The notes: generated from the letters alone by a model not told the origin. DNA of 64,000 nucleotides from Deltaproteobacteria bacterium (GCA_020056965.1 JAGVGT010000072.1:6197-70196); one strand, 5' to 3'; positions 1 through 64,000 are shown, counted from the stretch's first letter. Made by a program: numbers and translations.

Positions 1-765
1 CTTGCCACCCTTGGGGCTAACGTGGAAATGGTTCTCCAGAAACCAGCCCCTTCAGAGATGGCTTGGAAAAACGCCACTAGAAAGTTGGTGATGTTGGGTG
101 CAAAGGTTATTGTGGCTTATGGGTCCGAGACTGCCCTGGTAGTAATTAAGGAAAATGCCGAAGTGCCGGTGGTTTACGCAGCTGCTTATGCCCCCGAGAA
201 ATGCGGAATTACCGGTAAGGTCACCGGGATGGGGGCCACAGTGCCGATGGAGGGGTTGATCGACAACCTGAAGAAGATCTCTAATTTTTCCAAGCTGGGG
301 ATTCTTTATTCCAGTGATGAGATCGGTTCAGTCAAACAGATGGAGGCGGCGGAGGCCATTGCTTTGGTGAAGGGCGCCAAGGTCATCAGGATTGATACCA
401 AGGGTTCCGAAAACTATGACTTGGGTGGCGCCGATGCAGTGTTGTTCACTTCCTCGGCGTCCATAAATCAGAGTGAGAACCTCGAGGCCATTCTGAGTAA
501 AGCTCGCACTGGTAGGGTAGCGACGGCCTCGGTTTTCTGTGCATCTTGTCAGAATGGAGTTTTGATATCCCTTTCCGCTAACCCGATTCAGCAAGGGAAG
601 GGGGCGGCCCGAATGGTCGCGGAAATTCTAAAGGGCAGAAACCCTAAGGACATTCCCCCGGACAATGCCCCGGAGGTTGAGACAACGGTAAATTTGAAGG
701 AGGCCAAGGATCTTGGTTTCAGTATACCGTTTGAACTACTGGGTACCGCCAAGGTAGTGAAATAA
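1..765 (+). CDS. ABC-transporter periplasmic substrate-binding protein (ABC_sub_bind/BMP-like family), 5'-truncated by window edge
   Basis: The frame is open from nt 1 into ORF 22..765. The C-terminal pattern 'GRNPKDIPPDNAPEVETTVNLKEAKDLGFSIPFELLGTAKVV' is typical of this SBP family. Confidence 0.6.
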   Translation, partial: LATLGANVEMVLQKPAPSEMAWKNATRKLVMLGAKVIVAYGSETALVVIKENAEVPVVYAAAYAPEKCGITGKVTGMGATVPMEGLIDNLKKISNFSKLGILYSSDEIGSVKQMEAAEAIALVKGAKVIRIDTKGSENYDLGGADAVLFTSSASINQSENLEAILSKARTGRVATASVFCASCQNGVLISLSANPIQQGKGAARMVAEILKGRNPKDIPPDNAPEVETTVNLKEAKDLGFSIPFELLGTAKVVK

Positions 766-793
766 AATCGACATGAATTCAGGAGGAGTCAAC

Positions 794-1366
794 GTGAAAA
801 AAATATTCTTACTGACCACGATGATGCTGGTTTGGAGCGGCTCGGTTGTCGCTGGTGAACTGAAAGTCGCGGTCCCAGTTGATGAGTTTAAACAAATTAA
901 ATCACGGCTGGAGGCCCTGGAAAAAGAGAATAGCCAATTAAAGAAGGGTTCCGGCCCGGATGGGTCCATCATGGGCAGTCCTGGTAGCCCTGAGATGGAG
1001 GGGCGTTTGCAGGCGACGGAAAATGAAAACAGCCGACTCCGGCAGGAACTTAATGCCCTGAAGAGCCAGGAGCGCTCGACTTCATCGAATATGGAAATTC
1101 AGGCCAAGCTCGATACGGTTGAAAAAGAAAACCGTCAGCTTAAGGAAGCACAGGCTCGGCAAAGTGAGAAAAGCCCTGTTCTTGAAGATGCGAGTTTGGC
1201 TACCAAATTAAATGTCGTCGAAAATGAAAACAGCAAATTGCAGCAGGAAATTAAGGCGCTGAAGGATGGCGGTTTTGCAGCGGTTTTCGCGGAGAACAAA
1301 ATATCAGCACGTGAGTTATATTTTCTCGAGAGAAAAAAAGGAATCAACCACGCATTTAAGTTCTGA
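794..1366 (+). CDS. Secreted coiled-coil repeat protein (hypothetical)
   Basis: AGGAGG at 781-786 lies 7 nt before GTG 794. The N-terminus 'VKKIFLLTTMMLVWSGSVVAG' looks like a signal peptide. There are four heptad-like repeats built on 'E(K/N)EN(S/R)xL'. ATG 773 is an alternative start. Confidence 0.6.
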   Translation: MKKIFLLTTMMLVWSGSVVAGELKVAVPVDEFKQIKSRLEALEKENSQLKKGSGPDGSIMGSPGSPEMEGRLQATENENSRLRQELNALKSQERSTSSNMEIQAKLDTVEKENRQLKEAQARQSEKSPVLEDASLATKLNVVENENSKLQQEIKALKDGGFAAVFAENKISARELYFLERKKGINHAFKF

Positions 1367-1581
1367 TGTTGGTGCTCAGTCTGAGTTCGATGGTTGTTGT
1401 TTTGGCGGCTGTCTTTTTTGTGCGACGGTGATAGGTTGTTGTATTCTATTGTCGTGAAACTACTTGATCTTGTTTTTACAAGCGATTCTCAATGATCTAC
1501 TGAACCGAATGAAGTACTTGAGGAAAGAGTTGTCGGTATTTGACTTATAAGTAACCGCACTTTCCTTAAATCTATAGTCGC

Positions 1582-3603
1582 CTAGTTGCTTGCCAAATCC
1601 TTTAGGCTCAGTTCGGCAAAACTGTTGCGGAGTTTCGCTGAAGCCGCATAGTATTCCTTGGCTTTTCCAACATCCCTTGCGACGCCGGTGCCGCTTTCGT
1701 ATAGGTACCCCAGCAGGAAGGCGGCTAAACCGTGACCGTTGCGGGTGGCTTCTTCCCAAAGCCTGATCGTCTCAGGGTAATTTTTCTCGGTGCCTCTTCC
1801 GAGGCATTTCAGCAGACCCAGGCGGTAGCGCGAGTCATTGTTTCCTTCCTTGGCACCTTTGGCGTACCATTTGGCCGCCGAATCGATATCCTTCTTAACT
1901 CCCTCGCCATTTTCGTAAGATAGCCCAAGAAAGAAGTAGGTGCCGGTGTTGCCCTGTTCAGCTGCCTTACCAAGCCAGCTGACAGCTTCATTAAAGTTCT
2001 GCGTTACACCTTCTCCGGAGCGGAACATAATGGCAATTCTAGACTGGGCCAGAGTATCTCCGGATTGGGCACCCTTTAAATACCATTTTGCCGCCTCCTG
2101 GGGGTTCTTGCTGGTTCCCCGGCCCAAGTCGTAGAGCTGCGCCAACTGGTAATAAACCCGATTATCTCCTTTCTGGGCCAGTGGGTGAAGCCATTTCAAG
2201 GCTTCCGTGTAGTCTGGGGGGGTATCGTTGCCGGACGTAAGAATAGTTGCCAATTTGTATTGGGCATCTGAATTACCCTGTTTGGCGGCTTGCTGATAAT
2301 ATTTAATGGCGTCAGGGATTGATTTTGTGAAGCCTTTCCCGGAGGCATAACATTCGGCGGTTTTGAATTGGGCCTCGATCTGACCCTGATTGGCGGCGTT
2401 TTTATACCATTCACAAGCCTTGGCTTGGTTTATTGGCACCCCGACACCTTCTTCGTAAAGCTTGGCCAGACTCAACTGAGCCTGGAGATCGCCGGATTCG
2501 GCGGATTTAGACGCCAGACTCAATTTGGCTTGTGGATTGCCCTGGGCAGCGGCCAGGCCCCACAGCCGAAGGGCCTCGTCGGTGTTTTTTGTTACGCCAT
2601 CATCACCGGTGGAATATAGGGTGCCAAGTTCACACTGGGCCTCGTCGTTACCCTTTTCAGCGGCCTGTTTGAACCATTTGAGAGCATCATCCGGATTCTT
2701 GGGGACACCATCGCCGGTCTGGTACATTTTCCCCATCAGATAGGTCGCTTCCGAATCGCCGCTGGAAAGGGCTTTGCTGAACTCATATTGGCCATCGACA
2801 TTGCCTTTCCGGGCCGCCATTTGATAGTATTTTACGGCCCTGGCCGGGTCACGCTGGACATCTCGACCCTCCTCATAGCGTTTGCCCATCTGGTATTGGG
2901 CATTAGGGTCTCCAGACTCAGCCGATTTGATGAGCGAGCTGATCGCATCTCGGCCAGAAGAACCGTTCGGAGCGGCAGTTGGTGAAGCAATCGCGGTCTG
3001 AGTTGAAGTTGAAGGGGTGGCCGTTGGGGCCCCCGGAATGGTTTCAACAAAGACGTTAAATCTTTTGCCGAGGGTTTCTCGCGCTTTGGGGTGGCCTTGG
3101 GCCGCCGCCATCCGCAGAAGTTTTTCTGCCTCGATATTGTCCTGGGATACCCGATCGCCATTGGCATATAGAGTGCCCAAGCGAAACTGGGCTTCGGCAT
3201 GGCCGCTGGCGGCGGATTGTTTGAACCATTTGACCGCAATTGCCGGGTCTTTCTGAACACCGTCACCGCTTTGGTACATTTCGCCCATCAAGAAACTTGC
3301 TTCTGGGTGGCCGTTGGACAAGGCCTTGCCGAATTCGTACTGGGCCTCGATATTCCCCTGCCGAGCCGAGGCCCTGTATAACCTGATCGCCTTGGCAATG
3401 TCTGGTGAAACGCCTTTGCCTTCTTCGTAGATTTTCCCTAGTTCATATTGGGCGTTGGCGTCTCCATTGTCCGCCGCCCTAATAATTGTCTGAATTTGGT
3501 CAGCAGCCTGAATAAGGCTGGGGTGGAACAGCAGCATAAGCGTCATGCCCAGGCCGAGGACAACGGTCACAGGTAAGGATCTGGGGGCGGATATTCTTAG
3601 CAT
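1582..3603 (-). CDS. Sel1-like repeat (SLR, TPR-family) protein, secreted
   Basis: 673-aa ORF with an N-terminal hydrophobic signal. It has many iterations of 'A..WY.KAA.QG...AQ..LG..Y..G.GV..D', split by a Pro/Thr/Ser linker. Confidence 0.85.
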   Translation of the reverse strand: MLRISAPRSLPVTVVLGLGMTLMLLFHPSLIQAADQIQTIIRAADNGDANAQYELGKIYEEGKGVSPDIAKAIRLYRASARQGNIEAQYEFGKALSNGHPEASFLMGEMYQSGDGVQKDPAIAVKWFKQSAASGHAEAQFRLGTLYANGDRVSQDNIEAEKLLRMAAAQGHPKARETLGKRFNVFVETIPGAPTATPSTSTQTAIASPTAAPNGSSGRDAISSLIKSAESGDPNAQYQMGKRYEEGRDVQRDPARAVKYYQMAARKGNVDGQYEFSKALSSGDSEATYLMGKMYQTGDGVPKNPDDALKWFKQAAEKGNDEAQCELGTLYSTGDDGVTKNTDEALRLWGLAAAQGNPQAKLSLASKSAESGDLQAQLSLAKLYEEGVGVPINQAKACEWYKNAANQGQIEAQFKTAECYASGKGFTKSIPDAIKYYQQAAKQGNSDAQYKLATILTSGNDTPPDYTEALKWLHPLAQKGDNRVYYQLAQLYDLGRGTSKNPQEAAKWYLKGAQSGDTLAQSRIAIMFRSGEGVTQNFNEAVSWLGKAAEQGNTGTYFFLGLSYENGEGVKKDIDSAAKWYAKGAKEGNNDSRYRLGLLKCLGRGTEKNYPETIRLWEEATRNGHGLAAFLLGYLYESGTGVARDVGKAKEYYAASAKLRNSFAELSLKDLASN

Positions 3604-3941
3604 ACGTAGGTCTCTTAAGAAATCAGATAAATGAAAGAAATATTTAATAACATCGGAAAGTTAACAAATTCCATAAAAAATCATCAATCGAGTCTAATCA
3701 TCGGTGAACTTTAAGATTTCTACTAAAAAAGGAAGCTAAGAAGATAATTAATTATTCCCGGTAGATGGGATGTGGCAATAACATAACATAATAGTCTGTA
3801 ATTGAAGAGGGTTCTTGTGTGGGGAATGATGTTTTTTCGAGATTATTCTTGGCCGGGAGCAATCGGGCGCGGTTGCTTTTGGGATGCAAGAATAAGGGGC
3901 AAGGGTTATAATCGCCGGGCTGGTTTGCCGGGGAATAAAAT

Positions 3942-5015
3942 ATGAACGAAAGAAAAAAGACAAGACAGATTAAAGTCGGCGCGGTTCCAGTTGGGGGTGA
4001 TGCCCCGGTGGTGGTGCAGTCCATGACCAACACCGATACCCGCGACGTTGCGGCCACGGTGGCACAGGTCAGTCGTCTGGAGGCGGCGGGCTGCGAGATC
4101 ATTCGGGTTGCTGTGCTGGACCTGGAGGCGGCTTTGGCCATCCGGGCCATCCGTGCGCAGATTCGCATTCCCCTGATCGCTGATATCCATTTCGATTCCC
4201 GTCTGGCTGTGGCCGCCATGGAAAACGGCGCCCAGGGCATTCGCATTAACCCGGGTAATATTGGTGGTCCGGACAAGCTGGCCCGGGTGGTAGCTGCCGC
4301 CAAGCAACACTCGGTGCCGATTCGGGTCGGGGTTAATTCCGGGTCGGTGGAAAAGGATATTCTGGCCCGCCATGGCCACCCAACCCCGGCGGCCCTGGTC
4401 GAAAGCGGTCTGCGCAATATTCGGCGATTGGAGGAGTTAGACTTTTATGAAATCAAGGTATCGCTCAAGTCATCCGATGTCCTGACCACCATCGAGTCCT
4501 ATCGACTGCTGGCCGGCCAATGCGAGTATCCTCTGCATCTGGGGGTCACCGAGGCGGGAGGGCTGATCGCCGGTACGGTCAAGAGCAGCGTCGCTCTGGG
4601 TATACTGCTCTCCGAGGGGATCGGCGATACCCTGCGCATTTCGTTGACCCGTGACCCGGTCGAGGAGATTCGGGTCGCCTATGAACTGCTGCGTGCTCTG
4701 CGGATCAGAGAGCGTGGGCCGGAACTGATCTCCTGCCCAACCTGTGGCCGCTGCCAAGTCGATCTCTTCTCTCTGGCCGAAAAGGTCGAACAGTACGTCC
4801 AGAACATTGAGGTGCCCCTGAAGATCGCGGTGATGGGCTGCGTGGTCAACGGCCCTGGCGAGGCCAAGGAGGCTGACCTGGGCGTGGCCGGCGGCCACGG
4901 CGTGGGGATTATCTTCAAGAAGGGCAAGCTGTACAAGAAAGTTCCCGAGGCCGAGTTGCTGGCAACCTTTCTGGCCGAACTGGACCGGCTGGTCGAAGAA
5001 AAACGCCGGGGCTAG
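3942..5015 (+). CDS. ispG: 4-hydroxy-3-methylbut-2-en-1-yl diphosphate synthase IspG/GcpE
   Basis: 357 aa. Motifs seen: 'VGGDAPVVVQSMTNT', 'RINPGNIG' and the Fe-S motif 'SCPTCGRC'. Confidence 0.95.
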   Translation: MNERKKTRQIKVGAVPVGGDAPVVVQSMTNTDTRDVAATVAQVSRLEAAGCEIIRVAVLDLEAALAIRAIRAQIRIPLIADIHFDSRLAVAAMENGAQGIRINPGNIGGPDKLARVVAAAKQHSVPIRVGVNSGSVEKDILARHGHPTPAALVESGLRNIRRLEELDFYEIKVSLKSSDVLTTIESYRLLAGQCEYPLHLGVTEAGGLIAGTVKSSVALGILLSEGIGDTLRISLTRDPVEEIRVAYELLRALRIRERGPELISCPTCGRCQVDLFSLAEKVEQYVQNIEVPLKIAVMGCVVNGPGEAKEADLGVAGGHGVGIIFKKGKLYKKVPEAELLATFLAELDRLVEEKRRG

Positions 5016-5084
5016 GGCTTCTGGCGTTTCCGCGCTTCCCCTATTGGGAAGGATAAATAATCACAAAGATTTTTGGTGAGATGC

Positions 5085-6818
5085 ATGCGCTATTCGCAGA
5101 TGTTGTTGCCGACCCTGAAAGAAAATCCCTCTGAGGCGGAGGTGGCCAGTCATCGCCTGCTCCTGCGGGGCGGCTTCATTCGGAGATTGACCGCCGGAGT
5201 TTATGCCTATTTACCTTTGGGGCTGGCGACCATCCGTAAGGTCGAGCAAATCGTCCGGGAAGAGATGAACCGGGCCGGCGCCCAGGAGGTATTGTTGCCC
5301 ATTGTCCAGCCCGCCGATCTCTGGATCGAGTCGGGGCGCTGGACCAAATACGGGCCGGAGCTCCTGCGTTTCAAAGACCGCCATAATCGGGAAAGTTGTC
5401 TGGGGCCGACCCATGAAGAGGTCATCACCGATCTGGTCCGGATGAACGTCCATTCCTACCGAAATCTGCCTCTGAACCTCTACCAGATTCAGACCAAGTT
5501 CCGCGACGAGATCCGCCCCCGCTTCGGGCTGATGCGGGGCCGCGAGTTCATCATGAAGGATGGCTACAGTTTTGACCTGGCCGAGGAGGGCGCCAATCTC
5601 ACTTATCAGAAGATGTACGACGCCTACCACCGGATCTTCGCCCGCTGCGGCCTGGCCTTTCGGGCGGTGGAGGCGGACACCGGCACCATCGGCGGCAGTT
5701 TTTCCCATGAGTTCATGGTTCTGGCCGCCACCGGTGAGGATACCATCGTGATCTGCCGGGCTGCGGGCTGCGGTTATGCCGCCAACCTGGAAAAAGCCGC
5801 CGGACCGGCCTCGGAAGCGCCAAAGGAACCGGCAGATATGCTGCCCTTGGAGAAGGTGGAAACCCCCGGGCAGCGCAAGGTCGCGGCGGTGATCGCCTTT
5901 CTGGGAATTGCCCCAAGCCAGCTGGTCAAGACCATGGTCTACCTGGCCGATGGTAAACCGGTGGCAGTCTTGGTCCGCGGCGACCACGAGGTCCAGGATG
6001 TCAAGCTCAAGAATCTTCTGGGGGCGGTGGATGTGGTGTTGGCCGACGACCAGCAGATCTTCGAGGCCACCGGGGTTCCCAGTGGTTATCTGGGGCCGGT
6101 CGGGCTTAAAATTCTGGTGGTGGCCGACCGCGAGGTTGCGGTGATGCGCAATGTGGTGATCGGCGGTGGCGAGAAGAACTATCATTTCCGCAACGCCAAT
6201 CTGGAGCGCGATTTCCGGGTCGAGAAGTTCGCCGATCTTCGGCAGGTGACTGCTACCGACCGCTGTCCCTGTTGCGGCGGCGAACTGGAGTTTCCCAAAG
6301 GTATTGAGGTCGGCCACATCTTCAAGCTCGGTACCAGCTACAGTCAGGCCATGAAGGCCACCTACCTGGATAAGGACGGTCAGGAGAAATTCTTCGTCAT
6401 GGGCTGTTACGGCATTGGGGTGAGCCGGATCGTCGCCGCCGCCATCGAGCAGAACCACGACCAGGACGGCATCATCTTTCCCCTGCCTCTTGCCCCCTTC
6501 AAGGTGGTGGTGCTTAACCTCTCTCCCAATGATGAAAAGATCAGCGGGGCGGCCGAAGCGATCTATCAGGGGCTGCTGGCGGCCGGGACCGAGGTGCTGA
6601 TTGACGACCGCGATGAGCGGCCGGGCAGTAAATTTAAAGATGCCGATCTGGTGGGGATTCCCTTCCGGGTTACGGTCGGCAAGGGGTTCACCGCTGACGG
6701 CACCGTTGAAGTTCGCCGGCGCGCTGGTGCGACCGTTGCCGTTCCTCTGGCCGATACGGTGGCGCTGATCCTTGCGGAGATCGACCGCGAAATGTCGGCC
6801 TTGGCCGGCCAAAGTTGA
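5085..6818 (+). CDS. proS: Proline--tRNA ligase (bacterial type with editing insertion)
   Basis: 'MRYSQMLLPTLKENPSEAEVASHRLLLRGGFIR' is a canonical ProRS N-terminus. I prefer ATG 5085 over the GTG at 5073 in the ORF track. Confidence 0.95.
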   Translation: MRYSQMLLPTLKENPSEAEVASHRLLLRGGFIRRLTAGVYAYLPLGLATIRKVEQIVREEMNRAGAQEVLLPIVQPADLWIESGRWTKYGPELLRFKDRHNRESCLGPTHEEVITDLVRMNVHSYRNLPLNLYQIQTKFRDEIRPRFGLMRGREFIMKDGYSFDLAEEGANLTYQKMYDAYHRIFARCGLAFRAVEADTGTIGGSFSHEFMVLAATGEDTIVICRAAGCGYAANLEKAAGPASEAPKEPADMLPLEKVETPGQRKVAAVIAFLGIAPSQLVKTMVYLADGKPVAVLVRGDHEVQDVKLKNLLGAVDVVLADDQQIFEATGVPSGYLGPVGLKILVVADREVAVMRNVVIGGGEKNYHFRNANLERDFRVEKFADLRQVTATDRCPCCGGELEFPKGIEVGHIFKLGTSYSQAMKATYLDKDGQEKFFVMGCYGIGVSRIVAAAIEQNHDQDGIIFPLPLAPFKVVVLNLSPNDEKISGAAEAIYQGLLAAGTEVLIDDRDERPGSKFKDADLVGIPFRVTVGKGFTADGTVEVRRRAGATVAVPLADTVALILAEIDREMSALAGQS

Positions 6819-6836
6819 CCAGGGGGTTGCCCAATC

Positions 6837-9029
6837 GTGCCGGTTTGTGAAGAGTTAATCGAGAAGGCTGCGGTTTATCTACCCGAAGGAGATCTCGCCG
6901 TCCTGCGGGAGGCCTGTGCCTTTGCCGGGCGGATCTATACCGGGCGCCACCGTCTGTCCGGCATGCCCTACCTGGCCCATGCCCAGGCGGTGGCCGAAAT
7001 TCTGGCCAAATTGAAGCTGGACTTGCCAACCGTCACGGCCGGCCTGCTGCACGGCGCCCTGAAAGAACCGGCCTCGGTGCCGGAAGAGGAACTGGCCAAG
7101 AAGTTCGGGGCCGAAGTCACCACCATCGTGAAGGGTGTGACCAAGATCACCAGTGTTCACTTCGACAGTCGCCTGGCCTTCCAGGCCGAGAATATCCGTC
7201 GGATGTTTCTGGCCATGTCCGAAGATGTCCGGGTGTTGATCCTCAAACTGGCCGACCGACTGCATGACATGCAGTCCCTGCAGCCAGTGAGTCCGGAAAA
7301 GCAACAGGAATTTGCCCGCGAGACCATGGATCTCTACGCCCCGCTGGCCAGTCGTCTTGGGATTGACTGGGTCAAGCGGGAACTTGAGGACCTTTCATTT
7401 CGCTATCTTTATCCCGACGCCTATCTGGATCTGGCCGGCCGGATCAGCACCTCCCTGGGGGACCGCGAACGCTACGTCGAGGAGGTCAAGGAGATCCTTT
7501 CCGCCAAGCTTCGGGAACAGAACATCTCAGTGTTCCGCATTCTCGGCCGTCCCAAGCACCTGTATAGCATCTATAAAAAGCTTCAGGCCCAGAACATTCC
7601 CTTGGAAAAGGTCTACGACAAGGTGGCCTTCCGGATTATCCTCAAGTCGGTGCGCGAGTGTTACGAGGTGCTGGGACTGCTGCACGATCTTTGGCCCCCG
7701 GTTTCCGGCCGTTTCAAGGATTTTATCGGGACCCCCAAATCCAACCTGTATCAGTCGTTGCATACCACGGTGGTCGGTCCCTACGGTGAGTTTATGGAGG
7801 TCCAGATTCGCACCGAGGAAATGGACCGGATCGCCAACGATGGGATCGCCGCCCACTGGGCCTATAAGGAAGGCAAGACCATCACCAGCCGGGACGCCAA
7901 ACTTTTCCAGGGCTTGAAGCATCTGGTCCAGTCCCTGCAGGATCTTCAAGAGGTCCAGGACCCCGGGGAGTTCATGGAGGCGGTGGTGGATGAACTTCGG
8001 GAGGCGGAGGTTTACGCGCTGACCCCCACCGGAGAAGTCAAGGAGTTGCCCGGTGGCAGCACCCCTCTCGATTTCGCTTACGCCATTCATACTCAGGTTG
8101 GGGATCATTGCGCCGGTGCCAAGGTCAACGGCCGGATCGTCCCGCTTAAGCAGTTGTTGAGCAACGGCGATATGGTGGAGATCATTACCTCACCGACCCA
8201 GAGGCCGAACCGGGGCTGGTTGGCCATGGTCAAGACCAGTCGGGCTCGGGGGCGGATTCGGCACTGGCTTAAGAAGGACGAGTTGGAACGGGCCCTCAAG
8301 CTCGGCCGGGAAATCTGTGAGCGGGAACTGCACAAGCGTGAGCTGAGCCTGAAGAAGTTGACTAAAAGCGGCCATCTGCGGGAAACGCTCAAGGCCTTTG
8401 CGGTCAATAACCTTGACGAGTTGTTGCGGCAGGTTGGTTCAGGCAAGGTGACGGTAGAGGCCATTGCCGAAAAGATGCTGCCCGTCGAATTGCGGCGGGT
8501 TGAGCCGACGCTGCCGGCCGAAGAAGATGTGGCGGAATGGCGGGCCGAGACCAAGCAGAAGGTCTCGAAGGCGCCCCGGCAGTCCAGCGGGGGCGGGCCG
8601 GTTCTGGTCGATGGCTCGGATGATCTTCTGATCAGGATCAGCCGGTGCTGCACACCTCTGCCTGGCGATCCCATTGTCGGCTACATCTCGTCCGGTCGGG
8701 GGATTTCAGTCCACAAAAGGGGATGCCCAAACTATCTGGCCACCGATCCGGAGAGACGTATCGAGGTGGATTGGGCGTCCTCCTTGGCAGGGGCGGGGCA
8801 TCAGGCCCAGATCTTAGTGGTGGCACTTGACCAGAAAGGGCTCATTGCTGAGCTCGGCAGCCGGATCAGTTCGGCCGATGCCGACATTGTCAGCATGGCG
8901 GCCAGGACTTCCGTCGAGAATCTGGCTATTGTGAATCTGGTGTTGGGGGTGAAGAGTCTGGCCCACCTGGAGAAGGTGCTGCTGCAACTGCAACAGATCA
9001 ATGGGGTGTTGGAGGCCAGCCGCAAATAG
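6837..9029 (+). CDS. rel: Bifunctional (p)ppGpp synthetase/hydrolase, RelA/SpoT family
   Basis: 730 aa with a GTG start. It has an HD hydrolase region, the synthetase motif 'YQSLHTTV', and C-terminal TGS and ACT-like regions. Confidence 0.93.
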   Translation: MPVCEELIEKAAVYLPEGDLAVLREACAFAGRIYTGRHRLSGMPYLAHAQAVAEILAKLKLDLPTVTAGLLHGALKEPASVPEEELAKKFGAEVTTIVKGVTKITSVHFDSRLAFQAENIRRMFLAMSEDVRVLILKLADRLHDMQSLQPVSPEKQQEFARETMDLYAPLASRLGIDWVKRELEDLSFRYLYPDAYLDLAGRISTSLGDRERYVEEVKEILSAKLREQNISVFRILGRPKHLYSIYKKLQAQNIPLEKVYDKVAFRIILKSVRECYEVLGLLHDLWPPVSGRFKDFIGTPKSNLYQSLHTTVVGPYGEFMEVQIRTEEMDRIANDGIAAHWAYKEGKTITSRDAKLFQGLKHLVQSLQDLQEVQDPGEFMEAVVDELREAEVYALTPTGEVKELPGGSTPLDFAYAIHTQVGDHCAGAKVNGRIVPLKQLLSNGDMVEIITSPTQRPNRGWLAMVKTSRARGRIRHWLKKDELERALKLGREICERELHKRELSLKKLTKSGHLRETLKAFAVNNLDELLRQVGSGKVTVEAIAEKMLPVELRRVEPTLPAEEDVAEWRAETKQKVSKAPRQSSGGGPVLVDGSDDLLIRISRCCTPLPGDPIVGYISSGRGISVHKRGCPNYLATDPERRIEVDWASSLAGAGHQAQILVVALDQKGLIAELGSRISSADADIVSMAARTSVENLAIVNLVLGVKSLAHLEKVLLQLQQINGVLEASRK

Positions 9030-9071
9030 CGTGGGAATAAACCGAAAGAATGAAGGCAGGGTCACAAAAAA

Positions 9072-9106
9072 AAACGGGTACCAGCCGTTAAGCCGGTGCC
9101 CGTTTC
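9072..9106 (-). terminator. Rho-independent terminator for rpmB, possibly also serving rel
   Basis: Stem 'acgggtacc'/'ggtgcccgt'. An A9 run on the + strand gives a U-run after the stem on the minus strand. Confidence 0.7.
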
Positions 9107-9131
9107 TTGGGGTCTGAAAATTATTAAGTAA

Positions 9132-9341
9132 TCAGGCCTGCTTCGGATTGGCGACCGGTTTAACTACCGCGCCGGACCGGATACAGCGGGTGCAGACCTG
9201 CAGTTGCCGGTTGCCGGTGGGGCTTGCCACTCGGACGTTCTGCAGGTTCGGCAACCAGCGGCGCCTGGACTTATTGTGGGCGTGGCTGACGTTGTTGCCG
9301 GTGATCGGTTTCTTGCCGCAAACTTCACAAATATTAGCCAT
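9132..9341 (-). CDS. rpmB: 50S ribosomal protein L28
   Basis: '[34 protein letters not shown]' is the L28 signature. Confidence 0.95.
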
Positions 9342-9575
9342 GGTATTAACTCCTTGATCCTGTTTTTGAGAGGGGAACTTATAACGCGTCCGGACCAGGA
9401 TGGCAAGAATTTTGTCCGTACAACGGCGAGAATTTTTGAATCGGCTCCTTTGGTCAGTGGTGGCGCTCCTTCTGGGGTTCTAAATAATTGACACGGGGGG
9501 GAGGGAATGGTAGATTTCTCAACCATTTTAACTTGATAACGGTAGCCTTTCTGTCCCCCTCAACCAGAGTTGAAT

Positions 9576-10925
9576 ATGCAGAATAACAAGAACGAAATTT
9601 GGGCATTCCTGGCCTCGGTCAAACTGGCCCTGTTCACATTTTTCGCTTTGGCGATAACCTCAATCATTGGCACGGTTATCGAACAGGGTAAGGATATGGC
9701 TTACTATGTCGAGAGGTTCGGCCCTGGTACCGCCAAGTTTTTTCAGATTCTCAATGTACCGAATATGTATAGTTCTTGGTGGTTCATTTCCATGCTGGTT
9801 CTGTTTAGTTTGAATCTGTTGGTCTGCACCATCGACCGCTTTCCCAATATCTGGCGGTTGGTCAACTTGGATAATCTGGCTCTGGAGCTGGACCGGATTC
9901 TCAAGATGCCAAAGCGGCAGGTCTTTAAGTCGCAATTGTCGGCGGCGGAGTTGCATCAGGAAATCGAGAAGGCTCTGCCCGGTCTGTCCTGGAAATTCGA
10001 ATCGGCGGAGCTGGATGGCGGCAGACTATTTGCGGCCCAAAAAGGCAATTGGACTAGACTCGGGGTGATCATGGTCCATGTCAGCATCCTGGTCATTTTT
10101 GCCGGGGCCATAATCGGCGCCGCCTTCGGGTACAAGGGGTTCGTGATGATCCCTGAGGGTAGGTCGGTCAAGCAGATATACGCCTACGACGCCAATCGCA
10201 CCGAGATACCCTTGGACTTTTCGTTGCGTTGCGATCGCTTCGTGCTGGAGCTTTACGATACCGGTGCACCTAAGGAGTTTTTGTCGGATCTGGTGGTGGT
10301 CAAGGACGGGCAAGAGGTCCTCAAGCAGAGCATTGAGGTCAATGACCCCTTGCATTACGGTGGCCTTACCTTTTATCAATCGAGCTATGAGGCCTACGAC
10401 GAAGTGGTGCTGGAAATAGAGAACGGCACCAGCAAAGCAAAGAAAAAATTTATCGTTGGGATTGGCGAGCAGGTGGTCTGGCCGGAAGAACACCTGACGT
10501 TAGGGGTCGTCAATCGCATGGGCTCGAGAATGGCGGCTTTTGCTCGGGGCCAGGTTTGGCTGAAATCCGGGGAGGCTGAGCCGGTGCAGTTCTGGGTCAA
10601 CAGCGGCCAGTCGGCACTTATCGAGCGCCCTACTGGTAACTACGTGCTTACCTTGCGCCCGCTTTATGCCACCGGTCTGCAGGTTACCAGGGATCCAGGG
10701 GTTTGGTATGTATACATAGGCTGTATGTTGATGTTGGTGGGTCTGTATGTCGCCTTTTTTCTGTCGCATCGGAAGATTTGGCTCTACATCTCCGGAAGTG
10801 GCTCCGGCAGCACTCTGCACGTAGCCGGTGCCAGCAACAAGAACAAGCTCGGTTTTGAAAACGATTTCGCGGCCCTGATAGATAATTTGGAACAGAGCGG
10901 CACCCTGAAACTAACAAAGGAATAA
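9576..10925 (+). CDS. ccsB: Cytochrome c biogenesis protein ResB/CcsB (system II)
   Basis: About 450 aa. ResB-type N-terminal TM 'FLASVKLALFTFFALAITSIIGTVIEQG', a large periplasmic loop and a C-terminal TM. It sits immediately upstream of ccsA. I prefer ATG 9576 over TTG 9570. Confidence 0.88.
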   Translation: MQNNKNEIWAFLASVKLALFTFFALAITSIIGTVIEQGKDMAYYVERFGPGTAKFFQILNVPNMYSSWWFISMLVLFSLNLLVCTIDRFPNIWRLVNLDNLALELDRILKMPKRQVFKSQLSAAELHQEIEKALPGLSWKFESAELDGGRLFAAQKGNWTRLGVIMVHVSILVIFAGAIIGAAFGYKGFVMIPEGRSVKQIYAYDANRTEIPLDFSLRCDRFVLELYDTGAPKEFLSDLVVVKDGQEVLKQSIEVNDPLHYGGLTFYQSSYEAYDEVVLEIENGTSKAKKKFIVGIGEQVVWPEEHLTLGVVNRMGSRMAAFARGQVWLKSGEAEPVQFWVNSGQSALIERPTGNYVLTLRPLYATGLQVTRDPGVWYVYIGCMLMLVGLYVAFFLSHRKIWLYISGSGSGSTLHVAGASNKNKLGFENDFAALIDNLEQSGTLKLTKE

Positions 10926-10928
10926 GCC

Positions 10929-11777
10929 ATGACCAGTTCACTGCTTTTCGGCATTATCACGTTCACGTATCTGGCCGCCTCCTTTCTTTACATCGGCGGG
11001 TTTATTTTTCGTTCTCAGAAGGCGGGGTTGGTGGCATCGGTGCTCACCGGCCTCTCTTTTCTGGTCCAAACCGGTGCCATCGCATTGCGCTGGAAAGAGT
11101 CGTATTCGATGGGGTACGGGCATGCTCCTATGTCTAATATGTATGAGTCGCTGGTCTTTTTCTCTTGGGCGATCGTCATCTTCTACATGTTTATCGAGTA
11201 TAAGTTCAAAAATCGGCTGCTCGGGGCCTTTGCGGTGCCTTTTGCCTTCCTCAGTATGGCTTTGGCCTCCTTGACCGGCGACGAAATCAAGCCGTTGATC
11301 CCAGCCCTGCAGAGCAACTGGCTGATCGCCCACGTCATGACCTGTTTTGTCGGTTATGCTGCCTTTGCCGTGGCCTGCGGCATGGGGATCATGTACTTGA
11401 TCAAATCAACCTACGACGAAAAAGCCGACCGAAAAGGGGCGAGTCTACTGGCCACGCTGCCGCCTTTGAGCGTAATTGACGATATCACCCATAAGACTAT
11501 CGTCTTTGGTTTTCTCTGGTTGTCGGCGGGGATCATTACCGGGGCGATCTGGGCCAATTCCGCCTGGGGGACTTACTGGAGTTGGGACCCCAAGGAAACT
11601 TGGTCGTTGATTACCTGGTTCCTATATGCCGCAGCCCTTCATGCCCGCTTTACCAAGGGCTGGGGGGGGAAAAGGATCGCCTGGTTGGCGATTATCGGTT
11701 TTCTAGCTGTGGTCTTCACTTACTATGGCGTAAATTATCTCCTGTCCGGGCTGCACAGTTACGGATCGAGCGGGTGA
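10929..11777 (+). CDS. ccsA: Cytochrome c-type biogenesis protein CcsA/ResC (heme handling)
   Basis: Polytopic membrane protein with the WWD-type motif 'WANSAWGTYWSWDPKETW'. Confidence 0.9.
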   Translation: MTSSLLFGIITFTYLAASFLYIGGFIFRSQKAGLVASVLTGLSFLVQTGAIALRWKESYSMGYGHAPMSNMYESLVFFSWAIVIFYMFIEYKFKNRLLGAFAVPFAFLSMALASLTGDEIKPLIPALQSNWLIAHVMTCFVGYAAFAVACGMGIMYLIKSTYDEKADRKGASLLATLPPLSVIDDITHKTIVFGFLWLSAGIITGAIWANSAWGTYWSWDPKETWSLITWFLYAAALHARFTKGWGGKRIAWLAIIGFLAVVFTYYGVNYLLSGLHSYGSSG

Positions 11778-11967
11778 TTCGAGCGGTGATTAAGGGTATG
11801 TTGGGTTCCGCCTTCGCCTTGGCTGGTGATAGCGAATAAGAGGGTTTTTCTTTGAATGTTGGGTTTTTTCCTGCTTGACATTGCCGACTTATCCAGAATA
11901 TATGTTTGTCGCTCAGGTTTAATATTAGCTGTAAAATTCAGAATTATTAACCTTAAGGAGATTGGAA

Positions 11968-12330
11968 ATGTTCAAGAAGATTGTTCTTTGCGCAGCAGCG
12001 TTGGCCATGGTCTGTGGAGTAGCGGTAACTAGTGCCTCCGCTGCTGGTCCGGAAACTATTTCCTTCGATACCGCCAAGAAAGGCGGCACCAAGGTGACTT
12101 TCGGCCACAAGGCCCATCAGGCCATGATGGAGTGTAAGGAGTGTCATCACACCAAGGCTGCCGACGGTAAGCAGGGACCTTACGCCGCCGGCAAGGAAGC
12201 CAAGTGCGCCAGCTGCCACGAAGTGGGTAAGCCCAGCGACAACATCCACAAGAACTGCAAGGGTTGTCATCAGGCCGGACTGAACGGCAAGAAAGGCCCG
12301 ACCGGTTGTAACGATTGCCACAAGAAGTAA
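11968..12330 (+). CDS. Periplasmic tetraheme cytochrome c3/c7 family (PpcA-like)
   Basis: AAGGAG RBS at 11955-11960 and a signal peptide. Four CXXCH motifs (CKECH, CASCH, CKGCH, CNDCH). 'VTFGHKAHQ' and 'KKGPTGCNDCHKK' resemble Geobacter PpcA as I recall it. Confidence 0.85.
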   Translation: MFKKIVLCAAALAMVCGVAVTSASAAGPETISFDTAKKGGTKVTFGHKAHQAMMECKECHHTKAADGKQGPYAAGKEAKCASCHEVGKPSDNIHKNCKGCHQAGLNGKKGPTGCNDCHKK

Positions 12331-12356
12331 TTATCCGGACTTTGGTCAGGATTGGG

Positions 12357-12386
12357 AAAGGCTGCCCGAAAGGGCAGCCTTTTTTG
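12357..12386 (+). terminator. Rho-independent terminator
   Basis: 'aaggctgccc gaaa gggcagcctt' followed by a T5 run. Confidence 0.8.
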
Positions 12387-12468
12387 TTGGCGCCTTACGC
12401 CATTCCGCAATCGGGCGTGCGGCCTAATGGTGCTCGGCTTACTTTTTTTCGGCCTGTGGGCGTAAACA

Positions 12469-14511
12469 TTGCAAAAACCACTCGGTAACAATAACAACCA
12501 GGTTTCTTCACCCGGTGTCTGGAGCCACGTCCAGCTGTCTTTCCTGCTCTTGGGGATTGCGGTTGTGGCGACATTTTGTATAGCTTGTCTGATTTATCTT
12601 CTGACCGTTCTTAATCTGCCGAATATCTCCGCCCTCACGTCCTATCAGCCTCCGGAGGCCTCTCTGGTTATCGATTCCAGGGGGCAAGAACTGACCAGAT
12701 TCTATCGGGAAAATCGGCGGGTTATTAAACTTTCTGATATGCCTTCGCTTTTACCCAAGGCCTTCGTGGCCGCTGAGGATGGCAGATTTTACCAGCACGG
12801 CGGGGTGGATGGCTGGTCGGTGCTGCGGGCCGTTTTCAATAACCTCCGTTCTGGGCGGCGTTCCCAGGGAGGCAGCACCATCACCCAACAGGTGGCCCGC
12901 GCCCTTCTGCTGTCGCCGGAAAAAACTTATATCCGCAAACTGCGCGAGGCCGTCCTGGCTTACCGGATTGATCGGCTGCTTACCAAAGATCAGATCCTCC
13001 ACCTCTACCTGAATCAGATTTACCTTGGAGAGGGGGCCTACGGTGTTGAGGCGGCGGCCCGGGCCTATTTCGGTAAGCCGGCCAGGCAGCTTGATCTGGC
13101 CGAAATTAGCTTGCTGGCCGGTTTACCCCAGGCCCCCAGTCGTTATTCGCCCCTAGTCGATTTCAAGAGCGCTAAGACACGTCAGCGCTATGTCCTGAAC
13201 CGCATGGCGGAAGACGGATATGTGACCCCGGAAAAGGCCAGAGTCGCTTATGGGCAGGAGGTCCGCGTACACAGGGAACCTCCGCCCGACCCGAAGGAGG
13301 GGTATTTTTTTGAGGCGGTCCGCCAGTACGCGGAAGAGCGCTATGGTACGGAACGGTTGCTGGCTGGCGGCCTGACCATCCGGGTGACTATGGACCGGGA
13401 GTTACAGGCCGCAGCGGCTTTGGCTGTCGAGCGTGGGATTGCGGCCTGGCGGCAGCGTCATCCCAGGAAGAGCGATTATCCCCAAGGCGCTTTGGTGGCT
13501 CTGGAGGTGAAAAGTGGTCGGATTTTGGCCCTGGTCGGTGGCCGCGATTTTCGGACTAGCCAGTTTAATCGCGCGCTCCAGTCGCGGCGGCAACCGGGAT
13601 CGGTTTTCAAACCCATCATATATGCAGCGGCCTTGCAGGGTTCCTATACCCCGGCCAGCCTGCTCAATGATCAACCAATGGCCTTGCCCGGTGCGGCCGG
13701 GGAAGTCTGGCGACCCAGTAATTATGACGGCAAGTTCATGGGCCCGATTACCCTGCGGACCGGCCTGGTTCATTCCCGCAATATTGTTACCATAAAACTT
13801 TTGCAGGCGGTTGGCATCCGGCCGGTCGTAAAACTGTCTGAAAATCTGGGCATCAGCGCCCCCCTGGCTGAAAATCTTTCGTTGGCCTTGGGGACCTCCG
13901 GTGTGTCGTTGCTGGAAATGACCAGCGCCTACGAGGTCTTTGCCGATGGCGGGACCTATCTGGCACCATCGATGGTCGAGAGCATCAGCGACCGGCAGGG
14001 CCGAATCCTCGAAAAATCGGAGGCCGGTCATTCGCGAAGGGTTTTGCCGGCCAGTACGGCTTATCAGGTGACCAACCTCCTTCAGGGGGTGATCAAAGAG
14101 GGTACCGGCCGTCAGGCGGATGGTCTGGAAGGTGAAAGCGCCGGTAAGACCGGGACCACCGACAACAGCACTGATGCCTGGTTTATCGGCTATACCCCCG
14201 AATTGGTGACCGGGGTCTGGCTGGGCTTTGATCGCGGCGCCCATCTGGGCGAGGATGAAACTGGCGGTCGGGCGGCGGCGCCGGTTTGGTTGGATTTCAT
14301 GCGGGAGGCGATGCGGATTCGGCCGCCGGCGGTTTTGAATTTCCCGGTTCCAGAGGATGTGGTTCTCATGGCAGTGGATCAGGAAGGCGACAATATCAGG
14401 GACGGGGACGATTCCTCGAAGCTGCTTACCGCCTTTGCCCGCGAGCAGGAGCCGCTCCCCGGTAAGTCCGGCCTATTGAAAAACCTGTGGAATAAGCTGT
14501 GGGGGAAATAA
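12469..14511 (+). CDS. mrcA: Penicillin-binding protein 1A (glycosyltransferase + transpeptidase)
   Basis: GT51 motifs 'AAEDGRFYQHGGVD' and 'GGSTITQQ', and the transpeptidase motif 'PGSVFKP'. The start is uncertain (TTG 12469). Confidence 0.9.
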   Translation: MQKPLGNNNNQVSSPGVWSHVQLSFLLLGIAVVATFCIACLIYLLTVLNLPNISALTSYQPPEASLVIDSRGQELTRFYRENRRVIKLSDMPSLLPKAFVAAEDGRFYQHGGVDGWSVLRAVFNNLRSGRRSQGGSTITQQVARALLLSPEKTYIRKLREAVLAYRIDRLLTKDQILHLYLNQIYLGEGAYGVEAAARAYFGKPARQLDLAEISLLAGLPQAPSRYSPLVDFKSAKTRQRYVLNRMAEDGYVTPEKARVAYGQEVRVHREPPPDPKEGYFFEAVRQYAEERYGTERLLAGGLTIRVTMDRELQAAAALAVERGIAAWRQRHPRKSDYPQGALVALEVKSGRILALVGGRDFRTSQFNRALQSRRQPGSVFKPIIYAAALQGSYTPASLLNDQPMALPGAAGEVWRPSNYDGKFMGPITLRTGLVHSRNIVTIKLLQAVGIRPVVKLSENLGISAPLAENLSLALGTSGVSLLEMTSAYEVFADGGTYLAPSMVESISDRQGRILEKSEAGHSRRVLPASTAYQVTNLLQGVIKEGTGRQADGLEGESAGKTGTTDNSTDAWFIGYTPELVTGVWLGFDRGAHLGEDETGGRAAAPVWLDFMREAMRIRPPAVLNFPVPEDVVLMAVDQEGDNIRDGDDSSKLLTAFAREQEPLPGKSGLLKNLWNKLWGK

Positions 14512-14538
14512 AAAAGCCTGCCGGGATCGTGGCAGGCT
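14509..14538 (-). terminator. Rho-independent terminator for the CBS/ACT gene
   Basis: Stem 'agcctgcc'/'ggcaggct'. The A-run on the + strand gives a U-run on the minus strand. Confidence 0.6.
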
Positions 14539-14561
14539 TGGTCAGTTATCGCGGTACCCGT

Positions 14562-15245
14562 TCAGCGAATTCTTTTGGGCAGGGCCGATAAGTTGTCGCG
14601 ACCGGAATAGATGATACTGAAATGCTGGCTGAGCAGGGCGGTAAGCTCTTTTTCGCGGGCGTCTTCCAGGGGGGCGATGCGAATGGCCACCCGCTTCATC
14701 TTTTCGGTGGCGTCTTCGAAGGAGGTCAGGATGCTGATGATTCGGGCCTGCTGATCTTTCAGGACGGTGGTCACCTTGGTAACTGAGCCCGGTTCGTCGG
14801 GCAGGTCGAAGACATACTGGATGGCGTTGTCCTTGATCCCGGTCATGTGAATGAAGCCGCGCAGGACGTCGGTCTCACTGAGCAGACCGATAAGCAGGCC
14901 GGCATCGTCGACCACCGGCAGGCCGGAGATCTTGGAATTGAGCATGACAATGGCCGCCTTTTCCAGGGTGTCGCGACCAGAGAGGGTTAAAGGTGAGGAG
15001 GTCATGACATCCTTGACCTTCATCTCCGAGAGCAGGTAGTAGAGCTCGTGGATGTCCAGAGAGGTGGTTTTGGACGGCGAGGCGTCCTTGACGTCCCGGT
15101 CGGTGATGATCCCGATCAGCTTGCCGTGGGAAACCACCGGCAGCCGCCGGATATTGCTCTCCTTCATGATCCGGGTAGCCCGCATCAGCGAGGTGTTCTC
15201 GTCAACTGTCATGACATCTTTCGCCATCCAGTCTTGAATTAGCAT
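14562..15245 (-). CDS. CBS-pair plus ACT-like domain protein (AcuB-like)
   Basis: Two CBS motifs ('RRLPVV..GKLIGIITDRDV', 'SGLPVVDDAGLLIGLLSETDV') and a C-terminal ACT-like segment. Confidence 0.8.
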   Translation of the reverse strand: MLIQDWMAKDVMTVDENTSLMRATRIMKESNIRRLPVVSHGKLIGIITDRDVKDASPSKTTSLDIHELYYLLSEMKVKDVMTSSPLTLSGRDTLEKAAIVMLNSKISGLPVVDDAGLLIGLLSETDVLRGFIHMTGIKDNAIQYVFDLPDEPGSVTKVTTVLKDQQARIISILTSFEDATEKMKRVAIRIAPLEDAREKELTALLSQHFSIIYSGRDNLSALPKRIR

Positions 15246-15595
15246 CTTTGCCCTCCCGGGGGTCTGGTCTTTCTTGCGACCTGTTGTCGCGATGGTTTAA
15301 ATGTGACTTGATGATATTACCGAAGATTTATAAAATATTCGCCTTTTTCTGGCAAGGAGTTGTGCCGTCCTGGTGATAAAAAATGGTTGGTGCACCCGAC
15401 CTGGGTCGCGTCGGCCAAGCTGGCGTCTGCCACTGTCATGCCCGGACAGTGGCATCTGTGCCATGGTAGAGGCGGTCCCGGCATCAAGGCCTTGCTAATC
15501 CGCTCCTTAAGCGTTAAAGGGTTACTCCTTTTGTTGTCGGTCAGTTGGCTGGCCGGTGCGTATTTCCTTGCTGCCCCTCTTAATCGCGATGTGTA

Positions 15596-17509
15596 ATGGA
15601 TCCTTTTTCTCCGATACCTGATGAGCTTCTGGAAGGGTTGCTGTGCTACCTGGATGGGGCTGACGACTTCGTGTTTCTGGAGACCACCAGAGGCAGCCGG
15701 GAGAACCATCTGACCTATCTTTTCCTGGAACCGGAGGCGCGTTTGCAGTGCCGGGTTGGTGACGATCCGGTCCGTTATCTGGAGGGGCTCCAGGCGTATC
15801 TCGACCAGGGTTGGTATCTGGCGGGCTGGCTGGCCTATGAATTCGCCTATGGTCTGGAGCCGGTACTGTCCGGTCTGGCGAGGGCTGGAGGGCAGCCGGT
15901 GGTGGCCGACTTTGGGGTGTATGGGGCTCCTCTGCTTTATGATCACCTCACCGGTTGCTTTAGCGGGGGGGCGGGCTGGCCAGCGCCTGCGGCGCCGGCT
16001 GCCATTGCTCCGGGTTATCGGATCGACAATCTCAGGTTTAGTGAGGAGCGCGAGGAATACCTGGGCAAGGTGGCACGCATCAAAGGGTATATTGCCGCCG
16101 GTGATACCTACCAGGTCAATTACACTCTGAAACTGCTGTTTGATTTTGCCGGTGACGCTGGGGCGCTCTACAAGACTTTACGGCGCAATCAGAGTGTCGC
16201 TTATGGCGCCTTTCTGAAGAGTGGCGGGCAACGAATCCTCTCCTTCTCGCCGGAGTTGTTCTTCCGTAAGCAAGGGCGCGAGTGTCTGGTCCGGCCCATG
16301 AAGGGCACCGGTCGGCGGGAGACCTCCCTGGATGAAGACCTGCGGGCGGGGAGTCGGTTGGCCAGTGACCCCAAAAACCGCAGTGAAAATGTGATGATTG
16401 TCGATCTGTTGCGCAATGATCTGGGGCGGATCTGCGAGGCGGGTACAGTCGAGACGACCTCGCTCTTCGACGTTGAAACTTACGAAACCTTGCATCAGTT
16501 AACCTCGACCATTCGGGGCTGCCTGCGGCCGGAAGTCTCCCTGGCCCGGCTCTTTCAGGCCCTCTTTCCCTGCGGTTCGGTGACCGGCGCCCCCAAGATC
16601 AGGACCATGGAGATTATCCGAGAACTAGAGGGCGGTGACCGGGGAGTCTATACCGGGGCCATCGGGTTCATCGGTCCCGACGGGAGTGGGGCCTTTAACG
16701 TGCCGATTCGCACCGTGGTCTTGGATGGAGCTAGCGGTGAGATGGGGATCGGCTCGGGTATTGTTAATGACTCCGACGCCGAATCAGAGTGGCTGGAATG
16801 TCGTCTGAAGTCCAAGTTTTTGCATGAGCCGGCGGAGGATTTTCAGTTGATCGAGACCCTGCTCTGGCAGCCGGGCCAAGGTCTTTTTCTGTTGGATCTC
16901 CACCTCGACCGGTTGCGGAAATCGGCAAGCTACTGGGGCTTCCCATTCCAACCGGAAATGCTCCGCCGGCAACTGGCCGAAGCGGTGGGGGACTCTAGTA
17001 AACCTCTGAGGATGCGTCTGCTTCTACACAAGGACGGCCGGGTGACAGTCAGCATCGCGAACTGTGAACCGCCGCAATCGCTGGTGGCGGCAATCGAGCC
17101 TGGAGGGGATAGCCTACCCCTGGTGACGCTGGCTAAGGTTGCCACCGACCCGGATGATCCGTTTCTCTACCACAAGACCACTCGACGGCAGGTTTATGAT
17201 CGGGAACGGCAATGGGCCGCAGAGAAAGGTTGTTTCGAGGTGTTGTTCGTCAACAGTCGGGGGGAGTTGACTGAGGGCAGCTTTACTAACCTATTTGTTC
17301 GGCGTGGCCGCGAATTGCTGACTCCGCCGCTTACCGGCGGGCTGCTGGACGGGGTATTGCGGCGAGCCTTGCTGGCGGGAGTGATTCCCTTGCCACCTGG
17401 GCTGACCATTCGCGAAACAATCCTCCGGCCGGCCGACCTTGAGACGGCCGAAGCTATTCTGGTCGGTAACTCGGTGCGGGGGCTACGGCGGGTCGCCCTG
17501 CTCCGCTAG
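15596..17509 (+). CDS. pabB: Aminodeoxychorismate synthase component I fused to aminodeoxychorismate lyase (PabB-PabC)
   Basis: The N-terminal two-thirds is chorismate-binding ('GDTYQVNYT', 'PCGSVTGAPK', 'RGVYTGAIGF'). The C-terminal ~200 aa is class IV aminotransferase-like ('FLYHKTTRR', 'LFVNSRGELTEGS'). Confidence 0.88.
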   Translation: MDPFSPIPDELLEGLLCYLDGADDFVFLETTRGSRENHLTYLFLEPEARLQCRVGDDPVRYLEGLQAYLDQGWYLAGWLAYEFAYGLEPVLSGLARAGGQPVVADFGVYGAPLLYDHLTGCFSGGAGWPAPAAPAAIAPGYRIDNLRFSEEREEYLGKVARIKGYIAAGDTYQVNYTLKLLFDFAGDAGALYKTLRRNQSVAYGAFLKSGGQRILSFSPELFFRKQGRECLVRPMKGTGRRETSLDEDLRAGSRLASDPKNRSENVMIVDLLRNDLGRICEAGTVETTSLFDVETYETLHQLTSTIRGCLRPEVSLARLFQALFPCGSVTGAPKIRTMEIIRELEGGDRGVYTGAIGFIGPDGSGAFNVPIRTVVLDGASGEMGIGSGIVNDSDAESEWLECRLKSKFLHEPAEDFQLIETLLWQPGQGLFLLDLHLDRLRKSASYWGFPFQPEMLRRQLAEAVGDSSKPLRMRLLLHKDGRVTVSIANCEPPQSLVAAIEPGGDSLPLVTLAKVATDPDDPFLYHKTTRRQVYDRERQWAAEKGCFEVLFVNSRGELTEGSFTNLFVRRGRELLTPPLTGGLLDGVLRRALLAGVIPLPPGLTIRETILRPADLETAEAILVGNSVRGLRRVALLR

Positions 17510-17589
17510 CGGGAGCAGGGGCGTTGGACCGAGGCAGGCCTAAGAGGCCGTAAGGTATTAATCGAAAATGTAGCAGTTTGTAACGGGTC

Positions 17590-18039
17590 CTAATGAAAAA
17601 TTGCCCGGATAATGTCGGATTTGCCGATGACGCCAACCAGACGTCCCGCACTGGTTACCGGCAGGGTATGAACCTTGCGATCGGCCATGATTGAGGCCAG
17701 CTCCTCAAGCGTGGTGTCCTCGTTAACCGTCACCGGGTTGCGCGAGAAGATGTCCTCGACCTTGGTGCCGGTCATCTTCTTGATCTCCTGATCGAGCTTG
17801 GCCGGGCTTTCCAGAAAGATCATGCTGTCGAGAATCGACAGCACCGTCGGGATGTGCACTTTCTTATTCTGGTCAATCAGGTCGCTCTCCGTCACCACCC
17901 CGAGCAACTGCCCCTGGGCATCGACCACCGGGGCGCCGCCGATTTTGTTCTCCCAGAGCAGACTGGCTAGTTCTTCCACCCCCATCTCTGGGGTTACCGT
18001 GATGATCTTCTTGGTCATTATTTCGCCGGCAGTAAGCAT
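17590..18039 (-). CDS. CBS domain pair protein
   Basis: Start at ATG 18039 ('MLTAGEIMTKKIITV') with a GGAGAA RBS. Two CBS motifs. The N-terminal extension in the ORF track overlaps nnr and I reject it. Confidence 0.8.
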   Translation of the reverse strand: MLTAGEIMTKKIITVTPEMGVEELASLLWENKIGGAPVVDAQGQLLGVVTESDLIDQNKKVHIPTVLSILDSMIFLESPAKLDQEIKKMTGTKVEDIFSRNPVTVNEDTTLEELASIMADRKVHTLPVTSAGRLVGVIGKSDIIRAIFH

Positions 18040-18056
18040 GAATTTCTCCTTGTGGT

Positions 18057-19613
18057 TTAGTGAAGGGATAGTGCGTTGAAAACTTCCGGCAGGCGGTCCG
18101 CCAACTCCGAGGCCAGCAGGCCAAGGGCCCACCCTTTTTCGCGGTGGACCAGATCGGCGGCCCCCCCGTGTACGTAAACGCCCAGGGCGGCAGCCTGCCA
18201 GGGCATGGTTCCCTGGGCCAGAAGGCTGCCGATCAGACCGGCCAAAACATCGCCGCTGCCGCCGGCGGCCAGAAGCGGGTTGCCGCTGCTGTTGATGGCC
18301 AATTGACCTTCGGGGGAGGCGATCACGGTGGCGGTCCCCTTTAAGACCAGCCAGACTTGGTTAGCCGCGGCGAAAGTACGGGCGCACCCCAGTCGGTCGG
18401 CCTGGATCTGAGCGGTTGGCAAACCGGTCAGCCGGGCCATTTCACCGGGATGGGGGGTGAGGATGCGCGGGCCACCCTTGTTCTGCAGGTCGCAACCCTG
18501 ATCAACCAAGAGGTTGAGGCCGTCGGCGTCTACCACCATCGGTAACTCCACCCGGCGATAAAGTTCGGCGACCAGGCGGCCCGTGGCCTCATCCCTGCCT
18601 AGGCCTGGGCCGAGGACCATGGCGTCTTTTCCGGGCAGAGACGCCAGGATTGCCGGTAGGTCGGCCATGGTGGCTTGATCAGCGGGCGAGTTCGGTAAGG
18701 CGATGGTCATCGCCTCGGGAAGGGCGGTGGCCAGGATGTCGGAGAGGGCCAGCGGGGCAGCCACGGAAACCAGCCCGGCTCCGGCGCGCAGGGCACCGCG
18801 GCAGCAGAGGAGGGCGGCGCCGGTCTTGCCCCGGGAACCGGCCAACACCAAGAGGTGGCCAAAGGTGCCCTTGTGGGCCGTAACCGGGCGGGGGACTAAC
18901 CACGGACGCACGGTCTGGTCGTCGAGCAGTTCAATCTGGAGGCGGGCGGCGTTGATGCTTTTGCTCGGAAGGCCGATGTCGACGACTTGCAAGACTCCCG
19001 TGGCCTCGAGGCCGTCACCCAGGAAATGGCCGGGCATGGGGAGTCCGAAGGTGGCAGTGAGCGTTGCTTTTGCGCAGTCGCCTAGGCTTATGCCGGTGTC
19101 ACTGGCAAGCCCGGAGGGGATATCGACGCTGATCACCGGGCGGGCGGCGCCATTGATGGCGGTTACTGCCTCGGCGTAATGGCCCGAAAGCACCCTGGTT
19201 AAGCCGGTGCCGAAAATGGCGTCAACGATCAGTTCGCTGCCCACTAAGCCGGCACGGAGGGAAGAGATCTTTTCCGGCGTGTCCGTCACGAATAAAGGGA
19301 TGTCCAGGCCACGGACCATTGCCAGATTGGTGGCGGCGTCACCTTTAAGTTTCTTTGGGTCTATCAGGAGAAAAACCTGGGGGGTTGCGCCCCGTTGGAG
19401 AAGGTGCCGGGCGATGACCAGGCCGTCGCCGCCATTGTTGCCGGGGCCTGCCACGATGGCTACAACCAGGCCGGCCAGATCCCCGAAATGGGCGGACATG
19501 ACGTCCACCGCGCCACGTCCGGCGTTTTCCATGAGGAGCAGGCTGGGGATGCGGCATTTTTTAATGGCGGCCTGGTCAAGGTCGCGCATTTCTTCGGCGA
19601 GTGCGAGTTTCAT
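18057..19613 (-). CDS. nnr: Bifunctional NAD(P)H-hydrate repair enzyme Nnr (epimerase + ADP-dependent dehydratase)
   Basis: YjeF_N motif 'GPGNNGGDG' and C-terminal kinase-fold motif 'GGSGDVLAG'. Confidence 0.9.
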   Translation of the reverse strand: MKLALAEEMRDLDQAAIKKCRIPSLLLMENAGRGAVDVMSAHFGDLAGLVVAIVAGPGNNGGDGLVIARHLLQRGATPQVFLLIDPKKLKGDAATNLAMVRGLDIPLFVTDTPEKISSLRAGLVGSELIVDAIFGTGLTRVLSGHYAEAVTAINGAARPVISVDIPSGLASDTGISLGDCAKATLTATFGLPMPGHFLGDGLEATGVLQVVDIGLPSKSINAARLQIELLDDQTVRPWLVPRPVTAHKGTFGHLLVLAGSRGKTGAALLCCRGALRAGAGLVSVAAPLALSDILATALPEAMTIALPNSPADQATMADLPAILASLPGKDAMVLGPGLGRDEATGRLVAELYRRVELPMVVDADGLNLLVDQGCDLQNKGGPRILTPHPGEMARLTGLPTAQIQADRLGCARTFAAANQVWLVLKGTATVIASPEGQLAINSSGNPLLAAGGSGDVLAGLIGSLLAQGTMPWQAAALGVYVHGGAADLVHREKGWALGLLASELADRLPEVFNALSLH

Positions 19614-19755
19614 CAAGACCTTCCGGTAACCCTTGGTTCGGTTTCTCTTATTTTAGGTCAGAGACTGGTGCATGGTCAAAGATAATGGCGACGCAGGCGG
19701 AAATTGTCTTCGATCGACTGGGGCTTGGCCAACCGAATGCCGAGGAAGGCAAGGC

Positions 19756-20361
19756 TTAGATGATGATCCCCATCTCCTTTAGATAGAGGACGACAGTCTT
19801 GATGCATTCGTTGACGGTCTGGGTGTTGGTGTCGAATGTCAGATCGGGGGCGACTGGGGGCTCGTATGGTGAGGAAATGCCGGTGTAGTTGCTGATTTCT
19901 CCCCGACGGGCCTTCTGGTACAGGCCTTTGACATCGCGCTGCTCGCAAATCTCTAGGGGGCAGCTACAGTAAATCTCGATAAAGTTCTCCGGGCCGACGA
20001 TGGAGCGCACCTTTTCCCGATCTGCTCGCAGGGGGGAAATGAAGGCGGTGAGGGCGATGACCCCGGTGTCGATGAAGAGGTGGACCATCTCGGCGATCCG
20101 ACGCAGGTTTTCACTGCGGTCCTCAGGGCTGAAGCCCAAATCGCGGCAGAGGCCGTGGCGGACGTTGTCGCCGTCAAAAACGTAGGTGCGGCAACCCATC
20201 AGGTGCAGACGTTCCTCTACGGCGTGGGCCAGGGTGGATTTTCCCGAACCGGACAGCCCGGTAAACCAGAGATTGACGCTGCGGTGGCCGTTCAGGGTTT
20301 CCCGGCGGGAACGGATCACCGCTGGCTGATGTCTGACAACGTTGGGTGACTTATCCATCAT
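19756..20361 (-). CDS. cysC: Adenylyl-sulfate (APS) kinase
   Basis: '[15 protein letters not shown]' P-loop, '[10 protein letters not shown]' and 'ISPLRADR'. Confidence 0.93.
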
Positions 20362-20679
20362 TATATCCGAGACAGGTAAATTGCAGATTCAGATGGTCGG
20401 GAGAAAAAGTCGACGATATGGCCTCTCGTCAAGCTTTGTCAAGCTAACACAACGGCTGGCCGAAAACCAGTTTGAATTGGCGCGGGCGGTTCGATTTGAA
20501 GCTTTTGGCGGTAGGGCAGGTTTTGGACTTTATGACCACGATTGATGGTGGCAATTATGACAAAATTCTGGACCAGTCTCCCATTGTCTGGCCAGAAGAT
20601 CGTAGGTTCTATTGACTTATACTTAGTTATATTGTTTATGTGGTATAGGTCTGTATAACCTAATATAAGTGAGAGAATT

Positions 20680-21864
20680 ATGGACAAGATCAAAAATCCC
20701 TTTTCGCCAGGTGCTGGGTCTCCACCTCCAGAACTTGCTGGTCGCGCCGGTATTATGGAACAAGCCAGTGTGCTGTTGGGGCGAGTGCGCGCCAATCGGC
20801 CGGAAAAGAGCCTCTTGTTGACAGGGCTGCGCGGGGTTGGGAAGACCGTTTTGCTTAATGAGATTGATCGACTGGCGCAAGGCACCGGCTATCGAACCAT
20901 TATGGTTGAGGCGCATGAGGGCAAGTCGTTGGCCGTATTGTTGGCACCTCACCTCCGGCGTCTGTTGTTCGATTTGGACCGGATTGCTGGGGCCGGTGAC
21001 AAAGTGCGGCGGGGCATTGCGGTGCTTAAAAGTTTTGTCGGCGCAATTAAGATCACGGTTGGCGAGATCGACATCGGCTTGGATATTGAGCCGGAAGCGG
21101 GCGCTGCAGATAGCGGTGATCTTGAGGTCGATCTTCCCAGCCTGTTTATGGCTGTGGGCGAAGCTGCGCAGGAGCGCGGTGTTGCCGTTGCCATCCTGAT
21201 CGACGAGATTCAGTATTTCAGTTCGTCAGAGCTAAGTGCCTTGATCATGGCCATGCACAAGATGCAGCAGCGGCAGCTTCCCCTGGTGCTGATCGCTGCC
21301 GGTTTGCCGATTCTGCCGGGTCTGGCGGGGGAGTCAAAATCCTACGCCGAGCGCTTATTCAGTTTCCCAGATGTGGGTCCTTTGCCGGAACCGGATGCGA
21401 TTAAGGCTCTCCAAGACCCGGTTCTGGTGGCTGGAGAAGCGTTTGAACCATCTGCCCTGCAAGAGATTTTTCGATTGACCAAGGGCTATCCCTATTTCCT
21501 GCAGGAGTGGGGCTATCAAGCATGGAATCACGCTGCCGCTTCTCCGATTACCCTGCAAGTGGTTCAGGAGGCAAGCGAGCTGGTCTCCCTGCGGCTGGAC
21601 GAAAACTTTTTCCGGGTTAGGTTTGACCGGTTGACTCCCCGCGAAAAGAAGTTTCTGCGGGCCATGGCCGAGCTTGGAGCCGGGCCATACCGGACTGGCG
21701 ACGTTGCGGATAAGCTTGGTATAAAGATTAGCACCCTTGGGCCTCTCCGTGCCGGTTTGATCAAGAAAGGGATGGTGTATAGCCCGTCCTACGGCGATAT
21801 GGCTTTCACTGTGCCACTGTTTGATGAGTTCATGCGCCGCGCCATTCCAAATTTTGAGCCTTGA
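20680..21864 (+). CDS. Orphan AAA-type ATPase with C-terminal winged-helix (AAA_16/Arch_ATPase-like 'ATP-binding protein')
   Basis: Walker A 'GLRGVGKT', Walker B 'VAILIDEIQYF', and a C-terminal wHTH-like stretch 'LTPREKKFLRAMAELGAGPYRTGDVADKLG'. Confidence 0.7.
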   Translation: MDKIKNPFSPGAGSPPPELAGRAGIMEQASVLLGRVRANRPEKSLLLTGLRGVGKTVLLNEIDRLAQGTGYRTIMVEAHEGKSLAVLLAPHLRRLLFDLDRIAGAGDKVRRGIAVLKSFVGAIKITVGEIDIGLDIEPEAGAADSGDLEVDLPSLFMAVGEAAQERGVAVAILIDEIQYFSSSELSALIMAMHKMQQRQLPLVLIAAGLPILPGLAGESKSYAERLFSFPDVGPLPEPDAIKALQDPVLVAGEAFEPSALQEIFRLTKGYPYFLQEWGYQAWNHAAASPITLQVVQEASELVSLRLDENFFRVRFDRLTPREKKFLRAMAELGAGPYRTGDVADKLGIKISTLGPLRAGLIKKGMVYSPSYGDMAFTVPLFDEFMRRAIPNFEP

Positions 21865-22275
21865 AGGAAGTGCTTTTTCTTTACGATTGAGAGGCGAGCT
21901 GCATGGGTTTCGTAGGGGTTTCCAAATGAACTTTGATTGAAGCCGGTAGCAGATTGTGTGGGCGGCAACACGCCCCAGCTGGTCAGATTGTTTTCTGCTT
22001 ACTCTTGCTGGTGTAGGCGTAGCCGCTATTGCTTCCGCAAAGATGTTCGATCTGGGGCCGCTGTTACACATCTGCGCAGGCAGCCAAATACACACACTCG
22101 CTGGGGGTGGATAATCTGTGGCTGGACGCGGCTGTATTTTTGGGGTCGAAAAATTGGTCTGGTTGTTGTGGGTCAGAAATTGGTACCGAGAGTTGCACAG
22201 CATGCGCGAAAAACAGTCCTAAAACAGTCCTAAAAATCTAGGACTAAATCGACTTTTTTCGTAAAAAATCGCAAC

Positions 22276-22304
22276 TTGCCATTTTGGGGATGACGTGCTA
22301 TAAA
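22276..22304 (+). promoter_or_regulatory. Candidate sigma70 promoter for tRNA-Arg
   Basis: TTGCCA, a 17-nt spacer, then TATAAA. The -10 ends 30 nt before the tRNA 5' end. A/T tracts lie upstream. Confidence 0.5.
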
Positions 22305-22334
22305 TCGCGGCACTGTAGGCGTTTCAGACAAAAT

Positions 22335-22410
22335 GCCCTCGTAGCTCAGGGGATAGAGCACAGGATTCCTAATCCTGGAGTCGTAGGTTCGATTCCTACC
22401 GGGGGCACCA
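22335..22410 (+). tRNA. tRNA-Arg (anticodon CCT)
   Basis: Folded by hand. Acceptor GCCCTCG/CGGGGGC, D arm GCTC-AGGGGATA-GAGC, anticodon stem CAGGA/TCCTG with loop TTCCTAA, T arm GTAGG-TTCGATT-CCTAC, and an encoded CCA. Confidence 0.92.
22366..22410. repeat. attL-like direct repeat (3' 45 nt of tRNA-Arg)
   Basis: Identical to 26889-26933: 'ttcctaatcctggagtcgtaggttcgattcctaccgggggcacca'. Confidence 0.9.
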
Positions 22411-22455
22411 CAATATCAAGTAGTTACCTCGTTTGCCTCATTCATTGTCTCTTTC

Positions 22456-22491
22456 CAGTGTGCAAATTATTTACACACTGAGATTGTTTTT
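22456..22491 (+). terminator. Hairpin plus T-run downstream of tRNA-Arg, supplied by the islet
   Basis: 'cagtgtg' / 11-nt loop / 'cacactg', followed by 'agattgttttt'. Confidence 0.45.
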
Positions 22492-22687
22492 CTGAAGTTA
22501 TCTTTCTGGGTTTAATAATAAATTTGTAAATATATCAGTGAGTTGTCTCGCTTGGTGGAGATTGTGGCACCAGTATTGTCAATCCTGGAGTCGGGCGATG
22601 GATCGAGCAAGTTCTGTATCTTCAAGCCTTATTTGACTCGGCTGTTGAATCTATGCTCTTTTCAAAGTTAACCACGTGTGGCTGACC

Positions 22688-25114
22688 TTACAGGTGGAGT
22701 TGTTTTTGCTCTTCCTGAACACTGTATCCAATGGCTTTGTACCCTTGAATCCGGCGATTGTACATTCTCATGAGCATCGGAATATCTGTGTCGATGTAGT
22801 CGTAAACGCGAACCTCTTTTTTGCCGTCGAAATTTCGGTGTAGTCTGCCTGCATACTGCTGCAATGTCCCTCTCCATGAAATTGGTAGGGCCAATAGAAG
22901 GGTGTCCAATCGAGCATCGTCAAAACCCTCGCCAATGTAACGACCGGTTGCAATAAGCACTCTTTCCTTATTGTCCCCGATGTCGTCAAGGTTTTTGGCG
23001 ACCTCGGTTCTTTGCTTTTTTCCCATGCCACCTCGAAGAATTACAACATTCTTCGCTTTTCCATCCAGAAGTTCAGCTAATCGCTCCAGGTGATCCGTTC
23101 TTTCCGTGAGAACGAGCGGGGATCTACCGTCTTTTAGTGATTGCAGGACATCAGCTACGATCATCAAATTTCGACTTTCGTTGGCTGCCAGCTCTCTGTA
23201 GATTTCCTGTATTGAAGGAGTGCCTCCTGATGTTGTGATCTTAGCGTCGGTAAAGCGTGGGATCATCACGTGGTCGAATGGGCGGGCTTTTGCCGCAGAT
23301 CTGGCCTCAACTCGGAAACGTATCGGGCCGCATTGCATGAGAATAATGGGATGATGCCCGTCTTTTCTCACTGGTGTTGCCGTAAGGCCCAGAATGTATT
23401 TTGCCTTGGCCTTCTTCATGATCTGTTCGAAACTGAAGGCTGAAAGGTGGTGACATTCATCCACGATAATCTGTCCATACTCCGCAATAATATCGTTGAC
23501 CTCACCCTTTCGGTAAAAGCTTTGCAAGATGCCAATGTCAAGGCGTCTGGTGGGTTTTTTGCTGCCTCCTCCTATCTGCCCGATATCTTTTTCAGGAATA
23601 TCAAGGAAAGATGCCAACCTTTCTCGCCATTGATCCAGGAGCTGACGGCGGTGAACCAGGATCAGGGTGCTGCGTTTTCTCACAGCGATGAGCTTTGCCG
23701 CGACCACCGTCTTGCCAAAGGCGGTGGCTGCGCTAAGGATGCCTGTATCGTGTGATCGCAACGCCTTGACCGCTGGGATTTGTAGATCACGCAGACGACC
23801 TTTGAACGAGACCTCTAATGGTTTCCCTGTGGTTCGTTCATCTTGTATTGCGAGTTCGATATTAATGCTGCTAAAGAGCTCGGCGGCATCAGTCAGGCAT
23901 CCACGGGGAAGACCGATATGTTTGGGGAAATCTTCTGAGCAAGAGATAACCCGAGGCTTGTCATAGGTCGGTAATCGCATTGCCTGAAATTTGTAAAAGT
24001 CGGGATTTTGAAAGGCAGCAAGTCGGATTAATCTGTTTTGAAGGGCTGGCGGCAAACCCTCCTTTTCGATGTATAAAAGGTCGGCAAGAACTGCTTTGAT
24101 CATTGCTGGTAGCGGGCCTTTTATGATGGGCTCTATCAGCTTGGCGGAAGGCGGCAGTGTCCAGGGATCATCATCAACTTCGTCGCTGGTCTGACTTATC
24201 CTAACTCCAATAACTTCGCCTTTTCTGGTCGCATCTTGAGCAATTAATTCAAGCTCGTGGCCTGATATCGAGCGTACACCGGAAAGAAACGCCCATTGGT
24301 CAGGATAAGGATGGAAGTTCTCATCAAGAAAGACACTGTTTCCCTTTTCTCTTGGCCCCTTTTGTAAAGGCAAGGCAATGAGATTGCCGAATCCCCCTTT
24401 GGGCAGAGTGTCTTGATTCGGAAAAAGGCGGTCATATGAGTCAAGTCCGATCTGGTGGCGTTTCTCCATAGTGATTGTAAGAATGTAGCACCCAACCTTG
24501 CGGGCGATGGAGGCTTCGACTGGTTTAGAAAAGAAAATCCACACATGGCCACCATTTCCGGAGCGGGATCTTTCAAGAATTGCTGGTACCCCGAGGTTTT
24601 TGCAGCTCTCTAAATATTCAGCGACGTCTTCCTGCCATGTCCTTTTGTCAAAATCAGCAGCGAGGAACCAACAAGTGTCGTTCTGAAGCAAGGGATAAAC
24701 CCCGACAGTGTGTTTGCCGACAAGATGATCGTAAATGACCTTGTCCGTAACCGGTAAGAAATCGCGATGGTCACATTGTCCGCATTTGACCCGGGGTTTA
24801 TCGCAAAAGGTACGATTCCATTCGTGCCTACAGGCTGGCGAGTATCCGGTTTTCCCGCCTTTTGTTTCCCAGCGAACGGGATAGATATCCTCTCTGCCCT
24901 TAAAAAGGCGGCTGAAAATGGCAATTTTTATATCGGACGGAGAATCGTTTGTTACACCTGACTTGGAAGAATGTGAGCGAGGTGTGGTTTCTGGGGCGGG
25001 TGGGTTTTCCTGCGGTAGATTGAGGTGTTTTCTGAGGCGCTCATTTTCTTGCCGGAGTTTGGCGCATTCAGAGAGTGCCTCCTCAAGTCTTTTATGGGCG
25101 TCACTATTGTGCAT
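22688..25114 (-). CDS. Archaeo-eukaryotic primase (PrimPol-like) domain fused to SF2 DEAD/DEAH-box helicase
   Basis: 808 aa. AEP motifs are 'LAADFD' (DxD, aa 154-156), 'SGNGGHVWIFF' (sxH, H190) and 'SYDRLFP' (D228). A Cys cluster lies at C95/C104/C111/C114. Helicase motifs are 'AFGKT' (I), 'DECHH' (II), 'LTATP' (III) and 'QYAGRLHR' (VI). Confidence 0.85.
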   Translation of the reverse strand: MHNSDAHKRLEEALSECAKLRQENERLRKHLNLPQENPPAPETTPRSHSSKSGVTNDSPSDIKIAIFSRLFKGREDIYPVRWETKGGKTGYSPACRHEWNRTFCDKPRVKCGQCDHRDFLPVTDKVIYDHLVGKHTVGVYPLLQNDTCWFLAADFDKRTWQEDVAEYLESCKNLGVPAILERSRSGNGGHVWIFFSKPVEASIARKVGCYILTITMEKRHQIGLDSYDRLFPNQDTLPKGGFGNLIALPLQKGPREKGNSVFLDENFHPYPDQWAFLSGVRSISGHELELIAQDATRKGEVIGVRISQTSDEVDDDPWTLPPSAKLIEPIIKGPLPAMIKAVLADLLYIEKEGLPPALQNRLIRLAAFQNPDFYKFQAMRLPTYDKPRVISCSEDFPKHIGLPRGCLTDAAELFSSINIELAIQDERTTGKPLEVSFKGRLRDLQIPAVKALRSHDTGILSAATAFGKTVVAAKLIAVRKRSTLILVHRRQLLDQWRERLASFLDIPEKDIGQIGGGSKKPTRRLDIGILQSFYRKGEVNDIIAEYGQIIVDECHHLSAFSFEQIMKKAKAKYILGLTATPVRKDGHHPIILMQCGPIRFRVEARSAAKARPFDHVMIPRFTDAKITTSGGTPSIQEIYRELAANESRNLMIVADVLQSLKDGRSPLVLTERTDHLERLAELLDGKAKNVVILRGGMGKKQRTEVAKNLDDIGDNKERVLIATGRYIGEGFDDARLDTLLLALPISWRGTLQQYAGRLHRNFDGKKEVRVYDYIDTDIPMLMRMYNRRIQGYKAIGYSVQEEQKQLHL

Positions 25115-26030
25115 ATTTGCGCCATGGTCCTGGAGCCACCCAAACTCCAGCTTCGTGATGCTTGGATCGGAGATGCTTCACAATCGGGGTAAGGAATTCC
25201 CTGATCAACGAAATAACAACCTCAAAATTTTCTGGAGAATCCGTCTGCCCCAGTCTTTTCCTGAAGGCCTTCCATTGCTGAGATTTGATTTGCGCAAATT
25301 GATCTGAAAATGCCGGGATCTGTTCCGGGAGGTCCGTGCCGCGTTGGCGTAGTGTTTTCTCGATGGCCAGACATAGATTTTCTTCGTCAAAGTTAAATTG
25401 TCTGGCAAGCATCCAGATATCATAGAAATCCTTCATGCGGCTGTTCAACTCGCCCAGTTTGACCATGGCTTCGAACTTTTCGGCAATGGCACTTTCAATG
25501 GAGTAGCCCTGGAGGTCGGGGGCCGGAAAGTCAAGCAGGGATGGCAGCGAAATCCTTTGTGGGCCAGGGACAACAATGTCGCCAAAGCCGATATCGAGTT
25601 GCATGTTGATTCGAGCGGTATCAAGCTTGCCGATAAACCGAACCCGCACTCCATGGTAATCGGCATCTTCGGTGATTCGTTCAGCCACAATAGATTTGTC
25701 ATCAAAGGTCAAGCCATCATCCGGTTGAACTAGCGTTGTGCAGATATCCCTAACCTGCCCAATGACTATGTCGATTGCGTTGCTGGACTCCCGACCAAGC
25801 ATATCGATATCCATGGTCGCCCTCGCCAAGGGAAACTTCCATGCCCTGAGCATTAATGCGCCTTTCAGAAGAAAGGTATTAGAATGTGAGGATTGTGAGA
25901 GCCGATACAGAAATCGTTCCATAGCAAAATATTGCAACAGTTCGGCAAAAGGGCGCTGTTCCTGGCGGGCCTTATTCAGTAGCCGTTGCCGAATTGAGAC
26001 CCCGATATTTCTGGGTGTTTGGGTGGTCAT
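25104..26030 (-). CDS. abiEii: Nucleotidyltransferase AbiEii/AbiGii toxin family (type IV toxin-antitoxin)
   Basis: 308 aa. 'FLLKGALMLR', 'TMDIDM' (pol-beta-type catalytic Asp pair) and 'ESAIAEKFEAMV' are typical of DUF1814/AbiEii. Confidence 0.85.
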   Translation of the reverse strand: MTTQTPRNIGVSIRQRLLNKARQEQRPFAELLQYFAMERFLYRLSQSSHSNTFLLKGALMLRAWKFPLARATMDIDMLGRESSNAIDIVIGQVRDICTTLVQPDDGLTFDDKSIVAERITEDADYHGVRVRFIGKLDTARINMQLDIGFGDIVVPGPQRISLPSLLDFPAPDLQGYSIESAIAEKFEAMVKLGELNSRMKDFYDIWMLARQFNFDEENLCLAIEKTLRQRGTDLPEQIPAFSDQFAQIKSQQWKAFRKRLGQTDSPENFEVVISLIREFLTPIVKHLRSKHHEAGVWVAPGPWRKYAQ

Positions 26031-26620
26031 ATCAACGATTCGAGATATGGTTTCATGATATGGTCAACCCGGCAGATACGCCCGTATTTCAGCAGGAGTT
26101 CGCCGTTTCTCTTTCCCCTGGCCCCATAGAGTTTCAGGGCTTCAAGGACCACATCCATTCCCAGCTTGTTGCGGAATTTAAAACAGTCGGCTATGGTTTT
26201 CTCTGGATCGTACACCTTGACGGCTACGCCATCGATATCATGTCGCTCAATCCCGGCCTCATAAGCTTCCTGGGAAAAACGATGGGCCTCTATCGGCGGG
26301 TAATCAAGAGACGGAAGTCGATCATCCCGTGAGACTGCTATTGATACTCGGTGGGGGACTTGGGTTGTCAGTCCATGAAAGGACAGGGCGGATATAAGAC
26401 ATATCACCGCCTTGGGGTATCGCAGACAGACAGTGGCCAGGTCGGGATTGCTTATTGAGGGAAGCTCAGATAGACGATATACCCCCCTCGATACGGCGGT
26501 AATAACTTTTTGGTCCCTCAGACGGTAAAAGGCAGACCGGCTGACTCCCCCGGCAATGGCTTCGCTCATTCGCAGTTGACCACCGGCAAGCCGGAATATG
26601 TCTACGGGATTGTTTTTCAC
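26027..26620 (-). CDS. abiEi: AbiEi-family antitoxin / transcriptional regulator (type IV toxin-antitoxin)
   Basis: 197 aa. N-terminal wHTH-like 'RLRDQKVITAVSRGVYRL' and 'AVICLISALSFHGLTTQVP', typical of AbiEi. There is a 4-nt ATGA overlap with abiEii. Confidence 0.8.
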   Translation of the reverse strand: MKNNPVDIFRLAGGQLRMSEAIAGGVSRSAFYRLRDQKVITAVSRGVYRLSELPSISNPDLATVCLRYPKAVICLISALSFHGLTTQVPHRVSIAVSRDDRLPSLDYPPIEAHRFSQEAYEAGIERHDIDGVAVKVYDPEKTIADCFKFRNKLGMDVVLEALKLYGARGKRNGELLLKYGRICRVDHIMKPYLESLI

Positions 26621-26752
26621 TCTTGGGCCGATTGAAACCTTTTGTCGCCATTAGTTAATAAGTGGTGACATTATGTCTTGTCGGTTTGCCAAGGTCAAGC
26701 TCTTTCGCTTGATTAGGTCGTCAAGTATATTCCGGTCGTCAGATTGTTGGCC

Positions 26753-26816
26753 GGTGTGTGACTTGGTGTGTGACTTTTCGTAGAAAGTCTGCTAAAGGAT
26801 ATAAAATCTGCTAAAG
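26753..26816. repeat. Iteron-like direct repeats at the upstream end of the islet
   Basis: 'ggtgtgtgactt' occurs twice in tandem (26753-26776). 'tctgctaaag' occurs twice, 19 nt apart start to start (26788-26797 and 26807-26816). Confidence 0.7.
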
Positions 26817-26888
26817 TGTGTAAAATTTATCCTTTTGCTTTCGATAACTTATTGAATTTAGGCATTTATTTAGATGCCTTTGGGCGTG

Positions 26889-26933
26889 TTCCTAATCCTG
26901 GAGTCGTAGGTTCGATTCCTACCGGGGGCACCA
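26889..26933. repeat. attR-like direct repeat (copy of the tRNA-Arg 3' 45 nt)
   Basis: Perfect copy of 22366-22410. It has no matching tRNA 5' half upstream, so it is not a functional tRNA. Confidence 0.9.
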
Positions 26934-27122
26934 AGCGAAAATGTCTGTGGCTGGCGTCGGCGCCGATTGGGCTGGATACTTTACAGTGATTGTTTCTCTG
27001 TCGGATTTCTTTGTTTTAAAATGCCGGGAAATTGATTAGAAACTTAGCAGTTCGGTTGTGCTGGCCGGTTGAACTAGGGCGCCATTTGGTCGGTTCGGTT
27101 TGATTTTCTCGGGGGAGAAACG

Positions 27123-28088
27123 GTGAAACACTATAGTCTACTGGGACTCGTGGTTGTTGTGGGGGTGATGCTACTGGTTCCCCGTCTGGTCTATGCCCAC
27201 AGCGCAACGGGCCCTTGTGTCGATTGTCACACCATGCACAACAGCCAGAATGGTATCATGGAGGATAGTAACGGGCCGCAGGAGAATCTGCTGAAATTAA
27301 GTTGCATCGGTTGCCACGCCCGGACCTTTAATGATTCTACTGGTCGGGCTTCTTCCGCTGGCGGACCGGCTGCCCCACAAGTCGGGCCGTTGGCTGTCAA
27401 CGGAAGTTATCAGCTTTCCGGCGGATACTTTAGCACGACAGCCAATGCAACTACTCATAACGTGGCCGATATTCCGGGTACTGCACCCGACTCGCTAATA
27501 ACGTCTAACAGTGCTCCGGGCGGAACATTTGCCTTGCAAGACGGCGCTAAGCCGAAGTTGCGCTGCAATAGCTGTCACGATTCGGCCATTCGCCATGCCG
27601 CCGCTGGTTCTGAGCGCTTCGGCACAGCCGCTAGTTCATACCGCATGCTGCACGGCACCACGGCCCCCCTGTATGTGAAAGGGACAGGGGCGGCTGATTT
27701 TGAGGCCGGAGCTACGCAGAACCTCTACGATGCCCTCTCCATCAATCGTTTTTGCGCCCTCTGTCATGGCCTTTTTCATAGTCTGACTAACACCGACAGT
27801 ATCGGTGATGGCAACGGGGCCTGGGTACGGCACCCGACCGATGTTTCCACCAGCGATATTATCAACGGCCCTTCGCCCAACTATGAAGGGGGCGATAAGG
27901 TGGTCCCGCTCGGTGACGCTGGGGCTGTTGCGGCGGGGCACACCAATCAGGTGATGTGTCTCTCCTGCCATCGGGCGCATGGGAATGCCAACTCCGACAT
28001 GCTGCGGTTCAATTATAACGTTACAGGCAATCTGGCCGGTGATGTTGCTGTCTCGCAGGGGTGTGAGACCTGTCACGGCGCGAAATAA
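27123..28088 (+). CDS. OmcS-like hexaheme c-type cytochrome (secreted)
   Basis: GTG start with a GGGGGAG RBS, and a signal peptide ending 'VYA'. Six CXXCH motifs (CVDCH, CIGCH, CNSCH, CALCH, CLSCH, CETCH). 'CVDCHTMHNS', 'APGGTF', 'CLSCHRAHG..DMLRFN' and the terminal 'CETCHGAK' parallel G. sulfurreducens OmcS as I recall it. Confidence 0.75.
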   Translation: MKHYSLLGLVVVVGVMLLVPRLVYAHSATGPCVDCHTMHNSQNGIMEDSNGPQENLLKLSCIGCHARTFNDSTGRASSAGGPAAPQVGPLAVNGSYQLSGGYFSTTANATTHNVADIPGTAPDSLITSNSAPGGTFALQDGAKPKLRCNSCHDSAIRHAAAGSERFGTAASSYRMLHGTTAPLYVKGTGAADFEAGATQNLYDALSINRFCALCHGLFHSLTNTDSIGDGNGAWVRHPTDVSTSDIINGPSPNYEGGDKVVPLGDAGAVAAGHTNQVMCLSCHRAHGNANSDMLRFNYNVTGNLAGDVAVSQGCETCHGAK

Positions 28089-28121
28089 CTATTCATTGTG
28101 TTTTCATCTGGTGCGGTTGGC

Positions 28122-28162
28122 TGACCAAAAGCTGGCGCTCGAGGCCAGACGGCTTTTGGTCA
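28122..28162 (+). terminator. Strong hairpin downstream of the cytochrome gene (terminator-like)
   Basis: 'tgaccaaaagc' / 'gcttttggtca' 11-bp stem with an inner 'ctggc/gccag'. No clean T-run follows. Confidence 0.45.
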
Positions 28163-28231
28163 TATGCTATCGGCCATTCTCGTAGCGCCGCCTTCTCCTA
28201 GTCTCAAGGCAATTGGTTGGGGAGATCAATC

Positions 28232-28618
28232 ATGGCTCTATTCGACATGTCAGAGAAGCGGGATCGAACCAGAATCCCGGTTGACGCCAAAGTGATTCTC
28301 CACGCCGAAAACAAGGCTTTTTTCCTTGACGGTACCACCAGGGACGTGAGCATGAAGGGGCTTTTCGCCCGGAGTGATTTCGGGTTTCCGGTCGGGACCA
28401 AGTGCCAGATTGAGATCGTCCTGACCGGCCGTTCCTCGGAGTTGACCATCAAGCTGGGCGGCACCATTGTCCGGCGAGAAAAAGGGGGCTGCGGGGTTTT
28501 GTTTGAGGACGACCTGGAATGGTGGCCGGTATTTGCCATGCATCTTGCCAGTCACGAAAGTCATGGACGGGACTGGAAGTTTCTCGAGACCGGTCTGTCG
28601 GAACTGGATGACGACTGA
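28232..28618 (+). CDS. PilZ domain protein (c-di-GMP binding)
   Basis: 'KRDRTRIP' (RxxxR) and 'DVSMKG' (DxSxxG). I prefer ATG 28232, which has a GGGGAG RBS. Confidence 0.8.
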   Translation: MALFDMSEKRDRTRIPVDAKVILHAENKAFFLDGTTRDVSMKGLFARSDFGFPVGTKCQIEIVLTGRSSELTIKLGGTIVRREKGGCGVLFEDDLEWWPVFAMHLASHESHGRDWKFLETGLSELDDD

Positions 28619-28714
28619 ATTGAATTCGCGCGGCCCCTACTCCTCCTAGTCCATTCTCATCCCGCGCGTTCCTTGCTTAGCCCAACTATTTGAGCCTTCC
28701 TGGCGCCCTGAAGG

Positions 28715-28778
28715 CATCGCAACTGGTCTGGTTAGGAAATCCGCATCCTGGCCAGTTGCGATGTGTTAGTTTTTTTTT
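28715..28778 (+). terminator. Rho-independent terminator after the PilZ gene
   Basis: 12-bp perfect stem 'catcgcaactgg'/'ccagttgcgatg' followed by a T9 run. Confidence 0.7.
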
Positions 28779-28883
28779 GGTGACCATTCTGCAGGTTACC
28801 TTAGTTGCCTGGACGTAAATCCAAGGGCCTGTGCTTCAGAACGGCTCGACCGATCGTGGCTATTCAACGGGGCGAAAATTTAT

Positions 28884-29093
28884 TTACATCCCGCTGACGG
28901 CGCTGAACCACCCTTTGATCAGTCCGATGGGGCTCCCAGAGCCCAGCATAGCGCTGGCCAGGCAAGCAACCGCCCACAGCCCAACCAGGGCCGAAGCCGC
29001 ACCCATGGTGATGATGCTTCCTCTCGATACCGTGTCGATGGCCGCTTTGGAGGATTCCTGGGTTTGTGTCTGGGATTTGCTGGAGGTTGCCAT
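28884..29093 (-). CDS. Small single-TM protein, paralog 1 (hypothetical)
   Basis: 69 aa, with an AGGAG RBS 7 nt upstream. Shares the hydrophobic core 'G.WA.ACLA' with the next gene. Confidence 0.6.
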   Translation of the reverse strand: MATSSKSQTQTQESSKAAIDTVSRGSIITMGAASALVGLWAVACLASAMLGSGSPIGLIKGWFSAVSGM

Positions 29094-29135
29094 TTTCTTT
29101 CTCCTGGAATGTGAAATGGTTTAACTATCTCAATT

Positions 29136-29372
29136 TTAGCGGCCGATAATAGCTGCGGCCAGTTGTCTGATCATGCTTAACGGCCCATCCTGGAAGAAGG
29201 TGTTGGCCAGACAGGCCAGCGCCCAAAATCCTGCAAAAAAGGCGGTTGCTCCAATTATGAACAGGGTGAACTGGTTTACGGTCTCGTTGTTACTACTGGT
29301 GTCCTGGTAAGCCTGCCAGGCGCCTCTTCTCTTCACCCGGGTCAGGGCGGTTTCTTTTTCGTATTCCCGCAT
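29136..29372 (-). CDS. Small single-TM protein, paralog 2 (hypothetical)
   Basis: 78 aa from ATG 29372 (the ORF track extends to TTG 29441). The core 'GATAFFAGFWALACLANTFFQDGP' aligns with paralog 1. Confidence 0.5.
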   Translation of the reverse strand: MREYEKETALTRVKRRGAWQAYQDTSSNNETVNQFTLFIIGATAFFAGFWALACLANTFFQDGPLSMIRQLAAAIIGR

Positions 29373-29688
29373 GATTGGTTTTCCGGTCTGCTTGGTTTTA
29401 TTTTGTGTTGCCGCTGTGAGTTGATGCCAATCCTGTGCCAATAGATGATGCTTCGATAATTCAATTGGTTGCTTGGGCTGTAGATGTTTTTGATGCCATT
29501 ATGGCATGGTGCTTATGTCATTTTGACAAAGCCGCTTTCTGGTCGGCCGGGTGATTTGGTTAAGCGGTCAGGAGGCGACAATCTCCTTGACGGAGTAGCG
29601 CCGATGGGATTATTTGCACGGGATTTTTGACTCCCGCCCCGGTCCGACGATGCCGGTAAATGATGAGTTATCCAGTTGGTGAGATGTC

Positions 29689-29889
29689 GTGAAAACCTTG
29701 GCCGCCCTACTTGGTTTGGTTCTGATCTTTGAGGGGCTGCCCTATGCCACCTTCCCGGAGGCCATGCAAAAATGGCTTAGGCAGCTCCTTGAGGCCCAGC
29801 CGTTTGTGCTCAGAATTATGGGGACAATGGCAGTGTTGGCCGGGTTGCTGATCTGCTATCTTGCCCGCCGCACCTCCTTTCTGGGCTAA
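29689..29889 (+). CDS. DUF2065-family small membrane protein
   Basis: 66 aa with a GTG start. 'LGLVLIFEGLPYATFPEAMQKWL' and a second TM match the DUF2065 pattern from memory. Confidence 0.65.
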   Translation: MKTLAALLGLVLIFEGLPYATFPEAMQKWLRQLLEAQPFVLRIMGTMAVLAGLLICYLARRTSFLG

Positions 29890-29926
29890 ACCGCCGGTTT
29901 CCCACTTCCTGTTTCGAGGTTGAAAA

Positions 29927-31000
29927 TTGTTCGACATCAATGATTATGACTTTCATCTCCCTCCGGAATGCATCGCCCAGCATCCGGCGGTCGAACGTGA
30001 TGAGTCCCGCCTTCTTATTCTCGATAGCCGCAACCACACCCTGACTGACGGCAGATTTAGGGATGTGGCCGGCCTTCTACAGACCGGCGATCTTCTGGTC
30101 GTCAACGACACCAAGGTTTTTCCGGCTCGTTTGGTAGGGCAGAAAGAAAGCGGAGGTCGGGTCGAGCTGTTCGTCCTTGATTTTCCTCGGGTCTTCACTA
30201 ATGAAGGGGGTGAAGCAGGGCAGAGAAAAACCGAGATTTTGGGTCTTTTGAAAAGTTCGAAGGGTGGCAGAGTGGGGGGACGATTGATATTCCCCGAGGG
30301 TTTGTCCGGGGAGGTCCTTGAGGTGTACGCCGACGGGAAGGTCCGGGTTTCCTTAACCTTTACCGGGGACTTCGCCGAGGTGCTGGAAAAGTGCGGTCGA
30401 GTTCCCCTGCCTCCTTACATCCGGCGAGCGGAGGGTGAGACCGCAGCTGACCGGGAACGTTATCAGACCGTTTATGCGCGTGAGAACGGGGCGGTGGCTG
30501 CGCCCACGGCCGGTTTGCACTTTACCGAACCGCTGCTGGAGACCTTGGCTGGTAGCGGGGTGCAGCTAGCCCGGGTTACCCTGCACGTTGGCTACGGAAC
30601 ATTCGCGCCGGTTCGCGACGATGATATCCGGCAACATCGGATCCACCGGGAATATTTTCGATTGCCGGCGGTCACTGCTGAATTGGTCAATCGCACCAAG
30701 GCTGCGGGCGGGCGGGTCTGGGCTGTGGGCACCTCCACAGCCAGGGTGCTGGAGACGGTAGCCGGGTCGGATGGCCTGTTGGAGGCCCAAGAAGGCTGGT
30801 CAGAGCTTTACATCTTTCCCGGTTATCGTTTTAGGGTGATCAATAACCTGATTACCAATTTTCACCTGCCCCGGTCATCGCTGCTCTTCCTAGTCTGTGC
30901 CTTGGCCGGCCGGGAAGCACTGCTGGCGGCTTACGCGCACGCGGTGCTGGATGGGTACCGGTTTTACAGTTACGGTGACGCCATGGTGATTATGACCTGA
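29927..31000 (+). CDS. queA: S-adenosylmethionine:tRNA ribosyltransferase-isomerase
   Basis: 'DYDFHLPPECIAQHP', 'LPPYI', 'RYQTVYA', 'AAPTAGLHFT' and 'FYSYGDAM'. Confidence 0.93.
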   Translation: MFDINDYDFHLPPECIAQHPAVERDESRLLILDSRNHTLTDGRFRDVAGLLQTGDLLVVNDTKVFPARLVGQKESGGRVELFVLDFPRVFTNEGGEAGQRKTEILGLLKSSKGGRVGGRLIFPEGLSGEVLEVYADGKVRVSLTFTGDFAEVLEKCGRVPLPPYIRRAEGETAADRERYQTVYARENGAVAAPTAGLHFTEPLLETLAGSGVQLARVTLHVGYGTFAPVRDDDIRQHRIHREYFRLPAVTAELVNRTKAAGGRVWAVGTSTARVLETVAGSDGLLEAQEGWSELYIFPGYRFRVINNLITNFHLPRSSLLFLVCALAGREALLAAYAHAVLDGYRFYSYGDAMVIMT

Positions 31001-31390
31001 ACTGCTCGGGGGGCCTTGGGGGTTTCGGACAATAGTTCTTAAACAAAGGGAGTTCATGGAAAATTTTACCATCCGCATCGTTGTCCCGGTTTAACTCCGG
31101 CCTGAGGAAAACCATCGCCTATTTCGCCGAACTGCTGGGCAAGAAAGGAGAGAGCAATTCATTATGATTCCCTCTTAGCCCATATTAATCCTTTGCTTAG
31201 TATGGTGACGAAGTGAATCAGCCGGGATCTCACCCGGGAAAATTGTCCTTCCCTTTAACGGCATTGCCCTTATATTAAAGCTGCCCTAAAATATGGCGGC
31301 CTCTGGAGATATGCTGCCCACCGGCATGCCATCCGCCGACCGCTGGAGCCAGTACGGAAATCCCACAATCATCAGCACAAGGACAAGGAC

Positions 31391-31795
31391 ATGATCAACA
31401 AGGCAATTCTCATCGGCAACCTCGGGGCCGACCCGGAAGTCCGTTACACCCAGACGGGCACGGCCGTGGCCAATTTTAACCTGGCTACCACTGAAAGTTG
31501 GACCAAGGACGGCAACAAGGAAGAAAAAACCGAGTGGCACCGGATTGTCGCCTTCGGGCGGCTGGGTGAAATTTGCGGTGAATATCTCTCCAAAGGCTCC
31601 AAGGTTTATATTGAGGGCCGCATCCAGACCCGACAGTGGGACGACAAGGATGGCAACAAACGCTACACCACCGAGATTGTGGCCAGGGAGATGAAAATTC
31701 TCACCCCGCGCAGTGGTGGCGGCACCAGCAGCGGTGGCTACGACGAGGAGCCGCCGCTGCCGGAACCGACCATGGGTGATGACGTCCCGTTTTAG
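31391..31795 (+). CDS. ssb: Single-stranded DNA-binding protein
   Basis: '[20 protein letters not shown]', 'TEWHRIV.FG', a Gly-rich linker and an acidic tail 'DDVPF'. Confidence 0.95.
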
Positions 31796-32058
31796 GTCAT
31801 CTGCGCCAGCGTAGGCTCTGCCTATCCGGGCGGTGAACGCACCGACACCTCCCCCCTCACATTTCTGCATTGGGATGGGGGAGCGTGCAGACCTGGTTCG
31901 TCAATCTCCCCATCTCCCTTCCCAAGCGAGAAGGCGTTCGGTAAATCCGTTGGTTTCAGCCGGGCCGGATTTGACTGGAGGCCGGACCGTTATTACCAGT
32001 CAAGATGACGGGTTGAATCAAAAAATCAGTAACAACGGGAACAAGCGGGCAACGACCT

Positions 32059-32988
32059 ATGGACTATTACGAAGTGTTGGGGGTGGCAAAGACCTCTTCC
32101 CCGGAGGAGCTCAAGAAGGCGTACCGCAAGCTGGCCCTTAAATACCACCCGGACAAGAACCCGGACGACAAGAAGGCTGAGGAACGGTTCAAGCAGATCA
32201 GTGAGGCCTATGCGGTTCTTTCCGACAAGGAGAAGCGCCAGAACTATGACACTTACGGTGCTGAGGGCTTCCAGCAGCGCTACAGCCAGGAAGATATCTT
32301 CAAGGGCGCCGATCTCAACGATATCCTGCGGGAATTCGGCTTCAACTTCGGCGGCGGGGGCGGCCGCGGCTCTTTTCGGACCTCTCGGGGCGGCGGTGAT
32401 CCCTTCAGCTCCTTTTTTCAGCAGGGCCAAGGTGGCCCCGGCGGTTTTCAGCAAGGGCCGCCGCCCAAGGGCCAGGATTTGAGTCTGGAGTTGCCGATTG
32501 CCCTGGATGAGGTGCTGCACGGGGCGGAAAAGACCATTTCCCTAGGGCGGGGCGGCAAGAGCGACAAGGTTTCGGTGAGAATTCCGGCCGGCATCGAATC
32601 CGGCAAGAAGCTGCGGGTGACCGGCAAGGGCAACCCTTCCCAGTTTGGCGGTCCGCCTGGCGATCTTTATCTGCTGATCAATGTCCTGTCCCACGATCTC
32701 TTTAGCCGCGAGGGAGACGATCTGCTCGTCGATCAGAAAGTCCCGTACAGCAGCATGGTTCTGGGTGGCAAGGTCGATGTTCCCACTCTGGAAGGCAAGA
32801 CCTTAAGCGTCAAGGTGCCCCACGGAACCCAGGCCAATGCCAAACTGCGCTTGAAGGGCCACGGTCTACCCGCCGGCCCCCATGGCCCACGCGGCGATCT
32901 CTTTGTCCGGTTAAACGTGGAGATTCCCAAGAGTCTCGACAAGGAGCAGAAAAAGCTGGTCGGGGAGTTGCAGGAGAAGGGTTTGTAG
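32059..32988 (+). CDS. cbpA: DnaJ-class co-chaperone without zinc finger (CbpA-like)
   Basis: J domain 'DYYEVLGV...[10 protein letters not shown]', a G/F-rich region, and C-terminal DnaJ_C repeats. There are no CxxCxGxG motifs. Confidence 0.85.
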
Positions 32989-33000
32989 GGAGGTGGGGGG

Positions 33001-33090
33001 CGGGTTAGCGGCTTTATCGCGTAACCCGACAATTACCCCAAAGCTAGATTGTCAGAAACGTCGGGTTGCGTTGCGCTAACCCGACCTACG
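33001..33090. repeat. REP-like double hairpin element
   Basis: Two hairpins are built on 'cgggttagcg/cgc(g)taacccg(ac)'. They are separated by 'gacaat...attgtc', and the second ends in 'cctacg'. A half copy lies at 52556-52568. Confidence 0.6.
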
Positions 33091-33097
33091 CGACTGA

Positions 33098-33125
33098 ATA
33101 ATAAAGGGCCACCCGGGGGTGGCCC
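33098..33125 (-). terminator. Rho-independent terminator for the carbonic anhydrase gene
   Basis: 'gggccacc cggg ggtggccc', followed on the minus strand by 'tttattatt'. Confidence 0.7.
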
Positions 33126-33150
33126 TGCCGTAACCTAAGGGCTGTGCTTT

Positions 33151-33858
33151 TTAGTGGTGAGCGTGTTCCTCTTCCTCAAGAAGAGAAACCCGACCGCTGG
33201 TCAGGTCATATTTGGCGGCAACCACCTTCACTAACCCGCTTTCAATCCCCTCCCGCACGATCTCACTTTCGTTTTCCATCTGCTCGACCACGTTATGGAC
33301 GTTGGTGACAATGCACGCCTCCTTGCCCTCGAAGTAAGACTCTTCGACCGCCGGGGCGATATCCTTGAGCAGCGAACCAATATTGCCTTCCATGGCGGTT
33401 TCGGGGACGATGCCGGTGGCGGGATCGGCGGCGTCAAAGGTCGCGCCGACCGCGCCGCAGGCGGAGTGGCCAAGGACCATCACCAGACGGGCGCCCAAGT
33501 GCTCCAGGGCATATTCGATGGAACCCAGTTCGTGAGGGGCGACGATGTTGCCGGCCACCCGCACGACAAAAACCTCGCCCAGGCCTTTGTCGAAGATGAT
33601 CTCAGGGGAGAGCCGGGAATCGGCACAAGCGACGATGATCGAGTCAGGATGCTGTCCGGTCGCAACTTCCAGCCGCCGCTTCACGGAGGACATCTTGTTG
33701 AGATTGCTGACATCGGCTTGCTTGGCAAATCCCTTGTTGCCGTCCATCAGGCTGGCCAGGGCCACACGGGGATCGGTGCCGCTACCCATTTCCGCAAACC
33801 CGGCGGCGGCAGTAAACAGAGTGGTGGCCATCACCGCGCTAGCGATCAACTTCTTCAT
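33151..33858 (-). CDS. Beta-class carbonic anhydrase with signal peptide
   Basis: Zinc-ligand motifs 'CADSRLSPE' and 'GHSACGAV', plus an N-terminal signal 'MKKLIASAVMATTLFTAAAGFA'. Confidence 0.88.
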   Translation of the reverse strand: MKKLIASAVMATTLFTAAAGFAEMGSGTDPRVALASLMDGNKGFAKQADVSNLNKMSSVKRRLEVATGQHPDSIIVACADSRLSPEIIFDKGLGEVFVVRVAGNIVAPHELGSIEYALEHLGARLVMVLGHSACGAVGATFDAADPATGIVPETAMEGNIGSLLKDIAPAVEESYFEGKEACIVTNVHNVVEQMENESEIVREGIESGLVKVVAAKYDLTSGRVSLLEEEEHAHH

Positions 33859-34264
33859 TCTTTTCTCCTTTTTCTTTTCTTTTGTTATTTGGTCCCGGCA
33901 GAAAACCGGGGCATCAAGCAGCGTGAGGTAAATCAGACCGATTCAGCTAATCGCAACTCAGCGCTATCAATTACTTCATGTGGCGCGACCTAGCAATATT
34001 TTTTCTGTAAGTGGAGGGAGGTTGGTGCTGGTCAGATTGTTTGCGCTGGCAAGTGCAGTAGCGACAGGGGTGGCTTTATCCTCGGTATTTAAGATGTTAG
34101 CCGTGCCGTACTTGTGGAGATATTATTTAAGGAATCAGGTTGCCTTTGCGGTTGTCTGAGTCAGGTTGTTGCGGTTTTCTGCGGTAGAAGCGGGGAAGTG
34201 AAAGAAAATCCTGGCACGAAGATTGCCGGCCAATAACGGTGGGTCTGTTCGTGAATTTTTCCCG

Positions 34265-35545
34265 CTACCAGGCTTTCACGACCGGGAGTTCCTTCCAGTT
34301 GGTGGTATAGGCGGGTGACTTTTTGGCCTGCCTGAGCCACCAGGGCCGCGTAAATCCCGCCGCCGCGTAGCGCATGGTATCATGCCCCCAGCGGTGGTTG
34401 ATGTTGTCCAAGGCAGTCATCAGCTCATGGTTCTTCGGTGACTCCGGGGGGACGAAAAGCTCGCCCTGGCCGCAGCTATCCGGTTGCAGATCAGTGAGCA
34501 TTACCCCGACCTTCTGATAGACATAACCCGGTCGGTACAGTTCATTAATCAGCGTCAGCCCCCGGCCGATCAACTCCGCCGTGGTCGAGGTGGCCAGGCT
34601 CAGGTTGACCGCCCGGCTGTCGGCGTATTGGGGCGCGTCCGCCCGGAAGCGGTTGGTGGTGAGAAAAACCTGCAGACAGCCGGTTTTCTGGTGCGAGCCG
34701 CGCAGCTTCGCGGCCGCAATCGTCATGTAGGTGGTCACGGCCTCCCGCAGATCGCCCAGGCTGGTGACCGGCCGGCCGAAGGAGCGGGAGGTGACGATGG
34801 ACTTTCGGGGGGACGGCGCGGCTTCCAGGTCGATGCAGGGCGTGCCGCGCAGTTCCAGCTGGGTCCGCGCCCCGGTGACGGTCAGCATTTTTCGCACCCA
34901 GGCCGGATCGGCGTTTTTCAAATCGAGCCCGGTGCAAATGCCCCGGAGCGCCAGCTTGCGGGTGGATTGGCGGCCGATGCCCCAGATCTCGCCAACCTCG
35001 ATGGTACTCAACAGTTGATCGATATTCCGGCCTGGCAAAATTGCAAAGACCCCGTCATGGGCCGGCTGCTTCTTGGCAATCCGGTTGGCGATCTTGGCCA
35101 GGGTCTTGGTGGGGCCGTAGCCGATGGAGACCGGCAGCCCCACCTGGCGGCGGACGGTGGCCCGGATGGCGCGGCCGTTGGCCTGAATCTGCTCGGGAGA
35201 ACCTTGCGGCAGGCGAAAGAAGGCCTCGTCGATGGAATAGACCTCCACCTCCGGCTCCAGCCGCCCGAGGATATCCATGACCCGCCGGGAGAGGTCGCCG
35301 TAGAGGGCGTAGTTCGAGGAGAAGACCTCGACCTGGTGGGTGTCGAGCAAGCGGCGGCACCTGTGATAGGGCTCACCCATGCCGATGCCGAGCGCCTTGG
35401 CCTCGGCCGAGCGGGCGATCACGCAGCCGTCGTTATTCGAGAGTACCACCAACGGGCGCCCTTCCAGTTCGGGCCTGAAGAGCCGTTCGCAGGAGGCGTA
35501 GAAGTTGTTGCAGTCCAACAGGGCATAGAGTTTGCGGTTGGTCAT
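34265..35545 (-). CDS. umuC: Y-family DNA polymerase V catalytic subunit UmuC
   Basis: 'YALLDCNNFYASCERLFRPEL', 'VVLSNNDGCVIA' and 'YSIDEAF'. Confidence 0.9.
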   Translation of the reverse strand: MTNRKLYALLDCNNFYASCERLFRPELEGRPLVVLSNNDGCVIARSAEAKALGIGMGEPYHRCRRLLDTHQVEVFSSNYALYGDLSRRVMDILGRLEPEVEVYSIDEAFFRLPQGSPEQIQANGRAIRATVRRQVGLPVSIGYGPTKTLAKIANRIAKKQPAHDGVFAILPGRNIDQLLSTIEVGEIWGIGRQSTRKLALRGICTGLDLKNADPAWVRKMLTVTGARTQLELRGTPCIDLEAAPSPRKSIVTSRSFGRPVTSLGDLREAVTTYMTIAAAKLRGSHQKTGCLQVFLTTNRFRADAPQYADSRAVNLSLATSTTAELIGRGLTLINELYRPGYVYQKVGVMLTDLQPDSCGQGELFVPPESPKNHELMTALDNINHRWGHDTMRYAAAGFTRPWWLRQAKKSPAYTTNWKELPVVKAW

Positions 35546-35554
35546 CTTCCCGGC

Positions 35555-36013
35555 CTAAAGTGAGTGGATGACGAAGGTGGCCACCCCCCAGATCTCGCAT
35601 GATTCACCATCGGTGAGCAGACGATCGGGATAGGCCGGGTTTGCGGCGGCCAGACAAAACGACTCGCCGTTGCGAAACAACCGCTTGACGGTCAGTTCGC
35701 CGTTCAAGACCGCGATGACCACCTTGCCGTTGGCCGGCTCCACGGAGCGGTCCACCACCAGGATGTCGTCATGGTTGATACCGGCCCCGGTCATGGAATC
35801 GCCCGCCACCCGCACGAGAAAGGTGGCGGCCGGATGCTTGATCAGCATCTCGTTTAAGTCCAGGTGCTTGTCGAGATGGTCATCGGCCGGCGAGGGGAAG
35901 CCGGCTGAGACCCGGCACAGGAAGAGCGGCAGCGGCAGACCGGCCTTCGGGGCAAAGCCATGGATGGCGCCAATGGTTGCATCGGTTTGCGGGGTGGTGG
36001 AAGGCGTTTTCAT
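35555..36013 (-). CDS. umuD: LexA-like S24 peptidase UmuD
   Basis: 'AGFPSPADD', 'VAGDSMTGAGI' (catalytic Ser) and 'VKRL' (Lys). The start is either ATG 36013 or TTG 36049. Confidence 0.85.
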   Translation of the reverse strand: MKTPSTTPQTDATIGAIHGFAPKAGLPLPLFLCRVSAGFPSPADDHLDKHLDLNEMLIKHPAATFLVRVAGDSMTGAGINHDDILVVDRSVEPANGKVVIAVLNGELTVKRLFRNGESFCLAAANPAYPDRLLTDGESCEIWGVATFVIHSL

Positions 36014-36064
36014 CCCTCCATAAGTACCGGGTGGGTGAGATGCGGACAAGCCTTTTTCGACCGT

Positions 36065-36080
36065 CTGTCGATTCGATCAG
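36065..36080. promoter_or_regulatory. Candidate LexA (SOS) box upstream of umuD
   Basis: 'CTGTcgattcgaTCAG' has one mismatch to the gamma-proteobacterial CTGT-N8-ACAG. The lineage-specific LexA motif is unknown to me. Confidence 0.25.
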
Positions 36081-36194
36081 GCCGTGGGGATTTAAGGCCA
36101 ACCGCTGGACCAGTGGTGCCGGGGGGGCCTTTCTTTCACGCCGCAGGTTGACGGTCCAAGAAAGGCAGCGAGCCGCTGGCCGGTAAACTCTCCA

Positions 36195-36240
36195 AACAAA
36201 CCAAACGCCGGAAGGTTCTCCCGCCGACGTTTGGTTTGTT
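36195..36240 (-). terminator. Hairpin downstream of purC
   Basis: 13-bp perfect arms 'aacaaaccaaacg'/'cgtttggtttgtt'. The 3' arm is U-rich on the minus strand. Confidence 0.45.
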
Positions 36241-36309
36241 GCTGGCCTCCGGCCTATGTTGTTTGCAGTCCAGTTCCGGCGGCCAGCTCCGGCCTTGAAG
36301 GCAATGGTT

Positions 36310-37200
36310 TCACAAACCCTTGCCGGTGATCTTCCCCAACGCCTCGCGGTAACGGCGGCCGGTCTTGTCCAGAATCTCGGCGGGCAGGGGCGGGGGCGGC
36401 GGGGTTTTGTCCCAGGTAAGCGAGGAGAGATAGTCGCGCAGGAACTGCTTGTCGAAGCTGGGCTGGCCGCTGCCCGGCTGATATTGATCCATCGGCCAGA
36501 AGCGCGAAGAGTCCGGGGTCAACACCTCGTCGATCAGGATCAACTCCTCGCCGTCCCAGCCCAGCTCGAACTTGGTGTCGGCAATGATGATCCCCCGGCC
36601 CCGGGCATAGTCGGCCGCCTTCTCGTAGAGCTGGACGCAGACCTCGGCGATTCGCTGGGTGGCCGCCTCGCCCAATAGATCGGACATCTCGGCCAGGGAG
36701 ATATTCTCGTCGTGGGTGCCTAGGGCGGCCTTGGTGGAGGGGGTAAATAAGGTCTGCGGAAACTTCTCCGATTCCTTAAGGCCCGCCGGCAGGGCAAAGC
36801 CGCAGACGGTGGTGTTCTTCTGGTAGGCGCTCCAGAAGGAGCCGGAGATATAGCCGCGGACGATGCACTCCACCGGCAGCGGTTTGGCCTTCTTGACCAG
36901 CATGCTGCGGCCCCGGAGAATCTCGCGGTAGGGGGCGCACACGGTCGGGAAGGCCTCGACGTCGGCGGTGATCAGATGGTTGGGAATGATCTCTTTCAGA
37001 TAGTCGAACCAGAAGAGGGACAGTTTAGTCAACACCTTGCCCTTGTCGGGGATCGGCTCGTTCATCACCACGTCGTAGGCGGAGATCCGGTCGGTGGCCA
37101 CCATCAGGAGCTGGTTGTCGATTTCGTAGAGGTCGCGGACCTTGCCGCGATGGACCAGCTTGAGGTCGGGGAAATTGGTTTGGGTCAGGGCGGTGCTCAT
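36310..37200 (-). CDS. purC: Phosphoribosylaminoimidazole-succinocarboxamide synthase
   Basis: '[10 protein letters not shown]', '[12 protein letters not shown]' and 'IIADTKFE'. Confidence 0.93.
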
Positions 37201-37323
37201 TATTTTCTCCTTGAAAGGGTTGATTGCTTTATATCCGGCGTGGCCGAAAACCCTGCGGATTTTAACCGGGGCGGCCGAGACGGCGCAACCGCATTTAACG
37301 GGATCCCCGATCGGGAAATTAAT

Positions 37324-39213
37324 TCAGGTGCGGTGGAACCACTTTTTGATCTCTGTGGCCCCAAAGACCCGCACTGTTGGCCGACCGTGCGGGCAGTGGG
37401 AAAATACCTCGTGCCTCTGCATCTCCTTTAAAAGGGCCGCCATTTCCTCGGGCAGCAGGGCATGGTTGGCCTTGACCGCCGCCTTGCAGGCCATCAGCGA
37501 GAGGACATCGTCCAGCCGCCGGAACCCGTCCCCGGTGGCTGCCCCGGAGCCCTCAGCAAAGCTGGCGATAATTCCCCGCAGCACCTCCGCCGGCGGCAGA
37601 TGGGCCAAAAGGGACGGCACCGCCTGGATCAGGCAGGTGGCCCCGCCGAACTCCCGGACCTCAAGGCCCAGGGCGGCGATCTCCGCCTCAGCTTCCTCCA
37701 GGATGGTCAGCTCCCCGGCGGTAAGCTCGACGGTGACCGGGAAAAGCAGCCCTTGGCGAAGGGCGCCGCCTGCCGCCACCTGGCCTCGCAGCCGCTCGAA
37801 GATCAGCCGCTCCTGGGCGGCGTGCTGGTCGATGGCCACCAGGGTGCCCTCGCCCTCGCAGAGGATATAGGAATCAAAAAGCTGACCGATCACTCGCAGT
37901 CCACCGGGCAAACCGACTCCAGTTTGGGGCTCCTCTCGTTCCGGTCCAACGGGGGCGAGCACCCTGGCGATCTCTGGACTCTGGGGCTGCGCCGTGGGCT
38001 CAGCCATCCGCACCCCGGTCTGCCGGGACTGCTGCTGGTAGGCGGCTGGCGTGGCAGGGCGTGGGGAAGCAGCCGGCTCGGGCCGCTGGGGCTGGATCGA
38101 GCCGGAAGACGAAGGTGGCGGGGGTGCCGAGCGGCGCTCCTGCCCGGGTTTGAATCCGGGCAGGGCGGCCCCGAATAAACTTTGGCGCAAGCCGGACTGC
38201 TGGGCCACCATGGCCCCGGCCACCGTGCTGACGATCAGCTGATGGACCAGGTTGGGCCGGTGGAAGCGAACCTCCTGCTTGGTCGGGTGGACATTGACGT
38301 CCACCCCGGTGGGTGGCACGGTCAGGTAGATCACCCCGGTCGGGGCGTGGCCCTTGAGGAGGAAATTGCGTAGCCCCTCGCCGACCGCATGGAACAGGAC
38401 TCGGTCGCGGACCGGCCGGCCGTTGACGAAGACCCGCAACCGCCCGCTCGGACCGCAACGTTCAGGGGCGACCAGGAAGCCCGAAACGTCAATCGCCTCC
38501 GGACCAGGGTCAGGCGAAGAATTTACTTCAACAAGTTCACCGACCGCGCTACCGCCCAGCAGGCGCCGTAATCGCGCGGCCGGATCAGCCCCGGCGGCCT
38601 GCAGCCCCAGCACCTCGCCGCCGTTAACCAGATAGGAGATGGCCAGCCCGGTGCGGACCAGACCGTAGTTTCTTACCATCTCCTCGATATGGGCCAGTTC
38701 GGTGCGGGTTGATTTGAGAAACTTTTTGCGGGCCGGGACATTGCCGAAGAGGTCGCGCACCTCGATCACCGTGCCGAAGGCGCAACCCATCTCGTGGACC
38801 TTGACCACCTTGCCGAACTTGATCTCAACCCGGCTGCCCAGATCGGCCCCGGCCGGCCGCGAAGTGATGGTCAGCCGCGCCACCGAGGCGATGCTGGGCA
38901 ACGCCTCACCCCGGAAGCCCAGGGTGGTGATGGCGTCCAGGTCCTCGGCCCGGGTCAACTTGCTGGTGGCATGGCGCTCCAGGCTCAGGAGGATATCGTC
39001 GCGATCCATGCCACCCCCATCGTCGATCACCCGGATCAGCGAGGTGCCGCCGCCTTCGATTTCCACCGTGAGGCTGGTGGCCCCGGCGTCGATGGCGTTC
39101 TCGACCAATTCCTTGACTACCGAGGCGGGGCGTTCCACCACCTCACCAGCGGCGATCTGATTGGCCAGGTTCTCCGGCAGGATTCGAATGATTGACAAGG
39201 TTAACGGTCCCAC
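37324..39213 (-). CDS. mutL: DNA mismatch repair protein MutL
   Basis: 'IRILPENLANQIAAGEVVERPASVVKELVENAIDAG' is a GHKL N-terminus. The C-terminus has 'QLFDSYIL' and 'CPHGRP'. The start is GTG 39213 or TTG 39198. Confidence 0.92.
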   Translation of the reverse strand: MGPLTLSIIRILPENLANQIAAGEVVERPASVVKELVENAIDAGATSLTVEIEGGGTSLIRVIDDGGGMDRDDILLSLERHATSKLTRAEDLDAITTLGFRGEALPSIASVARLTITSRPAGADLGSRVEIKFGKVVKVHEMGCAFGTVIEVRDLFGNVPARKKFLKSTRTELAHIEEMVRNYGLVRTGLAISYLVNGGEVLGLQAAGADPAARLRRLLGGSAVGELVEVNSSPDPGPEAIDVSGFLVAPERCGPSGRLRVFVNGRPVRDRVLFHAVGEGLRNFLLKGHAPTGVIYLTVPPTGVDVNVHPTKQEVRFHRPNLVHQLIVSTVAGAMVAQQSGLRQSLFGAALPGFKPGQERRSAPPPPSSSGSIQPQRPEPAASPRPATPAAYQQQSRQTGVRMAEPTAQPQSPEIARVLAPVGPEREEPQTGVGLPGGLRVIGQLFDSYILCEGEGTLVAIDQHAAQERLIFERLRGQVAAGGALRQGLLFPVTVELTAGELTILEEAEAEIAALGLEVREFGGATCLIQAVPSLLAHLPPAEVLRGIIASFAEGSGAATGDGFRRLDDVLSLMACKAAVKANHALLPEEMAALLKEMQRHEVFSHCPHGRPTVRVFGATEIKKWFHRT

Positions 39214-39222
39214 AAAGAGATT

Positions 39223-39450
39223 GGGCCACCCTTCGACAGGCTCAGGGCGATAGGAATAACTTATTGCGATTACGAATCACACTCAGACGACAACGCCTAA
39301 AAATTATCCCCCGGCGCAAGGACAGCTAGATAATTCCGAACCTTACGGACCCGGACAAAATCCCCCCTAAGGAGCCACAACATCAAGCCAGGCGAGAACG
39401 GTATATCAAGCAGGTATTCCGTTCACCCTGAGCCTGTCGAAGGGCGGCCC
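39223..39450. repeat. MITE-like element with 28-bp terminal inverted repeats
   Basis: 39223-39250 'gggccacccttcgacaggctcagggcga' matches the reverse complement of 39423-39450 at 26 of 28 positions, including a 19-bp perfect core. The element has no ORF. Confidence 0.65.
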
Positions 39451-39616
39451 AACTGCTTCTCTGAACTCATCCGGCGCAATTCGCAAGCCCATTACGTCCT
39501 ACACACTGCTCAGTAGATACGTCATTTGCATGTTTTGGCGTTTCTATGGGCTTCAGGATCAACCTCTTTCCATACCACCTTGCTGGAACCACTTGCTCCT
39601 TGAGTTGCCAACTTTA

Positions 39617-41014
39617 TTAGATAATCCCATTAATATTGAATCCCATCCAGGAGGGATCCCACCACTCCAGGGGGTTGACAAAGACACCGTTGACCAGGAC
39701 GCCAAAGTGGAGATGGTCGCCACCGGCCATGCCGGTGGTGCCGGTCAGCCCCAGGGTTGATTCCGGAGTCACCTTGTCGCCGACCTTGACCTGAATCTGG
39801 TTCATGTGCGAGTAGAGGGTGAAGACCCCGCAGCCGTGATCGACGATGACGCAGTTGCCGTAGATCCCCAGGTAATCGCCAAAGGCCACCACCCCGCCGC
39901 CGGCCGATTTGATCGGAGCCTGGGCGGTGGAGGCGAGATCGATCCCCAGGTGGACCTGCTGATCGATGCTCTTGCCCTGGTACATGTAGGTGCGATACTC
40001 GGCGTAACCGGCCTTGCGGCTGCCCCGGGCCATGGCTGCAAAGGTGCCGCTCCAGAGCTGCTCCGGCTGGGATTTGGTGCAGACCTCGCGGATTTTGGCG
40101 TTGTTCTCATTGCGAATGCGGCTGTTGACCTCCAAAAACTGCGCCACCGGCGACTTGCCGTTCAACTCCGGATAGTGGCTGGCGAACTCCGGCAACTTGT
40201 TGTTCAGGAAATTGTCGCTGATCTCGATCTTGTCGGACTTGCGCTTGACCTCTTTCAGATACATCGGGAAATGCATCTTGATTTCGTTACCGGCCAGATC
40301 AACAGCCTGAACCTCCAACTGCGCCAGATTGCTGGCGTCATAAGGCAGGGCGAAGACCGCCCCGTAAGTATTCTTGCCTTTCTTGGGCAAGGGGAATCCG
40401 GGGTGGAAGTTGCCGTTGCAGTTGACCCCGTAACGACCGACCTCCTCGTCAAACTGATAGACCACCGACCCGGCCCCGCCGGGGGAGATATAGCGGCCGG
40501 AATTGAGGATCGTCACCTGCGGTGGCTTGGTATCGATGACGGTGGGGATGACCAGTTCGGTAAGATTGCCGCGCTGCCAGCCCCACCAGGAGCAATCGCG
40601 CACCTTGACCACCACCTTAGCCTCGCCGTCAGTGAATTTCAGCTCGAGCGGCGCCACCTTGATCTTCTCCTCACTGCGGGACGGGCCTGAGAGACCCAGC
40701 AGGCCCTGGCGATCATAAGAACGTTCGAAGAGCATGGCTGCCTTGGCGCCCTGCACCAGCTCCACCTCCACCGACCGCAGTCCCCGCCCTTCGTCGCTCA
40801 GGACAAGAGTAAGCTCGCGGCTGCGCCCCAGCCGAGCAAAGTCTTTACCAGACGCAACCTGGGGTCGCCCGATTTCCACGACATACCAGGCGGCCGCCAC
40901 CAGGCCAAGCAGCCCCAACAGCAAAAAAAGCAGCGCCAACGACTTCCCGGTTCCCGAACTCCTGGTTTTCAGCAACGATTCCAAACCTTCACCTATCTTC
41001 TTGAATTTCATCAT
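39617..41014 (-). CDS. M23-family metallopeptidase (membrane anchored)
   Basis: The C-terminus has 'HLGIDLAS', 'VIVDHGCGVFTLYSHM' and 'GGDHLHFGV'. There is an N-terminal TM. I prefer the ATG pair at 41014/41011. Confidence 0.85.
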   Translation of the reverse strand: MMKFKKIGEGLESLLKTRSSGTGKSLALLFLLLGLLGLVAAAWYVVEIGRPQVASGKDFARLGRSRELTLVLSDEGRGLRSVEVELVQGAKAAMLFERSYDRQGLLGLSGPSRSEEKIKVAPLELKFTDGEAKVVVKVRDCSWWGWQRGNLTELVIPTVIDTKPPQVTILNSGRYISPGGAGSVVYQFDEEVGRYGVNCNGNFHPGFPLPKKGKNTYGAVFALPYDASNLAQLEVQAVDLAGNEIKMHFPMYLKEVKRKSDKIEISDNFLNNKLPEFASHYPELNGKSPVAQFLEVNSRIRNENNAKIREVCTKSQPEQLWSGTFAAMARGSRKAGYAEYRTYMYQGKSIDQQVHLGIDLASTAQAPIKSAGGGVVAFGDYLGIYGNCVIVDHGCGVFTLYSHMNQIQVKVGDKVTPESTLGLTGTTGMAGGDHLHFGVLVNGVFVNPLEWWDPSWMGFNINGII

Positions 41015-41164
41015 TAAACGTTTACCCGGCACCCGGTGCCGAAACCGGGCTGAATTTAACACATCGCCCGTCAAAAGGGTAGGGGAGAGCGGTCCGAATT
41101 TCTTGACAGCCTTAGATACCGGCTATAACTTGGCGGGTATGAACTTTCCAGCGACTCAGCACCC

Positions 41165-42181
41165 ATGCAAAAATATCATACCGTCGTAGTCGGAGCCGGA
41201 CCGGGCGGCCTGGCCTGCGCCACGCTCCTGGCCAAGGCCGGCAAAGATGTGCTGGTCCTGGAGCGAAGACGGTGGATCGGGCCGAAGGTCTGCGCCGGCG
41301 GCGTTACCTGGTCCGGCCTCCGTCAGCGACTGCCCGAGTCCCTGATGCAGAAAACCTTTCCCGACCAGCACCTCTTTACCCGCTGGCAGCGGACAGTGAT
41401 CTCGGCCGCCCAACCCCTGGTCTCGACGGTCAACCGGGAGGAACTAGGGCAGTGGCAACTCAAAGAGGCGCTGGGTGCAGGGGTCCGGGTCGAAGCAAAC
41501 CACCCGGTAGGTCGAATCAGCGAGCACAGCCTGGAGGCGGCCGGAAAGGGCTTCTCCTTCCAATACCTGGTCGGGGCCGATGGCAGTTCCTCGACGGTCC
41601 GCCGACACCTCGGTCTGGCGACTCGGCAGGTGGGAGTGGGACTCAACCTCTTCGTTGAAGGCGATTTTCCCCGGATGGAATGGCATCTGGACGACCGATT
41701 ATTCAACAATGGCTACGCCTGGGTTTTTCCCCATCGGGGCTGTGCCTCTATCGGCGCCTATGCCGGGCGACTGGCGGTCGAACCCGGGGTGCTGCGGAAA
41801 AATTTCCTGCTCTGGGCGGCCGGACATGGTATTAATCTCGAATCGGCAAAGATGCAGGCCGGATTGATCAATTATGATTACCAGGGCTGGCGTTTCGGCC
41901 ATCGTTTTCTGGTCGGTGATGCGGCCGGACTGGCTTCGGCCCTTACCGGCGAGGGGATTTTCCCGGCCATCATCTCCGGTGAGGAGGCGGCCCGCACCAT
42001 TCTGGATCCGCTCTACCCTGCCCCGGAAATGGCCCGGCTCCTGGCCCGCCACCACTTGCATCGCCGCCTGGTGGCCTTCACCGGCAGCAGCCTTCTGGCC
42101 TGCCGGTTGACCATGGAGACCCTGGTGGCGGCCCTGCGCGTTGGCGCGGTATCCTTTAATGCCTTGGAAATGGCGGGCTGA
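41165..42181 (+). CDS. FAD-dependent oxidoreductase, geranylgeranyl reductase family
   Basis: 'VVVGAGPGGLACATLLAKAGKDVLVLER' dinucleotide-binding fold and 'GDAAG' near the C-terminus. Confidence 0.75.
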   Translation: MQKYHTVVVGAGPGGLACATLLAKAGKDVLVLERRRWIGPKVCAGGVTWSGLRQRLPESLMQKTFPDQHLFTRWQRTVISAAQPLVSTVNREELGQWQLKEALGAGVRVEANHPVGRISEHSLEAAGKGFSFQYLVGADGSSSTVRRHLGLATRQVGVGLNLFVEGDFPRMEWHLDDRLFNNGYAWVFPHRGCASIGAYAGRLAVEPGVLRKNFLLWAAGHGINLESAKMQAGLINYDYQGWRFGHRFLVGDAAGLASALTGEGIFPAIISGEEAARTILDPLYPAPEMARLLARHHLHRRLVAFTGSSLLACRLTMETLVAALRVGAVSFNALEMAG

Positions 42182-42221
42182 GCTAACGCCCGGTAAATAC
42201 GAATAGATTGGAGGTGTCGAC

Positions 42222-42497
42222 TTGACCGAAAAGAAGAAGGGCCGCAAAATCCTGGTTTACAACCTGCTGTTTCTCGTCGTCGGTGGCGCGATCGTGGCCT
42301 TTCTCCTGAACGCCCCCAAGGAGACCACCCACCGCATGCCGCGCGACGACAACCATCTGCGCTTTTACCAGATGGACAAGAAGGCGGCGGAGAAATTCTG
42401 CGGAGAATGCCACAATCCGACCGGCCAGGCCGGCGCCCTGCCCAAGGACCATCCCTCCAAGTTCCGCTGCCTGCTCTGCCACAAGAAAATCAGCTGA
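42222..42497 (+). CDS. Small membrane-anchored diheme c-type cytochrome
   Basis: GGAGGTG RBS followed by TTG. An N-terminal TM and two CXXCH motifs (CGECH, CLLCH). Confidence 0.6.
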   Translation: MTEKKKGRKILVYNLLFLVVGGAIVAFLLNAPKETTHRMPRDDNHLRFYQMDKKAAEKFCGECHNPTGQAGALPKDHPSKFRCLLCHKKIS

Positions 42498-42500
42498 ACC

Positions 42501-42608
42501 GGTAACTGTCCGGCCGCACCACATCTGCATTGTCATTGGCCTGCTCATGTGCAAAAGCACATTTCGCAGACCTCTTCCTAGCATCTGCGGCGCGGCCGGA
42601 CAGTTACC
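42501..42608. repeat. Long-range perfect 17-bp inverted repeat enclosing 74 nt
   Basis: 'ggtaactgtccggccgc' (42501-42517) pairs with 'gcggccggacagttacc' (42592-42608). An inner hairpin 'atgtgc aaaa gcacat' lies at 42547-42562. Confidence 0.7.
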
Positions 42609-42632
42609 TAAACCCAAACATCCGGCCTTGGC

Positions 42633-43124
42633 ATGAACATCCGCACCCTGCACCTCGACCTGCCCGATCTGGCCGCCACAGTGCGGCTTGGTAGCCGTCT
42701 CGGGGAACTGCTGCAGCAAGGCGACATGATCCTGCTTACCGGCCCGTTGGGCGCCGGCAAGACTACCCTGGCCCAGGCCATCTGCAGGGGCGGCGGGGTG
42801 GCGGATTCCTGCTATATCACCAGTCCCACCTACAACCTGCTGCACGAGTATCCCGGTCGTCTGCCCCTCTACCATCTGGATCTCTACCGGCTCACCTCCG
42901 AGGAAGAAATCGAGGAACTGGGCTTTCTCGATTTTCTTTATGGCCAGGGGGCTACGCTGATTGAGTGGCCGGACCGGCTGGGGCAGCTCAAACCGCTATC
43001 CTGCCTGGACCTGGAGTTGACTTTTGCTGGGGACAAGAGCCGGACCGCAGTGGTGTCCGCAGTCGGTGAACAGTGGCTGGAACGGATGGAGCAGTTGACC
43101 GATTTGGCAGAGGTAACGAGATAA
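42633..43124 (+). CDS. tsaE: tRNA t6A37 biosynthesis ATPase TsaE
   Basis: 'LLTGPLGAGKTTLAQ', 'SPTYNLLHEY' and 'HLDLYRL'. Confidence 0.88.
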   Translation: MNIRTLHLDLPDLAATVRLGSRLGELLQQGDMILLTGPLGAGKTTLAQAICRGGGVADSCYITSPTYNLLHEYPGRLPLYHLDLYRLTSEEEIEELGFLDFLYGQGATLIEWPDRLGQLKPLSCLDLELTFAGDKSRTAVVSAVGEQWLERMEQLTDLAEVTR

Positions 43125-43160
43125 TCTTCAAGAGTGGCAAGACGCCGGTCGGACCTAAGT

Positions 43161-43775
43161 TTACGCCGACACCGCGGCCAGGAGTTCGGAAAAAGGAATG
43201 GCACCGGACCTGATCAAGCGCAATCTCCCGTCCTCCTCGGCGACAATAGTTGAACCCAGCCCGCCTGAAGCTTGGCCGCCATCGAGGATGCCCGCCAGAC
43301 CGGTTGGGAAATACGCCAGGGCCTCAGCGGCAGTGCTGGCCGCCGGGGCACCGCCCGGGTTGGCGCTGGTGCCGGTGATCACCCCGCCGGCCGCCGCCGC
43401 CAACCGACAGGCCAGGGGCTGAGAGGAAAGCCGGATCCCGATGGTGCCGCGCCTGTCGGTCAACAATTCCGGCAGCCCCTGACGACCCGGGAAAATCAAG
43501 GTCAAGGGACCGGGCCAGAACCTTGCCATCAGCACCTCATAAAGCGGCGGTATCTCCAGGACCAGCTCCCGGAGTCGGGCCGTTTCGTCGATCAGCACCA
43601 GGACCGGCTTCTCGGGGGGGCGCTGCTTGAGGGCGAAGAGTTTAGCCAGTGCCTCTTGGACAAAGGGATTTACCGCCAGACCGTAGAAGGTCTCGGTGGG
43701 GAAGGCCACTACCCCGCCCCGGGCCAGTTCTCGGACCAACCGGGCCATCTCGGCTGCTTCTGGTTTTATTGGCAT
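43161..43775 (-). CDS. tsaC: L-threonylcarbamoyladenylate synthase (YrdC/TsaC type)
   Basis: Start at ATG 43775. Motifs 'GGVVAFPTETFYGLA', 'KQRPPEKPVLVL' and 'GTSANPGG'. I reject the longer ORF in the track because it overlaps purE. Confidence 0.85.
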   Translation of the reverse strand: MPIKPEAAEMARLVRELARGGVVAFPTETFYGLAVNPFVQEALAKLFALKQRPPEKPVLVLIDETARLRELVLEIPPLYEVLMARFWPGPLTLIFPGRQGLPELLTDRRGTIGIRLSSQPLACRLAAAAGGVITGTSANPGGAPAASTAAEALAYFPTGLAGILDGGQASGGLGSTIVAEEDGRLRLIRSGAIPFSELLAAVSA

Positions 43776-43779
43776 GTAA

Positions 43780-45555
43780 TCAGCAGAATTCCCGGGCCAT
43801 TTTTTCGGCCTTGGCAGTGACCTCCGCCGCCATCTGTACCTTGAATTCCGCCAGCTTTGCAGCCAGATCAGGGTCGGCCAGACTGATGATCTGGGCGGCC
43901 AGAATTGCCGCATTTTTGGCACCGCTCTTGCCGATTCCCATGGTCGCCACCGGAATACCAGGCGGCATCTGGACCGTGGAGAGCAAGGCATCAAGGCCAT
44001 TGAGGGATGAGGCGTCAATGGGCACCCCGATCACCGGCAGGGTGGTATGGGCGGCCAGGACTCCGGCCAGGTGGGCGGCCATGCCGGCGGCAGCAATGAT
44101 CACCTGCACTCCCCGTTGCCGGGCTGTGGCGGCATACTCAGAAGCGCGAGCCGGAGTGCGATGGGCCGAGGCGATTGTGATTTCAAAGGGAATTCCGAAT
44201 TTCCGCAATTGCTCAACGCAGCTCTGCATGACCGGCAGGTCCGAATCGCTGCCCATGACGATGCCGACTTTTGCCCCGACCTTTTGGCGCCGCAAGGCCT
44301 TGCCGCCGATATCAGTGCGGTGGAATTCACCCGGCCAGCTGATCCGTCCCACCGCCTCATAGGCATTGGCGATGGCGGTCGGTAGATCGCCACCAATGGC
44401 GGTAACCCCCAGGACCCGGCCGCCGGCATTGACCACCTGGCCGTTTATCTCAGCGGTGCCGGCATGGAAGACCTGGACCTCGGGAACCTCGGCCGCTGCC
44501 GCCAGCCCCCGGATCGTCCGGCCCTTTTCGTAAGGCCCGGGATATCCCTCGGAGGCCATGACCACGCAGACCGTGGGCCGGGGATCGATTTCCAGTGTAA
44601 CCTCGCTCAAGCGGCCGTCGATCACCGCCTCCATGACCTCGACCAGGTCGCTGCGCAAGCGCATCAAGAGCGGCTGGCACTCGGGGTCGCCGAAGCGGCA
44701 ATTAAATTCCAGAACCTTGATCCGCCCTTGGTCGATCATCAAACCGGCGTAAAGGATGCCCTGATATTCGCAGCCTTCGGCGGCCATGGCCCGGACGGTC
44801 TTGTACATCACCTCTTCCATGACCTCGGCGTGAATTTCCGGAGTTACAACCGGGGCCGGTGAGTAGGCGCCCATGCCGCCGGTGTTGGGCCCCCGGTCTC
44901 CGTCGAAAACCGCCTTGTGGTCTTGGGAAGAGGGCAGGGCTAATACCGTTTTCCCATCGGTGAAGGCCAGAAAAGAGGCCTCCTCACCGACCAGAAACTC
45001 TTCAACCACCAAGCGGGTCCCGGCCGCCCCGAAGGCCTTTTCGCCCATGATCAGTTCGACCCCGGCCAAAGCCTCCTCGATGGTTTGGGCGACAATCACA
45101 CCCTTCCCGGCGGCCAGACCGTCGGCCTTGATCACCAGCGGCGCCCCGACTCTGCGGATATAAGCCACTGCTTTCTCGCGGTCGTCAAAGACCTCATAGG
45201 CCGCGGAAGGGATGCCATATTTTTTCAGAAGATTCTTGCTGAAGACCTTGCTGCCTTCCAGGGCGGCGGCCTGTCCGGACGGCCCGAAAACCCGCAGCCC
45301 CCTGGCCTTGAAAAGGTCGACGATGCCCATGGTCAGAGGCACCTCCGGTCCGACCACAGTCAGCCCAACCCCCTCGCGCTCGGCAAAATCGGCCAGGCCG
45401 GCCAGGTCGGTAGTCTCAATGTGCACGCACTGAGCCAGCCGGCTGATCCCCGCATTGCCGGGGGCGCAGAAGATTTTCTCGACCCTGGGGCTTTGCGCCA
45501 ACTTCCAGACCATGGCATGTTCACGCCCACCCGAACCAATCACTAGAACTTTCAT
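43780..45555 (-). CDS. purD: Phosphoribosylamine--glycine ligase (PurD) fused to N5-CAIR mutase-type PurE
   Basis: GGAGG RBS before ATG 45555. The N-terminal ~425 aa is 'MKVLVIGSGGREHA...' (PurD). The C-terminal ~165 aa has 'VGIVMGSDSDLPVM', 'SAHRTP' and 'GMAAHLAGV' (PurE). There is no stop between them. Confidence 0.88.
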   Translation of the reverse strand: MKVLVIGSGGREHAMVWKLAQSPRVEKIFCAPGNAGISRLAQCVHIETTDLAGLADFAEREGVGLTVVGPEVPLTMGIVDLFKARGLRVFGPSGQAAALEGSKVFSKNLLKKYGIPSAAYEVFDDREKAVAYIRRVGAPLVIKADGLAAGKGVIVAQTIEEALAGVELIMGEKAFGAAGTRLVVEEFLVGEEASFLAFTDGKTVLALPSSQDHKAVFDGDRGPNTGGMGAYSPAPVVTPEIHAEVMEEVMYKTVRAMAAEGCEYQGILYAGLMIDQGRIKVLEFNCRFGDPECQPLLMRLRSDLVEVMEAVIDGRLSEVTLEIDPRPTVCVVMASEGYPGPYEKGRTIRGLAAAAEVPEVQVFHAGTAEINGQVVNAGGRVLGVTAIGGDLPTAIANAYEAVGRISWPGEFHRTDIGGKALRRQKVGAKVGIVMGSDSDLPVMQSCVEQLRKFGIPFEITIASAHRTPARASEYAATARQRGVQVIIAAAGMAAHLAGVLAAHTTLPVIGVPIDASSLNGLDALLSTVQMPPGIPVATMGIGKSGAKNAAILAAQIISLADPDLAAKLAEFKVQMAAEVTAKAEKMAREFC

Positions 45556-45711
45556 CGTTTCCTCCACCCTTCCTGGCTGCAGTCATCACCGAAAATGGTG
45601 CATCCTACCCGTACCGCGCCGCGCTTGTCAATCCTCGCCTTTGCTGCTCTCACCCTGTTGGGGCTGGGCAGCTTGGGTGTATACTTCCCCTGCCGGCAGG
45701 CCCTTTTCCGC

Positions 45712-45740
45712 TTGACACGAAAAACCTCTGCATCTATTCT
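45712..45740 (+). promoter_or_regulatory. Sigma70-type promoter of the TetR gene
   Basis: TTGACA (45712-45717), a 17-nt spacer, then TATTCT (45735-45740). Confidence 0.6.
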
Positions 45741-45747
45741 TGTTTAA

Positions 45748-45763
45748 GAATGAACATTCATTC
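45748..45763. promoter_or_regulatory. Palindromic operator candidate (TetR autoregulation)
   Basis: 'gaatgaa ca ttcattc' has perfect 7-bp arms. It starts 8 nt after the -10 hexamer. Confidence 0.5.
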
Positions 45764-45813
45764 ATAAATTTATTGCAAATTGCACCGCTCCCCCATTCAG
45801 CCAGGGATCTTCC

Positions 45814-46401
45814 ATGCGGGTATCCGACAAGCACAACAAGATTCTTCAGGCCGCGATCAAGGTTTTCGCCCAGAAAGGTTTTTACAGCGCCAGAATCTCA
45901 GATATCGCCAATGAAGCCTCGGTGGCGGACGGCACCATCTATCTCTACTTTAATAACAAGTACGATATCCTGATTTCTATCTTCGAAGAGGAAATCGGCA
46001 AGTTGATCCAGGAGATTAAGAACCTTATCGAGGCAGAAAAAGACCCCCGGCGGATGCTGGAACTTTTTGCCCGCCAGCACATGGAACTGCTCCGGGATAA
46101 AAAGGATCTGGCCGAGGTTCTGCAGATGGAATTGCGTCAGAGCAACAAGTTTATGAAGGAGTACCGGAACACCAAATTCATCGAATATGTCGATATCATT
46201 TCCCGGATTATTCACAAGGGGCAGGAGATGAAGGTCTTCCGAAACGATGTGATGCCTGGGGTGGCCAAACGCGCCCTCTTCGGTGCTTTGGACGAGACCG
46301 CCAGATTGTGGATTCTCTCTCCTGACAACCAGTACACCATTGAAGAGGCGGCCAGCCAGATCAGCGCCATCTTCCTCACCGGCCTTGCCGTAAAAGATTA
46401 A
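45814..46401 (+). CDS. TetR/AcrR-family transcriptional regulator
   Basis: N-terminal HTH 'ILQAAIKVFAQKGFYSARISDIANEASVADGTIYLYFNNK'. Confidence 0.88.
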   Translation: MRVSDKHNKILQAAIKVFAQKGFYSARISDIANEASVADGTIYLYFNNKYDILISIFEEEIGKLIQEIKNLIEAEKDPRRMLELFARQHMELLRDKKDLAEVLQMELRQSNKFMKEYRNTKFIEYVDIISRIIHKGQEMKVFRNDVMPGVAKRALFGALDETARLWILSPDNQYTIEEAASQISAIFLTGLAVKD

Positions 46402-46421
46402 GGGGCGGTGCGCGGATACGC

Positions 46422-46907
46422 TCAGGCCTCGGGTGGGCGCGAGATTCCCATGATTTCCAACTGCCGCACTCCGGCGGGGGTCTTAACCGTGACGTCCTCG
46501 CCAACTGCCTTGCCCAGCATCGCTCCTCCCAAGGGGGAAAGCACTGAAATCTGGTTGCGCTTCATATCCGCTTCCTCCGGACCCAGGAGGTGGTAGCTCA
46601 ACTCCTCATCCGTATCCAGATCCATCACTGCAACCACCGTACCGAACACCACCTTCTCGCAGCTCAACTGGGAACAGTCAATCACTTCGGCCCGGCCCAG
46701 CTTGTCCTTCAATTCCATAATCCGGCCTTCGATAAACCCCTGGCGTTCTTTGGCCGCGTGATATTCAGCGTTTTCTTTCAAATCACCGTGCTCGCGGGCC
46801 CGTTCGATTGACCTGATCACCTCCATGCGTTCATGCTTGTGGAGATGGTCCAGTTCGGCCCTCAATCTGGCAAACCCGGTCTTTGATATCGGGATTCTCG
46901 TAACCAT
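46422..46907 (-). CDS. greA: Transcription elongation factor GreA
   Basis: 'GFARLRAELDHL', 'GDLKENAEYHAAKE' and the C-terminal 'SPLGGAMLGK'. Confidence 0.93.
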   Translation of the reverse strand: MVTRIPISKTGFARLRAELDHLHKHERMEVIRSIERAREHGDLKENAEYHAAKERQGFIEGRIMELKDKLGRAEVIDCSQLSCEKVVFGTVVAVMDLDTDEELSYHLLGPEEADMKRNQISVLSPLGGAMLGKAVGEDVTVKTPAGVRQLEIMGISRPPEA

Positions 46908-47128
46908 TTTTATTCAACCTCTTAAAATAGATACGGTGGAAAACCGGTCGGTCATCCACCGTGAGTTAATAATCAAGTTGTTTCCGGTCTTAAAAGCAGG
47001 CGAAAACCTGACCCATCGCGTTGGCATCTGGCTGAGCCTAGCGCCGTTCAGGTCTGGCCGTTATCCTTGGGTGGTAACGACTTATCGTGATTCTCCGGCT
47101 TCACGAGCCGACAGCCATCGGGATCTTT

Positions 47129-47230
47129 TCAAGAAAATCCACCTTTGACCCGGGGCGCCACATAAACCGAAACCAGCAGCCACACGAGCAAAACCCCGAG
47201 AATTTCCAGAACTTCCCACAAGCCTTTCAT
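47129..47230 (-). CDS. Candidate 33-aa hydrophobic micro-protein (not in the ORF track)
   Basis: My translation: 'MKGLWEVLEILGVLLVWLLVSVYVAPRVKGGFS'. An AAGGTGG RBS lies 7 nt upstream. It sits between the TPR gene and greA on the same strand. Confidence 0.3.
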   Translation of the reverse strand: MKGLWEVLEILGVLLVWLLVSVYVAPRVKGGFS

Positions 47231-47315
47231 AATTTAGCCACCTTGACCAACAGGGCTGTTAACATAACCACTTCAAAATCTTTCTGCAAGCACAGCCGCA
47301 CCCCGCCAACCATAA

Positions 47316-50276
47316 TCATTGCCCTCTGATCAGGATCGACCTGAAACTTTTTTCCCAGCGGAGCCAGGCCAATATCGTTGAGACCAGTTCGTTTACTTTT
47401 CTTCTCTCCGGCTGCGACTGGTCAATAAAAGCCTCGGCTTTCAACATTTCTACCGCTAGATCAAAAGGCGGGCGACTAAAAGTCAGAGTCTGCCACAGTG
47501 AACTTTTGCGGGGCGTCGGCAACGGCAGACCGGCCTCGGATAAGCGCTTCGCCAACAGACTTGAGCCGGTCAGCGGATACAACTCCTGGACCTGGCGGGT
47601 AGCCTCAACCTGATTGCCCTGCGCCAACTCGCAGCGGACCATGAGGAACTTGATATCTAGACGGTCTGGTTCTGCCGCCAAAATATGCCTGCATAAGGGA
47701 ATCGCCTTCTGGTACTGGCCGTTTTTAAAATAAAGCTTGGCATTCAGGGCCGCAACGGAAGTGTTGCCCGGAAAGCTTTCGGCCAGGGCTTCACCAAGCC
47801 GCAGGGCCTCGCCATTATTCTCTTCGCCGATCAGCGCCTCGACCTTAACAAAAACGGCCCGCAGTGAATCAGGCCAGTCACTCAACACTTTGTCGGCAAC
47901 CGTGGTCTGGGCTGCTGACAATCCCCGCTGTTGCATGAATTCGGCTAATTGCAACAGTTTGATCCCGTCCGCTTCCGGCTGTAGGAGGCCCTGCAGTATT
48001 CCGGCGGCAGCCGTAACTTCGCCGGCCCGGAGATAAATAGCCTGCAACAGTACCAGAACCTCCAGGTCTGATTCCGCCCCGGGAATGACCAGGCATTGTT
48101 GTTCCGCCGCCACCAACTCGCCGGCCTCAAGCAGAATCTCGACCAGCAGCAATCCGGCTTGCCTGCTCACCATGACCTCCGCCCCGGTCGGCTGCAGGCC
48201 ATCGCCGGTTTCCATCTGGGTAAGCAATTGGCGCAAAATTTCTTCGGCTTGATGACGCTCTTTTGAAGCGGCAAGCAGTCGGGCACGAAGGATGGCGGCT
48301 GCGGCCGGTCCAACCTCGGGCCGGTTTTGCAACTGTCTATGCCACACCCGGGCACTTTCCAGGTCTGGATGTTCTCCAGCCAGAGACAGCTCGAAAAGCC
48401 GGTGCAGGTATACGCCTTGGTCAGCTTCGGACAGCAGCCCTTCACGCAGGACCTGCTCTGCCTCAAAGGGCAGGTCGTTCCGCTGGTACAGCTGGGCCAG
48501 CCCCAGCCTGGCCTGTCGCGAAAGGGCTGGGGGCATGCCGGCCTGGCTGGCCAGAACCAGGCGATAGTAGTGTATGGCCCGGCTGAAATCCCGGGCACTG
48601 GCGAAGGCCTCGGCCAACAACACCATCTCGCCGATTCGTTTGCCCTCCGGGGCATTACCTTCAAGCCCGGCGGCAATCTGCGCCAGAAAGGTCACATCGC
48701 CCAGTTCTCCGGCCAGAAAGATGCAACGGTTGCGGAGATTCTCCTCGGAATCTGGCGACAGAGTCAGAGATTTCTTGTAGTCGGCCAAGGCCCTTGATGG
48801 CTGTCCCAACTTTTCGTAAATGGCCAAACGGCCGGTATAAAGGTCGCGGCTCTGATAGCCGGTCTGCTCCAGCTTATTGTAATATTCCAGTCCGGCGTTT
48901 AATTCACCGTGAAAGACCATCAAACGGGCCAGCTGTCCGATGACTTCCCGGTCATCCGGTGCCAGGCGGTGAATGGTCTCCAGAACCTCGATCAATCGTA
49001 CTTGGTGCCTTGGATTATCCAGTAGCCTGGCCAAGGCCCGGTATGCTTCAACCCGCTTCGGGGCCAGTTTGATCAAGCGTTCCCACATGGCCAGTGCCAT
49101 TTCCGGCTTGCCGACTGCCTCCCAGCCCGCGTCCAGCCGATTAAACACCCCCAGGTCCTCGGAAGAAATCGCCAATAGAAGCCGAAAAAGAGCGGTTTGT
49201 TCTTCTTCCCGGCCGTTCGTGAGGTTTATGGCCGCCCGGATGAAGTCTAGATCGTCGGGCCGTAACCGGAGAAACCTTTCGTAATAGGGAAAAGCCTCGG
49301 CAAAAGGCGCTGAGGAATCGAGGTAGATCCAGCAGATTCGCCCGAGAATCGAGATATTCTGGGGTTCTTGTTCCAACAGGAAATGCAGATGGGGCAGGGC
49401 CTTATCCGGCCGCCTCAGGTTTTCCTGATATTTGGCCAGCCACCCATGGGCCTCGCGGTTGGCGGGGTCCATAGTCAAACCTTTCTCCCAGTATCCGACT
49501 GCCTCCTTCTCTCTCCCCAGCGTTTCGTGGAGTCTGGCTGCAAAGAGGAGGGTGTCGAGCTCAACCTTTTTGCCGGAGGACAGTGAAACCAGAAGCTTGC
49601 GGGCCATTTCCATCTGGCCCTGTTCGTAAGCCATGGTGGCCAGGGCCAGACTCAATTCACGGTCCTCGGGCTTCCTAGTGACAATCTCCTGGATCAGCGG
49701 CAGGGCCTCTTTCTTCCGCCCAGCTTCGATAAGTCCCTGTGCCTGTCCGATCAGGGCGGTGAAGTTTTCGGGAAAGCGTTCCCGAACTTTGCCGAAGATA
49801 TCCAGGGCTCGTCCAGACTGCCCGGCATGACGCAGGGCTACTCCCAAGGCGTTCAGGTATTCGACATTGTCGGGGGCGGCTTCGACCAGGAGCTCCAATT
49901 CACTCCGGGTCCTCTCCCAATCCTCCAGGCCGGCCAGGAGCATGGCTAACTCCCAGCGGGCCTCTTCGATATTGGGTTTGGCGAGCAGCAGCCGCTGATA
50001 GTTCTCCAGCGCCCCCCGGAGATCACCAGAGCGGAACAACCGGCGGCCGTTCTCCCAAGCCTTTCGCCACTCCGGTCGGTTCCCCGCACCTAAGATGAGA
50101 TCCCGCTCCGGAAAGGATCGGGGGAATTGGAGGTACTCGCTCAACTGGGCAACTGAGAGTCCGGGCCGGCCAAGACCCAGCAGGAGTAAGCCAAGCAGAA
50201 AAAATCGCCGGATTTTGACCGCATCGATCCGGCCTGGCGATATAAATTTACTCCCCCTGGGCATAGAAGGCGGCAA
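47316..50276 (-). CDS. Large TPR-repeat protein with N-terminal signal/anchor
   Basis: 986 aa with TPR-like helical repeats throughout. The N-terminus 'FFLLGLLLLGLGRPGLSVA' is hydrophobic. Confidence 0.8.
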   Translation of the reverse strand: MPPSMPRGSKFISPGRIDAVKIRRFFLLGLLLLGLGRPGLSVAQLSEYLQFPRSFPERDLILGAGNRPEWRKAWENGRRLFRSGDLRGALENYQRLLLAKPNIEEARWELAMLLAGLEDWERTRSELELLVEAAPDNVEYLNALGVALRHAGQSGRALDIFGKVRERFPENFTALIGQAQGLIEAGRKKEALPLIQEIVTRKPEDRELSLALATMAYEQGQMEMARKLLVSLSSGKKVELDTLLFAARLHETLGREKEAVGYWEKGLTMDPANREAHGWLAKYQENLRRPDKALPHLHFLLEQEPQNISILGRICWIYLDSSAPFAEAFPYYERFLRLRPDDLDFIRAAINLTNGREEEQTALFRLLLAISSEDLGVFNRLDAGWEAVGKPEMALAMWERLIKLAPKRVEAYRALARLLDNPRHQVRLIEVLETIHRLAPDDREVIGQLARLMVFHGELNAGLEYYNKLEQTGYQSRDLYTGRLAIYEKLGQPSRALADYKKSLTLSPDSEENLRNRCIFLAGELGDVTFLAQIAAGLEGNAPEGKRIGEMVLLAEAFASARDFSRAIHYYRLVLASQAGMPPALSRQARLGLAQLYQRNDLPFEAEQVLREGLLSEADQGVYLHRLFELSLAGEHPDLESARVWHRQLQNRPEVGPAAAAILRARLLAASKERHQAEEILRQLLTQMETGDGLQPTGAEVMVSRQAGLLLVEILLEAGELVAAEQQCLVIPGAESDLEVLVLLQAIYLRAGEVTAAAGILQGLLQPEADGIKLLQLAEFMQQRGLSAAQTTVADKVLSDWPDSLRAVFVKVEALIGEENNGEALRLGEALAESFPGNTSVAALNAKLYFKNGQYQKAIPLCRHILAAEPDRLDIKFLMVRCELAQGNQVEATRQVQELYPLTGSSLLAKRLSEAGLPLPTPRKSSLWQTLTFSRPPFDLAVEMLKAEAFIDQSQPERRKVNELVSTILAWLRWEKSFRSILIRGQ

Positions 50277-51444
50277 TGCTGGCGACCACCTGTTCCTGTG
50301 CGGCGGCAGTAAGCTCTGGGTAGATCGGCAGGGCCAGGGTCTGGGTCGCCGCCTGTTCGGAGGTGGGATAAGTCAGTTCATCATAGCCCAGCCCGGCCAG
50401 GCACTTTTGGCGATGTAGCGGAATCGGGTAGTAAACCTCAACTCCGACGCCGGCCGCCTGTAAGTAAGTCCTGAGTTCGTCGCGCCGGCTGGCCCGAATA
50501 ACGAACTGATTATAAATGTGATAGTCCCGGCAACCCGCCGCCCCCGCCGCCGCTTCATAAACCGCCACCGGCAACGTGACCAGATCATTCTCCAGAAGGC
50601 CTGATTCCCGAAACAGCCGGCGATAACGGGCGGCGTTTTCACGGCGCTGGTGGTGCCAGGAATCCAGGTGGGCCAATTTGATCGACAGAACCACCGCCTG
50701 AATGGGATCGAGGCGGAAATTGCCGCCGACTACGCCGTGGTGGTACCTGGGGGCGCCGCCGTGGACTCGGATTATCTTGACCCGCTCGGCAAAATCCGCG
50801 TCTTGGCAGACGATCATGCCACCGTCACCTACCCCGCCCAGATTTTTGCTGGGGAAGAAGGAAAAACAGCCGGCCAGTCCCAACGAGCCGGCCCGCCGCC
50901 AGACCACCTGGCCATTTTCGGGCATGGGACAGGCTGCCCCGATGGCCTGGGCCGCATCTTCCACCACTGGAATCCCATAGCGGTCGGCCACCGCCATGAT
51001 TCTGGCCATGTCGGCACACTGGCCATACAGATGGACCGGGATGATCGCCTTGATCCGGGCCGTCCGGTCCGGGTCGGCGGCCAGGGCTTCTTCCATCAGC
51101 CCGGGATCAAGGTTGTAGGAGATCGGGTCAATATCCACAAAGAGCGGCCTGGCGCCCAACCGCAACACGCAACCCATGGTGGCGAAAAAGGTGTAGGGCG
51201 TGGTGAGAACCAGATCGCCGGGGCCGACCCCGATGGTCATCAAAACCGCCAAAAGCGCGTCGGTGCCGCTGGCCACCCCGATGCCATGGGCAGCGCCACT
51301 GTAAGAAGCCACCTCCCGCTCCAGCTGTTCGACCTTGGGTCCCATGATGTAGGTGGTGGAATCAATCACCTCGGTAACTGCGGCGATGATCTCCTCCCTC
51401 AGGGGTTTCAGCTGTTCGTGCAAATCCAGTAACGGTACCCGCAT
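50248..51444 (-). CDS. DegT/DnrJ/EryC1/StrS-family PLP-dependent sugar aminotransferase
   Basis: 'VPLLDLHEQL', 'GVASGTDALL' and 'FFPSKNLG' (the Lys that binds PLP). Confidence 0.88.
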   Translation of the reverse strand: MRVPLLDLHEQLKPLREEIIAAVTEVIDSTTYIMGPKVEQLEREVASYSGAAHGIGVASGTDALLAVLMTIGVGPGDLVLTTPYTFFATMGCVLRLGARPLFVDIDPISYNLDPGLMEEALAADPDRTARIKAIIPVHLYGQCADMARIMAVADRYGIPVVEDAAQAIGAACPMPENGQVVWRRAGSLGLAGCFSFFPSKNLGGVGDGGMIVCQDADFAERVKIIRVHGGAPRYHHGVVGGNFRLDPIQAVVLSIKLAHLDSWHHQRRENAARYRRLFRESGLLENDLVTLPVAVYEAAAGAAGCRDYHIYNQFVIRASRRDELRTYLQAAGVGVEVYYPIPLHRQKCLAGLGYDELTYPTSEQAATQTLALPIYPELTAAAQEQVVASIAAFYAQGE

Positions 51445-51475
51445 GGGCTTATTTCTCCTTAGGACGAATCGACGC

Positions 51476-52462
51476 TCAGTGGCCCTGGCGCCAATTGGTC
51501 AAAATTTCATCGATATAGTTATGAATATCCGGCAGTTCTTTTTCGAAGAAGACCCGCATTTTGCCCAGCAGGTTGGCCTCGATCTGCCGGACCCTTTCCC
51601 GGGAGACCTTGAACTGGTCGGCGATGACTTGCAGGGTCAAGGGCTCGTCGGAAAGCAATCGGTGTTCGAGGATGGCTTTTTCCTTGTCGTTCAGAGTTCC
51701 CCGCATTTTCTCCACCACCATGGCCACCTTGCTGCGCAATTCGGTCTCCGCCACGATCTCTTCGACGCTTTGGCCGGGTGAAATCAGGAAATCTTTCTGC
51801 TCCTCGTTGGAGCCTTCCCGTACCGGCCCCTCCAGGGAACTTTCCTGACTGGCCAACCGCTGGGTCATCTCAATGATCTCGCTCTCCTTGACGTGCAACC
51901 GCTCGGCCAGGAGCTTGGGTTCGGGCGCGAACCCTTGCGCCTCCAAGAGTTTGCGCTCCTTGTTGAGACTGAAGAAAAGCTTGCGCTGGGCCTGGGTGGT
52001 GCCGATCTTGACCAACCGCGAGTTGTCCATAATCGACTTCAGGATGTAGGCCCTGATCCAATAGGCGGCGTAGTAGGAGAACTTCACCCCCCGATAAGGG
52101 TCGAACTTTTTTACCGCCTGGACCAGCCCGATATTACCTTCCTGAATCAGGTCGAGAAAGTTCTGCATCCAGTACTTCTGGAAATCCATGGCCACCTTGA
52201 CCACCAGCCGCAAGTTGGCGGTCACCAACCGGTAGGCGGCGTCGGGATCCTGGTTTTCGCGGTAACGAATAGCCAGTTCCTCGGTCTCTTCCCTGGTAAG
52301 CAGCTTGTGCTGGCTGATTTCCTGGAGGTAACGCTGGAGTCCGGTATGGCCCACCGCCGGCAGGTGTTCATCCTCTGCAATGCTTACCAGCGGCCGGTAC
52401 TCTTCCGTAGAATCGATGTTCTGACCCTCCGAATAATCGGAATCGGTCATACGCTTAACCAT
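51476..52462 (-). CDS. rpoH: RNA polymerase sigma-32 factor RpoH
   Basis: Sigma70 regions 2-4 plus the RpoH box 'TTQAQRKLFFSLNK'. Confidence 0.85.
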   Translation of the reverse strand: MVKRMTDSDYSEGQNIDSTEEYRPLVSIAEDEHLPAVGHTGLQRYLQEISQHKLLTREETEELAIRYRENQDPDAAYRLVTANLRLVVKVAMDFQKYWMQNFLDLIQEGNIGLVQAVKKFDPYRGVKFSYYAAYWIRAYILKSIMDNSRLVKIGTTQAQRKLFFSLNKERKLLEAQGFAPEPKLLAERLHVKESEIIEMTQRLASQESSLEGPVREGSNEEQKDFLISPGQSVEEIVAETELRSKVAMVVEKMRGTLNDKEKAILEHRLLSDEPLTLQVIADQFKVSRERVRQIEANLLGKMRVFFEKELPDIHNYIDEILTNWRQGH

Positions 52463-52692
52463 GACAGGCTCCTCTCGCCTTGGAAAGCCGCCCGGGAAAC
52501 GGAGAAAACCTTCCGCCCGCGGGCCTGGTTACAAAAAAGGGCATATTATAACGTCTAACCCGACAATTGCCAGCCTTATCGGCGGACGATTGTTGTCCTC
52601 GCAAAAAGGCGCGAGAACGATGGATATTGTGATCAATACATTGATTTATCGTTGGCCAAATTGGCCGGTTTTGACCTGTTGCGCGTCATGAT

Positions 52693-53340
52693 TCAAGGGT
52701 TGCTCAGTTCAAGGATCAGGCTGAAATCACCGTCACCTCTGGTCTGGTTGGCAAAACTTCCCGGCAGCGGCTCGCGACTGCCGGCCAGGCCGGTGGAATA
52801 GGGAACCGGCAGGGGACTCTGCTCTAAATTAGCCGGTTGTCCCAACGTGGCGATCTCTCGATTGATCTCGCCCAGCAGCCGAACCTGCATCGCCCGGTCG
52901 TCCCGATCCATGAGAAACTGGTCGGTCAGTCCCTCAAGGCCGATCAACCGGTGATTGGCGGCCAGGAGATAAAAACGCTCTTTGCCGTTGCCGCTGTCCA
53001 GGGTGAACCAACCCCGGCCGGAGGGGATGTAAAATTTCTGCCAGGCCGGGAATTCCCCACCGTAGAAATCTGGGGTGGGCGGAAAGACTAGGTAGAGGTC
53101 CCCCCGGGAATCGTGGAGATAAAGATAGACATAGGTCTTTTCCTGGAGCTGTAGATAAATCCGCAGGAGATCCCCGGCGGCGAATCTTTCGGTCTCGTCG
53201 AAGCTCAGGCTTTTCACCTGACCCTCGCCGTCTTTTAGGAAAAAGGCCCAAGCCACCCCGACCTGATCCCCGGCCCGGGCCGGGCTGGCAAAGAAAGCGG
53301 TCAGCAGCAGGGACAGAAACAGCTTGCGCAATATGCTCAT
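52693..53340 (-). CDS. Secreted DUF4384-like protein
   Basis: Signal peptide 'MSILRKLFLSLLLTAFFASPARA' from ATG 53340. 'GDLLRIYLQLQEKTYVYLYLHDSRGDLYLVFP' fits the DUF4384 pattern from memory. Confidence 0.55.
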   Translation of the reverse strand: MSILRKLFLSLLLTAFFASPARAGDQVGVAWAFFLKDGEGQVKSLSFDETERFAAGDLLRIYLQLQEKTYVYLYLHDSRGDLYLVFPPTPDFYGGEFPAWQKFYIPSGRGWFTLDSGNGKERFYLLAANHRLIGLEGLTDQFLMDRDDRAMQVRLLGEINREIATLGQPANLEQSPLPVPYSTGLAGSREPLPGSFANQTRGDGDFSLILELSNP

Positions 53341-53762
53341 GGGAAACGCCTGAACGGGTTGAACTATGGTCACCGGGGTCGCCCGGCAACTTCTTAGAGG
53401 CCGTTACTAAAATACCTGGGCAATTCCAACCCCTCACTTACGGCCCCTGGATCACTACCCCTGAGGAGATGCCGACCACCTTCAGTTCAATGTTACAGTT
53501 TTTTTGGACAACGGCTTAGCAAAATTAACCGGTCCTGCAAATCATTAAGCATCGGTAGACGAGCCACTCGATTATATTGAAAGATATTCCCAACTCTTCA
53601 GTTTTGTGATAAAAAGACATGCCTTTGGCTGGTCCCGCACCGGCAAAGGCCGGCGACCTTTTGGTCGCCAGAGTCCCTTGCCCTAGCCATGATCCGCCAG
53701 GCCGTAAAAACCCCAGCGGGAGCGTCACCCGCCCAACCCATCTTCGGCACCCCTTAAACCTC

Positions 53763-55556
53763 ATGGACAACATCCGCAATTTCAGCATCATCGCCCATAT
53801 TGACCACGGCAAATCGACCCTGGCTGATCGCTTTATTCAGAAATGCAAGATGGTCACCGATCGCGAGTTCAAGGACCAGATGCTCGATAGCATGGACATC
53901 GAGCGCGAGCGCGGCATCACCATCAAGAGTCAGACCATCTGTCTGCCTTACAAGGCCAAGGACGGCAAGGATTATGTCCTCAACCTGATCGACACCCCCG
54001 GTCATGTCGACTTCAGCTACGAGGTCTCCCGGGCGCTGGCCGCCTGCGAGGGCGCCCTGCTGTTGATTGATGCCGCCCAGGGCGTCCAGGCCCAGACCCT
54101 GGCCAACCTCTATCTGGCCATGGAGAACAATCTGGAGGTGATCCCGGTCATCAACAAGATCGACCTGCCGGCCGCCGACCCCGAGGCAATAACCATCCAG
54201 ATCAAGGAGGATCTGGGCCTGGATGTTGCCCACATCCAAAAATGCTCGGCTAAAACCGGCCTTGGCGTCGATGAGGTTCTGGAGGCGGTGGTCAACCTGC
54301 TGCCGCCCCCGGAGGGCGACCCGGATAAACCCTTGGAAGCCCTGATCTTCGATGCCAACTATGATCCCTATCGCGGCACCATTATCTCCTGCCGGATCTT
54401 CCAGGGGCGGGTCCGGGCCGGCGACACCATTGTCTTCATGTCCAACGGCGCTTCTTACAAGGTTGAAGAGGTGGGCTTTTTCCATCTCACCCGCGTCGCC
54501 CAGAAGGAATTGTCCGCCGGCCAGGTCGGCTACATCCTGGCCGGGGTCAAGACGGTCAACGACACCCGCCCGGGCGACACCATCACCTTGAAGAACGACC
54601 CCTGCGCCAAGGCGCTGCCCGGCTTCAAGGAGGTCCAGCAGGTGGTCTTCTCCTCGCTCTACCCGATCTCCACCGACGACTACGAAGACCTGGCCACTGC
54701 CTTGGACAAGCTTAAGCTCAACGACGCCGCCCTCTCATTCCAGAAGGACACCTCGGCCGCCTTAGGGTTCGGTTTTCGCTGCGGCTTTCTGGGGTTGCTG
54801 CATCTGGAGGTGGTCCAGGAACGGCTGGAGCGGGAGTTCGATATCCCCCTGATCCTCACCATCCCGACGGTCAGCTACCACTTCTACCTGCAGGACGGCA
54901 GCATGGTGGAAATCGACAACCCGGCCCATTTCCCCGATCCGAGCCGGATCGAACGGACCGAGGAGCCCTTCATCAAGGCCACCATTCTGATGCCGGATCG
55001 CTACATGGGTGTGGTCATGAATCTCTGCATGGAACGGCGGGGCGAGAACACCGACTATCATTACCCCACCCCGGGCCGGATTGAACTCACCTGCGAACTG
55101 CCCCTGGGCGAGGTGATTTACGATTTTTACGATAAGCTGAAATCCCTCACCCAGGGTTACGGCTCCTTCGACTATGAGCTGATCGATTATCGCCGCAGCG
55201 ACCTGGTCAAGCTGGATATCCTGGTCAACGGCGAGAGGGTCGATGCTCTCTCGCAGCTGGCCCATCGCAGCAAGGCCCGCGAGCGTGGCCTGCATGCCTG
55301 CGAACGGCTCAAAGAAGAGATTCCCCGCCAGATGTTCAAGATCGCCATCCAGGGGGCCATCGGCGGCGCCATCGTTGCCCGGGAAACCATCTCGGCCCTG
55401 CGCAAGGACGTCACCGCCAAATGCTACGGCGGCGACATCTCCCGGAAACGCAAGCTCCTGGAGAAACAAAAGGCTGGGAAGAAGCGGATGAAGACGGTCG
55501 GCAATGTGGAAATTCCCCAGAGCGCCTTTTTGGCGGTGCTGAAGTCGGACCAGTGA
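53763..55556 (+). CDS. lepA: Elongation factor 4 (LepA)
   Basis: '[20 protein letters not shown]', 'DTPGHVDF' and 'NKID'. The conserved C-terminus has '[25 protein letters not shown]'. Confidence 0.95.
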
Positions 55557-55582
55557 TGAACGGTGCGGAGGGGCAGGCGCCG

Positions 55583-55873
55583 ATGAAAAATAAGTTGACT
55601 GTCATGGGCTTGGCCCTTGGGATCGCCGGTCTGGTGCTGGCCGCTCCGGCCCGGGCCGCTCAGGATTGTGCCGAACAGGTTCTGGCCTCTTGCACCAGCT
55701 GCCATTACCAGACCCGGGTCTGCGAAAAGCTGGACAAGAAGAGCAAAAGAGAATGGAAGGTGACGCTTAAGCGCATGCTCCGTTACGGTCTGGTGCTGGA
55801 CGAAGCCGGACAGGGACGGATGTTGGAATGCCTGGTGGCCCTGGGCAAGGACCACACCAAGCTCTGCAAGTAG
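55583..55873 (+). CDS. Small secreted protein with a single CXXCH (putative monoheme cytochrome c)
   Basis: GGAGGGG RBS, signal peptide 'MKNKLTVMGLALGIAGLVLAAPARA', and 'CTSCH'. An upstream in-frame ATG at 55556 overlaps the lepA stop. Confidence 0.5.
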   Translation: MKNKLTVMGLALGIAGLVLAAPARAAQDCAEQVLASCTSCHYQTRVCEKLDKKSKREWKVTLKRMLRYGLVLDEAGQGRMLECLVALGKDHTKLCK

Positions 55874-55955
55874 GCCGAACTGGGAAATTGGAAGAAGGGA
55901 ACGGCTTGGCCAATTGGTTGCCGCGAAGGGCGGGAAACGAGGCCTTGCGAGGTGA

Positions 55956-56255
55956 TTACTGGGTAAGGTGGTAGGCGCGGCAGCCCTGGCTTTCGGGGTT
56001 TTTTGCCTTAGCGGCCATGATGTCGGCGATCTCGGACGGACTTAACACCGACTGGCTCTGATGGAGGACATAGACCAGGCAATCGCCGCAGACGTTGAGG
56101 GCGTTGCGATAATCATCAAAGGAACCGACCACCTCCCAGCAGGTCCGGCCACCGGCCTGGGCCATCTTCGAGACTTGGCACTTTCCCTGCTTGCCGCAGC
56201 CGATAATCTCCCAGCACCTCGGAAGTCGTTGATCCTTTTCCATGCCCAACCCCAT
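55956..56255 (-). CDS. Cysteine-rich small protein with two 'CWE' motifs (two-CW-domain-like)
   Basis: 'RCWEIIGCGKQGKC' and 'RTCWEVVGSFDD...CGDC'. The start is ATG 56255 or 56243. Confidence 0.5.
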   Translation of the reverse strand: MGLGMEKDQRLPRCWEIIGCGKQGKCQVSKMAQAGGRTCWEVVGSFDDYRNALNVCGDCLVYVLHQSQSVLSPSEIADIMAAKAKNPESQGCRAYHLTQ

Positions 56256-56326
56256 GCGCTTGCCAGTAACCGACCGACCTGCCTCAAGCTTCCAAAATCG
56301 TCACTATACCGGCTATGATTTTTCGG

Positions 56327-56944
56327 TCAAGATTTATCGAGATAGGTATCCAGGGCGGTTAGCAGTGCGGGCATGCCTTCGCCGCTCTTGGCGGAAAAGA
56401 TCACCCGGGCGGCCGGGGCGACCTTGAAGCCGGCGTCGAGAATCCGCGCCTGCCGGTTCTGCTCGCTCCGAGACAGCTTGTCGGATTTGGTGTAGACCAG
56501 AAGCAACGGCACGGCGCGGGCCTGTAGCCAGGCCACCAAATCTTGATCATATTCCTTAGGGGGGTGGCGCAGATCGACGATTACCACCACGCAGCACAAA
56601 CTCTCCCGTTTCTCCAGATAACTGGTGATCATGCCCTGCCAGTCGTTCAGAACCTTTTTAGGCACCTTGGCATAGCCGTAGCCGGGCAGATCGACCAGAT
56701 AGAGGTCGGCCCCGATCAGGAAATAATTGAGGCTCTGGGTCTTGCCGGGCGTAGCGCTGACCTTGACTAGGCCATGCCGGTTGACCAACCGATTGATCAG
56801 GCTGGACTTACCGACGTTGGAGCGGCCGGCGAAGGCGATTTCCGGATATTCCGGGGCCGGCAACTGGCTGTTGTTAAAGGCGCTCTTGATATAAACCGCC
56901 TGACAGTTGCCGGTGCCGAAAAGGCTGGTGGCGGAGACGGTCAT
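56327..56944 (-). CDS. engB: Ribosome biogenesis GTPase EngB/YihA/YsxC
   Basis: 'IAFAGRSNVGKSSLINRL', 'DLPGYGYA' and 'TKSDK'. The ATG overlaps the hisG stop (ATGA). Confidence 0.9.
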   Translation of the reverse strand: MTVSATSLFGTGNCQAVYIKSAFNNSQLPAPEYPEIAFAGRSNVGKSSLINRLVNRHGLVKVSATPGKTQSLNYFLIGADLYLVDLPGYGYAKVPKKVLNDWQGMITSYLEKRESLCCVVVIVDLRHPPKEYDQDLVAWLQARAVPLLLVYTKSDKLSRSEQNRQARILDAGFKVAPAARVIFSAKSGEGMPALLTALDTYLDKS

Positions 56945-57816
56945 CAGATGACCTTGTTCAGCGAATATTCGATGATCCCCTCGGCTCCGGCCCTGAGCAG
57001 CTTGGGGATGAGGTCGCGCACCTGGTGTTCGGAGATCACGGTCTCCACCGAGAACCACTCACTCTTGTAGAGATGGGCGATGGTCGGCGCGTTCATGCTG
57101 GGCAGGATGGCGATCAGGGAATCGAGTTTATCGCCGGGCACGTTCATCTTCAGGCCGACGATCTTGTCGGCCCTAAGCGCCCCCTGCAGGAGCATGGCGA
57201 TATTCTGGATCTTCTCCCGCTTCCAGGGATTTTCCCAGGCCGCCCGGTTGGCGATGAGCTGGGTGTTGGAGGACATCATCTCGTGGATGATTCGCAAGCC
57301 GTGGGCCCGGATGGTACTCTCGGTCTCGGTGACCTCGACGATGGCGTCGGCCAGGCCGGAGACCACCTTGGCCTCGGTGGCCCCCCAGGAGAATTCGATA
57401 TCGACCTTGATGTTGCGCTCGGCAAAGAAACGCTGGGTATAGTTAACCAGCTCGGTGGAAATCTTCTTGCCGTTCAGGTCTTCCAGGGTATGGATGGCGG
57501 AATCGCCAGGTACGGCGATGACCCAGCGGGTCGGCTTCTTGCTGACCTTGGAATAGATCAGGTCCTCGACCACCACGACGTCGGAATTGTTCTCCATGGT
57601 CCAGTCGCGGCCGGTGATGCCGGCGTCCAGCACCCCCTGCTCGACATAGCGGCTCATTTCCTGGGGCCGGCAGATCGAACAGGACAGTTCCGGGTCGTCC
57701 ACCTCCGGGAAATAGTTGCGGGACGAGAGCTTGATTCGCCACCCCGATTTCTCGAAGAGTTCGATGGTGGCCTTTTCCAAGCTGCCCTTGGGCAGACCGA
57801 TTTTCAGTACATTCAT
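56944..57816 (-). CDS. hisG: ATP phosphoribosyltransferase (long form)
   Basis: '[14 protein letters not shown]' and 'DAGITGRDW'. Its 290-aa length fits HisG-long. Confidence 0.9.
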
Positions 57817-58190
57817 TTCTTGTATACCTCCCGCGGATCGAAAACCAGTCGACCCGTAACCTTGAAAGAACCGTCTTCCATCTTGCGGAAGAAACAGCTT
57901 GAATAACCCTTGTGGCAGGCGGCCCCGCCCAACTGTTCGACCTTGAAGACCACGGTGTCGCCATCGCAGTCCACCAGGATTTCCTTGATCATCTGGATAT
58001 GGCCGGAGCTTTCGCCTTTCAGCCAGAGCTGATTGCGGGAGCGACTCCAGTAATGAGCCTGGCCGGTCTCCAGGGTTTTACGCCAGGACTCCGCGTTGAT
58101 ATAGGCCATCATCAGCACCTCGCCGGTCTGATGATCCTGGGCGATGGCCGGCAGCAGTCCGCCGCCTTTGGCAAAATCCAATGTTTCCAT
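57813..58190 (-). CDS. hisI: Phosphoribosyl-AMP cyclohydrolase
   Basis: Start at ATG 58190. Motifs '[22 protein letters not shown]', '[18 protein letters not shown]' and 'VDCDGD'. Confidence 0.9.
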
Positions 58191-58206
58191 GGTGCAACTC
58201 TGTGAG

Positions 58207-58395
58207 CTATTTCGGGGATTCGGAACCATCCGGGTTCTCAGTCGGTTCCGGGCCGCGTCGCGCCTCGCGAGCTCTTTCCCTGGTCATGAAATTGATGATA
58301 CAGGCCGAGCGGAACTTACAGTGCTCCACGAGGTGGGCGCATTCCGCCTCAGCCTCGGTCATCATTACTTTATACTTTTCGCAGATAAGTTCCAT
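58207..58395 (-). CDS. Small Cys-containing hypothetical protein upstream of hisI
   Basis: '[36 protein letters not shown]' followed by a charged tail. The RBS is weak and I recognise no family. Confidence 0.35.
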
Positions 58396-58577
58396 GGCGG
58401 ATCCGGCCTGGATCGAAAAGCTGTTGAAATTACGCGGGAAAAGGAAAGTTGTCAAGTCATATTAGCCGGAATCCCGCGGTAGCGGAGGGCCCGGGCGGGT
58501 ACGCTTGCAATAATTGCAAATGACATTATCATGTCAGCCTGTCGTCCCCAAAATATTTATAACCGCGGAGTTACTCG

Positions 58578-58817
58578 GTGCAGATCCTCTGGCGCTTCCT
58601 CGATTCCATTCCCCTGCCGCTCTTGGCGGTGGCGGCAATTTTTATGGCCCTGGCCCCATTCGTGCCCCAGCCGCACCTGCTGGAAAAGCTGAAGATGCTG
58701 GCCGCGGGGAGACTGGTCAAGCCACTGGACATCTTTGACCTGTTCTTCCATCTGGTGCCGCTTCTGCTGTTGCTGACCAAGATCGTCCGAGGGATGATGG
58801 TCGGCAAAACCGGCTGA
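58578..58817 (+). CDS. Conserved small two-TM membrane protein (hypothetical)
   Basis: GTG start. 'LAPFVPQPHLLEKLKMLAAGRLVKPLDIFDLFFH' resembles a widespread unnamed small-protein family that I recall from other genomes. Confidence 0.5.
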   Translation: MQILWRFLDSIPLPLLAVAAIFMALAPFVPQPHLLEKLKMLAAGRLVKPLDIFDLFFHLVPLLLLLTKIVRGMMVGKTG

Positions 58818-58879
58818 CCGTGGCTACAGCCTCGAACCGCAATACTATATCCACACAAATTAAGATAAAGGAGTCAACC

Positions 58880-59380
58880 ATGCAACCAGCCGAGACCGGC
58901 GACCAAGTTATCCTCGTATACGACGGCGTCCTCGCCAGCGGCGAGGTCTTCGAATCCTCCGCCGATACTGGCCCCTTGGACTTTACCCTGGGTGACGGCA
59001 CCGTCATGCCCGCCTTTGAGGCGGCAGTGCGCGGCATGAAGGCGGGAGAGAGCAAGAACATCAAGGTGCCACCCCAGAGTGCCTACGGAGAGCGCGACGA
59101 GGAACTGGTTCACACCGTACCCCGCTCAGCTGTCAACACCCAGGCCGATCTGGCCCCGGGCATGGTGATCGGCTTGACCATGGAGCGCGACGGTCAAGCC
59201 CACCAGGTTCCGGCCATGATCATCGAGGTTGATGGCGATCGGATCACCGTCGATTTCAACCACCCCCTGGCCGGCCAGGAACTGGTCTACCGGATCAACG
59301 TCCAATCCGTGACCCGCCCAGAAGAGCCGGGCGGCTGCAACTGCTCCGCCGACTCCGGCTGTGACTGTGGCCACAGCTGA
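58880..59380 (+). CDS. slyD: FKBP-type peptidyl-prolyl isomerase, SlyD-like
   Basis: AAGGAG RBS. 'GDQVILVYDGVLASGEVFESS', an IF-domain insertion 'GMVIGLTMERDGQ', 'DFNHPLAG', and a Cys/His-rich tail 'GGCNCSADSGCDCGHS'. Confidence 0.85.
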   Translation: MQPAETGDQVILVYDGVLASGEVFESSADTGPLDFTLGDGTVMPAFEAAVRGMKAGESKNIKVPPQSAYGERDEELVHTVPRSAVNTQADLAPGMVIGLTMERDGQAHQVPAMIIEVDGDRITVDFNHPLAGQELVYRINVQSVTRPEEPGGCNCSADSGCDCGHS

Positions 59381-60215
59381 AAATTCTCCGCCCCCGGTCC
59401 GGGCCATCCTGAGTATCGCCGGTTCCGACCCCTCGGGCGGAGCCGGCATCCAGGCTGACCTCAAAACCTTCGCCACCCTCGGGGTTTACGGGGCAGCGGC
59501 CATCACCTGCGTGACCGTCCAGAACACCACCGGGGTCTTCGCCACTCATCCGATGGATCCGGAAATCGTCAAGGCCCAGGCAGCCAAGGTTTTGGCCGAT
59601 CTGGAGGTCAGTCACATCAAGCTGGGGATGTTGGGTGACGGTGGGATTGTCCGGGCGGTTGGCGAGGTGCTGGATAGTTTCAGCGGGGAGGTGATCTGCG
59701 ACCCGATCCTCCGCTCCTCCTCCGGCCAGATCCTTCTGGAGGATGCGGCCTTGGTCGATTTCAAACAGGAAATCATGGCCCACGCCACCGCCCTTACCCC
59801 CAATTTCAGAGAGTTTCAGGTGCTGGCCGGGATCAGCGGCGAGGATAGCGAGGAGATTTTGGCGGCCATCGCCAAGATGTTTGATACTTACCTGCGACTT
59901 GCCGCCATCGTCCTGAAGGGGGGGCACCGTCGGGAAGATGAGCCACAGGTGGTTGATACGTTGTTTCTCAGGGCAAGCGGGGGATTTAAAACCATCGAGT
60001 CACGACGGGAACGACTTAAGACCACAAATACCCACGGCACCGGCTGCACCTTCGCTTCAGCCTTGGCGGCCGGCCACCAGAAAAGCGGGAGCTGGGAAAT
60101 TGCTTTCCAGCAGTCTTGTGACTATCTGGATCAATTGTTGCGGCTCAGCGCCAATTATCGGATTGGCCATGGCCACGGCCCCCTTATCCATCATCTGTAC
60201 CAAAAACAAGAGTAA
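59361..60215 (+). CDS. thiD: Hydroxymethylpyrimidine/phosphomethylpyrimidine kinase
   Basis: 'ILSIAGSDPSGGAGIQADLKTF' and 'NTHGTGCTFASALAA'. The GTG start overlaps the slyD 3' end. Confidence 0.9.
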   Translation: MTVATAENSPPPVRAILSIAGSDPSGGAGIQADLKTFATLGVYGAAAITCVTVQNTTGVFATHPMDPEIVKAQAAKVLADLEVSHIKLGMLGDGGIVRAVGEVLDSFSGEVICDPILRSSSGQILLEDAALVDFKQEIMAHATALTPNFREFQVLAGISGEDSEEILAAIAKMFDTYLRLAAIVLKGGHRREDEPQVVDTLFLRASGGFKTIESRRERLKTTNTHGTGCTFASALAAGHQKSGSWEIAFQQSCDYLDQLLRLSANYRIGHGHGPLIHHLYQKQE

Positions 60216-60240
60216 AAGCCGCCCGAAAAATTAGGGTCAA

Positions 60241-60276
60241 AAAAAACGCAGCCCTTGGTTGAGGGCTGCGTTTTTT
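60241..60276. terminator. Bidirectional Rho-independent terminator (thiD / fmdB-like gene)
   Basis: 'aaaaaacgcagccct tggttg agggctgcgtttttt', with an A-run and a T-run flanking the stem. Confidence 0.85.
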
Positions 60277-60293
60277 GCCAGGGGTTGGCTTAA

Positions 60294-60572
60294 TTATGAG
60301 CCACAGCTCGTTCCGCTGCTCTTGGGGCATTCCTTTGAGGCGGCGGCCGCCGGGCACTCGCCGCTCTTACAAGGCGCGGACGATGGCTTGGGTGTGCTGC
60401 TGTAACTGTCGGCATACCAGCCGCCGCCTTTAAGGGCAAAAGAACTCATTGAGATAATCTTTTTTACCGCACCTTGGCAAGTTGGGCAGGTTGTGAGTTG
60501 GGCCTCGGCAAGCCCCTGCCAGATCTCGGTAATTTCGTGACAGTTCAGGCATTCGTACTCGTAGACGGGCAT
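60294..60572 (-). CDS. FmdB-family zinc-ribbon protein
   Basis: 'MPVYEYECLNCHE...CPTCQG' followed by a Cys-rich tail. Confidence 0.85.
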   Translation of the reverse strand: MPVYEYECLNCHEITEIWQGLAEAQLTTCPTCQGAVKKIISMSSFALKGGGWYADSYSSTPKPSSAPCKSGECPAAAASKECPKSSGTSCGS

Positions 60573-61498
60573 AGTCTTTTACCTCTTTGTATCGTTAGCG
60601 TGAAGCGGGCGGTGATGAAAGTCGATTGCCGCAGTATGTGAGCCGTCGTTCAATAATAGCGATGATATTGAAATGACGTGATCGACACTAAGGACCGGAG
60701 CTAACCGGTTATATGAAACGGTTGTTCAGTAAAACCTTAAAATAATATCTTACCTTGATAAAGTCAATTGCTTGGGCGCCTTTGGTCTCGGAAACGGCGC
60801 CAGGATCCGTTTGGTTGAAATAATTGGCGGATAAATCAGCCTCTAAAATCTACCAATTAATCAAGCCTTTCTAGTTAAACTAGATGATGAAAATTTTTGC
60901 TTCAGTTCCAGTCTTCTTTGGTTGTTGGAATGGGGCTTGTTGGTAACGTAACAGTCCATTAAAAAAACAAGCTTGGCAGGCGGGGCAACCGCTGGTCGGC
61001 TGACTCAGTCAGCCAAGCATTGCGCGGGTTTAAAACGACCGCAGCTTTGATGATGATATCCGAGGGGCGTATCATGCAAGGTGATTATGCAATTTGAAAT
61101 GACGATAACGGGGGCAGGGGGTGGCTTGAAGACCACCGGTATTTGTTTTGAAAAAGTCATCAATTTATCGATTGCCAGTAACTAAATAATGGCTGATGAG
61201 ATTTGCCTTAAATCATCAACTATACAGCTGCGGTGTTTAATATAAGAGTATTTATGGAGAAGTGCTTGCCGGCCAGCAACCCCTCCGGAGATTGCGGAAA
61301 ACCCCTGAGGAATGGCGAGTGCTTGGATGATCACACAGCAGAAAGATTAGGAAAGATTGCAGGACATGATCATTGGAAAAATCTTTTCAAACAACAAAAC
61401 ATCCATTATGAACTGTAAAAAAGCCTTGCTATTGGAATTCTGTTAATATATGGTCTTCGTCAGGGTAAGGTAAGGAAATATTAACAAGGAGGTTTGAA

Positions 61499-61975
61499 AT
61501 GAGTAAGACGTTGGTTGAAATGGCGGCTGCGATCGTTCAGTCGCAGAGTGCTTCTAAGGGAATGACCACCGAAGAAGTGACTTTTGCACTGCAAAGTACC
61601 TACAAGGCTCTACAAGAATTGCAAAGCGATGAGAGCAGATTGGCGCAGGGAACATCTGATGGAACCGTGGCCGAAAGCGGAGTTTCAGTCTCTGGTTTGA
61701 CCGCCGAAAAATCCATCCAGAAGAACAAGATTGTTTGTCTGGAGTGCGGTCAAGAGTTTCGGATGCTGTCGCCCAAGCATCTGAAGTCGCACGGTTTGAC
61801 CGGTCGCGAGTATCGCACCAAACACGGCTTCTCCCTGCGGCAACCATTATGTGCCAAGTCGCTTTCCGACCGGCGCAAAAAGGCCGGCAAGGTCCGTGGT
61901 CTGCCGGAAAATCTCAAGAAGGCCATTGCTAAACGCAAGGCTGCCGGGGCAGCCAAGAACCGTAAGAAAAAATAA
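61499..61975 (+). CDS. MucR/Ros-family zinc-finger transcriptional regulator
   Basis: AAGGAGG RBS. 'KIVCLECGQEFRMLSPKHLKSHGLTGREYRTKHGFSLRQPLCAKSLSDRR' matches the ROS/MucR core. The tail is basic. Confidence 0.85.
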   Translation: MSKTLVEMAAAIVQSQSASKGMTTEEVTFALQSTYKALQELQSDESRLAQGTSDGTVAESGVSVSGLTAEKSIQKNKIVCLECGQEFRMLSPKHLKSHGLTGREYRTKHGFSLRQPLCAKSLSDRRKKAGKVRGLPENLKKAIAKRKAAGAAKNRKKK

Positions 61976-62033
61976 TTGTGGCCTGAAGTTGTGCGATAGT
62001 GGTCGAATGGCGATGCCTGTTCGATCCGAGGCA

Positions 62034-62076
62034 GGGGGGGGGCAGCCGAAAAGGCGGGCTCCCCCTTGTTTTTTTG
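62034..62076 (+). terminator. Rho-independent terminator after the MucR-family gene
   Basis: GC-rich imperfect stem 'gggggggcagcc gaaaa ggcgggctccccc' followed by 'ttgttttttt'. Confidence 0.6.
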
Positions 62077-62192
62077 TTGAGCCGGACGATTTAACTTATT
62101 AACTGTATCCGGCCGAAGGTCGTCGTGCTGGCGGCCTTTATTTGACCGTCGTGGTGGCGGTCTTTTCGGGATATTAGAGCGAGAAACAGAGC

Positions 62193-62978
62193 ATGATTGG
62201 TATTTTTGATTCCGGGGTGGGTGGCATGACCGTCGCCAGGGCGGTGGAGCAGTTGCTGCCCGACTACCCCCAGGTGTATTTCGGTGATCTGGCCAGGGCG
62301 CCTTACGGCCCCAAAAGCCGCGAGCGGATAATTCAATATTCCTTCGACAATACGAAGTTTCTCCTGGAACACGGCGCAAAAATCATTATCATCGCCTGTA
62401 ATTCTGCGGCCAGTGTCGCCACCGATCTGCTGGTGGAAGCCTTCCCGGTGCCTTTTTTTGAGGTGATTACTCCGGCGGTCAGGCAGGCGGTGGAGACCAC
62501 CGGCAGCGGTCGGATCGGCGTAATCGGCACCCTGGCGACGATTAGAAGCGGGGTGTATGAGCGGAAGATTCTGGCGGAGGCCCCGACGCTCAAGGTGTTT
62601 TCCGCCCCTTGCCCCTTGCTGGTGCCCCTGGTCGAAGAAGGGTGGCTGGACGGGCGGGAGACCAAGATGATCTTGCGACGCTATCTGCAGCCCTTGAAAC
62701 TGCAACAGGTCGATACTCTGGTGTTGGGCTGCACCCATTATCCGCTGTTGCGGGAACTGATTCAGCCGCGGATCGGGCGACGGGTCCGGGTCATTGATTC
62801 ATCGGCGGCCGTGGCGGAAGAGTTGAAGACCTTTTTGGCTTCCACCCCAGCGGTGGCCAACGAATTGCGGCAGGTGGGGCCCAGCCGTTATTATGTTTCG
62901 GACATCACCGATGCGGCGCGGGAGACGGCGGCCAGGATATTCGGCCGCCCGATTGATCTGATCAGGACTGATGCCTAA
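62193..62978 (+). CDS. murI: Glutamate racemase
   Basis: 'IGIFDSGVGGMTV', 'IIIACNSAAS' and 'LVLGCTHYPLL'. Confidence 0.93.
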   Translation: MIGIFDSGVGGMTVARAVEQLLPDYPQVYFGDLARAPYGPKSRERIIQYSFDNTKFLLEHGAKIIIIACNSAASVATDLLVEAFPVPFFEVITPAVRQAVETTGSGRIGVIGTLATIRSGVYERKILAEAPTLKVFSAPCPLLVPLVEEGWLDGRETKMILRRYLQPLKLQQVDTLVLGCTHYPLLRELIQPRIGRRVRVIDSSAAVAEELKTFLASTPAVANELRQVGPSRYYVSDITDAARETAARIFGRPIDLIRTDA

Positions 62979-63060
62979 AGGCCCGGCGGCGGTGTCTTCC
63001 GCCCCTGGTTCCGCCCGGCGGTTGTTTCATAAATTTCAACATTAGCCACGGACTAGTTAA

Positions 63061-63717
63061 ATGCTTATCAACAGATTGATCACGCTGGCTATGGCCATCC
63101 TTTTGTCCCAGCCGGTTGGCGCTGCCACGGCGGCCCCAAGCCCGGATGAGATCGCCAAGAAACTCCAGCAGACCTACGAGAAAACCTCTTCCTTTCAGGC
63201 CGATTTCAGCCAGTCCACTTCTTTGCAACAGAGCCGCCGACAGCGCGAGGGAGAAGGGACTATGGTCATTGCCAAGCCAGGCTTGATGCGCTGGGATTAC
63301 CGGAAACCTGATCGCCAGGTCTTCATCTGCGACGGCACCACCATGTCCATGTATTTCGCCAAGGCCGCCCAGATGATGGTCATTCCGGCCCGCGATTATC
63401 TGCAGTCCGATGTGACCTATGCCTTTTTTGTCGGTACCGGCGATATTCTGCGGGATTTCGAACCCAGATTTCCCAAAGCCGACTACTGCTGCGGTGAAAG
63501 CCCCACCCTGCAACTCTTCCCCCGTGTGGAGCACGGTCAGGTGGAACATCTCGATGTTTGGATTGATGACCGCTCTCTGGTTAGAAGGCTACGGATTGTC
63601 GATCATTTCGGCAGCCTTACCGAACTGAATTTTACCAACACCCGCCTCAATCAACCGGTTGACCGGGAGATCTTTAAGTTCACCCCGCCCACAGGCACCG
63701 AGATCGTCAAGCAATAG
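63061..63717 (+). CDS. lolA: Outer-membrane lipoprotein carrier protein LolA-like
   Basis: Signal peptide, 'SSFQADFSQ', 'KPGLMRWDY' and 'TPPTGTEIV'. Confidence 0.8.
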   Translation: MLINRLITLAMAILLSQPVGAATAAPSPDEIAKKLQQTYEKTSSFQADFSQSTSLQQSRRQREGEGTMVIAKPGLMRWDYRKPDRQVFICDGTTMSMYFAKAAQMMVIPARDYLQSDVTYAFFVGTGDILRDFEPRFPKADYCCGESPTLQLFPRVEHGQVEHLDVWIDDRSLVRRLRIVDHFGSLTELNFTNTRLNQPVDREIFKFTPPTGTEIVKQ

Positions 63718-63888
63718 GTGCGCAGGAATTTTAACCCAACGCATGGGCGGCCAACTGGCATTCTTCCGCCTTTCGCCAGGGTTACCGTCCTAAGACCAGC
63801 CGCGGCCTTTTCCCATGGATGAGACCTTGCTCCACTTGCCGCCCCGCCAAGCTGCCGGTGTAGCGATTTTTCCCAACTTTGGTTATTT

Positions 63889-64000
63889 ATGAAAATCGCC
63901 ATTCTTTCCGATAGTCATGATCATATTCCCAACCTGCGCCAGGCTGTGCACCAGAGTAACCAGAGGGGTTGCGCCCTTCTGATCCACTGCGGCGACCTGA
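63889..64000 (+). CDS. Metallophosphoesterase (YfcE/MJ0936-like), 3'-truncated by window edge
   Basis: My translation: 'MKIAILSDSHDHIPNLRQAV...LIHCGDL'. Motifs I and II of calcineurin-like phosphoesterases are present. Confidence 0.7.
   Translation, partial: MKIAILSDSHDHIPNLRQAVHQSNQRGCALLIHCGDL

Follow-up and report, generated by a model that had tools for sequence, protein, structure and literature searches.

The closest known system to the protein described here is OmcS of Geobacter sulfurreducens (GSU2504; PDB entries 6EF8 and 6NEF). All 12 axial heme ligands of OmcS are histidines; a subunit supplies 11 of its own, the remaining one, on heme 5, comes from a neighbouring subunit, and the hemes are stacked in motif order (PMC6584659; PMC9473688). 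OmcE-type cytochromes have an interfacial heme that is completed by a histidine of the neighbouring subunit (PMC9473688). OmcS is the only proven wire among four Geobacter paralogues (mBio 2026, PMC12977616), and the authors of that study, who link an eight-gene Geobacter block (GSU2500-2493) to the maturation and secretion of OmcS, caution that nanowires are mispredicted when homology is the only guide. One OmcS-family filament structure has been solved, and there is no reliable way to tell which homologues form wires (PMC12977616).

OmcS-like genes occur in Desulfobulbia, Thermodesulfobacteria and syntrophic sulfate reducers, for which filaments have been proposed (Murali et al., PLoS Biol 2023, PMC10553843). 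The OmcS-like proteins of Desulfurivibrionaceae were described as an extracellular sister clade of OmcS in a 2025 Nature study of iron-oxide respiration coupled to sulfide oxidation, in which DA_402 of Desulfurivibrio alkaliphilus was predicted to form a filament and was induced >100-fold during iron-oxide respiration (PMC12545173). This kind of protein is therefore already known (PMC12545173, PMC10553843, PMC12977616), and the gene analysed here is an ordinary member of the published OmcS-like group. It lies in a 64,000-nucleotide stretch of DNA from a Deltaproteobacteria bacterium (GCA_020056965.1, JAGVGT010000072.1:6197-70196; hereafter, the window), whose source genome is likely to belong to the Desulfurivibrionaceae. 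The compact subclade in which the protein falls belongs to the 'OmcS-like' group that is common in Desulfobulbales and Desulfurivibrionaceae.

The open reading frame (27123-28088, + strand) starts with GTG and encodes 321 amino acids; a Shine-Dalgarno-like GGGGGAG, read from the sequence, stands 5 nt before the start codon (27111..27117, + strand). By eye, residues 1-25 (27123..27197, + strand) show the n, h and c regions of a signal peptide, and MKHYSLLGLVVVVGVMLLVPRLVYA followed by HS fits a type-I Sec signal with predicted cleavage between VYA and HS. The aligned N termini of homologues finish in A-x-A/H-S, which supports this cleavage site. The mature hexaheme cytochrome of 296 aa, with its stop codon, occupies 27198..28088 (+ strand). 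The reading frame, the Sec signal and a count of exactly six CXXCH motifs bear out the original prediction of a 321-aa secreted protein with six such motifs. Homologues of 313-334 aa cover the full length of the protein. The annotated gene models differ, with 321 aa in NCBI and 284 aa in IMG; the latter starts at the internal Met38 and thereby lacks both the signal peptide and heme motif 1.

Kinship with OmcS, which had been proposed from remembered sequence blocks, is significant by sequence and by fold. A single-sequence phmmer search of PDB chains matched OmcS (6EF8/6NEF) at E 5e-4, with the N- and C-terminal stretches collinear, and OmcS was the sole PDB match under the default E-value cut-off of the search tool (0.001). 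A profile built from 53 homologues matched OmcS at E 8.7e-24, with profile positions 30-288 aligned to OmcS residues 8-349. A first AlphaFold2 model, made from the 53-sequence alignment with the signal peptide kept, reached a pLDDT of 65.5, and Foldseek matched it to nothing in the PDB. Modelling of the mature protein with a 117-sequence alignment gave a pLDDT of 78.3 and a pTM of 0.82, and a Foldseek search of the PDB with this second model returned 6EF8_A as the only significant match (E 3.3e-6, probability 1.00, TM 0.46/0.36), at a structural-alignment identity to OmcS of ~22%. A moderate fold match of this kind is expected, because the protein is coil-rich and was modelled without hemes. 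Searches of Pfam and NCBIfam gave generic multiheme matches (Cytochrome_C7, Paired_CXXCH_1), neither collection supplying an OmcS-specific family. The phmmer, profile and Foldseek matches establish homology to OmcS, and we regard the 321-aa protein, with near certainty, as a hexaheme cytochrome of the OmcS superfamily, which also takes in OmcT, OmcJ and GSU2501-like proteins.

The six CXXCH motifs begin at C32, C61, C148, C211, C279 and C314 and contain all twelve cysteines of the protein. Each of the sequence blocks quoted in the original prediction was found: HSATGPCVDCHTMHNS (residues 26-41), APGGTF...CNSCHD, RHP (236-238), CLSCHRAHGNANSDMLRFN and the C-terminal CETCHGAK. On the + strand, the heme-1 motif C32-V-D-C35-H36 is followed by T-M-H39 (27216..27239) and aligned to OmcS C9..H13..H16. 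Heme 2 has the invariant motif C61-I-G-C64-H65 (27303..27317, + strand; OmcS C47..H51), and downstream of it His112, in 'HNV', is an invariant predicted distal ligand (27456..27458, + strand; OmcS H110). The heme-3 motif C148-N-S-C151-H152, together with His158 (27564..27596, + strand), is aligned to OmcS C140..H144; His158 is invariant and probably equals OmcS H147 with a 3-residue offset. The heme-4 motif C211-A-L-C214-H215 with His219 (27753..27779, + strand) is aligned to OmcS C239..H243 and H247, and the invariant R236-H237-P238 ('RHP'; 27828..27836, + strand), another predicted distal ligand, to OmcS R-H257-P. The heme-5 motif C279-L-S-C282-H283 with His286 (27957..27980, + strand) is aligned to OmcS C328..H332 and H335. 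The heme-6 motif C314-E-T-C317-H318 (28062..28076, + strand) ends three residues before the C terminus and corresponds to OmcS C400..H404 by position.

Twelve histidines (H36, H39, H65, H112, H152, H158, H215, H219, H237, H283, H286 and H318) are invariant, or conserved to 90% or more, among both 53 and 117 homologues, and they pair one to one with OmcS H13, H16, H51, H110, H144, H147, H243, H247, H257, H332, H335 and H404, respectively, eleven by alignment and one, at heme 6, by position and without a significant alignment. OmcS histidine numbers were counted from the OmcS residues in the HMMER output. Six of the conserved histidines lie outside the CXXCH motifs (H39, H112, H158, H219, H237 and H286), and OmcS histidines 53, 63, 139 and 309 are not matched by conserved residues in the family. 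The joint conservation of six motifs and six further histidines in the 53- and 117-homologue sets means that the pattern is not due to chance, and all six hemes are predicted to be bis-His. The protein and OmcS thus share six CXXCH motifs in the same order, twelve matching histidines that include His16 and His332, a heme 1 near the N terminus and a heme-6 histidine three residues from the C terminus. His39, which matches OmcS His16, does not vary among 117 sequences, so the inter-subunit histidine singled out in the original prediction is indeed retained; with cleavage after VYA it becomes mature His14, the number given there.

The mature protein has 296 aa against 407 aa in OmcS, a difference of 111 aa where about 100 had been estimated. 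The distance between successive heme motifs is 29 residues against 38 in OmcS for hemes 1 to 2 (-9), 87 against 93 for hemes 2 to 3 (-6), 63 against 99 for hemes 3 to 4 (-36), 68 against 89 for hemes 4 to 5 (-21) and 35 against 72 for hemes 5 to 6 (-37). The residues missing relative to OmcS are predicted to be loop residues, mainly between hemes 3-4, 4-5 and 5-6, with no ligand lost.

The family is large. A word-index search found 2,023 relatives, and an exhaustive search with the profile gave 2,273 clusters (50% identity) at E <= 1e-3, of which 528 reached E <= 1e-30. Of 598 candidate stretches in species-representative genomes, 490 encode relatives, and these come from Thermodesulfobacteriota, Nitrospirota, Spirochaetota and Aquificota. 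Copies are present in 33 of 41 genomes (the window's own and 40 relatives of the same order), with up to 14 matches per genome. Measured from heme 1 to the protein end, the core of the 321-aa protein is 294 aa long, compared with a median of 328 aa in a sample of 228 family members and ~403 aa in OmcS. A FastTree phylogeny, computed without DA_402, DA_756 and DA_765, places the window protein in a clade of 18 rows (support 99), itself nested in a compact clade of 44 rows (support 99) whose cores measure 269-345 aa; OmcS differs in forming a long branch outside the compact clade. Proteins of Desulfurivibrionaceae and Desulfobulbia MAGs are also in the compact clade. Given this range of core lengths across the clade, compactness is a property of a large clade and not of a single gene. 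We therefore set aside the suggestion that the protein is a special, 'minimal' filament-forming variant: the same clade has cores of 269-273 aa, and fusion proteins carry modules of ~255 aa.

Among the published relatives, DA_402, DA_756 and DA_765 probably come from the same bacterial family as the window protein, and their heme sites have likewise been aligned to OmcS (PMC12545173). DA_402 differs in having seven motifs (CX2-5CH), and it is more like a longer paralogue in the window's genome, encoded on contig C52, than like the 321-aa protein. The OmcS-like cytochromes of oetABI/omcX cassettes (PMC10553843) offer a parallel in that compact relatives of the window protein also occur in large multiheme blocks, but the window gene itself is solitary, at a tRNA-Arg / PilZ / queA locus. 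The OmcE-type tetrahemes 7TFS and 9YUQ matched the family profile weakly (E 2.2e-4 and 3.6e-5), in the heme-4 to heme-5 stretch only, and these matches may be driven by heme motifs. We rejected an OmcE-type identity because the protein has six hemes rather than four, the profile matches are weak and partial, and the Foldseek match to 7TFS is insignificant (E 8.2).

At its locus, the cytochrome gene follows a 4.5-kb AbiE islet inserted into tRNA-Arg(CCT) (22335-22410). The islet ends in attR (26889..26933, + strand), a repeat of the 3' 45 nt of the tRNA gene with a 100% match, and the cytochrome gene begins 190 bp after it. The adjacency to a tRNA islet that had been noted earlier is thus real; the site has one tRNA gene and a repeat of its 3' end, not several tRNAs. 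Also as first described, a PilZ gene follows; it encodes a 133-aa PilZ-domain protein (28217..28618, + strand; Pfam PF07238, E 1.2e-8) and holds the same position in lineages L105 and L106. The order tRNA-Arg(CCT) / cytochrome / PilZ / 69-aa / 78-aa / DUF2065 / queA was found in three other lineages, with PilZ absent in one (L103) and the tRNA-Arg confirmed only in L106. The cytochromes at the same locus (P0006, P0009 and P0016) are 56-60% identical to the window protein, and one syntenic orthologue comes from a MAG labelled 'Desulfobulbaceae bacterium'. In a same-genus genome (97% complete), the tRNA-Arg lies ~300 bp from PilZ with neither the cytochrome gene nor a remnant between them, and this absence indicates that the gene is dispensable. 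The cytochrome gene is an old resident of the tRNA-Arg/PilZ locus, yet a dispensable one.

Two explanations of this position were rejected. Horizontal arrival with the tRNA islet does not fit, because the G+C of the cytochrome gene (0.56-0.60) is host-like and unlike that of the islet, and because the tRNA-Arg/cytochrome/PilZ order recurs in another lineage without the islet. A functional link to PilZ does not fit either, since PilZ is missing from the syntenic L103 locus and is kept in the same-genus genome where the cytochrome is absent, which shows that PilZ does not depend on the cytochrome.

The gene's surroundings also set it apart from omcS. An omcT-like neighbour was not found with the cytochrome gene, which stands alone with no porin, propeller or PPIase partner beside it. 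More distant compact homologues, at 41-46% identity, stand at the head of a conserved ~18-kb block in at least seven relatives; the block encodes 14-, 26-, 16- and 7-heme cytochromes, a second OmcS-like protein, a 710-aa barrel-like protein, lipoproteins, a PPIase and an NHL propeller. This block resembles the GSU2501-type and GSU2500-2493 arrangement in its 26-heme cytochrome (compare GSU2495), PPIase, NHL propeller and large barrel-like protein, a likeness drawn from the description in PMC12977616 and not from alignment. Neither tblastn nor profile HMMs for the non-heme members of the block found anything specific in the window's genome (89.9% complete), and a search with its 710-aa barrel-like protein was also negative; at this completeness, the absence of a companion block like that of OmcS is not certain. 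The same genome has ~30 ORFs that contain at least two CXXCH motifs, some in lipoprotein form, and four secretins, which allow secretion and do not demonstrate it. The longer OmcS-like paralogue on contig C52 (~413 aa) is unlinked to the window gene and 36% identical to its product.

How such a subunit might assemble is suggested by the position of His39. Wang et al. are said to have identified OmcS His16, in Cell in 2019, as the ligand supplied to the heme of the neighbouring subunit. Its assignment to heme 5 fits both the statement that the ligand from the neighbour is on heme 5 (PMC6584659) and our count of the CLSCH histidine as residue 332. Across 117 relatives, the most conserved 12-residue blocks of the window protein are VMCLSCHRAHGN at heme 5 (0.86) and CVDCHTMHNSQN at heme 1 and His39 (0.85); other 12-residue blocks reach at most 0.68, and the mean is 0.47. 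These two are the blocks that must meet if His39 ligates the neighbour's heme 5. An exhaustive search also found tandem fusions. Module 1 of P0160 ends in alignment with residue 321 of the window protein, and module 2 resumes without a linker at the equivalent of mature residue 1; the CHTMH histidine is kept only in module 2, the one that has an upstream partner. P0179 and P0256 have 42 hemes each and comprise at least four modules of ~255 aa, each with a histidine three residues after the heme-1 motif. The conserved blocks and the tandem fusions are suggestive in that they are what head-to-tail packing would predict.

We propose a single linear chain of the six hemes that follows the order of the motifs, as it does in OmcS. 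Because it stands three residues after the heme-1 ligand, His39 would be out of reach of heme 5 of its own chain and would instead complete heme 5 of the neighbouring subunit. Head-to-tail joining would then place heme 6 of each subunit against heme 1 of the following one and build a polymer, or an oligomer at the least, that takes electrons past the inner membrane. Its likely purpose would be to pass electrons to acceptors outside the cell, such as iron oxides. The best explanation overall, to which we give a probability of about 0.55, is an exported OmcS-superfamily hexaheme cytochrome whose subunits would join head to tail through His39. Ligation of the neighbour's heme, with oligomerization, seems somewhat more likely than not, and filament formation by the compact protein is plausible. 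A secreted extracellular nanowire in the source organism is a more doubtful proposition, its odds being lowered by the failure to find a companion block and by the dispensability of the gene. Filaments are proven for OmcS, whereas the 321-aa protein is known from its sequence and a model.

The main rival to head-to-tail assembly is a non-filamentous electron carrier, a periplasmic or surface monomer or small oligomer that shuttles electrons between cytochromes, in which the conservation of His39 would reflect an ancestral fold or a dimer contact and not long polymers. A carrier of this sort would suit a solitary gene whose genome yielded no companion block and that has been lost in a same-genus genome, as well as an export signal of the Sec type only, without a lipobox; it would also agree with the standing of OmcS as the only proven wire among the Geobacter paralogues (PMC12977616). 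However, given twelve histidines and the OmcS heme order, a monomer would leave heme 5 five-coordinate, no blocks in the family are better conserved than the two that correspond to the OmcS interface, and the tandem fusions mimic head-to-tail packing. We consider the carrier unlikely on balance, though it deserves to be kept in view.

Within head-to-tail assembly, it is distinctly improbable that the 296-residue subunit polymerizes without a dedicated maturation and secretion block, whether by self-assembly in the periplasm or at the surface or together with the longer paralogue. If it did, the compact clade would represent a naturally minimal, self-sufficient nanowire scaffold, with the tandem fusions, at up to 42 hemes per chain, as its covalent counterparts. 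Very unlikely is a mixed polymer, in which the 321-aa protein would co-assemble with, cap or prime filaments of the ~413-aa C52 paralogue. The contact blocks of the two proteins are near-identical (GPCANCHTMHNSQNG and VMCLSCHRAH...ALRFNY in C52; GPCVDCHTMHNSQNG and VMCLSCHRAH...MLRFNY in the 321-aa protein), but these blocks are conserved family-wide, so the similarity is not specific to this pair, and the genes are unlinked and their products share so little identity (36%). We know of no mixed OmcS-type filament. A chance ORF or decaying remnant beside the tRNA integration site, which proximity to the att repeat and absence from the sister species might suggest, is effectively refuted by the intact frame, the ribosome-binding site, a G+C like the host's and not the islet's, and orthologues at 56-68% identity that retain all 12 Cys and 12 His, three of which stand at this locus in other lineages.

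With all 24 heme-binding residues retained and roughly one quarter of the chain gone, the compact clade shows which parts of OmcS can be dispensed with. It offers a practical basis for expression and structural work and for engineering smaller heme wires, and testable predictions about assembly follow from the combination of a solitary gene in a genome that seems to lack the companion block, conserved interface blocks and natural fusions. The protein adds to the evidence that sulfur bacteria of the Desulfurivibrionaceae type carry hardware for electron export.

Public gene calls disagree on the 5' end of the cytochrome gene (window 27123-27233), with the NCBI call giving a protein of 321 aa and the IMG call one of 284 aa that starts at internal Met38 and so lacks both the signal peptide and heme motif 1. 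At the syntenic site in a genome of the same genus (L110 3398-4384), tRNA-Arg(CCT) and the PilZ gene are separated by ~300 bp, in which neither a cytochrome gene nor a detectable remnant of one was found; the sister species either lost the gene or never had it. Beyond the PilZ gene, the window encodes two small single-pass membrane proteins of 69 aa (28884-29093, reverse strand) and 78 aa (29136-29372, reverse strand), neither assigned to a Pfam family. In three other lineages, both are found beside the cytochrome/PilZ pair, with position and size retained, and the same-genus genome that lacks the cytochrome carries an ORF matching the 78-aa protein in size at the equivalent position.

The window's own genome encodes a second, longer OmcS-like paralogue of ~413 aa (contig C52, L002 1489-2751, reverse strand), with six CXXCH motifs and one CX3CH motif. 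It has the CHTMHNSQNG and VMCLSCHRAH blocks in common with the window cytochrome and clusters in the phylogeny with proteins encoded by MAGs of Desulfobacterales and Desulfurivibrio. Elsewhere in this genome, contig C22 (234-12869, forward strand) has a giant ORF whose 4,211 aa include 21 CXXCH motifs, and lipoprotein-type multiheme cytochromes with 13, nine and nine hemes are encoded on C82, C41 and C68 (just upstream of the window), respectively. Relatives have a conserved block of ~18 kb (L095 1133-19520; also in L096, L097, L098, L099, L100 and L102), which was not detected in the genome that the window comes from. Its first gene encodes a compact OmcS-like protein, and it further includes cytochromes with 14, 26, 16 and 7 hemes, a second OmcS-like gene, a 710-aa barrel-like protein, lipoproteins, a PPIase and an NHL propeller.

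Searched against the PDB, the compact-family profile built from 53 homologues of the window cytochrome (alignment A1) gave weak matches to subunits of OmcE-type nanowires (9YUQ, E = 3.6e-5; 7TFS, E = 2.2e-4), confined to the stretch from heme 4 to heme 5. OmcS and OmcE have no sequence similarity according to the literature, and the heme motifs may account for these matches. In the alignment columns, the third heme motif of the family is either CXXCH or a longer C-x5-CH (for example, CAGTSGCH), and therefore only five canonical motifs are seen in ~45% of sampled members.

An exhaustive profile search with the family (2,273 clusters at 50% identity, E ≤ 1e-3) recovered proteins in which OmcS-like six-heme modules are naturally fused in tandem, namely P0160 (841 aa), P0179 (1880 aa) and P0256 (1937 aa). 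P0160 consists of two modules joined without a linker, the CHTMH histidine being kept in the downstream module only. P0179 and P0256 each contain 42 CXXCH motifs and at least four modules of ~255 aa apiece. These fusions look like an OmcS-type wire in covalent form.
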